From assembly GCA_028826165.1 (NCBI GenBank), contig JAPDFW010000116.1:1-64000 (forward strand): 64,000 nucleotides of DNA. The letters run 5' to 3'. The notes under the pieces were generated by a model. It ran no database searches. It was not told the DNA's origin and saw only the letters and a program-made list of their open reading frames with translations. The stretch's first letter is position 1; each line of letters begins with the position of its first letter. The position numbers were made by a program, and so were the translations under genes. This document shows positions 1 to 64,000 of this stretch, in pieces. This DNA comes from Anaeramoeba ignava BMAN (taxonomy: Eukaryota; Protista; Anaeramoebae).

Positions 1-3000
1 TATATTGATTCACTTATCATTTGTTAATTTAGAAGTATCAATTAAAAATTCTTGTTAAATCTTCTACTTGATTATTTAAAAAGAAACAAAATATCCATAA
101 TAATATCCATCTGGATTTAATATCTTATTTTGTTCTTCTTTTCTTGAATATCCATTTTTGAAAAATTTTATCAAATTTCTTTTTAATTTGTTCTTTTCTT
201 GAATATTTTCCAAATGTTTTTATTGTAAAAAATCATATTCTTGAAATATTTGTTCTGAAATATATTTTTGAATTTCTTCATTTTTAATTTTTGAATATTT
301 GTTTGAATCTTGAATAATATAATGAATATTTAAAAATAAAATTTTTGATATTCTTCAAATAAATCATTTATATGTTCAATTTCTGGAAAGAATCTTTTTT
401 CATTGATAATAAATTTGTTTTGTTTTTTTGTTAAATCAAAATCATTTGTGTATTGGAAAAGAGTTAATAAAAATGTGAAACTCATCCATTTTAAATCATT
501 TTCTTTAAATGTAAAATAATCTTTTAAATAATTGAAAATATTTTTCTTAAATTTTCATCTTTTTCTAATAATTTGAAAATATAACTAAATAATATTGAAA
601 ATAAATTTGGAAATTGAAATTCATTTTGATCTATTCCAAAAATTTGATTTTGATTTTGATTTTGATTTTGATTTTGATTTTGATTTTGATTTTGATTTTG
701 ATTTTGATTTTGATTTTGATTTTGATTTTGATTTTGATTTTGATTTTGATTTTGATTTTGATTTTGATTTTGATTTTGATTTTGATTTTGATTTTGATTT
801 TGATTTTGATTTTGATTTTGATTTTGATTTTGATTTTGATTTTGATTTAGATTTATTCCAAAAATTTCATTTTGATTTTGATTTTGATTTTGATTTTGAT
901 TTTGATTTTGATTTTGATTTTGATTTTGATTTTGATTTTGATTAATTAATTTTTTTGTAATAATTTTGAAATTGTTCAAGAATGAATTTATTTTTTCTTT
1001 TTTTTGAATTTGTTTTATAATAATTTGGAAATAATTTTCAAATAAATTAATTTTTTCATTTTGATTTTTACATAATTGAGAAATATCAATAATAGATTCC
1101 GAATGTTTATCATTTTTGGAAAGTTTAAAATTTTGAAATAAATTTTGAAATTCTTGAGTTTGATTAATTTCTTGTAAATTATATTTGTTGAGAAATAATA
1201 TGTAAATTTCCATCCATTTATCAAATAATTTTTTAAAATCTTTTTTAAAATCTTTTTCAAATTCTTTCATTTTTTTCATTTCAATTATAAATTCATAAAT
1301 TTTATCAAGTGGAATTGAAATAATTGTTAAATCATTTGATAAATTGTGATTATTTAAATAATTTTCAATAATTTCAATTTGTTTTTTGATAAATTTTGAA
1401 ATTAGATTTTCTTTTTGAATTTGAATTTGGATTTGAATTTGAATTTCTTTTTCTATTTCTTTTTCTTTTAAATCTCTTTTATCAATATTCAAACAATATT
1501 TATAAATTTCATAAATTTTTTGAAATATATTCCAATTAATTTTTTGTGAAATTTCTTTTAATGATAAATTTGTTAAATCTTCATTTTTTTCAAATTGATA
1601 AATGAAATCAGAAATATTTCCAATATATTCTTCTAAAAACTTTTGTTCTTCTTTTGTAAAAGATATTTTTGTAAAATCACTCATAAATGCTTCTAGAAAT
1701 ATTTGTGAACCTATTTTAGGATTAGTTGAATATCTTTCAGACCATTTAATAATAGGTTTTTCTATAATTTCTTGAATTATTTTGTTTTCTTCTTCTTGTT
1801 GTTTTGTTTCTTCAAATAATTTGAAATAAAAATATTGGAAAAATGGGAAATTTGAATTATTAAATTGATAAGTAAGAATATTTTGGAAATGTGGAATTTT
1901 TAAATTTTTGAATATCTTTTCCCATAATTTTTGAATTTCATTGGTGTTTTTTTGATTAATAGGAAAAAGTTTGAAATTATCATTAATCATAATATTACTG
2001 AATAAAATAGCAAATATAGTTTCTAATTTTTCTTTAAATTTAAATTGAATAAATGAAGTTAATGATTCATTTCTTCTTTTCTTTTCAAATTTTTCATTAA
2101 TATTCCATTCATATAATTTGATATTTCCATTTGTTCCTTTTTGGATCATTTCTCTTATTTTTTTCATTAAAATTTCTTTGTTTTTTGATAATTTCATTTC
2201 TTCAAAAAATGTTTTGGTTTTTTCAATTTTTTTCTTTGAATTTAAAAATTTAAGAATAGAAATTGGAATAATTAATTCAAATATTTTTTCCCAATTTTCT
2301 TCAATAACTTTTTCTAAATAATTTCCAGGGAATGTTGTTTTCAAATCAATATTCATTTCAAAATCATATTGGAAAATATCATCAATATAATAATATTCAA
2401 AATTTTTTTCAAATGAAAAATGGAATGTATTTGTTTCTTCTTGATTTGATGAAATATGAACAATAAACATAAGAAAGCATTTAATTTCTTCTTTTTCTTT
2501 TTCAATTATATTTTCAATTAAATGTTTGAATTGATAAAATATTTTTCTGATAAATTTCTTGTTGGTGTAAAATGAATAATTAAAAATGAAATTTGGATCT
2601 TTTTTCTTTGATTCTTCTTATCCATTTGATGATTTTGATTTGATTTTTGAGGAAATATTCCAAGAATATCTTTAATTTTCTTTTTGAAATCTTTTTCATT
2701 ATCAAATTCAGAAATATTTAATTCTTCAATATTAAATCCTTTAATTTCAATATTTTTTGATTTTGATTTTAATGATGATAATGTTAAAATGATTGATTTT
2801 TGAATTTTCTTTGGTTTTAATTCATTTTGAATTAATTCATTTAAATTATTATGATATAAACTATTATATCTTTCACAAAAATATTTTAAATATAAATATT
2901 CATTTATTCCCATTTCTAATTCAATTTCAATTTCATTTTCATTTTCATTTTCTTTTTGATTTTGATTTTGATTTTTATTTTCTTTTTCATTTTGATTTTC

Positions 3001-6000
3001 CTTTTCAATTTGATTTTCATTTTTCGAATTTTGGATTTAAATTGTTGAATTTTTGTTGTATTAAAAAATATTTTCAAAATTACAAACTCTCATCCACATA
3101 TTAACTCCTTCAAAAATCAAAAATTGTTTTATTTTCTTTCATTCTTATTTTCTTTTTGAAATTATTTCTTGAAGTTTTATTGCAAGTGATGGAAATAATC
3201 CAGAATGATAAGAAACAATTAAATCTTCTTTTTTAATTTTTGAATATTCACAAATTTTTTTGATTATTTCTTTTTGTTGTTCATAAAATTTTCGAATAAT
3301 TCCAAATTCAATAAATTCATCTAATTTCAATAAATATTTTTCAAATCTATTTAAAATAGCTGGTGTTTCATTATGATAAGCATGACTTTTATCACAAATT
3401 GAAATTAATCTGAAATTAGGATCAATTTTAATTAAATTTCCAATATTTCCCATTGAAATTTGTGCATAAAGATTATTTCCTTCTTTGATATAATTTTGAT
3501 TTAATAAATCATATAAAGGTAGAAATAAATCGTTATTATTATATAAAATAATTATTCCTCCTTTTCTTATTGAATTTTCAACTTTATGTAAATCTTTAAT
3601 AATTTTAACTTTTGTTTGATCTTTTGGGAAAGAATTTCCAAAAACAACACTAATTTTTCTTCCTTCTTCTTCAATTAAACTTTCAATAATTTGTAAAAAT
3701 AATTGGTAAATTTAAAGTTTCATCAATTAAAATCATCATATTTCTTGAAAAATCTGAAATTTTATTTGGATTATTTAATCCATAATTTTCAAATATTCTT
3801 TTTTGAATATTTTGAGAAATGAGTTCTTTTGTTGTTATTTTTGTTAATGATATTAAATTTAATGAATTGGATTCATTTTGAAATTGAGAAATATTTTGAA
3901 TAATTTCTGGTTTGGAATTAAAATTTCTTAATAAAGCATTTGAAATTAAATCTGGATTATTATAAGAAATGTTATGAGTTATATAAGAATATCCAATCAT
4001 TTTAACAAAATAATAAAAATCTCTAAGTCCAAAATAAGGTTTCCATTCTGAATCTTTTTCTTTTTCTTTTTGATTTTTGATAATATTTTTGTAAATTCTT
4101 GAAAGACTATCTGCAAATAGTTCTGGGATTTTAGAATTCATTCCTGTATTTTCTGAACATAATATTTGTTGAGCTGTTGTTTCAATTTCTGTTATTGAAT
4201 CTCTATAAATAAGAATTCCTCTATTCATATTACTTGGATCTAAAATCCAATTTGATATTGAAACAACTGAAACTGTTTTCATTTCTTTTAAAATATCTTC
4301 TAATTTTTCATTTTCATTTTTATTTTTATTTTGATTTTGATTTTTATTTTGATTTTGATTTTGATTTTGATTTTGATTTTGATTTTCATTTTCATTTTGA
4401 TTTTCATTTTGATTTTGATTTTGATTTTGATTTTGATTTTGATTTTGATTTTCATTTTGATTTTGATTTTGATTTTGATTTTGATTTTCATTTTGATTAA
4501 ATCTTTTTTGAAGTCTTTTTGATAATTCTTTTTCTGATTCTTCAAGTTTTGAATGAAGTGTTTTAAGTGGAAATTCAGAACTCCATTCTGCAAGTGCAAT
4601 TTCATCAAGAACAACAACTCCTAAATTATTTTCATTTTCTGTATTTTGTTTAGCTAATTTGAAAACTTCTTCAATTTCTTTATTTGTTGTTATTTGTGAA
4701 CATTGAATAAAAGATTGATAAAGAGATCTAAGGTTAAGTTTTCTTAATAATTCATTAATTTCAAATGGTGGTTTAAAAGATTTTAAAATGACTTCAAGAG
4801 AAATTGATTTTGAAGTTCCTATTTATTATTTAATTAATTTAAATTTTTAATTTTAATTTTAAATTATAAATTATAATTTTAAATTATAATTTTTTACCTG
4901 GTTTCCCAATAATAAATAAAGGTATTTGAGTATAAATTGAAATATAAAGCAATAAACAATTTTCTTTTAATGCTGTATTTTTTGCAATCATTTTTTCTTT
5001 AAAATTATAATCTAAATTTTCAATTAAATTTGTTTTAGCATTTTCAATCATTTCTTTATAATCTTTTGATTTTCCATTTCCAAAAATTTTAATCGAATAT
5101 TTTTTTCTTTTTTTTTGATTTTTTTCTCTAACTTCATAACAAACAAAAAGAGATAAATAAATTGCTTTTTGAATTATTATTCCAATTTCTTCTTTTTTTT
5201 CTTTAATCTGTTTTAAATCAATTTGTTTTAAATCAATTTTATCTTTTAATAAAATTATACCAGCTCTTGATCTTGATTCATAAATCCATCTAAATATTCT
5301 AAGAGTTCTTGAAATATCTCTAAGTGAAACTTTTGAAGCTAAATTCTTTTTTTCATTTTGGTTTTGATTTTGATTTTGGTTTTGATTTTGATTTTCTTCT
5401 TCTCTAATATATTGATGAGATTTTTGAATATATTCAATAAAATTTTCCATAAATTCTTTGATTCTTTTAATATCTTCTTCTTTTTTAAAAATAGAATCAA
5501 ATGTATTTTTAACCATTTTTTGAATATAAGGTAATTCTTGTTCTTTTTGAAGTGAATTAAAATTTAATATTTGTTTTTGTAAAGAATCTGGAAGTTTTTG
5601 AACTCTATAAACTGATTTTTGAATTTTCTTATTTTCTTCATTTTCATCATCTTTTTGATAAAATAATCCAAATCTTTCATATTCTTTTCTATCCATTTCA
5701 CTTCTTTTTCTATATGGATTAATTGCTGCTATTAATCTTATATTTGTTGATATCTTTTTCTCATTAAACATTTTATCAATAAATAAATATTTGAAAATTG
5801 GAATAAAAGATTTTGGAGCTGTATTTAATTCATCAAAAAGTATTATAAATGGTTTTGGAAAATATTTTTCTCCTTCTTCAATTAAATTTTGAATATCTTT
5901 TTTCTTTATAGAATTATTAACATTTAATGTTTTGATTTTTTGTTCCAAAATAGTTTCAAATAAATATTCAATTAATGAAGTTTTTCCACATCCAGTTTCT

Positions 6001-9000
6001 CCACTTATAATTGTTGGAAGATTAACAAAATTTCTGAATTGAAGAAATAACATTTTAGAAACATTATCAAAAGTAAGAACATATTTTGATTTTCCTTTTT
6101 TATGTTCTTCAATTAATTCTTTATCAATTTCTTTTGGATTAAGAGTAGAGAAAAATTCGAAAATTCTTTCAATTTCTTCTTTAGAATTGAAAGTATCAGA
6201 AAATTTTGATTCTACTAAACCTAAATTTATTGTTATTTTTTCAGGATTGTATAATAAGGGAGAATTTTTTGAATATTTTTTTATAAATATTCCAAATCCT
6301 GAAAAAAAATGATCTAATTTTTGTTCGTTTGTTGATTTAATTGAAATTGGAATAATATTTTCATTTTCATTTTTAAATTGTAATTTTGGAAGAAAAGTAT
6401 AAAAATTATCAAAAATATTTTTGTTTTCTGATAATAAAGGAAATAAAATAAATCTTGAAATTGAAAGAAACCAACTTTTAAGGATTGATCTTGTTAATTT
6501 TTTCGATTTCTTTTCTTTGACTTTTAGAAAATCCCATTCTAATATTAAATTAATAAATACTTTTAATGAATTCCAAAATTGTGATAATAATCTAAATGTG
6601 TAAATATTTTTCATATTTCCTCTATTAAATTGATTTAAAACAATAGAAATATTTTTTTCAATTAATTCAATAAATCTTTTTGGATTTGGTTTATCATCTT
6701 TTTCTAATATTTCTTTAATATTTTCAATTCTATCTGGTTCATTTAGAATTTGTTTATCTTCTAATTTTATCATTAAATTTGCAACTTTTTTTAATTTTTC
6801 ATCTTCTTTTTCAATTATTTTTTGATTTGAATCAATTTCATAATTTTGGAAAACAAAAGAATCTTTGTTATAATTTAAATAATGTAAATTAAATTGATAA
6901 AGTGGATAAAAAGAATTCCACATTTTTTCATTTCGATTTTCATTTTGATTTTGAATTTGATTTTGATTTTGATTTTGATTTTGATTTTGATTTTGATTTT
7001 GAGTTTGAATTTGATTTTGATTTTGATTTTGATTTTGATTTTGATTTTGATTTTGATTTTGATTTTGATTTTGATTTTGATTTTGATTTTGATTTTGATT
7101 TTGATTTTGATTTTGATTTTGATTTTGATTTTGATTTTGATTTTGATTTTGATTTTGATTTTGATTTTGATTTTGATTTTGATTTTGATTTTGATTTTGA
7201 TACTTTTCTTGTTTATTAGGAATTTCAAATAAAAGAATTATGTTTGATTGAATATTCCAACAAAGAGATTTTGATGATTTTGGATTTGAATTTTCAATAG
7301 ATCCCCACATTGTAAGTTGCCAAATTGCATCTGAAATTTCAATAGAACATTTATTTGGAAATTCAATATGAATGAATATTGTTTCTTTTTCTTTTTCTTT
7401 TTCTTTTAATTGATTTGTAATTTGATTTAATTTAGAAATCATTTCAGAAATTGTTCCTTTATTAAGTTGAATAATTTGATATTTATAATTATTTGTTTTT
7501 CCTTTAAAATCAAAACAAAATTTTCTAATTTGAAAACTTTTTCCTTCACCTGTAAAATTTGAATAAAAAACATAAATATTGCGATAAATTGGTGAACATT
7601 CGATAATTTGTTTCAGATTTTTGTTAATTTCATCTCCAAAATCAATATTTAATTCTCCTTCTTGAAGTAAAGAAGATAAAAATGTTTTTTCTTGTTTTTG
7701 ATAAAATTCAAATATTATCATTGGTATTTTTGTAACGAAATCAATTGAATTTGTTTCAGAAATTAGAATATTTTGACATTTTTGAGATAATCTATCAGCA
7801 TGAATTATTGAAAATAATAATGAAAAAGAACCATTATTTTCTTGTATTTCATTATAATATTTATAAATTGAGAAAAAATTAATTATATCTTCAGGTTTTG
7901 TATTTGAATTACAAATCAAAATTTGTTCTCTTAATGGAAAATATTTTAAATATAAATAATAAATCATTGTAACATAATTCAATATTTTTGAATCTTCTGT
8001 AATTTTTATAATAAATATTTTTGGATTTCGAATTGATCCATCTCTTTTTTCATCGATTTGTTTTTTCAATTTAAATTGGATTTTTTGAAGATTTATGTTT
8101 TTTTCTATAATTGATAAATTTATTTTGGAAATGGAATCTTGAATAAATTTTAAGGAGAAACCTTCTTCAATTTTTTGAAAAAAAGATTTTGAAAAATCAA
8201 TTAAATCAATTTTTTCAAATTCTGGATTTATATATTCCATAAAATTTATTTTGTTAGTTCTTTTTTCTCCATTAATTAATCTGATAATTGATTTAAAAAT
8301 TTCATTTTGATTTTGATTTTGATTTTGATTTTGATTTTGATTTTGATAAATTAAAAGAAGTTGTTGATTGGTTAAAATTCCTTTTAAAGGTATTTCTTTT
8401 AATTTTTCTTCATCTTCTTTCCATTTTTTAAGATTTTCTTCAATTTTGTTATTAAATTGGTTTAATTCTTCGGAATAATCAAGTTTTTTTGATTTTTTTG
8501 AGTTTTGTTTGATTTTAAAAGGTTTATCAATTTCTTGAATTTTTTGATAATATTGAATTGGAATAAATCTTTTCAAATTTTGATAAATTTTATCAATAGT
8601 TTTAAATAATTCTTCATATTGTTGAATTAAAATATATTCTTTTTTTCGATTTTTTGATTGATTTTCTTGATTATCTCCCAATGCAATTTTTGGTTTTTTA
8701 TCTAATGCAACACTTAACATATTGATAAAATCTTCAATATTTCTTTCATTTGATTTTTCTGTTTGAATAATACATTTAAATAATGGTTCTTTCAAATAAA
8801 AAATTAATTTGCATCCTTTTTCAAAAATATTGGAAATATCTTGAAGTAAATTTGTAGATGAATATGTAAATTGTTGAATATCGAGTAATGGGAAATATTT
8901 AATCAATAATTTTACATCAATTTCTTCTTTTGTTTTTTCTTGAAATTTTATTTTCTTGATTTCATTTTGTAAAGAATGAAGATCATTAAATTTGTTTGAT

Positions 9001-12000
9001 AAAAGTATTGGTTTAAAAATATTTTTGAGACTAATTAAAGATTTTTTAAATTCTTTGTATAGAATAAAATCAATTGATTTTAATTTTTTCATTTCATTTT
9101 GAATTTCATTTTCATTTTTTGATTTTAACCAAATTAAGATTTCTTCACTACTTGATATTTGTTGAGAATTATTATTTGATGGAAATAATTCAATGATAAA
9201 TTCAAGAAGTTTATAATCAATATTAATTTTTTGATTCATTTCTTTTTCAAAATCATTTATTTGATTAATTTTCTTTTCTTTCCAAATATTTTGTAATTGT
9301 TCGATTTCTTTGGTTTGATTTGAATTAATTTCATTTCTTTCCAAAAAAATATTAAGGAAATTGGTAATTGAATTTATATTATTAATTATTTTTCTAATTT
9401 GGAAAAATTTTAAGATTTTTTTTTTGATTTTTTGAATTTTGATTTCTTCAATTTTTGGGAAATTGTTTTTTGTTAATAATTCAGAAATGAATTGTTCTTT
9501 GTTTAATGGGAATTTTTCATTTAATTCTTCCAATTTTGTTTCCATATTAATACTATTTTTCCATTTTTGCCAATTTGATTCTACTTTTTTACAAATTTTT
9601 AGAATTGATAATTTTTTGATTTCTTGATTTTGGTTTTGAAGAAATTCTTGAAATTGTTCTCTAAAAAATAAATTTTGATGAAATAAATCAATTGAATTGA
9701 TTTTTCTGTTTTCAATATTTTGGAAAAAATTTGAAAATTCATTTAAGGTTATTTCTCCTGATTTGATTTTTTCCCAATCTTTAAATTCTTTAATTATTTT
9801 TTCATCTTCAAAATTATCAAAAAATTCCTTCATTTTAGAAAGTTTATGATTTAAACTATTCAATTCCTTTTTGTTTTTTTTAATTTCATTTTGATTTTGT
9901 TCTTTTGTTTCTTCAATTTCATTAAATAAATTGAATATTTCATTAAATTTATTTTCATTAATAAGATAAAAATTAAAATCAGATATTGTTGCTTTTTCAG
10001 GTGATTTTAATTTTTGGAAATATTGATATAATTCTTTTTGATAATTTTTCAGTTCTTCATGAAATTTTTGAGTATCTTTTGAAACATTAATTGGTAAATA
10101 TTTGTTTATAGGTTTACTTTTTTGAAAGTTTAAAAACCAAATTATTGATTTTTTCCATAACTCTTGAAGTTTTCCATTTTCTTTAAAAATATCAATCCAA
10201 GTAATTTTTTGATTTTGATTTTGATCTTTCTTTTTCTTTTTTCTTTGATTTTGATTTTGATTTTGATCTTGGGAATTCAATTTTTTTCTCCAAATTTCTA
10301 ATTGAATTGATAAAGGAAGATATTTTATAAAATCAATTCTCATTAAATTTTGGAAATCATTTATTGAATCATTTTCACATAATTCTTGGATTTGATTTTC
10401 AAACTTTTCAATAAATTCTGCTCTTGGTTGATCTTTTTGAATTGCATTATTATTATAATTTTGGAATTCTTCAGATTTGAAAATTGAAATTGAATTTAAA
10501 ATCTTTTGGAGATAATTATTTTTTTTAAAGGAAGGTTGATTTAAAATTGAATCATTGATCACATTTGGAATAATAGTTGCAACTTGAATTATTTCATGTC
10601 TATTCCATTTATATTCATTTTTTTTAAAACTAAGGAAACATTCCATCCAAAATCGAAAACATTCTAATAAATTTGGAAATTTTGTAATTTTTAACTTATT
10701 TTGGAAATCTGGATTTAAAATAAGATAAACCTTTGATTTTTGAAAGAACTTTGAATAAATAAAATCAAACCAAATTTTGTTTTTATAACTGAATTTGTTT
10801 GAGAAAATTAATTCTAAAATTTGATTTGTTAATTTGAATTTTGTTTTTGATTGAAGATAAAATGAAATGATATTTTTAATATGAGAATTTTGGATAATTT
10901 CTTTTGATGGTGTAAATTCTTGGTTAAAATGGATGTAAAGAGGAAGAAATTCAAGATTTGAATTATCAATACATTTTGAATTATAATTATAAAGGAATTG
11001 ATTTAAGAATGAAAAAAGATTTTGATTTTGAGTATTTTGATGAGAAGAAATAATAATTTCATTTGCTTTTTGAAAATCTTGTTGTGTGCATTCATTAAAA
11101 ATTTTGGAAACAGAAGATTCACTATATTTTAATCCAATAACAAATAACATTCTTGCAAGAATTTCAGGATTTGATTTGAAAATAAGTTGAGTTTTCTCTT
11201 TAATTTCAAGTTTTTGTTTTTGGAATTGATCAAGAAGTTGCAGAAAATATTCAAAATCTGAAATGTATTCTTTTTGAATTGTATAATTAATAATAGCATC
11301 AATTATTCTTGCTCCTTTTTTTTTCTCTTTTTCACTTAAATCATAAATAATTGTTTTTGGATTTTGATTTTGATTTTGATTTTGAATTTGAATTTGAATT
11401 TGAATTTTTTTGGATTCTTGATTATTGATTGAATAAGAAATATTTTTTGAAGAAGAAATAAAATTGAAAAAATAAACATTTTTATAAGTAAAAACATTTT
11501 CAGCTTCTTTTTTTTCAGGTTCTAAAATATAAAGTTTTGGTTTTTTTTCTTTTTGAGCAAATAAAATGAACAAAATTTCTTTTTCTTTTTCTTTTTCTTT
11601 TTCATTTTCTTTTTGTAATTTGAATCTGAATTTTGGAATCTGAATTTTTAGAATTTGATTTTGATTTTGATTCTTTTTGATTTTCGGTTTGATTTTGATT
11701 TATATTTTTGATTTTGGTTTTGATTTTGATTTTTTTTTTTTTTTTCTTTTTTTTGATTTTCATTTTGGTTTTGATTTTTGGTTTTGGTTTTAATTTTGAT
11801 TTTGATTTTGAATTTGGTTTTGATTTTGGTTTGTGTTTGTGTTTGATTTGTGTTTGTGTTTTTGTTTGTGTTTTGTTTTTTTGTGTTTGTGTTTTGATTT
11901 TGTTTTTGTGTTTGTTTGTTTGTATTTGTGTTTGTGTTTATGTTTGTGTTTGTGTTTGTGTTTGTGTTTGTGTTTGTGTTTGTGTTTGTGTTTGTGTTTG

Positions 12001-12040
12001 TGTTTGTGTTTGTGTTTGATTTTGAATTACTTTGGTTCAT
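1..12040 (-). CDS. RNF213/mysterin-like giant AAA+ ATPase; continues past the left edge; several frameshifts
   Basis: First AAA module: Walker A GETGCGKTS, Walker B FDELN, AAINPYR and VSLRDISR. A 79-nt GT-AG intron (4897-4819) joins GKPG to TSKSISL, giving the second Walker A. Downstream motifs VVVLDEIALAE, SISNWILDPSNMNRG, FGLRDFYYFVK, FGNSFPKD, LYDLLNQNY and PAILNRFEK match the RNF213 AAA core. Probable start is ATG 12040 (NT/NQ-rich ORF 11648-12040). Single-base frame breaks at about 3695, 3050-3150 and near 1-520. Confidence 0.85.
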
Positions 12041-12322
12041 TTCCAGTTAAAATAAATGAAAATTTTTTAAAAAAAAAACAGGAAAAAAAATGAAAAAAAT
12101 TTTTTTCCGGTTTTTCAATTAAAATTAAAATTAAAATTAAAATTAAAATTAAAATTAAAATTAAAATTAAAATTAAAATTAAAATTAAAATTAAAATTAA
12201 AATTAAAATTAAAATTAAATTAGAATTAAAATCAAAATTAAAATTAAAATTAAAATTTTTCATTTTTCATTTTTCATTTTTCATTTTTCATAAATTTTTG
12301 TAAAAAAATAAAATAAACATAA

Positions 12323-13279
12323 ATGGATCCACAAAAACCAATTAACGAACATCAATACTGCAAACAATGCTACAGCGACGACATAATTGAAGATTACAAA
12401 ACAGGAGATTGGGTGTGTCGAAGTTGTGGATTAGTACTTGATAAAGTATTTGAAGAAGGAGAAGAATCACGAAAATTTCTGACTGATCACGGAACCAAAG
12501 ATCGGTCACGGGTCGGGGGACCTGAAAGTAAATTCGAAGACGACGGAGGATTAAAAACCGCGGTGATGATTACATCGCCCACAAGCGACAATAAGATTGC
12601 GAAGCAGCATAAACGATTCACGACAACATCAGATAAATTAGTGGGCGATGTTTTGTCAGAAATTGATCGCATCATCCACCGCATGAATCTTTCTCAGAGC
12701 ATTTTGTCGCACGCAAAGGAGCTTTTCCATAACGCACGAAGAATGAAGACTATCAAAAAAAAAGGATTTCAAGCAATTGCTGCTGCCTGTGTTTATTACG
12801 CCTTAAGATTGGATAATTATCCTCGAACTTTTAAAGAAATTTGTGCCTTTTCCAACGCAAACAAACGGGAGATTCAGATAGTGTATAAAACCATGCTTAA
12901 GAACCTTCAAAAGGATCCCCGTTATCGACCTCCGCCGCCAAGTGCCGAAAAACTAATGGCTCGTTTTTGTCGGAATTTAAATTTTAATCAAGAAATTACT
13001 AAACTTTGCGAGTTTGTTGCTAAACAGGCTCAATTAAAGGCTATCAAAGGCGCAAAATCCCCAGATTCTGTTGCTGCTGGTGTTATTTTACTTGTTGTTC
13101 GCTTCGCTAATCTTCCTAATGACTTCAAAAAATCTCCTGACCAAATTTCTGAAGCTACTGGTGTTTCTGATGGAACTGTTCGTGAAACTTTTCGTGAAAT
13201 TGCTCCCAAAAGAGCTGAATTGTTTCCTCCTGATTTTAAATTAATTGATAATGAAAAAAATCTTAAAGATGATAAATGA
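12323..13279 (+). CDS. GTF2B: Transcription initiation factor IIB (TFIIB)
   Basis: Intronless 318-aa ORF with an N-terminal Zn ribbon (CKQC...CRSCG), a B-reader-like ESRKF...RSRVGG segment and two cyclin folds (AAACVYYALR..PRTFKEI; KSPDSVAAGVI). Confidence 0.95.
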   Translation: MDPQKPINEHQYCKQCYSDDIIEDYKTGDWVCRSCGLVLDKVFEEGEESRKFLTDHGTKDRSRVGGPESKFEDDGGLKTAVMITSPTSDNKIAKQHKRFTTTSDKLVGDVLSEIDRIIHRMNLSQSILSHAKELFHNARRMKTIKKKGFQAIAAACVYYALRLDNYPRTFKEICAFSNANKREIQIVYKTMLKNLQKDPRYRPPPPSAEKLMARFCRNLNFNQEITKLCEFVAKQAQLKAIKGAKSPDSVAAGVILLVVRFANLPNDFKKSPDQISEATGVSDGTVRETFREIAPKRAELFPPDFKLIDNEKNLKDDK

Positions 13280-14153
13280 TTCTAATTCTAATTCTATTTC
13301 TATTTCTATTTTTATTTTTAATTCTATTTCTATTTCTAATTTTAATTCTAATTCTAATTCTAATTTTATTTCTATTTCTAATTCTAATTTTATTTCTAAT
13401 TTTAATTCTAATTTTAATTTTATTTCTAATTTTAATTCTAATTTTATTTCTATTTCTAATTTGGATAAATTTAGGAATTCTTTAAAAAATTTTAGAATGT
13501 TTCTTGATTATTTTAAATTTGATTTTTGATTTGGATTTGAATAAACTTAATTTTGATTTTGATTTTGATTTTGATTTTGATTTTGATTTTGATTTTGATT
13601 TTGATTTTGATTTTAATTTTGATTTTAATTTTAATTTTAATTTTGATTTTGATTTTGATTTTGATTTTGATTCTAATTTTAATTTTAATTTTGATTTTGA
13701 ATTTAATTTTAATTTTAATTTTAATTTTAATTTTAATTTTGATTTTGATTTTAATTTTGGTTTTGGTTTTGATTTTGATTTTGATTTTGATTTTAATTTT
13801 CATTTTCATTTTCATTTTGATTTTGATTTTGATTTTGATTTTAAATTTAATTCTAATTTTAATTTTAATTTTAAATTTGATTTTTGGTTTTGATTTTGAT
13901 TTTAATTTTAATTTTGATTTTGATTTTAATTTTGATTTTGATTTTGATTTTAATTTTAATTTTGATTTTGATTTTAATTTTGATTTTGATTTTGATTTTG
14001 ATTTTGATTTTTGGTTTTGATTTTAATTTTGATTTTAATTTTAATTTTAATTTTAATTTTAATTTTGAATTTAATTTTGATTTTAATTTTAATTTTAATT
14101 TTAATTTCATTTTTCATTTTTCATTTTTCATTTTTCATTTTTCATTTTTTTTA

Positions 14154-17058
14154 ATGTTTCCAAAAACTGCAATCCTTTTGAAATATTCAACTCCAAATTT
14201 CGAAAAACCAACATTTTCAATTTCACCACTTACAACAATAAAAAAATCCAACAAAACAATATTTACAGAATCAATACTTGAATACGCAAGACTTTCATTT
14301 CAAATCCTCAAAGAACAATCAACTCTTTCACTTTTTCTTTATAATTCAGAAATCAAACAACTAAATTCATTTCAAACAAAAGATCAAAATTTGGACACAA
14401 TTATTAATAATCTGTCAGAATTTTCAAAACAAAATACAAACAATAAAGAAACAAAAAAACAAACTCTATCATCAAAACCTCATTTAATAAAAGTTTGGCG
14501 AAAGGTTCTCCAATCAATAACAACTGAAAATCAAGAATATGAAGGAAAAACAAAGAGCAGTTTTCATCAGAAATCTCATCGCATCATTTGCTTGGTTTCT
14601 CAAAAAGAAAATGAGATTTTTTCCGACCAATTTTTAATAGATATCATTTCAAAACAAAATATACGCTCAATCAAAAATAGACAATTAAGTTGGGATCAAA
14701 AAATGATGAATCAATCACAATTCGACTCAGAAACAATTTCCCAGAATTACCAATTGATCACAACTTGTGAAATTGTTCTTGGAGTTATCGATACTTCTTC
14801 CTTAAATGAGGATCAAAACACTTCCCAAAAAACCCAAAATCAAATCTCTTTATTAGAAAGAAAATTTTATCAAAAAGGATTTCATTTGCAAATAAAAAGA
14901 TATAAAATTCCCATTTTGAAATTGAACGACTTTATGAAAGATCTTGCCCAATACCATTTTCATTTAAGCTCCCTCCGCGTTATCGATATTCCTATGAAAG
15001 ATAAAAATCAAACTGAAAAGGTTAATCAAGTCAAACATGAAGTCATTTTTCTTTTCCAAAACAAAAAAAAAGGTGGAACACAAAAAAAAATAATCATTTT
15101 TTTTTAAAAATTAAAATCGAAAAATTTTTTCAATCAATAATTTCTAGTTCATAAAGAAGATGAAAAAGATTGGATTCCTGGAAACTTTGAATATTTTAAT
15201 CGATACCAAAAAACATGGAGTTGGAATTGTGGAGTTCAACCTCTTTCTCGTCTTTTCTCTTCAAAATTAGTCTATGCAGCAGCTCCTTTTACTCTTTCAG
15301 ATAGTCCCACAAAATGTCTATTAAAATATGTTTCAGAAGGTAAATAAAAATTAACAAAAAAATTTTTCCAAAATTTAAAAAAAAAATTGGAACTTTTTTT
15401 TTGAACAGGCAAAATTGTTATACTTTCACATCAACAAAATGAAGAGCAAAAAAAAGGCAACAACAAACAAATCATTCTTCTTTCTCACAAAAACCAAGTC
15501 TACATCATTCACACAACAAAACCTAGACCTTCTTCTCTTGAAAATGCAGCTGATTTACCACCTACAGCATTGATCCCAAACCAATTCTATCCAGAAACAC
15601 CTCAATCAAACAAAAAAAGACGGCATTTCAGCTCAAATAAGATTGAAATTTATACCCTTTTATTTGAATTAATTGTAAAGCAAACAATGATCAAACACCA
15701 AAAATATGAAGTTTCTTTGCAAAAAAATCAACATTTAACAACCCCTGAAATGGAAAGGATAACAAGATTAATTTCCCACAAACGATACCATAAATTTTTG
15801 TCAAACACAATTGATAACCATCTCACAGAATCCATTTTCTCAATTATAAAATGTGTTGGAGCAATGAATCCTCCCCAAGATTTAATTGAAGAATCCATTT
15901 CAAAATTATCTCGCATTTATGAAAATTTGGATAAAATTTCTGGATATCGTGATGTTTGGGAAGGAATTCGCAAATATTTCAAATTGATGAAAGATGAAGA
16001 AAATCAATTAATTCAATCATTTTACAATTTGGATGAATTATCAAAAAAAAATGCAAATAATAATTTAAATCAAAATCAAAATCAAAATCAAAATTCAAAT
16101 TCAAAATCAAATTCAAATTGAAAATGAAAATGAAATTGAAAATGAAAATGAAAATTTTCAAAATTACCCAAATCAATTGAATAACAATCATTTCCCAATG
16201 AATCAAGATCATTATAATTTTCATTATGCAAAAAAGAGACAATTTCATCCTCATAAAAATCAAAATCAAAATCAAAATCAAAATCAATATAATAATGATC
16301 CCAATTTTGTATTCCAGTCCAGACAAGATCAATTCATGAATCAATTAGGAAATCCACAAATAATACCAATTCCAAATACCATTCCTCAACAAAATAATAT
16401 CAATCCTAATACTCAACACAATTTTAATCCAAATCTTTTGAATCAACAATTCATTAATCCACAAAATCAACCTGATTCATTTCAACATCCAATACTCTTT
16501 CCAAATTTTCCATATGCACAACAAAATTTCCCACTTACAGCAAATATTTTTGGTTATTTTCCTTTTAAACAAAATTTTAATCCAAATCAAAATCCAAATT
16601 CAAATCCAATTCCAAATCCAAATCCAATTCAAAATCCAAATCCAATTCAAAATCAAAATCAAATTCCAAATCAAAATCAAATTCCAAATCAAAATTTTGC
16701 TCAAAATTTTGCTCAAAATTTTACTCAAAATCCAAATCAAAATTTTACTCAAAATCAAAATCCAAATCAAAATTTTAATCAAAATCAAAATCAAATTCCA
16801 AATCAAAATCAAAATCAAAATCAAAATTTTACTCAAAACCCAAATCAAAATTTTAATCAAAATCCAAATCAAAATTTTACTCAAAATCAAAATCAAAATC
16901 AAAATTTTAATCAAAATCAAAATCAAAATCAAAATCAAAATCAAAATTTTAATCAAAATCCAAATCAAATTGAAAATCAAAATTCAAATCAAAATCTAAT
17001 GAATTTTACACATTTTCCATTTTTCATTGATATAAAAAATTTTAATAACAATCAATAA
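14154..17058 (+). CDS. INTS13: Integrator complex subunit 13 (Asunder)-like, with a Q/N/P-rich C-terminal tail
   Basis: Motifs ESILEYARL, LNSFQTKDQNL, LAQYHFHLSSLRVIDIPMK and SPTKCLLKYVSEGKIVIL resemble INTS13 as recalled. Exons: 14154-15072, 15148-15339, 15409 onward, with GT-AG introns that keep phase. The frame stops at 16121, and ORF 16177-17058 continues in +1 (probable extra T at about 16119). The true 3' end is therefore either 16121 or 17058. Confidence 0.75.
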
Positions 17059-17130
17059 AAATAATTTTAATTTTTTCTTTTAAAAATTTTTTATTTATTT
17101 ATTTATTTATTAATTGTTCTATTTCAAATT

Positions 17131-20100
17131 CTAAATCAAATATTTTTTAATACTTTCTCCTCCAAGATAGGTTTCAATTTTAGAAATTAATTTTTGGCAT
17201 TGTTTTTCAACATGAATATTTGAGTCTTCCATTAATTCTGCAATAAAGGAAATTGATTCAGGAAGTAAAGTAACATATTCTTCACCTAAACGATCATAAA
17301 ACTCATAAATAGTCTTGATAACAGCAAGTCTAACAACAGGATCTTGACTTCTGCTTTTCAACAAAACTTGATGAGTAAGTGATTTCCAAAAAATATCATC
17401 ACTTGAAGTGACAACTAGTTGTCCTAAACAAGGAATCAAATGAGAATTGACTCGTTTTTCAAAAATTGGTTTTTCTTCTGATTCCATTTGAGAATCTAAT
17501 TGGTCCACTAAAGGTTCTAAAAATCTGTCGAATTTTTCTTTTCCAATTATTCCATCTGAATCATATAAGAAGCATTGATGAAGAAAATCAATGATATTGA
17601 TAATTGTTGCGTTTTGGAGTTGTATGTATTTTGCAGATATTTTTTTTGTTTTTTCTAATATTAAACAAGAAATATCGACTAAATATTCTAAATAAGGAAC
17701 AAAAATGGATTTCAATTTGAGAATCAATTCCTTTGAAATTTTAAACAAAACCAAGTGTTTTGACATCGAAACCTCAATTTCATCTTCATCTTCTTTCTCG
17801 GAAATTGTTTGATTTTCAGTGTCTCTTGGCGAATCTTGTTTTGCTAATGAATCAGATGAAGCCCAATGCAAAATTTTCAGGAAAATTGGTTTGAAATGTG
17901 ATTCATTGAGTTTTAAAACTAACGACAGAAATGCTGTAATTAAATGTTTTTCAATCAAATCAATATCTGCTTTTTCGTCTATTTTTTGGTTGTCAATTTC
18001 TAGGCTTCCGATCGCATCAAGATTGTTTCTTAGATCAAAAGAAGCAAGGAAGAATTTCAGCAATTCCTTATCGTATTCTCGTGCTGTTTTGAAATCTGTT
18101 TGCAGACACACATTTTTGAGCAAATCAAATAAATAGCATAAAGATTCTGTTCCTGAAACTGTTGCAAATTTAAATGTTTTCAAAATTGGTGCTATTATGT
18201 GCTGAGCCTGTATTTTCTCGGCCATTATCATGAATATTTGTGTTACAAGTGAATAAATATTTTCATTCTTTGATTTGAGGATTCTTGGATGAAGAAGTGC
18301 TGTTAAAACTTTTTGGAGGTGCGGACTTGCAAAGTTTGGGAAGTTGTTTAGCACTTCTTGAAGTGATGTTAATCCGCTTATTGCTAATAAATTTCTTTCT
18401 TCTAATTCTCGATTTGTTTTTTTGTCGGCTTGCTTAGATTTACTGTTTTCAATTTCCATTTGCATTTCATTTGATTTTGGATCATTTATTGGTGAATTTT
18501 TTTGATTTTCTTTTATATTTATATTTATATTCTCTTTTCCATTTTTAATATCAACTCTGCCTTTATAATTAATTAAGAAATAAATCGATTTGAAAATTAA
18601 TGGGAAATATCGTGGCAAATATTCAAGCACCATTGTCTTCACAGTTTTCGAAATTGTTGCCAAACACATTAAACCACTTGGCACAATTTGTTTATTCTTT
18701 GTATTTCTTTCAATTAACTCCAAAACAACAGGGAAAACTTCAGAAAATGTGGATGTGTCTTGATCACCAAAATAATTGCATAATGTGTCGATATTGAAAA
18801 CAATCATTTGCTGATTCACTATGTTTTCTTTTGTTGTTTTTTCTTTCAAAAATGGAATGAAATCTTTAACCATTCCCATCAAGAAAAGAACATCTTCATG
18901 AGAAAAAGAAAGATGTTGGGAATCCACTTTTTCGTTAAACATCAATAATATCTGTTGATTGATTTCCATGTCATTTCTGTATTTGCTCTTTTGTGGGCTT
19001 GTTTCATCATTTTTGGGTTTTTTGATTAAGTCAAGAATAATTTGAAAAAAGCTTTGCACAGAAAGTAGTTTATTCAATCCATGGAATATTTCGTTAATTA
19101 AATCAACCAATTTGCTGTGTTCTTCACTAGCTTTCTTGATTTCTTTGTATTTGGTTGAATTTGAGTAGTTGATTTTGATTGTTGTCAAAGAAATAAGAAG
19201 ATGCTCAAATAATTTCACATACAAATCTTGTATTTCCTTGTATTTCTCTTTTGAATTTGAAATGGTGATTAGTTGCTCTAAAAATATGTTTGTTCGAATG
19301 CTCTTTGAGATGAAATCCAGAATAGTTGTCCATTCAATAAAATTTAAATAGTTTTGGTGAATTTGTTTCTTTTGATTGAATTTGGATTTTTTCTCTTCTT
19401 TTTGATGCTTTTCAATCTTATTCTTTAATACTTCAATGAAGGAAATGATCTGTATTTTTGGTTCAAATTGGGTGCATAAATTTTGCGCAAATAAAACCAA
19501 AGGATGGTCTGAATTGTTTTTCGAACTCAATTTGAATTGGTTTGTGGAAATGGTAAATAGTTTCTTCACAACTATTGATAACCCAGAATCTATATTCATT
19601 GATTCGAGAAGCGATACAAAAAGATGTAATTGTTGTTGAGAGGGAATATGGTTGAAATTTTCAATGAAAACATCAAGAATAGACTCCGGATTGATGCTGC
19701 CTTCTTTCATTACAACAGGAATTATCATTTTGATTGTTCTTTTCACAATTGCAAATGTATAATTATCTTCTCTTTTCAGGATTTTTGTTCCGATAAATAC
19801 AAAAATATTGATGATATCTTTCAGAACTTCACGAGGAAATATTTTCGCAACAGAACATAATGCAATCAATGCGAGGTTGTGTGTTTGTGGATTGTCGCTG
19901 ATCTGGATACATTTCACAAGCAAATTGATCTTTGAAATTTGGTTCTTTGCAACTTCTATGTTTTGTGAATGAGATTTACTTGAAATATCCTCTGAAATAT
20001 TTCTGACAACAAGCAATATCAACTGTTGAATATATTCACTTGAGGAATGCTTACTTAAAGGGTTTTCTGAGTCTAAGAAAAATTCAAGAGTATCAAGAAG

Positions 20101-23100
20101 ACACGCAAGGTAGTTTTGTTTATCTTCTTCATTTTCTATGCTTTTTAATAACTCCAATGTATGGATTATTCTTGATAAAAATTGCTCTTCATTGTCTTCA
20201 TTTGTTTCTTTTTTCAGTAAATGCCGTCTTTTCTGTGGAGAATCTTTTTCTGAATAACCTTTCAATGTTTCTGGTATCGATAGTAATTTAGAGGCAAATT
20301 TGGATGAAATTCCAATTTTGTCAATTGTTTCTTGGATTAAATTGGAAATTTCAGGATTTGTAGAAACCGCTTTTGTTTCAATTAAACTCAATAAAATCTG
20401 GTATTGATAAGATTCTTCAATTTGCTCATAAAAAGAACCCACTAAAGATATTGCTGATTTTTGAACAGAAAAAACTTTCTTTTTCTTTTCATTTTCATTA
20501 TCATTTTCATTTTTTATCTCAAAACTTTGTGATAAAGGACATTTTATCAGTTCAAGATAGAATTGAAACATTTCGTTATCAGATTCAAACAGTTGTTTCA
20601 AAGGTGAATTAGATAAGCAACTGAGAAGATAATCCAAAATTTTCCATTCAAAAAAAGTAAGAGGATTTTGATTTTCTGAGTTTGAATCTTGGTTCTTTGT
20701 CTTTTCAAAAAGTCTTTTCATCAAAGGAAAAAGATCTTTCATTCTGCTTCCCAATTTCTTTTCATTGAAACACGAAATCAAGAGAAATTGAGCCAAACTT
20801 GATTGGAATTGCCCTAAGTGAAATATACATAAATCAATTATGCCTTCTGTTGCATGATTTTGAATAAAATTAGAAAGTGCATTTTCTGCAGTGTTTGCGA
20901 TTAATTCAGTTTTGTTTTTAATCAGCATCTTGAGAAAAGAAGTGGATTCCTTTCCCATATTATGCATTTTTTTGAATGAATACATAAAATAAGACGACAT
21001 TTTCTTGGTTTTCTTCTTGAGAATATCAAGCAATGATTTCGCAAATGAGAATCCGGCTTTTTTCAGTAATTTATGATTAGAATTCAACAAACACAATGTA
21101 TTTGGGATGTAATGATAAAAATCATTGAATTTACTCGATAAAGCAAGCATTATCGCACTTGCCATTTTCAGAGAATTAATTTGCACATTTATTTCAATCT
21201 TGTTTCCACTTTCGTTATCAAATTTGCTTTCTGAATTCCCAATAATAAAACTTCCAATAAATTGAAGCACTTTTGTTTCCATCAGCTTTGGGAATTGCTT
21301 GAAAAGATGAATAAGAAATTGGTCAAAGTATTTCTCAAATGAAATTAAATGTTGGAATGTAAGTCGAATTTGTTGTTGAGTTTCTTGTGTTTTTGGATCT
21401 AACGAGTCAAGGATTTGGGAGTAACAATAACAAATGATTTTGCGAGAATCTGAAGCACTCTTTTTAGATACTTCTTCAATAATTTCTTCGGGTGTATTTC
21501 CCAAATATTTTACTTGAGTTTGGTTTTCTTCTCTTGTGTTTTTTGGATTTCTCAAATGTTCTTGTCTCATTTCATCCAAATGAGATGATAATAGATTGTT
21601 TAATTTTGATATCAAATAATATTTGATTTCTTTTTCTTTTTCTTTTTCTTTTTCTTTTCCACTAGATATTTTGATTGCTTGGACTAATGCAACTTCCAGA
21701 ATAAGCATTGCGACCGAATATTCACTATTGAATTTAATCAAAGAATCAATTTGGTTCCAATTGAGAAAAATGTTTTGTGCAAGTGTTTCTACAATATCAA
21801 GGTTGTGTTGCTTGGTAATTTCCTTATTCTCAAGTTTTTTGTTTTGAGCTGCAACAAGTTTTTCAAATCCAGAAAACAGAGCATATTTACTTTCTGCTGC
21901 TATTTTAACTGCCATTCTTGATATTTCGTTTTCCAATTCAGATGATGTAAATAAAATATTGCTCAGAATCAACAAAATAATTTCCATTTCGAAATCTGTT
22001 TTTTGAGGCGTGATATAGGAACCGATAATTTCCAATGCGATTGATTTGAGTTCAGTTTGTTTTTCGATATTTAGATTGCAAAATACCAATTTTGAAAGAG
22101 TTTGGAATTTTTCATAAAGAGTTTGAAATTTTTCATTTTGATTTTCATTTTCATCATATTCATCAATATAATATTCTTTATCTTCACGAAATAGAATGTC
22201 TTTCAATCCGAAAATATAAGTGATAAAAGAAGAGTGTATTTCTGATTGATTTTTCCATTTTTTAGTAGCATTAGCTATTGCGTCATCTTTTTTGGAGCAA
22301 AGAAATTCAATGGATTGTTTTAGTTGTTGAAACAAAAGATCAGAAAAAAGATTTGCGAAGCTTTCTTTATGATTCTTGTTTTCCGAATATATCTGGACAA
22401 GATTCTGGATTGCAATCAACCGAATTGAATTTTCTGAATGGTTAAGTAGCAAAAACAAAGTAGAATTTTGATTTTGGTCGAAATAGTGGTGTTGTTCTGG
22501 GAACATCAAAGAAATAAATTCGAAAATTTGCTTTTTGTGTTCTTCAGAAGTTGATTCCTGAATGTAAGTACTCAGAACTTTATCAACATGACTGGGATAG
22601 CGTTGGTCTAAGTAACGGAGCAAAGATTGGATTTTTTGGATTTTCAATGTTTTGAGTTGTTCCTGACGAATCTGTTTGTTTTGGTTTGATTTGGGATTCG
22701 ATATCCATTCCCGACTCTTCGAATAATAATGTTGGCTTTCTTTTTTGAGATGGAGAGCGTGATTTTGAAGGCGAACGACCAAGTTGGAAATTAACCTCAG
22801 ACTCTGGTTTGCTTTTGGAATTAGGCATTTCGTTGTAAATTTTAATCAGGAAATTTGCAAAAGTTTCTGCGTGTTTTGTCATATCGATATTATATACGAT
22901 TTCTTCGAGAAAATTCATATTTTCATCAAGTTCTTGGGAAGATTGCGCGGATAAAATACGCGAGCACATTTCTTTGAGGATTGCATGAATACATTTTTGT
23001 GTGTGAGTTTGGGAATTCAATTTCACAATTGATTTTGCTAGTTTGTCGAACTTGAGCAAGTTGTCAAAAGATCCTTTTGGGAAATCAAGCAAAGAATTTT

Positions 23101-24055
23101 GTGTTTGAAAGAGAAATATGACGCATCTTAAGGCATCTGTTTGCTTTGTTTTGAGCTTTTCTTGATTCAAAGACCATTTCGTGATCAAGATAATAAAAGT
23201 GTTTGTGACCTCAATAGAGAGTTGTGTCAGCGAAGACAGTTTCATAATAACCATAAAAGTAGCAACTTGGAACTCGTCATTTGAATGGAAATTTGGAGCG
23301 TAATTGAGTCCAAATGTCAAATAAGGTATGATAGTTGTCAAGATAGTGTTGATTGAATCCTGAGACACTTTTATGTCATTTGAAAACAACAAAGTGAAAA
23401 TTTCAATTAAAACGTTTGTGTAAAAAGAAACGAGAACAGGAAACGAAATTCCATTTTCCACACGTTCTTTAACAAGCTCACAAATGTAATTAATCAGCCA
23501 AGGAGTTTTAATGCATCTGTTTACTAAAGAATTGCGATCGAAAATGGCACCTTCTTTTTGGATTGGAGCAAAAAATTCCCATCTTGAATCCTCCAAATTG
23601 CAAAGTTGGATTATTCGAGAGAATACTTTTGTTTGATGGAAAGGAAATCCAAATGCAACTAGTTCTTCAGTGTTGAAATGGTTGATTTTGAAGATCCTTA
23701 TCAAATACTCCAAACATTGATGAGCAGTTTCAAACATGAAAAATTGCGATAAATGATCAAGGAAATCTTTGATTAACATATTTAATTCCAAATTCTCTTT
23801 TTCTGACAATCGAAGTCTATCGAATCCTCTTTTGCTTTCATGAAATAAATCCTTTTGGAATTTCTTGAAATATTTATCGAATTGAATTAGATTTTTAATT
23901 GCATTAATTCCTATTTCAAAAATTGTATTGTCATCAATATCTTTTGCTTCTGTTGCTTCAAAAAGTAATGAAGGAAGTTGTTTTGGTGCAAGATAATCAG
24001 GTACATGTTTTCTAGAAGTTCTAATTGATTTTAATTGTTGATCTAAAATACTCAT
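17131..24055 (-). CDS. HEATR1: U3 snoRNP protein UTP10/HEATR1, split by one +1 frameshift near 22630-22780
   Basis: N-terminus MSILDQQL..PSLLF..EAKDID and CLEYLIRIFKINHFN; C-terminal BP28CT-type KLNESHFKPIFLKILHWA and LLPESISFIAELMED. Two overlapping ORFs (22583-24055 and 17131-22782). Confidence 0.92.
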
Positions 24056-24479
24056 TATTATATGAATTTCTATTATAATAATTCTAATTCTTTCTTTCTT
24101 TCTTTCTTTCTTGATATTAAAAAAAAAATGAAAAAAAAATGAAAAAAAATTTTTTTTCTTTTTCTTTTTCTTTTTTTCATTTTCATTTTCATTTTTTTTA
24201 ATTTTTTTTCAATTTTCTTTAATTGAATTTTTAAAAGAAACAATAAATTTAATTGCTCTATCTTGTTTAATATTAATTTTTTCTAATTCATTTTCAATTT
24301 TTTTGTTAATTTTATTTTGAAAAAAAGTTGAAAAATTATTTTCATTTTTTTTTAATTTTTCCGATTTTAATTTTTTTAATTTTAAATTTTGATTTATAAT
24401 TTCTTTTTCTAAATTTTTTAAATTTTCTTTAATTGAAATTTTTTGATTTTCCAAATTTTTTTTAAATAAATAAAAATGG

Positions 24480-24850
24480 AATAAATTTAATTCAATTAAT
24501 AAAAAAAAATGGAATAAATTTAATTAAATAAATAAATAAAAATGGAATAAATTTAATTAAATAAATAAAAAAAAATTAAAGATTAGATCTGCCTGAAAAC
24601 ATTTTGAATTTTATAAATAAATAAAAATGGAATAAATTTAATTAATAAAAAAAAATGGAATAAATTTAAATAAATAAAAATGAAATAAATTTAATTAAAT
24701 AAATAAAAAAAGTGGAATAAATTTAATTACTTAAATAAAAAAAAATTAAAGATTAGATCTGCCTGAAAACATTTTGAATTTTATAAATAATAAAAATGGA
24801 ATAAATTTAATTAAATAAATAAAAAAAAATGGAATAAATTTAATTAAATT
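24480..24850. repeat. Imperfect ~170-bp duplication with AATGGAATAAATTTAAT subrepeats in the divergent UTP10/BEACH intergenic region
   Basis: GATTAGATCTGCCTGAAAACATTTTGAATTTTATAAATAA occurs at 24581 and 24751. Confidence 0.8.
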
Positions 24851-24942
24851 CAATATTAAATTTTTCATTTTCATTTTTCATTTTTCATTTTTCATTTTAT
24901 TTCCTTTTTTCCCTTTTTTCTTTATTTTTTTTTAAATTCAAA

Positions 24943-27900
24943 ATGTCAAAAAATGATTCAACAAAAAATTCAAATCAAAAAAATTCTAATTTACTTTTTG
25001 GTCATGAATTAAAAGAAAAAGAAAAAAAATTATTCTTTCGAACAACACAAGAAACAGTTAATTTAAGAGAATTATGGAAAAATTTACAAGAAGCACAAAA
25101 TTCAGTAATAAATAAAAAATTAATAAAAATTAATAAGAATTAATAAGAATTTTTTTTTTTAAAAAACAAAAGTCAATTAAATTGGATTGCTACTTCAATT
25201 TTTCAAAACAATTTTTAAATGCTTATCAAAAGAGAAATCCTTTTTACAAACCAGTTTCAACTCAAATTTCAGGAATTGAAAATAAAAAAAGATCAATTTT
25301 TAAAAAGAAAAAAGAATCTAATTCACTTAAATTTAAAAAACTTAAATCTTTAACTCAATTAATTGCTCAAGACCAAGTTCATCCACCAGAATTAATTGCT
25401 AATACATTATACTATTTAGAACAATTTTTAGATAACATTTATGGTTTGATTTTTCCTTATTCAAAATTTGCATTTTTTTTTTTAAAAAAATTTTTTATAA
25501 AATTAATTTAATTTAAAAAAAAAAAAGAAAAAGAAAAAAATCAAATCAAAAACAAATTACAAAATCTAGTTATTTTTGGAATATCTTTAAATATGATTAA
25601 TGTTTTATCACAATCTTATTATAATCAAATTCAATTTTTGGATTTATCTATTTTTGAAAAATTACAAAAATTGTTTCCTCAAGCAACAAGTCAATTAATT
25701 TTTTTTGCAGAAGAATCAAAGAAAAAAGTAATCATTCTTTTTTTTTATATCTAATTAAAATTCTTATATTTATATTTATATTTATATTTTTATTTAAAAA
25801 AGGATTTTCAACATGAACTTAATATTAGAATTTATTTAGTCACTTTTTTAATAGAAAATGTCATCCAAATCATTTCTCTTTTTACTTCTCAACAAACTCA
25901 ACAATTTCCCAAGTTAAAAAAAATTATTCAAGATGGTGAATTTATTGATAATTTATTAAGTAAAAATTTTAAAATAAGAAGAATTTAAATTTAATAATAA
26001 AATTTAAATTTAAAATTTGAATTTGAATTTGAATTAGAATTCTATGATATATTTTTTAAAATCTCAAGAAAATTCATGTTTAATGAGAAATTTTATCTGA
26101 CACAAAACAAAATGATTACATTCTTTTTTGATATGATTAACAAAAAAATAACTTCTCAACAACAAATTTCCAAAATAAATCAACTGAATATTCATACACT
26201 TTTACCCCCAAGAATGGATATCAAGAACTTCAATTACTTGATTCCAAATCCTTTTGATTATTCACTTACATCAGATCACGAAATTCAAAATATTGAATTG
26301 GATTCAATCAAAGAAATTCAATTCCAAAATGGGATTTTATTAATAAATAGTACTGCTCAAATTTTAGAAAGTCATTCTTTTATCGAGAAGGAAATGATTA
26401 ATGATGTTGCTCTTTTTAGATTGGTTGATTTTATTTTGTGGCTTTCCTTGAATTTCTGTAAAAATGATAATGTTACTTTAAAAATTCAATCTCTCAACTC
26501 AAATGAAAATACTTCTGAAAGTAAAAAATTTCAATTAAATTCAAATTAAAATGTAAAAAAATGTATATTTATATTTATATTTATATTTATATTATTTTTT
26601 TCAGTAGTTACAGATTATCAAAATTTAGATCCTATTCCTTGTGATATTAATCCACAAACTTCTGATTATCAGAAAGTTGAATTTGATCAAATTAACGAAA
26701 AATATCATGTTGTTACATCTGATTTTCCTTTTGAAATCCCATTTGAAATTTTTTCAAATCATCATCTTCAAATCACATTTGATTCTATTTTAGGAATTTG
26801 CAAAATTTCTAAAATAAAGAATAACACTCCAATGTCTGAAGAAAAATTTGGAAAAGATTATTTCAAAACATTTAAAGATGTAAAGAGAATTCAATTCTCA
26901 TCTTTAGTGGAAAAATTACTATTTATTTGTTCAACATTATTTCAAGACAAAATTCGTTCCAAAAATTGGAATTTAGAACCAAGAAATTTCTGTTTAGATA
27001 ACCCTAGTTTGCAATTTTATATTCTCCAATTTTATATGCAATTATTCCAATTTTCCAAATCCAATTTTTTTTATACTGATGTTTTTTGGAAATCATTGCT
27101 ATCAAAACATTTTTATTATGGATTTAATCATGTAATTAGTTTTTTTTTAATTAGAAAAATAATTACAAGTAACAAAACCTTATTTAACTTTTCGACAATT
27201 TATTTTGCCTAAAATTAAATACATTAGAAATTTGAAAAAACAGATCTGAATATCCAAAAATTTGAATTTCTTAAGCAATATTTATTCAACTTCATTTATA
27301 AATTATCAACCGAGCAAATTTCATCAAATCTCTGTTTTATTGATTTAATTCATTTATCAAAACATAATATCAATAATTTGCAAGTTGTTTACGATCTGTT
27401 ATCTCTTCTTTATCACATAATCAACACACTTCCTCAAGAATCAGTATCCAAAATTATGAACTCTGACAAAATTTATGAATTTTGTTCCGTTTTTAGTTCT
27501 TTTTATTTGTTTGAAAAGCAATCATTTAATCAAAAAGAAATTGATGAAAAAAATAATCCGGATCAAGAATTGAAAATTTGGATCAGACTTCGATATTTAA
27601 TTTTCCAAATATTCAGTCTCATGATTATATATTCAATTCCTTTATCAGAGAAAACAAATGAAAAAAAAATCATGATTAATGATCCAAAAATAATCGAAAA
27701 AATACTAGAATTACTTTGCGAAGATCCATCACAAGACTATGCCTTCAGACATGCACAATATTTATTGAAAAATGTAAATCCAAATAACATTGAACATTTC
27801 CACAACTTTATCACGGCAATATTTTCATTTATCAAGACCTTATTACAAACCAAGACAGTAAATTCACTTGACAAGGAATCCAAAAGCGAGGAAAAGGCTT

Positions 27901-30900
27901 ACTTGCCTTTGTTGCAAAAAACTCTGAATCTTGTAAGTAATGGGATCAGAGACAATCCAAAAAATCTCCAGAAATTATTCTACACAAACGGTATTCTTGA
28001 TATTTCATTGGAGCTATTAAACGATATTGAAACAGGTCCTTTTCTTATTATTGATGTTCTTCATTTATATTTCCAACTTCTGAAGCGTAATTATGAATAT
28101 GTTGGGATTTTCCATGAGAAATTTGGAAAGGATGTTTTAAAACAGAAAATATTATTAATTACAAACAAAAATCCAGGTTCAGATGTGATGAATGCTCTTC
28201 TCAAATTTGCTTATAAACAATTCTGAATTTAATTTACAAAATAGTTATTTGATTCAAAATGAAAAAATTATTATGTTGTTGTTTGAACTTTATTCTGATT
28301 CAGAGAAAAATAATCTTTTTGAGGATTTGCTTGATATTTTCATCAAAATTTGTACAAAATCAATTCATAATTGTTTTTGTTGTTCCAAAGAATTGTTAAG
28401 TGAATTTTTATTGGATCTTTTCCCAACTTTTGTTTCCAAAGAAAAAATCCAACAGAAAATTGTAAACTTGATAACAGTTTTACTTTCTCGAAATTTAAAA
28501 ACATCCAATTTGAAAAGAATAATTTCGTTTCTACAACAATCCTCTTCGCTTAGAATCACCGATTTATTTGTGCAAGCATTAAAAATGATGACAAAAGTCT
28601 CATCTTATGAACCAAAATTCTTTTTTGATTTCAATGGAATCAATTCCAATCTCAATATTCAATCAAAAAGTAAATGGCCTCCATCAAGTGGATATTCTTT
28701 CTTAGGATGGATCCGTTTGGAATCATTTCCGCACAAAGGAAATCAAAAGAATGCAAAAGAACCCAAATTGACCATTTTTAGTTTTGATAATTCAAAATCG
28801 AAATTTAAGCTTTTTATCACAAAAAAGCAAGCCCCACATAAAATGGCCAAGGATAAGCATCAATTAAGTTCACACAACATTGAAGATCTTGAAGCAGTAG
28901 AAATGCAAAATGAGGAAACAATCTCAGTTTCTTTTAATTACACTGTTAAATTTAATAATACAAAAGAATCTTCAGCAATACAAACCGAAATTCCAATGAG
29001 AAAATGGATTTTCATTTCTTTGGTTCATAAATCATCCTTTTTATCTTCAAATGGAGATCTTAGTCTTTTTATTGATTCCAGAATGGTGAAAACCTTATCA
29101 CAAAGATATCCAAAAACATCCGAAATTGTACAAGCTCGAATAGGATCCAAAACTAATTTAAAACACTTCTTTTTTGGGCAAATGGGATCTATTTATTTAT
29201 TTAACAAAGCTCTCAAAGAAGAGCAAATTCATGCCATTTATTCCCTCAAACCAAATTATTCCTATTCATTTGTGCCAATAGAATGGGCATTTGATACTGA
29301 TCCAAATTTTGTTTCTTCAAAAATACTTTCAGAAAATTTAAATCGGAAATTGTTTCTTAAAATATCTGCTCAATATTGTAATCAAGATGTTTGTTATGAT
29401 TATAATGCCAAGACTAATTCATGTATTCAAAAAATGGAAATGGATCATGTTGTTATTATTAAAATTACAAATATTTTTGAAGGGATTTTCAAGATTGGAG
29501 GAGTTGTAACTATGCTTCCATTTTTTTTAAAATTTGACAATATGATAAATGAAAATTTAAATGAAAATTTAAATGAAAATTATAAATGAAAATTTAAAAG
29601 AAAATTTAAATGAAAATTTAAAAGAAAATATAAATGAAAATTTAAATGAAAATATAAATGAAAATGAAAATGAAAATTTAAAAGAAAATTTAAATGAAAA
29701 TGAAAATTTAAATGAAAATGAAAATGAAAATGAAAATTTAAATGAAAATTTAAATGAAAATGAAAATATAGATGAATACAGAAATCATCCTAATTTCTTC
29801 TCAAATTTATTCGATATGGTCATCTCCATTTTATTTGAAAGCAAAAAAAATCAGGAAAAATTCTTGAAAGATGGTGGATTTTCACTCATTTCATATATTT
29901 TTAAACAAGTTCATTCAAATCAAATTTCAGAACACATTTTCGACATACTGAAAAAATTAATTATAAACTCAGTAAATGGAACATTACTTTATGATATACT
30001 TGAAAATTTTCTGCTTGATTATAATCTCTGGATTTATTGCTCATTTAAAATACAGAATAATTTACTTGATTTCCTGAGATTCATTTTATTTTCACAAGTT
30101 CCAATCAATTTGAAAATACAGAAATTAATTGATATCATTAGTTTGTTTTTATGGATTGAACCAAAAGATATTTCTTGTCAACCCCAACAAATCAAAATCG
30201 ATCCAAAAACACAAAACGAACTTGGAAGAAGACCGAATAAGAAGGAACTATCGGATCTCCAGAAATCATTTTTCCATTTGATTATGCTGAAACTATCACA
30301 AAAATATTCACCTAATGATCTTCCAGCACTTATTTTTTATTGCATCACAGAAAAAGAAGAAGATTTTATTTTGGAAGTTATGGGACAAATCCGCTCAATT
30401 ATTATAAAAGACATGAAAAGCTTACTTTTTGATCTGAAGAAAATCAATTTTTTATATCCTTTTCTTTATTTACTTGATAATCCCAATGAGAAAATTAGGG
30501 ATATATGTCTTCATATAATTTTCGAGATTCATCTTTATATGATTGAAATGCAACAGAAGAAAACATCAACTTCAAAATCAGATCTAATAAAAGGAGTCAA
30601 GAATTATTTACAGAGCAATCCACAAAATAACAATATCAACATTAATATTCATCAAGAAATCAGAAATAGCACATTTGAAGCTGCTTTTGTTCAACAATCA
30701 ATATTAGTTTCTCCGAATAAATTTGAAGTTTTCCAAAATTTCTTGCTCAAATATGATTTAACAGACAAAATATCTCATCAATTATTTAATTTACTAACTT
30801 GCAAAATTCTATCTTATCACGACTTTGATAATTCAGACCAAGATTTAGAAATCAAAACACCTTTAATCTTGAAAACACTGTTTTATTTAATCAAGAAAAG

Positions 30901-33900
30901 TCCCAATAAAATCGGACTTGATTCTTTAAAAGCAATTGATTTATTATTTAGTAAAGATGAAAGAAATATCAAGGCGTTAATTGATCAGCAAGATTGGCCT
31001 GAATGGATATTAGCATGCTTTTTTTTCGAGAATGTTGATAGTTTCTTTGAAGAAGAAAAAGAACAAGATAAAGAAAAAGATAAAGAAAAAGATAAAGATA
31101 AAGAAAAAGAGTCCAAATTATATTTTGCAAATCAATCAATTATTAGTGAAAATTTTCAAGACCCTTTTTAGTTACATTTTCAACACAAAAATAAATGCTA
31201 TTATTGATATCCAGAAAACCCTTTTCCATCTCAAAAATATTGTATTCAGTGGTGTTTTAACAACACAATTTGAATGGAAATTTATATATATTTTATTCAA
31301 TAATTTGATTGAAGGGTTTTCGGATGTTGTTCATTTACAAAAGCAGAAAAACAACGAAACAAAGCGGAAAAGTGCGCAAAGAAAACAGGCAGAATTTGTG
31401 AATAAAAGTTCGCCTGATGATTATGTGATGATCTTGTCTTCTCATTATACAGGAAAGTTTTTCTACAACATACTTGATTTTATCAACTTAGTTTGCACTT
31501 TGTTGATTTTCAAAAACACTTCAATTACTAAAAAGCAATTAAAGCAAAATTCACAAGTTTATTTTTCTCTCAAAGAACAACAAGAAATTTCCTTTGAAAA
31601 AAACAAAACGAAAGAAAACACTCGATCTTCGTATGGAAACAACGATATTCTTCTCTTCGACAAATTATTGAAGTTTATTTACAAATATGACTTTGTTGAG
31701 TCAGGGATTCTTGTGAATGGAGAAGAAAAAACAAAACTAATTTTCCAAAACATATTGTTTTTCATGATGAATGGACTAATCCAAAAAAATCCGAATGTGA
31801 CTCAAAAATTTCTCGAGCAATTTTCCTATTTTTTTTCCTTAACAAATACAATGGAGTATTTCTATCAATGGCCAGTTAATACAATCATGATGATGCTTTC
31901 GTTTCTATTCCGAGTATTTTTCGAAAGCAATGAAGTAGAGGAAAAAGATACTGGCGATGACGGAAGTATCAAAAATACAGACTTTGTAGTTGCCTTGATT
32001 CAACTTCTTTTCCAAAAATCATATGAAAATTTGCAGATGCGTTTGAAAGATGATTCGGGAGACTCTTTATTGCCATCCAAATTTGAAAAATCGGAAATTC
32101 TGAAGAATTTTACGGGAATCACAAAGGTATTTGAGTCGGAACAGTGGATGAAGTGCATTAAAAATCAATTTGATGGGGAAGCAAAAAGTTTCAAGCAAAA
32201 TATCCGAAAATCAATCATTTTTTCAGTGGAGCAAATGGAGAAGGATTTCAGTCTTTTTCTTGAGAATTTCCGAGCAAATGCGTTCCAAAACACACCTCAA
32301 AAAGAGATTTACGAATGGGTTGCAATGGAGGAACAACAAGAAATGCAACGTATTCGTTTCTCTTACGTGAGTGAGAAGAGAAAATGCTTTGAAATTGCAA
32401 AACAAAGCTTGAAAATATCACGAGCATTGAAAAGCGAAATTGGAATTTGGAAACTCGACCAAAAACCAAACAAAATTTTTTGGAAATTGGATCGATCAGA
32501 AGACAACTCAAGAAGAAAAAGAAAATTGAAGCAAAATTATCATTTTGATCCTCATCTTGAGGCTTCAAAGAAAAATCTATTAGATACAACAGAAAATCCA
32601 ACAATGGATTCTCTTCTCCAAGCGCAAAAGGAGCATAAAAAACTGAATCAGAATATTTTTGGCAATTATGAAAAATATCCCAATGGAAAAAATGATATTC
32701 AAATTAATTTTGAGAATGAAATTCTTGTTTTCTCAGATAATAAATTGGGAACAATTCTCCATTCCGAAGTTTGCCAATTAATCGAAAGAATGGATGAAAT
32801 TGAAGGCAAACTTATTATCACTCCGCAAGAGTTGTATTTTATGGAAAATGCTGGAGAGAACAAGAAAAAAAAATCTAAAAAACACTCTTTATTTCACAAA
32901 AAATTCCAGCAAATAATGAAAATATGGAAAATAGAAAATATTCGGTTTATTATCAAGAGAAGATACACATTACAACAAACAGCTCTTGAGTTTTTTTTAA
33001 CAAACAACAAGAATTTCCTCATAAATTTCGATCTTGGAAGAAGAGAATTTATTCACGATGAAATTGTTCGTTTGAATCCGAAATGTAAATATGAATTTGA
33101 TACTGGAAATCCAAGATTGTGGCTCAAAGAGGCTCAATATACTGAGCAATGGCAGAATTTTCAGCTTTCGAATTTTGAGTATTTAATGAAACTGAATACG
33201 ATTTCAAATCGTTCTTATAATGATATTGCTCAATATCCTGTTTTTCCTTGGATTCTTTCAGATTATCATTCACAATCAATTGATTTAAAAGATCCAAAAA
33301 TATATCGGGATCTATCGAAGCCAATTGGAGCTTTGAATCCAGATAAATTAAAGAAATGTCAAGACCGGTTTAATGAGTGGCCAGATAATATTCAAGCGAT
33401 ACCACCTTTTCATTATGGATCTCATTATTCTACACCAGGTTAAAAAATAAAATTCATTTATAAAAATTAAAAATAAAATTAAAATCAAAATTAAAATTAA
33501 AATTAAAATTAAAATCAAAATTAATAAAAATTAAAATTAAAATTAAAATTAAAATTCATTTTAAAAATAAAATCAAAATAATTAAAATTAAAATTAAAAT
33601 TCATTTATAAAAATTAAAATCAAAATTAAAATTAAAATTAAAATTCATTTATAAAATTAAAATTAAACTTAAAATTAAAATTAAAATTAAAATTAAAATT
33701 AAAATTAAAATTAAAATTAAAATCAAAATTAAAATTCATTTTAAAATTAAAATCAAAATTAAAATTAAAATTAAAATTAAAATTAAAATTAAAATTAAAA
33801 TTAAAATTAAAATTAAAATTAAAATTAAAATTAAAATTAAAATTAAAATTAAAATTAAAATTAAAATTAAAATTAAAATTAAAATTAAAATTAAAATTAA

Positions 33901-35923
33901 AATTAAAATTCATTTTAAAATTAAAATTAAAATTAAAATTAAAATTAAAATTAAAATTAAAATTAAAATTAAAATTAAAATTAAAATTAAAATTAAAATC
34001 CATTTATAAAAATTAAAAATCAAAATTAAAAATAAAATCAAAATTAAAATCAAAATTAAAATTAAAATTAAAATCAAAATTAAAATTCATTTTAAAATTA
34101 AAATTAAAATTAAAATTAAAATTAAAATTAAAATTAAAATTAAAATTAAAATTAAAATTAAAATTAAAATTAAAATTAAAATCAAAATTAAAATTAAAAT
34201 TAAAATTCATTTTAAAATTAAAATTATAGGAAGTATTTTATACTACTTAATTAGACTAGAACCATTTACTTCCCTCTCAATTCAAGTGCATGACGGTAAA
34301 TTCGATCATTCAAACAGAATATTTGGCTCAATTCCTTCAACTTGGGAAATTTTAATGGATCCATCTTCAAGTGATGTTAAAGAATTGATCCCAGAATTTT
34401 TTTATCTTCCTGAATTTTTATACAATTCAAACAAATTTGATTTGGGAGCAAAACTCTCATCAAACGACAAAATAAACGATTGTGAATTGCCCAAATGGGC
34501 GAAATCAATAGAAGAATTTATCCAAATACATCAAAAGGCACTTGAAAGTGAATATGTTTCAGATCATCTTAACGAATGGATAGATTTGATATTTGGATAC
34601 AAACAAAAAGGAAAAAATGCAATTGAAGCAAACAATGTGTTTTATTATATTGCATATGAGGATATTTTAAAGAAAAACATTGAGCCAGATGAACTGCAAA
34701 ATGCTTTATCACAAACAAAAGTGTTTGGACAAGTTCCTTCGCAATTGTTTAGAAAACCGCATCCAAAACGGCTTTCTTTGCAGGAAGTCATAAGAAGAAA
34801 TAATGATCAGGCAATATTTTGGAGAATGAGGGATTTAAAAGCAACAAAATCTTATTCATTATCACTTGTGGATTTTGAAATATCCTTTTTATCATTATCA
34901 AAACTACCCCAAGTTTCAAATTTGGAAGATACGAATTTCAAACTTATTTTGATCACAAAGGAAAAATCCATTTTCACTTTTATCATGTCTTTTAGTAATT
35001 CGGACGTTTTAATCGAACAAGAAAAAATCAAAAATAATTCATTAGAAAATGCAGAAAAAAAAATGGAGGAAAAACAACTTCATAATTCGAGACCATTTGT
35101 GGTCACGAAAGAAAAGAGTTCTTCTACAAAAAGAAAAATCAATGGGTTGTTTGACGATTCGTTGAGAAAAAACTACAAGGTTTTTGATATGACAAAGGAT
35201 CAAAATTTAGTATTTTCTGGATTTTATACGGACAATAGTTTCAAATTGTTCCGATTCAATGGATTATCATTGATTCAAAGTGTAGTTTATCATACGGATA
35301 TTGTGACTTGTTTGAAATATGATTCCGGGTTTCTTGTGACAGGCTCGAAAGACACAACAGCAATTATCTGGGAAATTGACGAAACAAATTTATCAATCAA
35401 TAAAAAACCGAAACACATTCTTTTTGGAAATGATAGTGAAATTACTTCAATTGATATTGCTGTCAATCTTGACATTATTGTCACTGGTTCAAAAAATGGG
35501 AAAGGTCTTATTTATACACTTTCAACTGGCAAATATGTTAATACTTTTATTCAAGATCATTCAATATCCGTTTCTTTAGTTAAAATTTCAAATGATGGAC
35601 ATATTATTATTTTTACTGAACCTGATAATAATTTATGTTTATTTACAATCAATTCAAAATTACTTTATAAGAAAAAAGTTAAAAGAAAAATTGTTTGTTT
35701 GGAATTTACAAAAGATTCCGATTTCTTTGTTTTTGGGACTTTGGAAGGAAATTTGGAGATTAGGAGTCTTGTAAATTTGAAAGAACTTTATTGTTTGAAT
35801 TTAAAAGAAACGATTACTTCCTTATTTTTTATTCCAAATGAACAATTTCTTATTGCTGGTTCTTCTTCAGGAAAAATTTATGTTCTTCAATTTTTCTTTA
35901 ATTTTTTAATTGAAAGCAATTAA
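24943..35923 (+). CDS. Neurobeachin/LRBA-type BEACH protein (ConA-like, ARM, PH, BEACH, WD40); multi-exon; three +1 frameshifts
   Basis: FFDFNG..KWPPSSGYSFLGWIRLE (ConA-like); FWKLDRSEDNSRRKRKL; RRYTLQQTALEFF (PH); SNFEYLMKLNTISNRSYNDIAQYPVFPW, HYGSHYS, DVKELIPEFFY, WIDLIFGYKQ and FGQVPSQLF (BEACH); VTGSKDTTAIIW (WD40). Several short 5' introns and a repeat-filled intron at 33439-34229. Confidence 0.92.
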
Positions 35924-35924
35924 A

Positions 35925-36815
35925 TTTAAAACATTTAAAACAGAAATTAAATTTAAAACAGAAATTAAATTTAAAACATAAATTAAATTTAAAACAGAAA
36001 TTAAATTTAAAACAGAAATTAAATTTAAAACAGAAATTAAATTTAAAACAGAAATTAAATTTAAAACAATTTAAAACAATTTAAAACAGAAATTAAATTT
36101 AAAACAGAAATTAAATTTAAAACAGAAATTAAATTTAAAACACAAATTAAATTTAAAATAGAAATTAAATTTAAAACAGAAATTAAATTTAAAACATAAA
36201 TTAAATTTAAAGCACAAATTAAATTTAAAACAAAAATTAAATTTAAAACAATTTAAAACAATTTAAAACAATTTAAAACATTTTGGAAATTAAATTTAAA
36301 ACAAAAATTAAATTTAAAACAGAAATTAAATTTAAAACATTTTAAAACAATTTAAAACAGAAATTAAATTTAAAACAGAAATTAAATTTAAAACAGAAAT
36401 TAAATTTAAAACACAAATTAAATTTAAAACAATTTAAAACAATTTAAAACGGAAATTAAATTTAAAATAGAAATTAAATTTAAAACATAAATTAAATTTA
36501 AAACAGAAATTAAATTTAAAACAATTTAAAACAGAAATTAAATTTAAAACAGGAATTAAATTTAAAACAGAAATTAAATTTAAAACACAAATTAAATTTA
36601 AAACAGAAATTAAATTTAAAACAGAAATTAAATTTAAAACATAAATTAAATTTAAAACATAAATTAAATTTAAAACAATTTAAAACAAAAATTAAATTTA
36701 AAACACAAATTAAATTTAAAACAGAAATTAAATTTAAAGCACAAATTAAATTTAAAACAAAAATTAAATTTAAAATAGAAATTAAATTTAAAACATAAAT
36801 TAAATTTAAAACAAT
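35925..36815. repeat. ~18-bp minisatellite (AAATTAAATTTAAAACAG)n, intergenic
   Basis: Directly visible tandem array, with 10-bp AATTTAAAAC variants, between the BEACH stop and MAD1. Confidence 0.9.
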
Positions 36816-37009
36816 TGAATTGGAAATTAATTTAAATTAAATTGAAAAAAGAAATTGAAAAGAAAATTGAATTTCGGAAAAATTTTTCTTATTGAAAAAG
36901 AAAAGCAAAAAAAATTAATTAATAAATTAAAAAAACTTTTTTTTATTTACAAAAAAATTTTTTTTCATTTTTTTCCTTTTTATTTTATTTTTAAAATTCA
37001 AAATAAAAA

Positions 37010-38337
37010 ATGATTTTTACAGAAAAAAATCAAAACAAAAAAAATAAAAACAAAAATACAAAAAATCAAATAATTTCAACACCAAGTCATTTATTAATAA
37101 AAAATTTAACAAAAAACAAAGAAAAAAAAACATTAAAAACTCCATTTGAAGAAAGAAAGCATTTAAAATCTTCAAATTTATCTGCTTATAAATATATGAA
37201 TCCTGATCAAAAAACAGAAAAATTTGAAGAAAAAAGAATAAAATTTTCAGAACAAAAACAAGAATTTCAACCTCATTCATTATTTTCTCAAAATAAATTG
37301 ACAAATTTCGAAAAAAATGAAAAAAATGTTAAATTGGATTCTTCAATAAAAAATACTCCTTATAGAAGAATATTAAGTTCTCATAAAAATAAAAATCCAA
37401 ATAATAATAATAATAATAATCCAAATGAAAAATTTATTTCTGAAAATGAATTTCAACAAAAAATCAAGTTTTTTCAAAATAAAATTGATCAACTTAATCA
37501 AAATAATAAAATTCTTCAAAAAGAATTAGAAAATCAAAAATTATCATTTGAAAAGGAAAAAAACAATTTATTGTTGGATTTAAAAAATTGGCAAGAAAAA
37601 TCAAGAAAATATGAAATGGAAATTGAAAATTTAAAACAAGATGAAAATTTAAAACAAAAAAATCAAAATCTTAATCAAAATATTGATGAATTAGAAACAA
37701 AACTTGCTCAATATGAATCAAGAATTACAAGAGGAGAATTAAATTCAACAACAATAAAGATTCTTCATTTTATTAAAAATCCAGAATTTCTTACTTTTCA
37801 AAAAAAAGAAAAATATCATAAAAATGAAAATCAAAATGAAAATGAAAATGAAAATGAAAATGAAATGAAAATCTAAATCAAAATCAAAATCAAAATCAAA
37901 ATCAAAATCAAAATCAAAAGAAAAATCAAAAGAAAAAGAAGAACAAAAATAAAAATAAAATTGAAAAGAAAAATCAAACAAAATCACTTCAACAATTAGA
38001 AGAAGAATTAGAACTAAATCAAATTCGTTTGGATCGTTTGAAAAAAATGTTCAAACAAAAAATTCAAGAATTTAGAGAAGCTTGTTATGTTTTATTTGGA
38101 TTTAGAATTGATATGATTGGTCAACAATTTAAATTAAAATCAATGTTTGCTGAAAAACCAAGTGATACATTATTATTCTCAAAACAAGATGATGATGAAT
38201 TTATTCTTTTGGAAAATGAATACTCAAAATCACTTAGTAAAGAAATTCATGCTTTTTTAACAACATGTCATTCAATTCCTGCTTTTTTAAGTCATTTAAC
38301 ATTAGATTTATTTAATAATCAAACTTATTTGAATTAA
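37010..38337 (+). CDS. MAD1L1: Spindle checkpoint protein MAD1 (short form); one-base deletion near 37864
   Basis: MAD2-interacting motif TTIKILHFIKNP, then RLKKMFKQKIQEFREACYVLFGFRID (RLK motif) and SIPAFLSHLTLDLF at the C-terminus. Adding one A at about 37864 joins the two ORFs. Confidence 0.88.
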
Positions 38338-38382
38338 AATAAAACTAAAAGAAAATAAATAATAAATTGTTTTGATTTTGAT

Positions 38383-41233
38383 TTATTTTTTGGATTTGTA
38401 TTTAGTGACTAAACCAATTCCTACTAAGCAAATTAAAGAAACTAAATGATTTCCTGAAAAATGAAAAGATGTAAAATTTTCATTTTGATTTTCATTTTGA
38501 TTTTCTTTTAAATTTCCTTTTAAATTTTCTTTTTCAATTTTTTTCAAATTTTCTTCTTCTTCTTTTATTTCTTTGTTTATTAAATTTTCTAAATCTTCTG
38601 GTATTTCAATTTCTGGATCTATTTTTCTGGCTTTATCTAAATATTCTTTTGCTTTTTTGATATTTTTCTTTATTCCTCTTCCAAATAAATACATAACACA
38701 AAGATTTTTCATTGCTTCACTATTTAAATCAAATTCACTTGAATATTCCCAAAATTCAACAGCAAATTCATCACTTTTTTGAATTCCAAATCCTTAAAAA
38801 AAAAAAAGTGGAACAGAAAATTTTTTAAATAAAATTTCTTTTGATTCCTTTTTGTTTTGTTTTGTTTTGTTTTGTTTTGTTTTGTTTTGTTTTGTTTTTA
38901 AATTGAATCAAACCTCCTTCAAAATATAAATGTCCTAAATTTAAAGCTGCTAATGGATATCCATTTTGTTTTGCCAATTTATAATATTTTTCAGCTTGAA
39001 GGAAATTTTTCTCACAAATTTCTCCAAAATGATAATTAATTCCAATCTAATTTAAAAAAAAAACAATTTAAAAATTTGATAATGATTTAATATCATTCAA
39101 ATACCATAAATTGTGCTAAAGAATTGTTTTTTTTGGCAAGTGATTCCCAAAATTGAAAAGCTTTTTGAAGATCTGGTTGAATATTATAAACTTCTGAACC
39201 ATGTGTATAAATTGAACCAAGTCTTTCTATTGCTGGTAAATTTTGTTTTTCAACACTTTTAACAAGTAATTCATATGATTTTTCAATTTCTCCTTGTGTC
39301 AGAAGGAATTGTGAAAGAATAAATCTTTAAAACAAATTTTAATTTTAATTTTTATTTTTAATTTCATTTCAATTTCATTTTAATTTTAATTCGATTTTAT
39401 TTCAATTTTATTTCAATTTTAATTTCAATTTTATTTTAATTTTATTTCAATTTTAATTTTAATTTTATTTCAATTTTAATTTCATTTCAATTTCAATTTC
39501 AATTTTATTTCAATTTTATTTCAATTTCAATTCAATTTTATTTTATTTCAATTTTAATTTTAATTTTAATTTTAATTTTAATTTTAATTTCATTTCAATT
39601 TCATTTCAATTTTAATTTCATTTCAATTTTAATTTTATTTCAATTTTATTTCAATTTTAATTTTAATTTTAATTTTAATTTTAATTTCAATTTTATTTCA
39701 ATTTTATTTTAATTTTAATCCAATTTTATTTTATTTCAATTTTATTTTCAATTTTATTTTCAATTTTAATTTCAATTTTAATTTCAATTTTAATTTCAAT
39801 TTTATTTCAATTTTATTCCAATTTTATTTCAATTTTATTTTAATTTCAATTTTAATTTTATTTCAATTTCAATTTCAATTTTAATTTTAATTTTAATTTA
39901 ATTTCTATTTCAATTTCTATTTTAATTTCAATTTTAATTTCAATTTTAATTTCAATTTTAATTTCAATTTTAATTTTATTTCAATTTTATTTCAATTTTA
40001 ATTTCAATTTTAATTCAATTTTATTTCAATTTTATTTTAATTTATTTCAATTTATTTCAATTTCAATTTTAATTTTAATTTTAATTTTAATTTCAATTTT
40101 AATTTTATTTCAATTTCATTCCAATTTTAATTTAATTTTATTTTAATTTCATTTCAATTTTATTTCAATTTTATTTCAATTTTATTTCAATTTTATTTTA
40201 ATTTTATTTTTAATTTTATTTCAATTTTAATTTTAATTTTATTTCAATTTTAATTTCATTTCAATTTTAATTCAATTTTAATTCAATTTTATTTCAATTT
40301 TATTTCAATTTTATTTCAATTTTAATTTCCAATTTTAATTTCAATTTTATTTTTAATTTTAATTTTATTTCAATTTTATTTTAATTTTATTTTAATTTCA
40401 ATTTTAATTTTATTTCAATTTTTAATTTCAATTTTAATTTTAATTTTAATTCAATTTTATTTCAATTTCAATTTTAATTTTAATTTTATTTTAATTTTAT
40501 TTTAATTTTAATTTTATTTTTAATTTTAATTTTATTTCAATTTTATTTCAATTTTATTTCAATTTTATTTCAATTTTATTTTTAATTTTAATTTTAATTT
40601 TATTTCAATTTTAATTTTATTTCAATTTCTATTTCAATTTCAATTTCAATTTTATTTCAATTTTAATTTCAATTTTATTTCAATTTTATTTCAATTTTAA
40701 TTTCATTTTAATTTTAATTTTAATTTTAATTTTAATTTTAATTTTAATTTATTTTCAATTTTATTTTAATTTTATTTTAATTTTATTTCAATTTTATTTC
40801 AATTTTATTTCAATTTCAATTTTCAATTTTAATTTCAATTTTATTTCAATTTTAATTTTAATTTCAATTTTAATTTTAATTTTAATTTCAATTTTATTTC
40901 AATTTCAAATTAATTCCAAATTAAAATAAAATTGTTCCTGTTTTACTGAGAATGTGAATCAATCTCTCCAGAAAGTTCTGAAATGATTAATACAGGCCAA
41001 ATCTTTGATTCTTTTTTTATTAATTTTATAATCATTATTGTTGAATTTTGAATTGATTGAATAAAAGAAATTTCATGTTTATCAATTTTTGCAAATAATT
41101 TTCCTTTAATTAACATCTCATTTTTTGTTTTAACAATAATCGTTGATTCTGTAATTGAAACTTCTGGTTTTTCATTTTGAAAAATATCTAAAAAGATTTC
41201 AATTTCAATTTCATTTTGTTGAAATGAATACAT
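38383..41233 (-). CDS. CS/Hsp20-like domain + SEL1/TPR-like repeats + C-terminal tail anchor (4 exons)
   Basis: Exon 1 (41233-40947): YSFQQN..LIKGKLFAKID..IKLIKKESKIWPVL, a CS/NudC-like fold. Intron 40946-39325. Later exons give AIERLGSIYTHG..DLQKAFQFW, IGINYHFG..AEKYYKLA, AALNLGHLYFEG and AMKNLCVMYLFGRGIKKNIKKAKEYL (SEL1 repeats). The protein ends HLVSLICLVGIGLVTKYKSKK. Confidence 0.8.
39330..40915. repeat. Degenerate intronic microsatellite (TTTCAA/TTTTAA/TTTTATTTCAA)n
   Basis: Fills the 1.6-kb first intron of the CS-SEL1 gene. Confidence 0.9.
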
Positions 41234-41376
41234 TAATAAAAAAAATAAATGAAAATAAAAAAATGAAAAAAATAAATTTTGTTTTTTTTTTATTTAATTT
41301 TTATTTTAAAAAAAAATTTGAATAATTTTCTTTTTTTTGTTTAATTTGTTTTCTTCTTTTTTTTTTGCTTTTTTTT

Positions 41377-41437
41377 TTTTTGATTTCAAGAATTTCCATT
41401 CATTTCTGATTTGTGGAAAAACTTTCATTTTCAAAAA
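41377..41437 (-). promoter_or_regulatory. Eukaryotic type II SECIS element
   Basis: Minus strand reads UUUUUGA-AA-AUGA-A-AGUUUUUCCA-C-AAA-UCA-GAAA-UGA-A-UGGAAAUUCU-UGA-AA-UCAAAAA. This gives helix I, an AUGA/GA core, a 10-bp helix II with two U.U mismatches, an apical AAA and a GAAA-capped mini-helix. It lies about 200 nt downstream of an in-frame UGA. Folded by hand. Confidence 0.8.
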
Positions 41438-41602
41438 GAAAGAAAACAAGAAAAAAGAAGAAAGAAAGAAAGAAAGAAAGAAAAAAGTTTGTTTTAAATT
41501 TTGAATTAAATTTTGAATTAAATCTTAAATTAAATTTTGAATTAAATCTTGAATTGAATCTTAAATTGAATTTTGAATTAAATCTTGAATTGAATTTTGT
41601 TT

Positions 41603-41881
41603 TTAATCGTTTCTTCTAAAACAAACTTTACTATTTGGAGATCATCCTCCATAATTTGCTTCATCTTCATTATCAATTTCACTTTCACTTTCACTTTCAC
41701 TTTCATTTTCTGAATTTGATTCTGAATCTGATATTAAAGGAAATTCATCTTTTTTCTTTTTAATTCTTTTTTTTTGATTTCCATTTTGATTTTGATGGCA
41801 AGGTAATGAATCTAAATCAAATTTTTTACCACAACAAGCTGATAATAAAAGCATAACTCCACCAATTAATAATCACGCCAT
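41603..41881 (-). CDS. Small candidate selenoprotein (~92 aa, two in-frame UGA)
   Basis: ATG GCG TGA TTA... at 41881 is in frame with ORF 41642-41854. A second TGA follows YGG (41644-41642), and the next stop is TAA at 41605-41603. A SECIS lies downstream. Confidence 0.65.
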
Positions 41882-41984
41882 TTTAATTTGTAAAAAAAAA
41901 ATGAAATTTTCTTTTTCTTTTTTTTCTTTTTTTTTCCTTTTATTTTTAAACCCCTTTAACACGTGTAAATTATTTTTTATTTTT

Positions 41985-42330
41985 ATTAATTTTATTTCAT
42001 TATTTAAATCTAAATTAAATAATAATTTACTTATATTTTATTTATAAATAATATCTAAATATAAAATATTTGATTAAAGCTTATAAAATATTATTTAAAA
42101 ATTAATATTTCTTTATTTAATATATTTTATTAACTTTATTTCATTATTTAAATATAAATTAAATAATAATTTACTTATATTTTATCTATAAATAATATTT
42201 AAATATAAAATATTTAATTAAAGCTTATAAAATATTATTTCAAAATCAATATTTCTTTGTTTAATATATTTTATTAATTTTATTTCATTATTTAAATTTA
42301 AATTAAATAATAATTTATTTATAATTTGTT
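41985..42330. repeat. ~144-bp AT-rich tandem repeat, about 2.5 copies
   Basis: TTAAAGCTTATAAAATATTATTT recurs at about 42074 and 42218. Confidence 0.7.
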
Positions 42331-42581
42331 TAAAAGTTATGTAATTAGAATGAATTTAAATTTAATTATTATTAATTTCTGTTTTCAATTTTTTTATTTT
42401 TTTGATTTTTCTTTTTTTCAATTTAATCTTCTTTTTAATAATATTTTTATTTTTAAAATTCTAAAATTAAAATAAAATTTAAAATTAAATTTGTTTCTTA
42501 TTTATTGATTTGAAGAATTTAATTTGATTGAAAGTAAATTAAAATTGAATTAAATTTTGAAAAAAAAATGAAAAATAGTTT

Positions 42582-44863
42582 TTAAATGAAATAAGTTTCA
42601 AGTTCATCAACAATCCATTTATTAAAAGAACCAGCTAAATAACTTTCAGCTTCATTTGTTTCATATTTAATTCCATTAGGTAGATTGTAACTTTCACCGA
42701 AATTTGAACAAACAGGTTGTAAATTAGAATTTAACCGAATATCAGCTATAAATATTTTAATAAATATAAATAATTAATTTTAATAATAATTAATAATAAT
42801 TTAATTTAAAATTTATTTTATTTTAATTTAAAATAATAATATTATTTATTATATTAATATTTTTGGATTATTTATTAATTTAATTTTAATTATAATAATA
42901 ATTATTTATTAAATATAAATTATTTACCAACTATTTTAATAAAGATAAATAATTAATTTGAATAATAATTAATAATTTAATTTAAAATTAATTTTATTTT
43001 AAATTGAAATAATAATATTATTTATTATATTAATATTTTGGATTATTTATTAATTTAATTTTAATTATAATAATAAATATTTATTAAATAATAAAATTAT
43101 TTATATTTACATCCAAAAACTGGACCATAACTTAAATGATAACCAATTGCATATTTTTCCATTTCTTGTTTAATTGTAAACTTCTCTGGTTTTCTATCTC
43201 CTTTATTATTTCTTAATGAAAAAATAAATGCATTTGAATCTTTAATAAATCCATCATCATCATTTCTATCTTCTTCTCTCCATTTTGATTTATCATTTGT
43301 CCATCCAACTTGAGTAAAACCTCCAAAAATAAAATTATCTTTTGTTTTGATAATAACTAATGTTTTTCCTTTATTATCAACTGCTTTATGCCAATTTTGA
43401 CAATCAAATCCATCTCTTTTTGCTGAAAATCCTTTTTTCATTTTAGAAAAAAAATCATTATCATTTATCCATTCTTGTAATTTCTTAACATATTCTTCTT
43501 CTGTAATAATTTCTGAATTTGAAAATTGAGGAAAAATCTTCAATAATTTATTTTGATTTTGATTTTGATTTTGAATTTGATTTTGATTTGATTCTTTTTG
43601 AATTTTTTTGATTTTTTGTTTCTCTTTTTCAATTTCTTTTTCAAATGATAATTTAAGATTTTGAATTTCTTCATCTTTTTGTTTGAGAATTTTATCTTTC
43701 TTTTCAATTTCTTTTTTGAGTTTCTCTTGAATCTCTTTTTTTTCTTTTTCTTTATTTTCGTTTTCTTTTTCTTTCTTTTCAATTTCTTTTTCAAATTCCG
43801 ATTTCAGATTTTGATTTTCTTTTTCTTTCTTCTTATTTTCAGATTCAAATGATTTGATTTTTTTATCTTTTTCTTTAATTCTTTTATCTCTTCTTTGAAT
43901 TTTCTTTTCATTTTCTTTAATTTGTTTATCATTTTCTTGAATTTTCTTTTCATTTTCTTGAATTTTCTTTTCTTTTTCTTTGATTTTTGTTTGATTTTCT
44001 TGATCTTGAATTTCAAAAATAGTTCTTTCAAAATGAATTAAAAAAGAATTTGGAAGAAAAATATCAAATTGTTTTAATTTATCAAAATCTTGTTTTGAAA
44101 TTGAATCTTTATCAAATAATGAAAAAAAAGAATGAAATAATCTTTTCTTTGCATTCATTTTGTGTTCATATTTCTTTAAATTTAATCTTTGATTTCTTTT
44201 TTTAATCCAATTATCCAAAAATTGAAAAAAATCAAATTGAAAAATTTCTTTTTTTTCTTGTTTAAATTGAATAAATTTGATAATTTCTTCTTTAGTTAAA
44301 TTGAATAAATTTTCATTATTTTGAATTTGGGAAAAATTTTGATTTATTAATTCAAAACATTTTATTTCAATTTCATTTGAATTTAAATTTCGATTTTGGA
44401 ATAAAAATTGGAAAAAATTTGAATAATTAATTGAATTTAAAATTTTTTTTTGAATAATTTCTTTCAATAAATTTAATTTAAAATAAATTGAAATTTCCAT
44501 TAATTGGATAAGATTTTCTTGATTCTCAAAAGAAATATTTCCATAATAAATATAACTCAAAATTGATTCCATTTCTTTTTTATTGAATTGATTTAAAGAA
44601 ATAGAAAGAGATTCTTGCCTTAATGACTCATTAAAAAAAGGAGATCTTGAAGATAAAATTGATTTATGAACTTTAATTTCAAAAGGATTTGATTTATTCT
44701 CAACAAAAATTGAAAAATCTTTAAATGAATTTCCATTTAAAAGGTTTGAATAATCTTTAATTAAATTTTTTGTTACTTTTTTTTCTAAATTTTTCATTTC
44801 ATTTTCATTTTCATTTTGATTTGCATTTTCAATTTGGTTATTATCATTATTATTATTATCCAT
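42582..44863 (-). CDS. BTB/POZ-coiled coil-TLDc protein, copy 1
   Basis: BTB (KDFSIFVE..IKVHKSILSSRSPFF..ILSYIYYG), an EK-rich coiled coil, and TLDc (GFSAKRDGF..WHKAVDNKGKTLVIIKT..IFGGFT..AFIFSL..GPVFG). Exon 1 is 44863-43111, a putative 3-nt exon TTG is 42930-42928, and the last exon is 42745-42582 (DIRLNSNLQPVCSNFG..YLAGSFNKWIVDELETYFI*). Confidence 0.9.
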
Positions 44864-45234
44864 TTTGTTTTTTGTTTTTTGTTGTGTTTTTTGTTTTAAA
44901 AAGGAAAAATGAAAAAAAATTTAAATAAAAAAAAATGAATAAAAAAAGTGGATTTTGAAAATAAATAAAAATATAAAAAATGAGAATAAATTTAAATTAA
45001 TAATTAATTTAATTTTCTTTTTAATTTATTATTTTAAATAAATTTATTAATAAATTATTATTTTTATTAATTTTTATTATTAAAAAGAAAATTATTTTAA
45101 TTTAATTTTTAATTTAATTTTTTTTTGGAATTTAAAAATTATTAATAAATTTAATTTTAAAAACAAATTTCAAATTAATATTAATTCAATTTAATTCAAA
45201 AAGATAAAATTTTAATTTCAAAAATCAATTTTCA

Positions 45235-46210
45235 AAATATTTTTAAATAATAAAATATTTAAATCTAAAACATTAAATTATTATTTTAAACATGGAATTA
45301 AATATTAAATTATATTTTTAAATTAATTTATAAATTGGAATATTAAATTAAATCTATTTTCATTTTTATATTTTTATGCTAAATATTTAAATAATAAAAT
45401 ATTTTAAATCTAAAACATTAAATTAATATTTTAATAATAAAATTAAATATTAAATTATATTTTTAAATTAATTTATAAATTAAATATTAAATTAAATCTA
45501 TTTTCATTTTTATATTTATATGTTAAATATTTAAATAATAAAATATTTAAATCTAAAACAATAAATTATTGTTTTAATAATAAAATTAAATATTAAATTA
45601 TATTTTTAAATTAATTTATTAATTAAATATTAAATTAAACCTATTCTTATTTTTATATTTTTATGTTAAATATTTAAATAATAAAAATATTTAAATCTAA
45701 AACATTAAATTATTATTTTAATAATAAAATTAAATATTAAATTATATTTTTAAATTAATTTATTAATTAAATATTAAATTAAATCTATTCTTATTTTTAT
45801 ATTTATATGTTAAATATTTTTAAATAATAAAATATTTAAATCTAAAACAATAAATTATTATTTTAATAATAAAACTAAATATTAAATTATATTTTTAAAT
45901 TAATTTATAAATTAAATATTAAATTAAATCTATTTTCATTTTTATATTTATATGTTAAATAATTAAATAATAAAATATTTAAATCTAAAACATTAAATTA
46001 TTATTTTAATAATAAAATTAAATATTAAATTATATTTATAAATTAATTTATAAATTAAATATTAAATTAAATCTATTCTTATTTTTATATTTATATGTTA
46101 AATATTTAAATAATAAAATATTTAAATCTAAAACATTAAATTATTATTTTAATAATAAAATTAAATATTAAATTATATTTTTAAATTAAATATTAAATTA
46201 AATCAATTCC
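45235..46210. repeat. ~143-145-bp AT-rich tandem repeat, about 7 copies, upstream of BTB-TLDc copy 1
   Basis: TCTAAAAC anchors at about 45264, 45409, 45552, 45696, 45841, 45984 and 46127. Confidence 0.9.
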
Positions 46211-46546
46211 CAATATTTAAATTAAATTGAAATTAAAATTCAAATATTTTATTAAAGATAAATAATTAATTTTAATAATAATTATTAATAAATTATAATT
46301 CATTTTCTTCCTTTTTATATTTTACAAAATAATTTCATTTAATTATTATTAATTTCTGTTTTCAATTTTTTTATTTTTTTGATTTTTCTTTTTTTCAATT
46401 TAATCTTCTTTTTAATAATATTTTTAAATTAAAATTAAATTGTTTAAAATTAGATTTGTTTCTTATTTATTGATTTGAAGAATTTAAATTGATTGAAAGT
46501 AAATTAAAATTGAATTGAATTTTGAAAAAAAAATGAAAAAAAGTTT

Positions 46547-49500
46547 TTAAATGAAATAAGTTTCAACTTCATCAACAATCCATTTATCATAAGAACCAGC
46601 TAAATAACTTTTAGCTTCATTTGAATTCCATTTAATTTCATTAGGTAGATTATAACAATTACCAAAATTTGAACAAACAGGTTGTAATTTAGAATTTAAC
46701 CAAATATCAGCTATAAATATTTTAATAAATATAAATAATTAATTTTAATAATAATTAATAATAATTTAATTTAAAATTTATTTTATTTTAATTTAAAATA
46801 ATAATATTATTTATTATATTAATATTTTGGATTATTTATTAATTTAATTTTAATTATAATAATAAATATTTATTAAATATAAATTATTTACCAGCTATTT
46901 TAATAAAGATAAATAATTAATTTTAATAATAATTAATAATAATTTATTTTAAAATTAATTTTATTTTAAATTTAAATAATAATATTATTTATTATATTAA
47001 TATTTTGGATTATTTATTAATTTAATTTTAATTTTAATAATAAATATTTATTAAATATAAATTATTTACAATCTATTTTAATAAAGATAAATAATTAATT
47101 TTAATAATAATTAATAATAATTTAATTTAAAATTAATTTTATTTTTAAATTGAAATAATAATATTATTTATTATATTAATATTTTGAATTATTTATTAAT
47201 TTAATTATAATTATAATAATAAATATTTATTAAATATAAATTATTTACCAACTATTTTAATAAAGATAAATAATTAATTTTAATAATAATTAATAATAAT
47301 TTAATTTAAAATTAATTTTATTTTAAATTTAAATAATAATATTATTTATTATATTAATATTTTGTATTATTTATTAATTTAATTTTAATTATAATAATAA
47401 ATATTTATTAAATATAAATTATTTACCAACTATTTTAATAAAGATAAATAATTAATTTTAATAATAATTAATAATAATTTAATTTAATATTAATTTTATT
47501 TTAAATTAAAATAATGATATTATTTATTATATTAATATTTTTGGATTATTTATTAATTTAATTTTAATTATAATAATAAATATTTATTAAATATAAATTA
47601 TTTACAATCTATTTTAATAAAGATAAATAATTAATTTTAATAATAATTAATAATAATTTAATTTAAAATTGATTTTATTTTAAATTTAAATAATGATATT
47701 ATTTATTATATTAATATTTTGGATTATTTATTAATTTAATTTTAATTTTAATAATAAATATTTATTAAATATAAATTATTTACAATCTATTTTAATAAAA
47801 ATAAATAATTAATTTTAATAATAATTAATAATAATTTATTTTAAAATTAATTTTATTTTAAATTTAAATAATAATATTATTTATTATATTAATATTTTGG
47901 ATTATTTATTAATTTAATTTTAATTATAATAATAAATATTTATTAAATATAAATTATTTACAATCTATTTTAATAAAGATAAATAATTAATTTTAATAAT
48001 AATTAATAATAATTTAATTTAAAATTGATTTTATTTTTAAATTTAAATAATGATATTATTTATTATATTAATATTTTGGATTATTTATTAATTTAATTTT
48101 AATTTTAATAATAAATATTTATTAAATATAAATTATTTACAATCTATTTTAATAAAAATAAATGAATTAATTTTAATAATAATTAATAATAATTTAATTT
48201 AAAATTAATTTTATTTTAAATTGAAATAATAATATTATTTATTATATTAATATTTTTGGATTATTTATTAATTTAATTTTAATTATAAATAATAAATATT
48301 TATTAAATATAATTTATTTACGAACTATTTTAATAAAAATAAATAATTAATTTTAATAATAATTAATAATAATTTAATTTAAAATTAATTTTATTTTAAA
48401 TTTAAATAATAATATTATTTATTATATTAATATTTTGAATTATTTATTAATTTAATTTTAATTATAAATAATAAATATTTATTAAATATAAATTATTTAC
48501 AATCTATTTTAATAAAGATAAATAATTAATTTTAATAATAATTAATAATAATTTAATTTAAAATTAATTTTATTTTAAATTGAAATAATAATATTATTTA
48601 TTATATTAATATTTTAGAGTATTTATTAATTTAATTTTAATTATAATAATAAATATTTATTAAATATAAATTATTTACCATCTATTTTAATAAAGATAAA
48701 TAATTAATTTTAATAATAATTAATAATAATTTAATTTAAAATTAATTTTATTTTAAATTTAAATAATAATATTATTTATTATATTAATATTTTGATTATT
48801 TATTAATTTAATTTTAATTATAATAATAATTATTTATTAAATATAAATTATTTACCAGCTATTTTAATAAAGATAAATAATTTAATTTTAATAATAATTA
48901 ATAATAATTTAATTTAAAATTAATTTTATTTTAAATTGAAATAATAATATTATTTATTATATTAATATTTTGGATTATTTATTAATTTAATTTTAATTAT
49001 AATAATAAATATTTATTAAATATAAATTATTTACCAACTATTTTTAATAAAGATAAATAATTAATTTTAATAATAATTAATAATAATTTAATTTAAAATT
49101 AATTTTATTTTAAATTTAAATAATAATATTATTTATTATATTAATATTTTGGATTATTTATTAATTTAATTTTAATTATAATAATAAATATTTATTAAAT
49201 ATAAATTATTTACAATCTATTTTAATAAAGATAAATAATTAATTTTAATAATAATTAATAATAATTTAATTTAAAATTAATTTTATTTTTAAATTGAAAT
49301 AATAATATTATTTATTATATTAATATTTTAGAGTATTTATTAATTTAATTTTAATTATAATAATAAATATTTATTAAATATAAATTATTTACCATCTATT
49401 TTAATAAAAATAAATAATTAATTTTAATAATAATTAATAATAATTTAATTTAAAATTAATTTTATTTTTAAATTGAAATAATAATATTATTTATTATATT

Positions 49501-51716
49501 AATATTTTGGATTATTTATTAATTTAATTTTAATTATAATAATAAATATTTATTAAATATAAATTATTTACCATCTATTTTAATAAAGATAAATAATTAA
49601 TTTTAATAATAATTAATAATAATTTAATTTAAAATTAATTTTATTTTAAATTAAAATAATAATATTATTTATTATATTAATATTTTGAGTATTTATTAAT
49701 TTAATTTTAATTATAATAATAAATATTTATTAAATATAAATTATTTACAATCTATTTTAATAAAGATAAATAATTAATTTTAATAATAATTAATAATAAT
49801 TTAATTTAAAATTAATTTTATTTTAAATTGAAATAATAATATTATTTATTATATTAATATTTTGGATTATTTATTAATTTAATTTTAATTATAATAATAA
49901 ATATTTATTAAATATAAATTATTTACTCCTATTTTAATAAAAATAAATAATTAATTTTAATAATAATTAATAATAATTTAATTTAAAATTAATTTTATTT
50001 TAAATTGAAATAATAATATTATTTATTATATTAATATTTTGGATTATTTATTAATTTAATTTTAATTATAATAATAAATATTTATTAAATAATAAAATTA
50101 TTTATATTTACCTCCTCCAAAACTTGGACCATAATCTAAATGATATTTAATTGCATATTTTTCCATTCCTTTTTTAATTGTAAACTTTTCAGGTTTTCTA
50201 TCCCCTTTATCATTTCTTAATGAAAAAATAAATGCATTTTCATCTTGAATATATCCCTCACCATCATTTCTATCTTCTTCTATCCATTTTGATTTATCAT
50301 TTGTCCATCCAACTTGAGTAAAACCTCCAAAAATAAAATTATCTTTTGTTTTGATAATAACTAATGTTTTTCCTTTCCTATCAACTTTTTTATGCCATTT
50401 TTTAGCTTTAAATCCATCTTTTTTTGCTGAAAATCCTTTTTTCATTTTAGAAAAAAAATCATTATCATTTATCCATTCTTGTAATTTCTTAACATATTCT
50501 TCTTCTGTAATAATTTCTGAATTTGAAAAAATCTTCAACAATTTATTTTCATTTTGGTTTTGATTTTGATTTTGATTTTGATTATGAATTTCTTTTATTT
50601 TTTCTTTCTCAAATGATAATTTAAGATTTTGAATTTCTTCATCTTTTTGTTTGAGAATTTTATCTTTCTTTTCATTTTCTGATTTGAGATTTTGATTTTC
50701 TTGTTTTAAATTTTGAGTTTCAGATTCAAATGATTTGATTTTTTTATCTTTTTCTTTAATTCTTTTATCTCTTCTTTTAATTTTCTTTTCATTTTCTTTA
50801 ATTTGTTTATCATTTTCTTGAATTTTCTTTTCTTTTCTTTGATTTTTGTTTGATTTTCTTGATCTTGAATTTGAAAAATAGTTCTTTCAAAATGAATTAA
50901 AAAAGAATTTGGAAGAAAAATATCAAATTGTTTTAATTTATCAAAATCTTGTTTTGAAATTGAATCTTTATCAAATAATGAAAAAAAAGAATGAAATAAT
51001 CTTTTCTTTGCATTCATTTTGTGTTTATATTTCCTTAATTTTAATGAATTAACTCTTTTTTTAATCCAATTATTTAAAAATTGAAAAAAATCAAATTGAA
51101 AAATTTCTTTTTTTTCTTGTTTAAATTGAATAAATTTGATAATTTCTTCTTTAGTTAAATTGAATAAATTCTCATTATTTTGAATTTGGGAAAAATTTTG
51201 ATTTATTAATTCAAAACATTTTATTTCAATTTCATTTGAATTTAAATTTCGATTTTGGAATAAAAATTGGAAAAAATTTGAATAATTAATTGAATTTAAA
51301 ATTTTTTTTTGAATAATTTCTTTCAATAAATTTAATTTAAAATAAATTGAAATTTCCAATAATTGAATAAGATTTTCTTGATTCTCAAAAGAAATATTTC
51401 CATAATAAATATAACTCAAAATTGATTCCATTTCTTTTTTATTAAATTGATTTAAAGAAATAGAAAGAGATTCTTGCCTTAAAAACTCATTAAAAAAAGG
51501 AGATCTTGAAGATAAAATTGATTTATGAACTTTAATTTCAAAAGGATTTGATTTATTCTCAACAAAAATTGAAAAATCTTTAAATGAATTTCCATTTAAA
51601 AGGTTTGAATAATCTTTAATTAAATTTTTTGTTACTTTTTTTTCTAAATTTTTCTTTTCATTTTCATTTTCATTTTGATTTGCATTTTCAATTTGGTTAT
51701 TATTATCATTATCCAT
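46547..51716 (-). CDS. BTB/POZ-coiled coil-TLDc protein, copy 2 (carries the micro-exon array; one-base deletion near 50833)
   Basis: Paralogue of copy 1. Exon 1 is 51716-50112, ending GPSFGG-G|. The last exon is 46710-46547 (|CT-DIWLNSKLQPVCSNFG..WIVDEVETYFI*). One A missing in an A-run relative to copy 1 explains the split ORFs. Confidence 0.88.
46711..50111 (-). repeat. Tandem array of 19 ~178-bp GT-AG intron units separated by 18 putative micro-exons
   Basis: Each junction reads ...TTAAAATAG-NNN-GTAAATAA... on the minus strand. In transcript order NNN is GA, ATT, ATG, ATG, ATT, TTG, CTG, ATG, ATT, TTC, ATT, ATT, ATT, ATT, TTG, TTG, ATT, CTG. Confidence 0.9.
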
Positions 51717-52119
51717 TTTGTTTTTGTGTTTTGTTTTTGTGTTTTTGTTTTTGTTTTGTTTTAAAAAAAAAGGAAAAAAATGAAAAAAAAAATTTAAAAA
51801 AAAATGAATAAAAAAAGTGGATTTTGAAAATAAATAAAAATATAAAAAATAAGAATAAATTTAAATTAATAATTAATTTAATTTTCTTTTTAATTTATTA
51901 TTTTAAATTAATTTATTAATAAATTATTATTATTTTTTATTAATTTTCTTTATTAAAAAAAAAGGAAAATTATTTTAATTTAATTTTTAATTTAATTTTT
52001 TTTTTGGAATTTAAAAATTATTAATAAATTTAAATTTTAAAAACAAATTTCCAAATTAATATTAATTCAATTTAATTCAAAAAAAAGATAAAATTTTAAT
52101 TTCAAAAATCAATTTTCAA

Positions 52120-52820
52120 AATATTTTTAAATAATAAAATATTTAAATTTAAAACAATAAATTATTATTTTAAACACAAAATTAAATATTAAATTATATT
52201 TCTAAATTAATTTATAAATTGAATATTAAATTAAATCTATTCTCATTTTTATATTTTTATGTTAAATATTTAAATAATAAAATATTTAAATCTAAAACAA
52301 TAAATTATTATTTTAATAATAAAATTAAATATTAAATTATATTTTTAAATTAATTTATAAATTAAATATTAAATTAAATCTATTCCCATTTTTATATTTA
52401 TATGTTAAATATTTAAATAATAAAATATTTAAATCTAAAACATTAAATTATTATTTTAATAATAAAATTAAACATTAAATTATATTTTTAAATTAATTTA
52501 TAAATTAAATATTAAATTAAATCTATTCTTATTTTTTATATTTATATGTTAAATATTTAAATAATAAAATATTTAAATCTAAAACATTAAATTATTATTT
52601 TAATAATAGAATTAAATATTAAATTATATTTTTAAATTAATTTATAAATTAAATATTAAATTAAATCTATTTTCATTTTTTATATTTATATGTTAAATAT
52701 TTAAATAATAAAATATTTAAATCTAAAACAATAAATTATTATTTTAATAATAAAATTAAATATTAAATTATATTTTTAAATTAATTTTTAAATTAAATAT
52801 TAAATTAAATCTATTCTTCT
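52120..52820. repeat. ~143-145-bp tandem repeat, about 5 copies, upstream of BTB-TLDc copy 2 (same family as 45235-46210)
   Basis: Same unit sequence, with anchors at about 52147, 52292, 52434, 52578 and 52722. Confidence 0.88.
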
Positions 52821-53042
52821 TATTTAAATGAAAATGAAAAAGATTTTATAATTGAAAGAAAAGAAAAACAATATAAATTTCCAAAATTAATATTAATAAT
52901 GAGAAGTGAATTATATCGAGGAATGTTTTTATCTGTAACAAAAGATACTTCTAATAAAGTTACAGATTATAGTGAATTAAGTAATAAATCATTTCAAATA
53001 TTTGAATATTGGATTTATTCAAATCAAATCAAATCAAATTAA
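52812..53042 (+). pseudogene. Isolated BTB-domain fragment
   Basis: Reads YLNENEKDFIIERKEKQYKFPKLILIMRSELYRGMFLSVTKDTSNKVTDYSELSNKSFQIFEYWIYSNQIK. It has no upstream ATG, is cut off mid-domain and is flanked by tandem repeats on both sides. Confidence 0.7.
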
Positions 53043-53044
53043 AT

Positions 53045-53900
53045 TAAATTGAATTGAATTTAATCTTCAATTTAAATATAAAAATGATTTTATTTCCAAT
53101 TTATTTGTAAAATTGATTTAAATTTAATTCCTTTTCCAAATTAAAATAAATTGAAATTAATCTTGAATTTAAATATAAAAATGATTTTATTTCCAATTTA
53201 TTTGTGAAATTGATTTAAAATTAATTCCTTTTTAAATTAAATTAAATTGAATTGAATTTAATCTTGAAATTAAATATAAAAATGATTTTATTTCCAATTT
53301 ATTTGTAAAATTGATTTAAATTTAATTCCTTTTCCAAATTAAAATAAATTGAAATTAAATTGAATTTAAATATAAAAATGATTTTATTTCCAATTTATTT
53401 GTGGAATTGATTTAAAATTAATTCCTTTTCTAAATTAAATTGAATTGAATTTAATCTTGAAATTAAATATAAAAATGATTTTATTTCCAATTTATTTGTA
53501 AAATTGATTTAAATTTAATTCCTTTTCTAAATTAAATTAAATTGAATTTAAATATAAAAATGATTTTATTTCCAATTTATTTGTGAAATTAATTTAAATT
53601 TAATTCCTTTTTTAAATTAAATTAAATTAAATTGAATTGAATTTAAATATAAAAATGATTTTATTTCCAATTTATTTGTGAAATTGATTTAAATTTAATT
53701 CCTTTTCCGAATTGAATTGAATTTAAATATAAAAATGATTTTATTTCCAATTTATTTGTAAAATTGATTTAAATTTAATTCCTTTTCTAAATTAAATTAA
53801 ATTAAATTAAATTGAATTTAAATATAAAAATGATTTTATTTCCAATTTATTTGTAAAATTGATTTAAAATTAATTCCTTTTTTAAATTAAAATAAATTAA
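53045..53900. repeat. ~80-100-bp tandem repeat, about 9 copies
   Basis: The core AAATATAAAAATGATTTTATTTCCAATTTATTTGT.AAATTGATTTAAA.TTAATTCCTTTT recurs with variable AAATT/GAATT spacers. Confidence 0.9.
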
Positions 53901-54310
53901 ATTGTTTTTTTTTTTTGAATTGATTATAATTGGAAAATAAAGAGAATTTCTTTTGAAATGATTAATAATTAAATTTAGATTCATTTCTTTATTTTTTTTA
54001 ATAACGAATTTAACTATTTTCTTTTTTTCATTTTCCTTTTTTTTTCTATTATAAAATTTATCAAAAAAAAATTTTAATTTTTTATTTTTGAATTTAAATT
54101 TAATTTTTGAAATAATTTTTAATTTATATTTGTTTGTTTATTTGTTATATTTTAAAGTATTTTATTTAAATTAAAATGATTAAATAACTTTTTAAATATT
54201 TTTTAAATTGAAAAAATGGAAAAAAAAATAATAAAAATAAAAATCATTTTTTTCATTTTTTTTTTAATTTTCCAAATTGAAATTTTTTAAATTAAATTAA
54301 ATTAAATTAA

Positions 54311-57300
54311 ATGACAAGTTAGATTTATTTTTTATTTTTAATTAGAAAAAATTTTAACAAAATAATTTTAATTAAAATAAATAAATAAAAATAAAAAGAT
54401 ATTTTAGAACATCAAATTTGGAAAGATTATTGTCCAATTTATTATGATTTTATTTATACAATTCCTCTTTCTTTTCAATCATTAACAGTTCAATGGCTTC
54501 CATATCAAGAAAAGTTTATATAAAATTATTATTAAATTTAATTAATTTCTTTTTTTTTTTTAGAAAAAGAAAAATGAATTAAAAACAATTTTAACGAAAA
54601 CATTAAATTAAAATTTAAATTCAAATTCAAATTTTAAATTAAATTTTAAAAAGAACAACAGATAATTTTCTTAAACAAAGATTAATTTTAGCAACATTTA
54701 CAGAAAGAAAAAGTCGAGATTATTTACAAGTTGTTGAACTTGAAATACCTTTAGATGATGCAGTTATTGATTCTTCAACATATAAAACAGATGGATGTAT
54801 ATAATTTTTTGAGAATAATCTTATTTAAAATACAAATATAAATATAAATATAAATATAAATATAAATATAAATATAAATATAAATATAAATATAAATATA
54901 AATATAAATATAAATATAAATATAAATATAAATATAAATATAAATATAAATATAAATATAAATATAAATATAAATATAAATATAAATATAAATATAAATA
55001 TAAATATAAATATAAATATTAATATAAATATAAATATAAATATAAATATAAATATAAATATAAATATAAATATAAATATAAATATAAATATAAATATAAA
55101 TATAAATATAAATATAAATATAAATATAAATATAAATATAAATATAAATATAAATATAAATATAAATATAAATATAAATATTCATTTGAAAAATAGCTTT
55201 TGGAAATTTAGGAGGAATTGAAACAAAACCTATTAAAGTTATTTCAAGAATGTTTCATCCAACAGAAATCAATAGGTATAAATTTATTGAAAAGAACAAA
55301 ATTTTTCTAAAATTTTCTTTAAATTAATAATTATAAATTAAAGAGCAAGATATATGCCACAAAATTCAGATTTAATTGCAGTTATATCATCAGAAGCTGT
55401 TTGGGTTTATAATTCAAAACAACCTAAAGAAAAACCGATAAAATTAGAAGGTCAAACTGAAGAAGGGTAATTTTTATAACAATAACAATAATAATATTAT
55501 TATTTCCAATAAATAAATAATTAAATAAATAAATTAAAAATAGATATGGATTAAGTTGGTCAAATCATATTAAAGGAAATATTTTAAGTGGATCATTTGA
55601 TCAATATGTTAGAACTTGGAATATAGAAAATCAAAATAAACTTTTCTCATATAAATTACCAAATAAAATTGGAGTAAAAATCAAAATCAAAATCAAAATC
55701 AAAAAATCAAAAATCAAAATCAAAATCAAAATCAAAATCAAAATCAAAATCAAAATCAAAATCAAAATCAAAATCAAAATCAAAATAAAAATCAAAATCA
55801 AAATTAAAATTAAAATCAAAAATCAAAAATCAAAATCAAAATAAAAATTAAAAATCAAAATCAAAATCAAAATCAAAATCAAAATCAAATTGAATAATAA
55901 TTAATAAATATTGAATAATAAATGAAATAAGGATGCATCATGGCATCCAAGAGATGCAAATTATTTTGGAGCAGCATGTGATAATGGAAATTTTTATTTA
56001 TTTGATACAAGAACAAAAGAACCAACAATTTCTTTACAAGCACATTCTGAAGAAACTAATTGTTTATCATTTAATCCAATTTTTTCAGAATTATTTGCAA
56101 CTGGTTCAAGTGATACAGTATTTAAAATTTGATTTAATAGATTTAATATTTAATATTTAATATTTAATAAATAAATAAAAGAATATTCATATTTGGGATG
56201 TTAGAAATTTATCACAACCTTTAAGAAAATTAAAAGGACATTCAAATGGAGTTTTTGTTTTAAGTTGGAATCCTTTAAATCCATCAGTTCTTGGAAGTTG
56301 TGGTGATGATAATGTTGTTATTCTTTGGGATCTTTCAAATCAAAATCATCCAATTTTGGTTTGTGATTTATATTTAAATAATTAATTTATATTTAAATAT
56401 TTGATTTATATTTAAATAATTAATTTATATTTAAATATTTAATTTATATTTATTTATTTATATTTAAATAATTAATTTATATTTAAATAATTAATTTATA
56501 TTTAAATAATTAATTTATATTTAAATAATTAATTTATATTTTAATAATTGATTTATATTTAAATATTTAATTTATATTTAAATAATTAATTTATATTTAA
56601 ATATTTAATTTATATTTAAATATTTGATTTATATTTAAATAATTAATTTATATTTAAATATTTAATTTATATTTAAATATTTAATTTATATTTTAATAAT
56701 TAATTTATATTTAAATAATTAATTTATATTTAAATATTTGATTTATATTTAAATAATTGATTTATATTTTAATAATTAATTTATATTTAAATATTTAATT
56801 TATATTTAAATAATTAATTTATATTTAAATATTTAATTTATATTTAAATATTTGATTTATATTTAAATAATTTAATTTATATTTAAATAATTAATTTATA
56901 TTTAAATATTTAATTTATATTTAAATATTTAATTTATATTTTAATAATTAATTTATATTTATTGATTTATATTTAATAATTGATTTATATTTAAATATTT
57001 AATTTATATTTAAATAATTAATTTATATTTTAATAATTAATTTATATTTAAATGTTTAATTTATATTTTAAATAATTTAATTTATATTTAAATATTTAAT
57101 TTATATTTAAATAATTAATTTATATTTTAATATTTAATTTATATTTAAATAATTTAAAATAATTAATTTATATTTTAATATTTGATTTATATTTAAATAA
57201 TTAATTTATATTTTATTATTTTATATTTAAATAATTAATTTATATTTTATTATTTTATATTTAAATATTTGATTTATATTTAAATATTTAATTTATATTT

Positions 57301-57551
57301 AAATAATTAATTTATATTTATTGATTTATATTTAATAATTGATTTATATTTAAATATTTAATTTATATTTAAAATAGTTTCAACATAATGGACATACAGA
57401 TACAGTTAGAGAATTTTCATGGAATGAAAATATTCCATTTGTTATTGCAAGTGTTTCATTTGGAAATATACTTCAAATTTGGGAAATGAATGGAGAATTA
57501 TATTCAGGATTAAATCAAATAACAAATATACCTTCAATCCAAAAAATTTAA
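54311..57551 (+). CDS. Histone-binding WD40 protein of the RBBP4/RBBP7/MSI1 (CAF-1 p48) family, multi-exon
   Basis: Exons translate to [89 protein letters not shown] and [26 protein letters not shown]. Introns are GT-AG, several filled with repeats: (TAAATA)n at 54835-55180, (AAAATC)n at 55680-55890 and a ~17-18-mer at 56365-57370. Confidence 0.88.
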
Positions 57552-58136
57552 AATTTAAAATAAAAATTAAAAATAATTTTTGAAATTAAAAAATTCATTT
57601 TTTTTCATTTTTTTCATATTTTTTTTTTCATTTAATTTATTATTTAAAATATGTTAGATTCAGAATCTGAAACTGGTAAATTTTATAAAAATTAAAATTA
57701 AAATTAAAATTAAAATTAAAATCAAAATTAAAATTAAAATTAAAATCAAAATTAAAATTAAAATTAAAATTAATATTAAAATTAAAATTAAAATTAAAAT
57801 TAAAATTAAAATTAAAATTAAAATTAAAATTAAAATTAAAATTAAAATTAAAATTAAAATTAAAATTAAAATAAAATTAAAATTAAATTTAAAATTAAAA
57901 TTAAAATTAAAATTAAAATTAAAATCGAAATTAAAATTAAAATTCATTTATTAAAATTAAATTTAAATTTAAAATTTAAAATTAAAAATTAAAATTAATA
58001 ATTAAAATTAAAATTATAATTAAAATTAAAATTATAATTAAAATTAAAATTAAAATTAAAATTAAAATTAAAATTAAAATTAAATTTAAAATTAAAATTA
58101 AAATTAAAATTTAATATTAAAATTAAAATTTAAAAA

Positions 58137-58645
58137 ATGGAAAAGAATATTCAAGTGATATAATTGATTTAACAATAAAAATAAATCAAAATAAGAATAA
58201 AAAGAATAATAAAACAAAAAGAAAACAAGATGAAACAAATGAAGAAAATTTAGATTTACAAAAAGCAAGATTAACAATAGAAAGAAATCCAGAATACAGA
58301 AAGATTTATAAACAAGAAAGAAAAAAAATAAAAAGACAACAAAAATATGGATCAAAAAATAAGAAAAAAAAAGAAGAAGAAAATGAAAAAAATGGAAAAG
58401 AAACAAGAAAAAAAGAAGGAAATGAAATAAATTCAAAAAAACAAGAAGAACAACAACAAGAACAACAACAAGAATTAAAATGTTCTATTTGTCTTGATGA
58501 TTTTGATAAACCAACTATTGTTGATTGTGGTCATATTTTTTGTTATTCTTGCATTAAAAATTGGATTAAAATTTCAAGTGATAAAACATGTCCTCAATGT
58601 CGTCAAAAAATATATGAAAAAAATTTTAAATTAATTGATTTATAA
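58137..58645 (+). CDS. C3HC4 RING E3 ligase with an N-terminal SIM-like motif (RNF4/STUbL-like); one A missing just after the ATG
   Basis: The open frame 58145-58645 reads EYSSDIIDLT...CSICLDDFDKPTIVDCGHIFCYSCIKNWIKISSDKTCPQCRQKI. ATG 58137 joins it if the A-run is one base longer. The ORF track missed this gene. Confidence 0.8.
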
Positions 58646-58813
58646 AAAAAAATAAAATAAAAAATTTTAATTTAAAAAATTTAAAAAATATTTTTTTCAT
58701 TTTTTTCTTTTTTCAAAATTAAAAAAAAATAAACAAAAAAATACAAAAAATTTTAATAAAACAAAAACACAAAAAATTAATTAATTAAAATTAAAATTAA
58801 AATTAAAATTAAA

Positions 58814-62593
<3,780 letters not shown>

Positions 62594-62801
62594 TCAAAAA
62601 AAAAAAGAGAAAAAAAAAATTTTTTTTCTTTCAAAATTCCACTTTTTTTTTTTGCTTTTTTTTTTTAAAATTTCAATTCAATTCAATTCAATTCAATTTT
62701 CCAATTTAAAAAAAAAGTCACAATAAATAAATTCAATTCAATTCAATTCAATTTAAAAAAGAAAAAGAAAGAAAAAAATTTTTTCATTTTTTCTCTTCTC
62801 A

Positions 62802-63421
62802 ATGAATAAAAAGAATATTATCATTGGATCTACTCTTCTTGCAGCTATTGGAGCTGGAGTTTATGCTTGGCAAAAAACTACAACAAAAAAATGTAAAAGA
62901 AACAATTCAAAATTATTTTTCTAAATTTTTTAAATTGATTTTTTTATTTTTATTTTTAAAATTAAAAAATTAAAACAATTAAGTTGAAAAAGAAGTAAGT
63001 TTTCTTTATTAAAAAATTAAAACAAAAAGAAAAATTTTTTATTAAATTTTTTTTCCTTAATTTTTTTTTCTTTTTTTATCTATTTATTCTATTAGAGAAT
63101 TGCAATAATTGGATCAGGAAATTGGTAAATAATTAATTTTACAAAATATTCTCTTATTAAAAAAATATTTATTATTCCTGAAATTAAATTATTTTTTTTT
63201 TCTTTTATTTGATCAAAAAAAAAATTTTCTTCTTTTTTTTTTTGCTTTTTCTTAATAAATTTAATTTAATTTAGGGGAATGGCTATTTCAAGAATTATTG
63301 GTTTAAATGTTCTTGATAATCTTGATTTATTTGAAAAAGAAGTTAGAGTTTATGTTTATGAAGAATTAATTGATGGTAAAAAATTAACTGAAATTATCAA
63401 CACTCAACACGAAAATGTCAA
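62802..63421 (+). CDS. GPD1: NAD-dependent glycerol-3-phosphate dehydrogenase, 5' exons only (the next intron runs off the window)
   Basis: Exons 62802-62892, 62984-62994 (11 nt), 63096-63124 and 63275-63421 splice in frame to ...[50 protein letters not shown]. Confidence 0.9.
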
Positions 63422-64000
63422 GTAAATTAAAATCTAAATCAAAATCAAAAATTCAAAATCAAAATCAAAATCAAAATCAAAATCAAAATTCATTTATAAA
63501 ATTAAAATTAAAATCAAAATTAAAATCAAAATCAAAATCAAAATCAAAATCAAAATCAAAATCAAAATCAAAAATCAAAATCAAAATTAAAATCAAAATC
63601 AAAAAAATCAAAATCAAAATTAAAATTAAAAAAATCAAAATCAAAAATTAAAAATTAAAAATTTATCAAAATCAAAATTAAAATCAAAATTAAAATCAAA
63701 ATCAAAATTAAAATCAAAATCAAAATCAAAATCAAAATCAAAATCAAAATCAAAATCAAAATCAAAATTAAAAAATCAAAATCAAAATCAAAATCAAAAT
63801 CAAAAATTAAAATTAAAATCAAAATCAAAAATCAAAATCAAAATTAAAATCAAAATCAAAATCAAAATCAAAATCAAAATCAAAATCAAAATCAAAATCA
63901 AAATCAAAATCAAAATCAAAATCAAAATCAAAATCAAAATTAAAATCAAAATCAAAATCAAAATCAAAATCAAAATTAAAATTAAAAATCAAAAAAAATA

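Follow-up and report, generated by a model that had tools for sequence, protein, structure and literature searches.

The question raised by this locus is whether a short frame on the minus strand of an extremely AT-rich stretch of Anaeramoeba ignava BMAN DNA, which contains an in-frame UGA at its third codon and another near its end, is a gene for a selenoprotein, and which of the two UGA codons would then be read as selenocysteine (Sec). In eukaryotes, the criterion for such recoding is a SECIS element in the 3′ UTR of the same strand with an AUGA, an unpaired AA and a GA core, lying more than about 50–100 nt from the UGA, and conserved UGA positions are the usual comparative criterion for a selenoprotein. 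The stretch analyzed here (hereafter the window; 64,000 nt, contig C117) has a GC content of 3–32% in 2-kb steps and belongs to an assembly of 42.8 Mb in 147 contigs, which was the genome searched.

The locus very probably holds a gene, absent from the annotation, whose product of 92 residues has Sec at one or both of the UGA codons (codons 3 and 80). The reading that we favor, and regard as probable, is that of a single-exon gene at 41881–41603 encoding a selenoprotein predicted to be largely disordered, in which UGA-80 is recoded and probably UGA-3 too, with one diverged paralogue and a family so far known only from this genome. The family is very probably new, and the recoding would very probably proceed by the known SECIS mechanism, with the early UGA as its unusual part. 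If this is true, a new eukaryotic selenoprotein family is found in a deep-branching anaerobic lineage.

The coding frame and its composition

The candidate frame lies on the minus strand from 41881 to 41603 as a single exon of 92 codons followed by TAA. It begins with ATG (41881–41879), GCG and TGA (41875–41873), continues with 76 sense codons to a second TGA (41644–41642), and ends after 12 further sense codons with TAA (41605–41603), the 92 codons including two TGA, no TAA and no TAG. The coordinates were rechecked, and the recomputed translation with UGA as Sec is identical to the string given by the initial annotation. The features of the frame are as follows.

41603–41881, minus strand: coding frame (translation), with the first ATG (41881–41879) in the context AAATTAAAATG
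41873–41875, minus strand: UGA codon 3, to be read as Sec-3 or as the end of a uORF of two codons, with a TGA at the same codon in the second locus described below (L006)
41852–41854, minus strand: second in-frame ATG (codon 10), the alternative start in the uORF reading, in the context GTTATG, weaker than that of the first ATG
41642–41644, minus strand: UGA codon 80 in a Y-G-G-U context, predicted Sec, followed by 12 codons including Cys-87

The frame has a GC content of 26.9%, whereas the 5′ flank has 8.7% and the 3′ UTR 16.4%. GC reaches 37% in the 27 nt that open the frame, before the second ATG, and is 27.8% in the tail beyond the second TGA, so that GC content is coding-like over both TGA codons. 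The limits of this GC island coincide exactly with the first ATG and the TAA, and the island includes the codons ahead of ATG-10 as well as those beyond UGA-80. A splice donor (A/GTAAAG near 41631) that the initial annotation had raised as a possible change to the C-terminus was rejected, as the intron would be 16 nt long with an implausible frame, and no support for it was found.

The neighboring genes include a Mad1-like gene (by eye) at 37010–38337 on the plus strand, exons that encode Sel1-like repeats and a hydrophobic segment at the C-terminus (38383–38977, minus strand), and a minus-strand gene at 40943–41233, which starts at 41233, ~140 nt past the SECIS, in a very tight intergenic space.

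The SECIS element and the 3′ UTR

The 3′ region of the candidate contains two features, on the same strand as the frame.

41438–41602, minus strand: 3′ UTR from the stop codon to the SECIS, consisting of a 12/36-nt tandem repeat plus a (CTTT)n tract
41376–41437, minus strand: type II SECIS, identified by Rfam, by the minimum-free-energy fold and by a genome-specific model (R2)

The type II SECIS placed at 41437–41377 by the initial annotation is present on this strand, and Rfam SECIS_1 matches 41437–41376 along the whole model (1–64) with 24.2 bits (E 0.058 in 1.3 kb), a score that lies under the gathering score of 35. The minimum-free-energy fold of the hairpin has the SECIS shape, with a helix I of 7 bp (41437–41431 paired with 41383–41377), an internal loop in which the core AUGA (41428–41425) stands opposite the 3′ UGA (41388–41386), a helix II of 11 positions, two of them U-U mismatches, an AAA (41412–41410) 12 nt after the ATGA, and an apex formed by a 3-bp mini-stem closed by a GAAA loop. 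The element lies 165 nt 3′ of the stop codon, and its core is 216 nt from the UGA at codon 80 and 447 nt from the UGA at codon 3. Strand, core parts and UGA distances all agree with the eukaryotic SECIS criterion, the Rfam score being below the gathering threshold. Between the stop codon and the hairpin, Tandem Repeats Finder reports rows at 41494–41599 and 41435–41487.

A genome-wide Rfam scan yielded five SECIS elements besides that of the candidate, and four of the five adjoin known families, namely three SelW/Rdx-like genes and a thioredoxin reductase ending in GCUG. The spacing of ATGA and AAA is 12 nt in all six elements compared, and most of the six have an AAAUC apex, which the candidate shares with the SelW-like and thioredoxin reductase elements. 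A covariance model trained only on the four known-family elements of this genome, with the candidate left out (R2), gave the candidate hairpin 32.7 bits (E about 1e-4 in 6 kb), which is the top match in the window, with the next match 10 bits lower, and which also exceeds every score in 151 kb of other loci. The hairpin alone is suggestive and not decisive, because about one chance match at 32.7 bits is expected genome-wide (extrapolated to 86 Mb, both strands). Elsewhere in the window, a match at 8150–8195 (22.6 bits with R2) was rejected, having neither an ATGA core nor an ORF.

Selenocysteine machinery of the genome

The initial annotation had made its reading depend on the presence of Sec machinery, and tRNA-Sec, SepSecS and SPS2 are all three present. 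The genome search found tRNA-Sec with 70 bits, above the cut-off, and SepSecS with 404 bits. The SelD/SPS2 gene (G000:C64:1028999-1030481) has three exons, the first of which contains a single in-frame TGA, and is probably a selenoprotein gene itself. In addition, the large thioredoxin reductase encoded at L005 (G000:C2), upstream of 449778, ends in G-C-U-G-stop and has its own SECIS; a long low-complexity 3′ UTR precedes this SECIS. UGA is not generally reassigned in the genome: TGG is the Trp codon in ordinary genes, and TGA ends 4 of the 15 long ORFs in the window. In a related species, A. pumila, two tRNA-Sec genes were reported (one preprint), and beyond this remark no description of Anaeramoeba selenoproteins was found in the searchable literature.

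A second locus with the same layout

The fifth of the SECIS elements found by Rfam, on contig C73 (locus L006), has no known gene before it, and this locus came up independently via its own SECIS. Its frame reads M-C-U-M-L-F-A-C-C-F-G ... S-E-C-S-E-G-U-N-stop and has 64 codons. Both loci have the identical 11-nt start context, followed by one codon (NNN) and then TGA; residue 2 is small in both (Ala in the candidate, Cys in L006). An Ala-Cys-Cys motif follows a few residues after UGA-3, with a further Cys about ten residues on, and both proteins have a charged low-complexity middle and a Gly-UGA (GGA TGA) near the end. Similarly, a type II SECIS lies 90–165 nt past the stop in each, that of L006 scoring 22.7 bits with the R2 model, weaker than that of the candidate. 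The two differ in length (64 vs 92 residues) and in the charge of the middle, which is basic in L006 and acidic in the candidate. L006 is also without the LLIGGV insertion that follows UGA-3 in the candidate, and has only one residue after its second UGA, in contrast to 12 in the candidate.

The pattern AAATG-NNN-TGA-N{3,33}-GCN-TGY-TGY has five matches genome-wide and none in a reversed control, and the candidate and L006 are the only two of the five that are in frame and open. The pieces between the two UGA codons give a collinear local alignment with a score of 70, compared with 26.9 +/- 5.2 in shuffled controls (0/2000 reach 70) and 25 for the reversed sequence, and p = 0.001 is obtained with block shuffles in which the regional composition is preserved. 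BLASTP with composition correction showed no significant similarity between the candidate and L006, both of which are low-complexity proteins. We conclude that the two are diverged paralogues with conserved UGA positions, and since L006 has the same odd layout, they would form a small selenoprotein family, in which two weak single cases are linked into one.

As to the homologues with Sec or Cys at the UGA positions that the initial annotation proposed to look for, L006 keeps UGA-3 and the Gly-UGA near the end, and neither an orthologue nor a Cys homologue was found. No orthologue being found, the conservation of the UGA positions is that between two paralogues inside one genome. A Cys version of the start pattern has no matches genome-wide, and two matches to the start pattern considered as third members (L032 and a locus on C8) were rejected as the antisense of ordinary genes. 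The suggestion of a new selenoprotein family, made by the initial annotation, is supported by the Sec machinery of the genome and by a diverged paralogue with both UGA codons and a SECIS.

The promoter region

Two elements were recognized upstream of the first ATG.

41892–41906, minus strand: TTTCATTTTTTTTTT, promoter-proximal and initiator-like, with its TCA 21 nt before the first ATG
41959–41966, no strand assigned: ACACGTGT, a G-box-like palindrome that precedes the ATG by 77 nt and may be a transcription-factor site

The motif that the initial annotation had noted upstream of the start, TTTCATTTT (41906–41892), exists as described, yet genes of this genome generally have it in a promoter-proximal position, and it is not specific to the candidate. 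For example, TTTTCATTTTT occurs 15–50 nt upstream of the ATGs of several unrelated genes, often in tandem, at 44863 (minus), 37010 (plus), 12323 (plus) and 14154 (plus), and about 25 nt before ATG 1189 of a SelK-like gene (L034). It is probably an initiator or core-promoter motif of the genome, and transcription of the candidate would start at TTTCATTTTTTTTTT.

The palindrome is rare. The copy at 41959–41966 is the only CACGTG in the 64-kb window and in some thirty other 3-kb loci, and ACACGTGT has 49 copies in total in the 42.8 Mb of the genome, the chance of a copy less than 200 nt from a given start being about 2e-4. L006 has a copy at its positions 2004–2011, 157 nt before its ATG. Other copies lie 60–180 nt upstream of genes, in low-GC flanks (loci L041, L042, L045, L048, L066, L068 and L081), and the genes behind ACACGTGT include a thioredoxin-reductase-like gene, an NADH-oxidase/CoA-disulfide-reductase-like gene and a 6-phosphogluconate dehydrogenase gene, as well as a bZIP factor, a cathepsin, two tandem ML-domain genes and a PB1 gene. 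The set may be a redox or oxygen-stress regulon driven by bZIP factors through the G-box, and the candidate, sharing ACACGTGT with thiol- and oxygen-redox genes, might be expressed in a redox or oxygen-stress program. The association with the thioredoxin-reductase-like, NADH-oxidase-like and 6-phosphogluconate dehydrogenase genes is a testable lead to such a regulon in an anaerobe.

No third family member was found at the 47 other ACACGTGT sites, and a SECIS-like match at L045 was rejected, lying inside the ordinary bZIP gene. Directly upstream of the promoter region of the candidate, a 144-nt unit is repeated 2.5 times with 92% identity (41970–42332).

Searches for relatives

Searches beyond the genome returned no relatives of the candidate in a word search with a 76-residue piece, no match in exact look-ups of both ORFs, where some of the collections leave out the records of this genome, and no relatives with phmmer among 1.84 billion representative proteins, a comparison in which a short low-complexity query has little power. 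The only phmmer matches were two repeat proteins with the common stretch C-G-x-K-x-D-L-D-x-x-x-C-H. Scans of the ESM Atlas and of JGI metagenomes likewise gave no relatives, again with queries whose shortness and low complexity leave little power, and a search by synteny through the first exon of the downstream neighbor found nothing. Pfam-A hmmscan assigned the candidate to no family at E up to 10, and in particular not to PF10961, PF06936 or Rdx. A six-frame search with PF10961 gave no match and is uninformative, since the control was likewise silent.

Decoding of the UGA codons and alternative readings

The role of UGA-3 is the most interesting point of the gene. We take it to be Sec-3, which is probable if well short of assured; that it serves as the stop of a uORF or as a gate is unlikely, and under either reading the gene stays a selenoprotein gene. 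The uORF reading, to which a minor but appreciable probability attaches, holds that AUG-GCG-UGA is a two-codon uORF and that the protein starts at ATG 41854 (M-L-L-L-S-A-C-C...) with one Sec at YGG-U, UGA-3 then being a repressive or selenium-sensitive gate and no residue of the mature protein. L006, in which an ATG follows directly upon UGA-3 (ATG TGC TGA ATG), is in keeping with this, as are the M-L-(x)-A-C-C that begins at the later Met in both proteins and the 70-residue ORF beginning at the later Met that the ESM Atlas contains; moreover, cleavage of the hydrophobic N-terminus as a signal peptide, should it occur, would remove a Sec at residue 3. The start context AAAATG that the initial annotation gave for 41881 is A-rich and strong, and such a context is absent at the later ATGs of both genes, which argues against initiation there. 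The first ATG of the candidate also stands 21 nt past the TCA of TTTTCATTTTT, a placement that other genes share. In L006 and the candidate the spacers are 0 and 18 nt long, which counts as short for eukaryotic re-initiation, and the 18 nt that separate UGA-3 from ATG-10 have a higher GC content than leaders, are in frame and encode L-L-I-G-G-V, hydrophobic codons by which the anchor is extended and the hydrophobic N-terminus becomes 17 residues long. A variant in which UGA-3 is a selenium gate, that is, a SECIS-controlled, in-frame minimal uORF, has a minor probability. In this variant, the frame of the first AUG would meet UGA after two codons, and only ribosomes served by the SECIS complex would insert Sec and go on, primed for the C-terminal UGA; with selenium or Sec-tRNA in short supply, ribosomes would stop after a dipeptide and no 79-residue truncated protein would arise. 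No description of such a gate for any selenoprotein mRNA was found in the literature.

The other readings question the second UGA, the family assignment or the gene itself. That only UGA-3 is recoded, with UGA-80 a true stop and the 12 following codons untranslated, is the most improbable of them, even though TGA is an ordinary stop here and a further stop soon after is expected in AT-rich DNA; a Gly-UGA (GGA TGA) stands in both family members, as in the tails of SelK, SelS and thioredoxin reductase, the tail has a coding-like GC content unlike the UTR, and it supplies a Cys 7 residues past the Sec. We consider it very improbable that there is no gene, only an open frame that arose by chance in low-complexity AT-rich DNA ahead of a hairpin resembling a SECIS by chance. 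ORFs of 70 codons do arise by chance in the window, the SECIS is under the Rfam threshold and homologues outside the genome were not found in the searches, but L006 shares the start, the two UGA codons, the motifs, the SECIS and the promoter palindrome, the limits of the frame are exactly those of the GC island, and the promoter motif lies at the usual distance. Also improbable is a very divergent tail-Sec membrane protein of the SelK/SelS group in place of a family of its own, one of the two assignments that the initial annotation had offered. The small size of the candidate, its N-terminal hydrophobic segment, disordered tail and G-G-U context fit that group, and the SelK-like protein of this genome (L034) ends in Y-G-G-U-R where the candidate has N-Y-G-G-U-S. 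BLASTP showed no similarity between the candidate and L034, however, and no Pfam match to PF10961 or any other family was obtained; the tail is acidic and Ser-rich with no Gly/Pro-rich part, the Sec is 13 residues from the end, and in L006 the hydrophobic N-terminus of ~10 residues is too short for a membrane span.

The favored reading, with Sec at both positions, implies an exceptionally early Sec codon. To our knowledge, Sec at residue 3 has not been described for any selenoprotein. Among the Sec codons that could be found, a conserved UGA-3 would lie nearest the start, the earliest in the literature being position 9, in Euplotes SelW, where one SECIS serves Sec 9 and a second UGA at position 85, and the identity of the SECIS decides which UGA positions are decoded (PMC3737529). 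The gene would offer a natural system for asking how near the start codon SECIS-directed recoding acts and whether an early UGA can be a selenium gate of translation.

The second UGA also lies in the loop of a palindromic hairpin (41636–41651) with a 5-bp stem including three G-C pairs, of which one was found vs 0.0 expected in shuffles; L006 has no hairpin around its second UGA, so this structure may be due to chance.

Predicted protein and proposed mechanism

With the type II SECIS in the 3′ UTR of the mRNA and the Sec machinery of the organism, UGA-80 (YGG-U) would be read as Sec, and UGA-3 would probably be recoded by the same SECIS. The only hydrophobic stretch of the protein is the N-terminus (residues 1–17), and the tail is Lys-rich and then acidic and Ser/Glu-rich. 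The ESM Atlas model of the 70-residue ORF is disordered (pLDDT 0.25). The function of the candidate protein we infer entirely. The short hydrophobic N-terminus with Ala-Cys-Cys could act as a membrane tether or signal sequence, the middle of the protein as a charged, low-complexity linker, and the flexible C-terminal part with U80 and C87 as a redox-active end in the manner of SelK/SelS tails. Because the model is disordered, the N-terminus is the only hydrophobic part and Y-G-G-U has Cys-87 nearby, a micro-protein tethered to the membrane or belonging to the secretory pathway would be expected, with thiol-selenol redox chemistry at its Sec/Cys tail.

Comparison with known selenoprotein families

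SelK has one transmembrane helix, a Gly/Pro-rich tail and Sec 2–3 residues from the C-terminus in a GGU context. Of this layout, the candidate has the GGU context, with 12 residues after the Sec, and neither the helix nor the Gly/Pro-rich tail. SelK and SelS resemble the candidate in their length of ~90–110 residues, a hydrophobic N-terminal part, a disordered cytosolic-type tail, a Gly-Gly-Sec near the C-terminus and a 3′ UTR SECIS. The candidate differs from them in its acidic Ser-rich tail, in the position of the Sec 13 residues from the end, in the extra UGA at codon 3, and in a hydrophobic segment that is short and placed at the very N-terminus. The SelK-like membrane selenoprotein gene of this genome (L034, G000:C137) occupies 1189–1515 and about 110 nt downstream, and ends in Y-G-G-U-R-stop. 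The core of its SECIS seems to be GUGA instead of AUGA, and the element was missed by both the Rfam genome scan and the R2 model. A weak match of the SelK-like protein (E 0.004, 28% identity) lies at G000:C58:318805-318999.

Two other families come near the candidate in some respects. The MSP family has ~170–230 residues, several transmembrane segments and a conserved LVGSUCWP motif (Lobanov et al., 2007; PMC2375036); it is likewise from eukaryotic microbes, has two Sec residues and is predicted to be membrane-associated, but comparison with the published alignment (PMC2375036) led membership to be rejected, as the candidate has neither the LVGSUCWP motif, nor the length of MSP, nor its several transmembrane segments. 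SelW of Euplotes crassus, also a small protein, has its Sec very early and another in-frame UGA close to the end (Turanov et al., 2013; PMC3737529). It differs from the candidate in its Rdx fold, in its CxxU motif and in the use of UGA also for Cys in Euplotes (PMC3737529), and membership in SelW/Rdx was rejected for the candidate, which has no CxxU, no Rdx match in Pfam and a model that is disordered (pLDDT 0.25).

Follow-up and report, generated by a model that had tools for sequence, protein, structure and literature searches.

Tandem near-identical introns separate candidate one-codon exons in a BTB-TLDc gene family of Anaeramoeba ignava

An intron array interrupts a BTB-TLDc gene

The window examined here, a stretch of 64,000 nucleotides from Anaeramoeba ignava BMAN (contig JAPDFW010000116.1, positions 1 to 64,000), carries on its minus strand a gene that encodes a BTB domain (PF00651) N-terminal to a TLDc domain (PF07534), the latter matched by both profile and fold. 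Pfam scores for exon 1 are E 1e-13 for BTB and E 6e-18 for TLD. After a GPxFG motif, the reading frame is interrupted in phase 1 by a tandem array of near-identical introns. A tandem paralog lies 7 kb from the array gene, is 95.6% identical to it across exon 1, and carries a two-unit array; an Rfam search of the paralog region found no family. Array-type BTB-TLDc proteins are 500-640 residues long. The features of the two genes are as follows.

50112..51716, minus strand: exon 1 of the array gene, encoding the BTB domain, a coiled coil and the first ~140 TLDc residues, and ending in phase 1
46711..50111, minus strand: array of 19 near-identical GT..AG introns of 174-183 nt with G-free bodies, from the parse
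49927..49928, minus strand: first spacer, 2 nt (GA) as assembled; probably a GGA or AGA exon of 3 nt that has lost a base
46892..49751, minus strand: 17 candidate 3-nt exons from the parse, stop-free when read in order; lowest coordinates of exons 1-9 are 49749, 49572, 49393, 49214, 49035, 48856, 48679, 48501 and 48322, and of exons 10-17 are 48141, 47962, 47784, 47606, 47427, 47249, 47070 and 46892
46547..46710, minus strand: last coding exon of the array gene, encoding the remaining ~53 TLDc residues and the stop codon, with a 77% match to the last exon of the paralog
43111..44863, minus strand: exon 1 of the tandem paralog, with an intact BTB-TLDc frame
42746..43110, minus strand: two-unit array of the paralog, with introns at 42931-43110 and 42746-42927 and TTG at 42928-42930
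42582..42745, minus strand: last coding exon of the paralog

Parsing positions 46711-50111 yields 19 complete GT..AG units, each of which starts with GTAAATA and ends with ATAG; the outer ends of the first and last units are slightly longer. The 18 spacers between them comprise 17 of three bases and one of two. An earlier note on this DNA had described these units from the letters alone, and our parse reproduced them along with the place and letters of every spacer (ATT x8, ATG x3, TTG x3, CTG x2, TTC x1 and GA x1), the phase-1 interruption, and the translations with all triplets and with none. Only 47 of the 3,401 bases in the array are G, all of them at junctions and none in the intron bodies.

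The array recurs at one site in an expanded family

The genome contains at least 827 matches to the array unit. Together with the two units that flank a TTG at the homologous site of the neighboring paralog, this number argues that the layout of the array is not due to chance. Nanopore data polished with Illumina reads underlie the published assembly, in which introns are 92% A+T and most often 76 nt long (PMC11550330). Every named homolog among the best matches is an A. ignava protein, and of 596 candidate paralogs of the TLDc exon at least 150 were scored. The end of the array intron precedes about 37 of the best 150 last-exon matches, most of the others being long open frames that are intronless at this point. 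In EukProt, homolog searches over 53-1029 aa and cluster look-ups returned distant family members only (P0150, P0181 and P0209), and none of the transcript-derived proteins found corresponds to an array gene.

The earlier note had proposed scanning other TLDc paralogs for similar arrays. At least 39 paralogs carry one, all at a single homologous site and with 2 to about 25 units each; 33 array genes and one single-intron gene were parsed in the DNA of 60 loci, several of the arrays being partial, and six further arrays are placed by their coordinates alone. The distances between flanking exons imply 1 to about 25 units per gene, and this wide spread in copy number among paralogs matches what unequal recombination, suggested in the same note, would predict. 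Array introns are 98% identical between arrays and the flanking exons 87-89% identical, a difference that points to conversion among paralogs. The resolution of the TLDc tree was too poor for counting intron origins.

The array site lies in a variable loop of the TLDc domain

Annotated family members contain 1-12 very varied residues between GPxFG and the next Asp, in a domain that is otherwise mostly conserved. The array site coincides with this length-variable loop, in agreement with the loop assignment made from the letters alone. A 9-residue loop occurs in one intronless member, whose sequence is identical to that of a EukProt protein derived from transcripts. The AlphaFold model of the tandem paralog (pLDDT 95) displays the TLDc fold and places the array site in a coil before a strand; in the predicted structure of a member with a 12-residue loop, the core is kept and the loop has a pLDDT of about 61. 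Loop modeling, suggested earlier as a follow-up, thus puts the site in a coil between strands in the models of family members. Foldseek aligns the paralog model to 4ACJ with an E value of 3e-8, and a profile alignment sets the array site opposite the Gly loop of Skywalker/TBC1D24. This Gly loop corresponds to the strand 7-8 loop in human NCOA7 (PMC8329711), and mutations in the Gly-loop region of TLDc domains affect folding and partner binding (PMC8608904, PMC11465063).

Variable positions cluster in the family alignment. BTB proteins are commonly Cullin-3 substrate adaptors. From this general role of BTB proteins and the clustering of variable positions we draw a putative binding function: by analogy, the array-gene proteins most likely serve Cullin-3 as substrate adaptors and bind varied targets through the TLDc surface. 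It is doubtful that the about 40 genes go further and provide, through pools of isoforms, a CDR3-like loop repertoire on ubiquitin-ligase adaptors that recognize symbiont, viral or other foreign proteins; the role in defence or symbiont control raised in the earlier note is speculative. Dscam and antibody CDR3 diversification resemble the A. ignava arrays in focusing variation on a loop that, in A. ignava, is presumed to bind. The arrays differ in having no mutually exclusive cassettes and no sign of somatic rearrangement, and RNA folding of the arrays detected neither a docking structure nor a guide to splicing (z 0.5, no better than shuffles).

Triplets read as codons in genomic order

Read in phase 1 and in genomic order, the triplets of the arrays form 203 codons without a single stop, whereas shuffling within arrays leads one to expect 3.5 (P 0.0097). 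Counted over unique pair types, the avoidance has a Fisher P of 0.016; with any one array left out, P stays at or below 0.05. The test rests on about 10 independent pair types. Phase 2 contains 52 stops in 174 codons, with no depletion, and phase 0 contains 5. Stops arise where a triplet starting with AG or AA follows a piece ending in T, as can happen in other arrays. A 4-nt spacer in array C56 (CTT then AATC) produces a stop if taken literally, and we treated it as probably containing an extra base. Loops translated with all triplets included are rich in Asp, Tyr, Asn and Phe.

This stop-free in-order reading suggests that the triplets behave like coding exons, as the earlier note had supposed. 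Its further claim, that any subset of the triplets stays free of stops, is true of the 17 triplets of this gene and fails in the family, where six of the eight arrays with AG- or AA-starting triplets have a skipped subset that makes a stop. Across the family, 14 of 836 skip joins (1.7%) give one. Neighboring triplets are apparently selected as codons, which makes inclusion in order at least one of the major products, and the occurrence of stops in skipped subsets against none in order points to ordered inclusion as a main selected product. With moderate confidence, we favor a reading in which the triplets are real one-codon exons that are mostly spliced in order, and in which the loop is re-spelt between paralogs and alleles by unit crossing-over and conversion.

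Combinatorial splicing, in which near-identical introns would allow any 5′ site to join any later 3′ site and so generate many isoforms, could coexist with ordered inclusion; as the main output of the arrays we consider it unlikely. The 98% identity of the introns does make their sites hard to tell apart, every triplet is symmetric in phase 1, skip joins seldom create stops, and schistosome micro-exon genes (MEGs) use short symmetric exons likewise (PMC4350168). Yet the depletion of stops is found at in-order joins, skip joins retain them in most of the informative arrays, and neighboring triplets are often identical, which leaves many subsets redundant.

Splice sites are kept while intron cytosines decay

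Using intron-body motifs as anchors, we found that AG and GT are both kept at 222 of 235 junctions. The best-kept C column of the intron body is retained in 152 of 183 units, a difference with a Fisher P of 5e-5 that overstates independence, since unit copies are related. Both AG and GT are missing from nine junctions, through deletions or, in some cases, false anchors; a further four junctions have lost one of the two. Four intron C columns are replaced in 17-48% of units. On the sense strand, the intron bodies contain 20 G and 692 C in 38.7 kb. Features of U2-type introns, namely GT..AG ends and an AT-rich, G-poor body, are present. On this evidence the units appear to behave like spliced introns, as previously proposed, with splice sites kept and intron-body cytosines decaying. 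The triplet had also been singled out as a hotspot of variation next to unchanging splice dinucleotides; it is indeed variable, but the four C columns in the intron bodies vary too, with a diversity of 0.30-0.60.

These data bear on a second alternative, in which the array is a satellite within one long intron, splicing uses the outermost GT and AG alone, no residue is added to the loop, and the internal sites persist because the units are young, homogenized copies. Several observations fit such a view: the same unit with a non-splice junction makes plain satellites near some paralogs, A. ignava introns are often filled with repeats, and the NCBI models of array genes leave the arrays out, though 3-nt exons are, to our knowledge, invisible to gene finders. 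Homogenization alone is insufficient, since it would not spare the splice-site G's while the C columns and the adjacent triplet vary. A satellite also leaves unexplained why stops are avoided in one frame only and why the array sits in the length-variable loop of the family. We judge this alternative improbable.

Spacer lengths and frame breaks probably reflect assembly noise

Spacers are 3 nt long in 217 of 230 cases, all at one phase-1 site, and 2 or 4 nt long in the other 13, most of which lie at a homopolymer and are one base off a common triplet. We rejected selection on spacer length as an explanation, as the rate of lengths other than three (5.7%) equals the background run-length noise in intron bodies (about 5%). 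Among paralog arrays, GGA occurs 11 times and AGA 9 times. Alignment of the array gene with its paralog locates a 1-nt frame break near position 50832, in an A-rich run of exon 1; the NCBI model, P0004, bridges this break and leaves out the whole array. Many array genes have frame breaks upstream of the array, as assembled; these breaks and the spacers of other lengths weigh against real one-codon exons. The TLDc protein P0181, which derives from transcripts, continues across a 1-nt frame switch in the A. ignava assembly. Given this read-through and a spacer-length rate that matches noise, both single-base breaks in the array gene (near 50832 and in the first spacer) are probably assembly errors, although this copy could be a pseudogene.

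It is quite improbable that the arrangement is real in the family while this or many copies are dead, non-productive (pseudogenes or targets of nonsense-mediated decay) or artefacts of array-length assembly: the two breaks in this gene, the decayed junctions in some arrays and the lack of a EukProt protein matching the close family would agree with it, but each of the two breaks is a single base at a homopolymer, in an assembly built from nanopore data (PMC11550330), P0181 crosses such a switch in the same assembly, and each array has a distinct triplet order, unlike collapsed or invented repeats.

Origin of the triplets and a model for array growth

The triplets are 25% G+C, and the intron bodies under 2%. 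The three positions of the triplet have diversities of 0.65, 0.26 and 0.70, and the intron body averages 0.03. The last exon starts with GTG, CTG or ATG, and NTG accounts for 36% of triplets. The first triplet therefore probably came from duplication of the intron together with these three bases. Decay of G/C to A/T would vary positions 1 and 3 and keep the middle T, as observed, and such decay from an ancestral GTG/CTG accounts for much of the triplet pattern with no need for positive selection. We therefore rejected triplet diversity alone as a demonstration of positive selection. What such decay leaves unexplained is the retention of 25% G+C, the G at the middle position of 16 array pieces and the C at the third position of 10; diversifying selection on the triplets is plausible.

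In the favored reading of real one-codon exons spliced in order, a phase-1 intron of ~180 nt would have entered the TLDc glycine loop in a subset of the large BTB-TLDc family, and the first 3-nt exon would have arisen as that intron was duplicated along with the three bases that open the following exon. Unequal crossing-over would add or remove units, one loop residue at a time, and gene conversion would maintain the likeness of the introns, leaving the triplets to drift or to selection. The introns would probably be removed sequentially to give a main mRNA with the triplets in genomic order, which for the locus at 46711-50111 predicts an Asp/Tyr/Phe-rich loop of about 19 residues. Loops would differ chiefly from one paralog or allele to another, and skipping might add a further layer of diversity.

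About 40 related A. ignava genes thus appear to spell a variable loop codon by codon. Should the triplets be retained in the mRNA, as many as about 24 exons of 3 nt are spliced in succession, which goes beyond the descriptions that we found and would bear on how the spliceosome handles exons too short for both sites to be bound at once. Chains of this many 3-nt exons present the spliceosome with a steric problem, a point against the favored reading. If that reading holds, a binding loop can evolve one residue at a time, and public annotation of array genes is wrong at their most variable point. Long identical introns would form a recombination handle that a bare three-base repeat does not have.

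Relation to known systems

In a literature search with most subscription journals outside its coverage, we found no description of chains of one-codon exons between cloned introns, no paper joining Anaeramoeba with micro-exons, and none on tandem identical introns. The arrays are not mentioned in the intron note of the genome paper (PMC11550330).

The MEGs of Schistosoma mansoni resemble the arrays in having runs of very short symmetric exons, belonging to expanded, fast-evolving families, and being missed by automatic annotation (PMC10526429, PMC4350168). Exons of MEGs are mostly about 15 nt long, make up most of a secreted protein, are separated by long introns and undergo documented alternative splicing (PMC10526429, PMC4350168). 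In A. ignava, by contrast, each exon is one codon, the introns are near-identical, one loop of a folded domain is affected, the micro-exons do not form most of the coding sequence, and the protein has no evident signal peptide. Leucine-rich repeat (LRR) genes of Tetrahymena with 90-bp exons share tandem, clonally expanded units of an intron and an exon in one phase and form a large protist family, in which unequal crossing-over has been proposed to change unit number within and between genes (PMC6564038). Their unit is a 30-residue structural repeat, whereas the A. ignava unit is one loop residue, and the retrotransposon link of the LRR genes was not seen in the A. ignava arrays. The arrays match neither type, as one defining feature of each is missing.

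Isolated micro-exons of 1-3 nt are spliced into plant APC11 and VPS55 transcripts (PMC8831610), and a study of cytohesin reports that one loop residue added by a 3-nt exon can change binding (PMC6314551). Those exons are single and lie between unrelated introns, in contrast to chains of up to about 24 in A. ignava. The TLDc proteins OXR1, NCOA7, TBC1D24 and mEAK7 have their fold in common with the A. ignava proteins at about 15% identity; the A. ignava domain differs from theirs in its fusion to BTB, in its hundreds of copies and in a loop that is hypervariable rather than conserved.

Spread of the array intron as an Introner was also considered and rejected: among the 150 matches listed of at least 827, the parsed spliceable copies all lie at one homologous TLDc site. 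The array intron does contain a 21-nt subterminal inverted match of 86%, one among many in this near-pure A/T sequence.

Duplication and divergence of the TLDc genes

Sequence comparison identifies a block duplication as the origin of both BTB-TLDc genes of the window, which lie on the minus strand. The two copies match at 89% over 2.8 kb, and each contains a 143-bp satellite upstream of its BTB-TLDc gene. The duplicated genes now differ in their number of ~180-nt intron units, with 2 in the tandem paralog versus 19 in the array gene.

Window 42750-45500: first copy of the block
Window 49750-52380: second copy of the block

Elsewhere in the genome, four further TLDc genes lie in tandem at C1:1057691-1073646, each with a gap of 7-18 unit lengths at the array site. 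These genes are absent among the DNA matches listed, and their gaps possibly represent a diverged unit family.

The ~177-nt unit also occurs as a satellite with a different, non-splice junction downstream of some TLDc paralogs, and such units break up one array. This satellite may be the source of the intron or a derivative of it.

Loci of the unit with the non-splice junction
L047: C137 ~137691
L040: C137 ~167353
L035: C93 ~411344
L010: C114 9600-10800

The transcript-derived protein P0181 reads across a point within C60:1355383-1356253 where the assembly shifts frame by one base, which shows that indel errors remain in the TLDc family.

Variable positions of the TLDc domain

Several TLDc positions near the array loop are highly variable, with an entropy of about 3 bits (residues 533-541, 567-590, and 597-613 of the family protein P0001). 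Their variability, alongside that of the loop, suggests that the TLDc domain has one variable face.

Other genes of the window

In an RPT3-like proteasome ATPase gene (58928-62592), the introns reach lengths of 1 kb and are packed with simple hexamer repeats, in which C is present and G almost absent on the sense strand. A very large AAA+ ATPase-like gene (524-11573), possibly akin to RNF213-type proteins, occupies several frames and carries long Gln-Asn runs.
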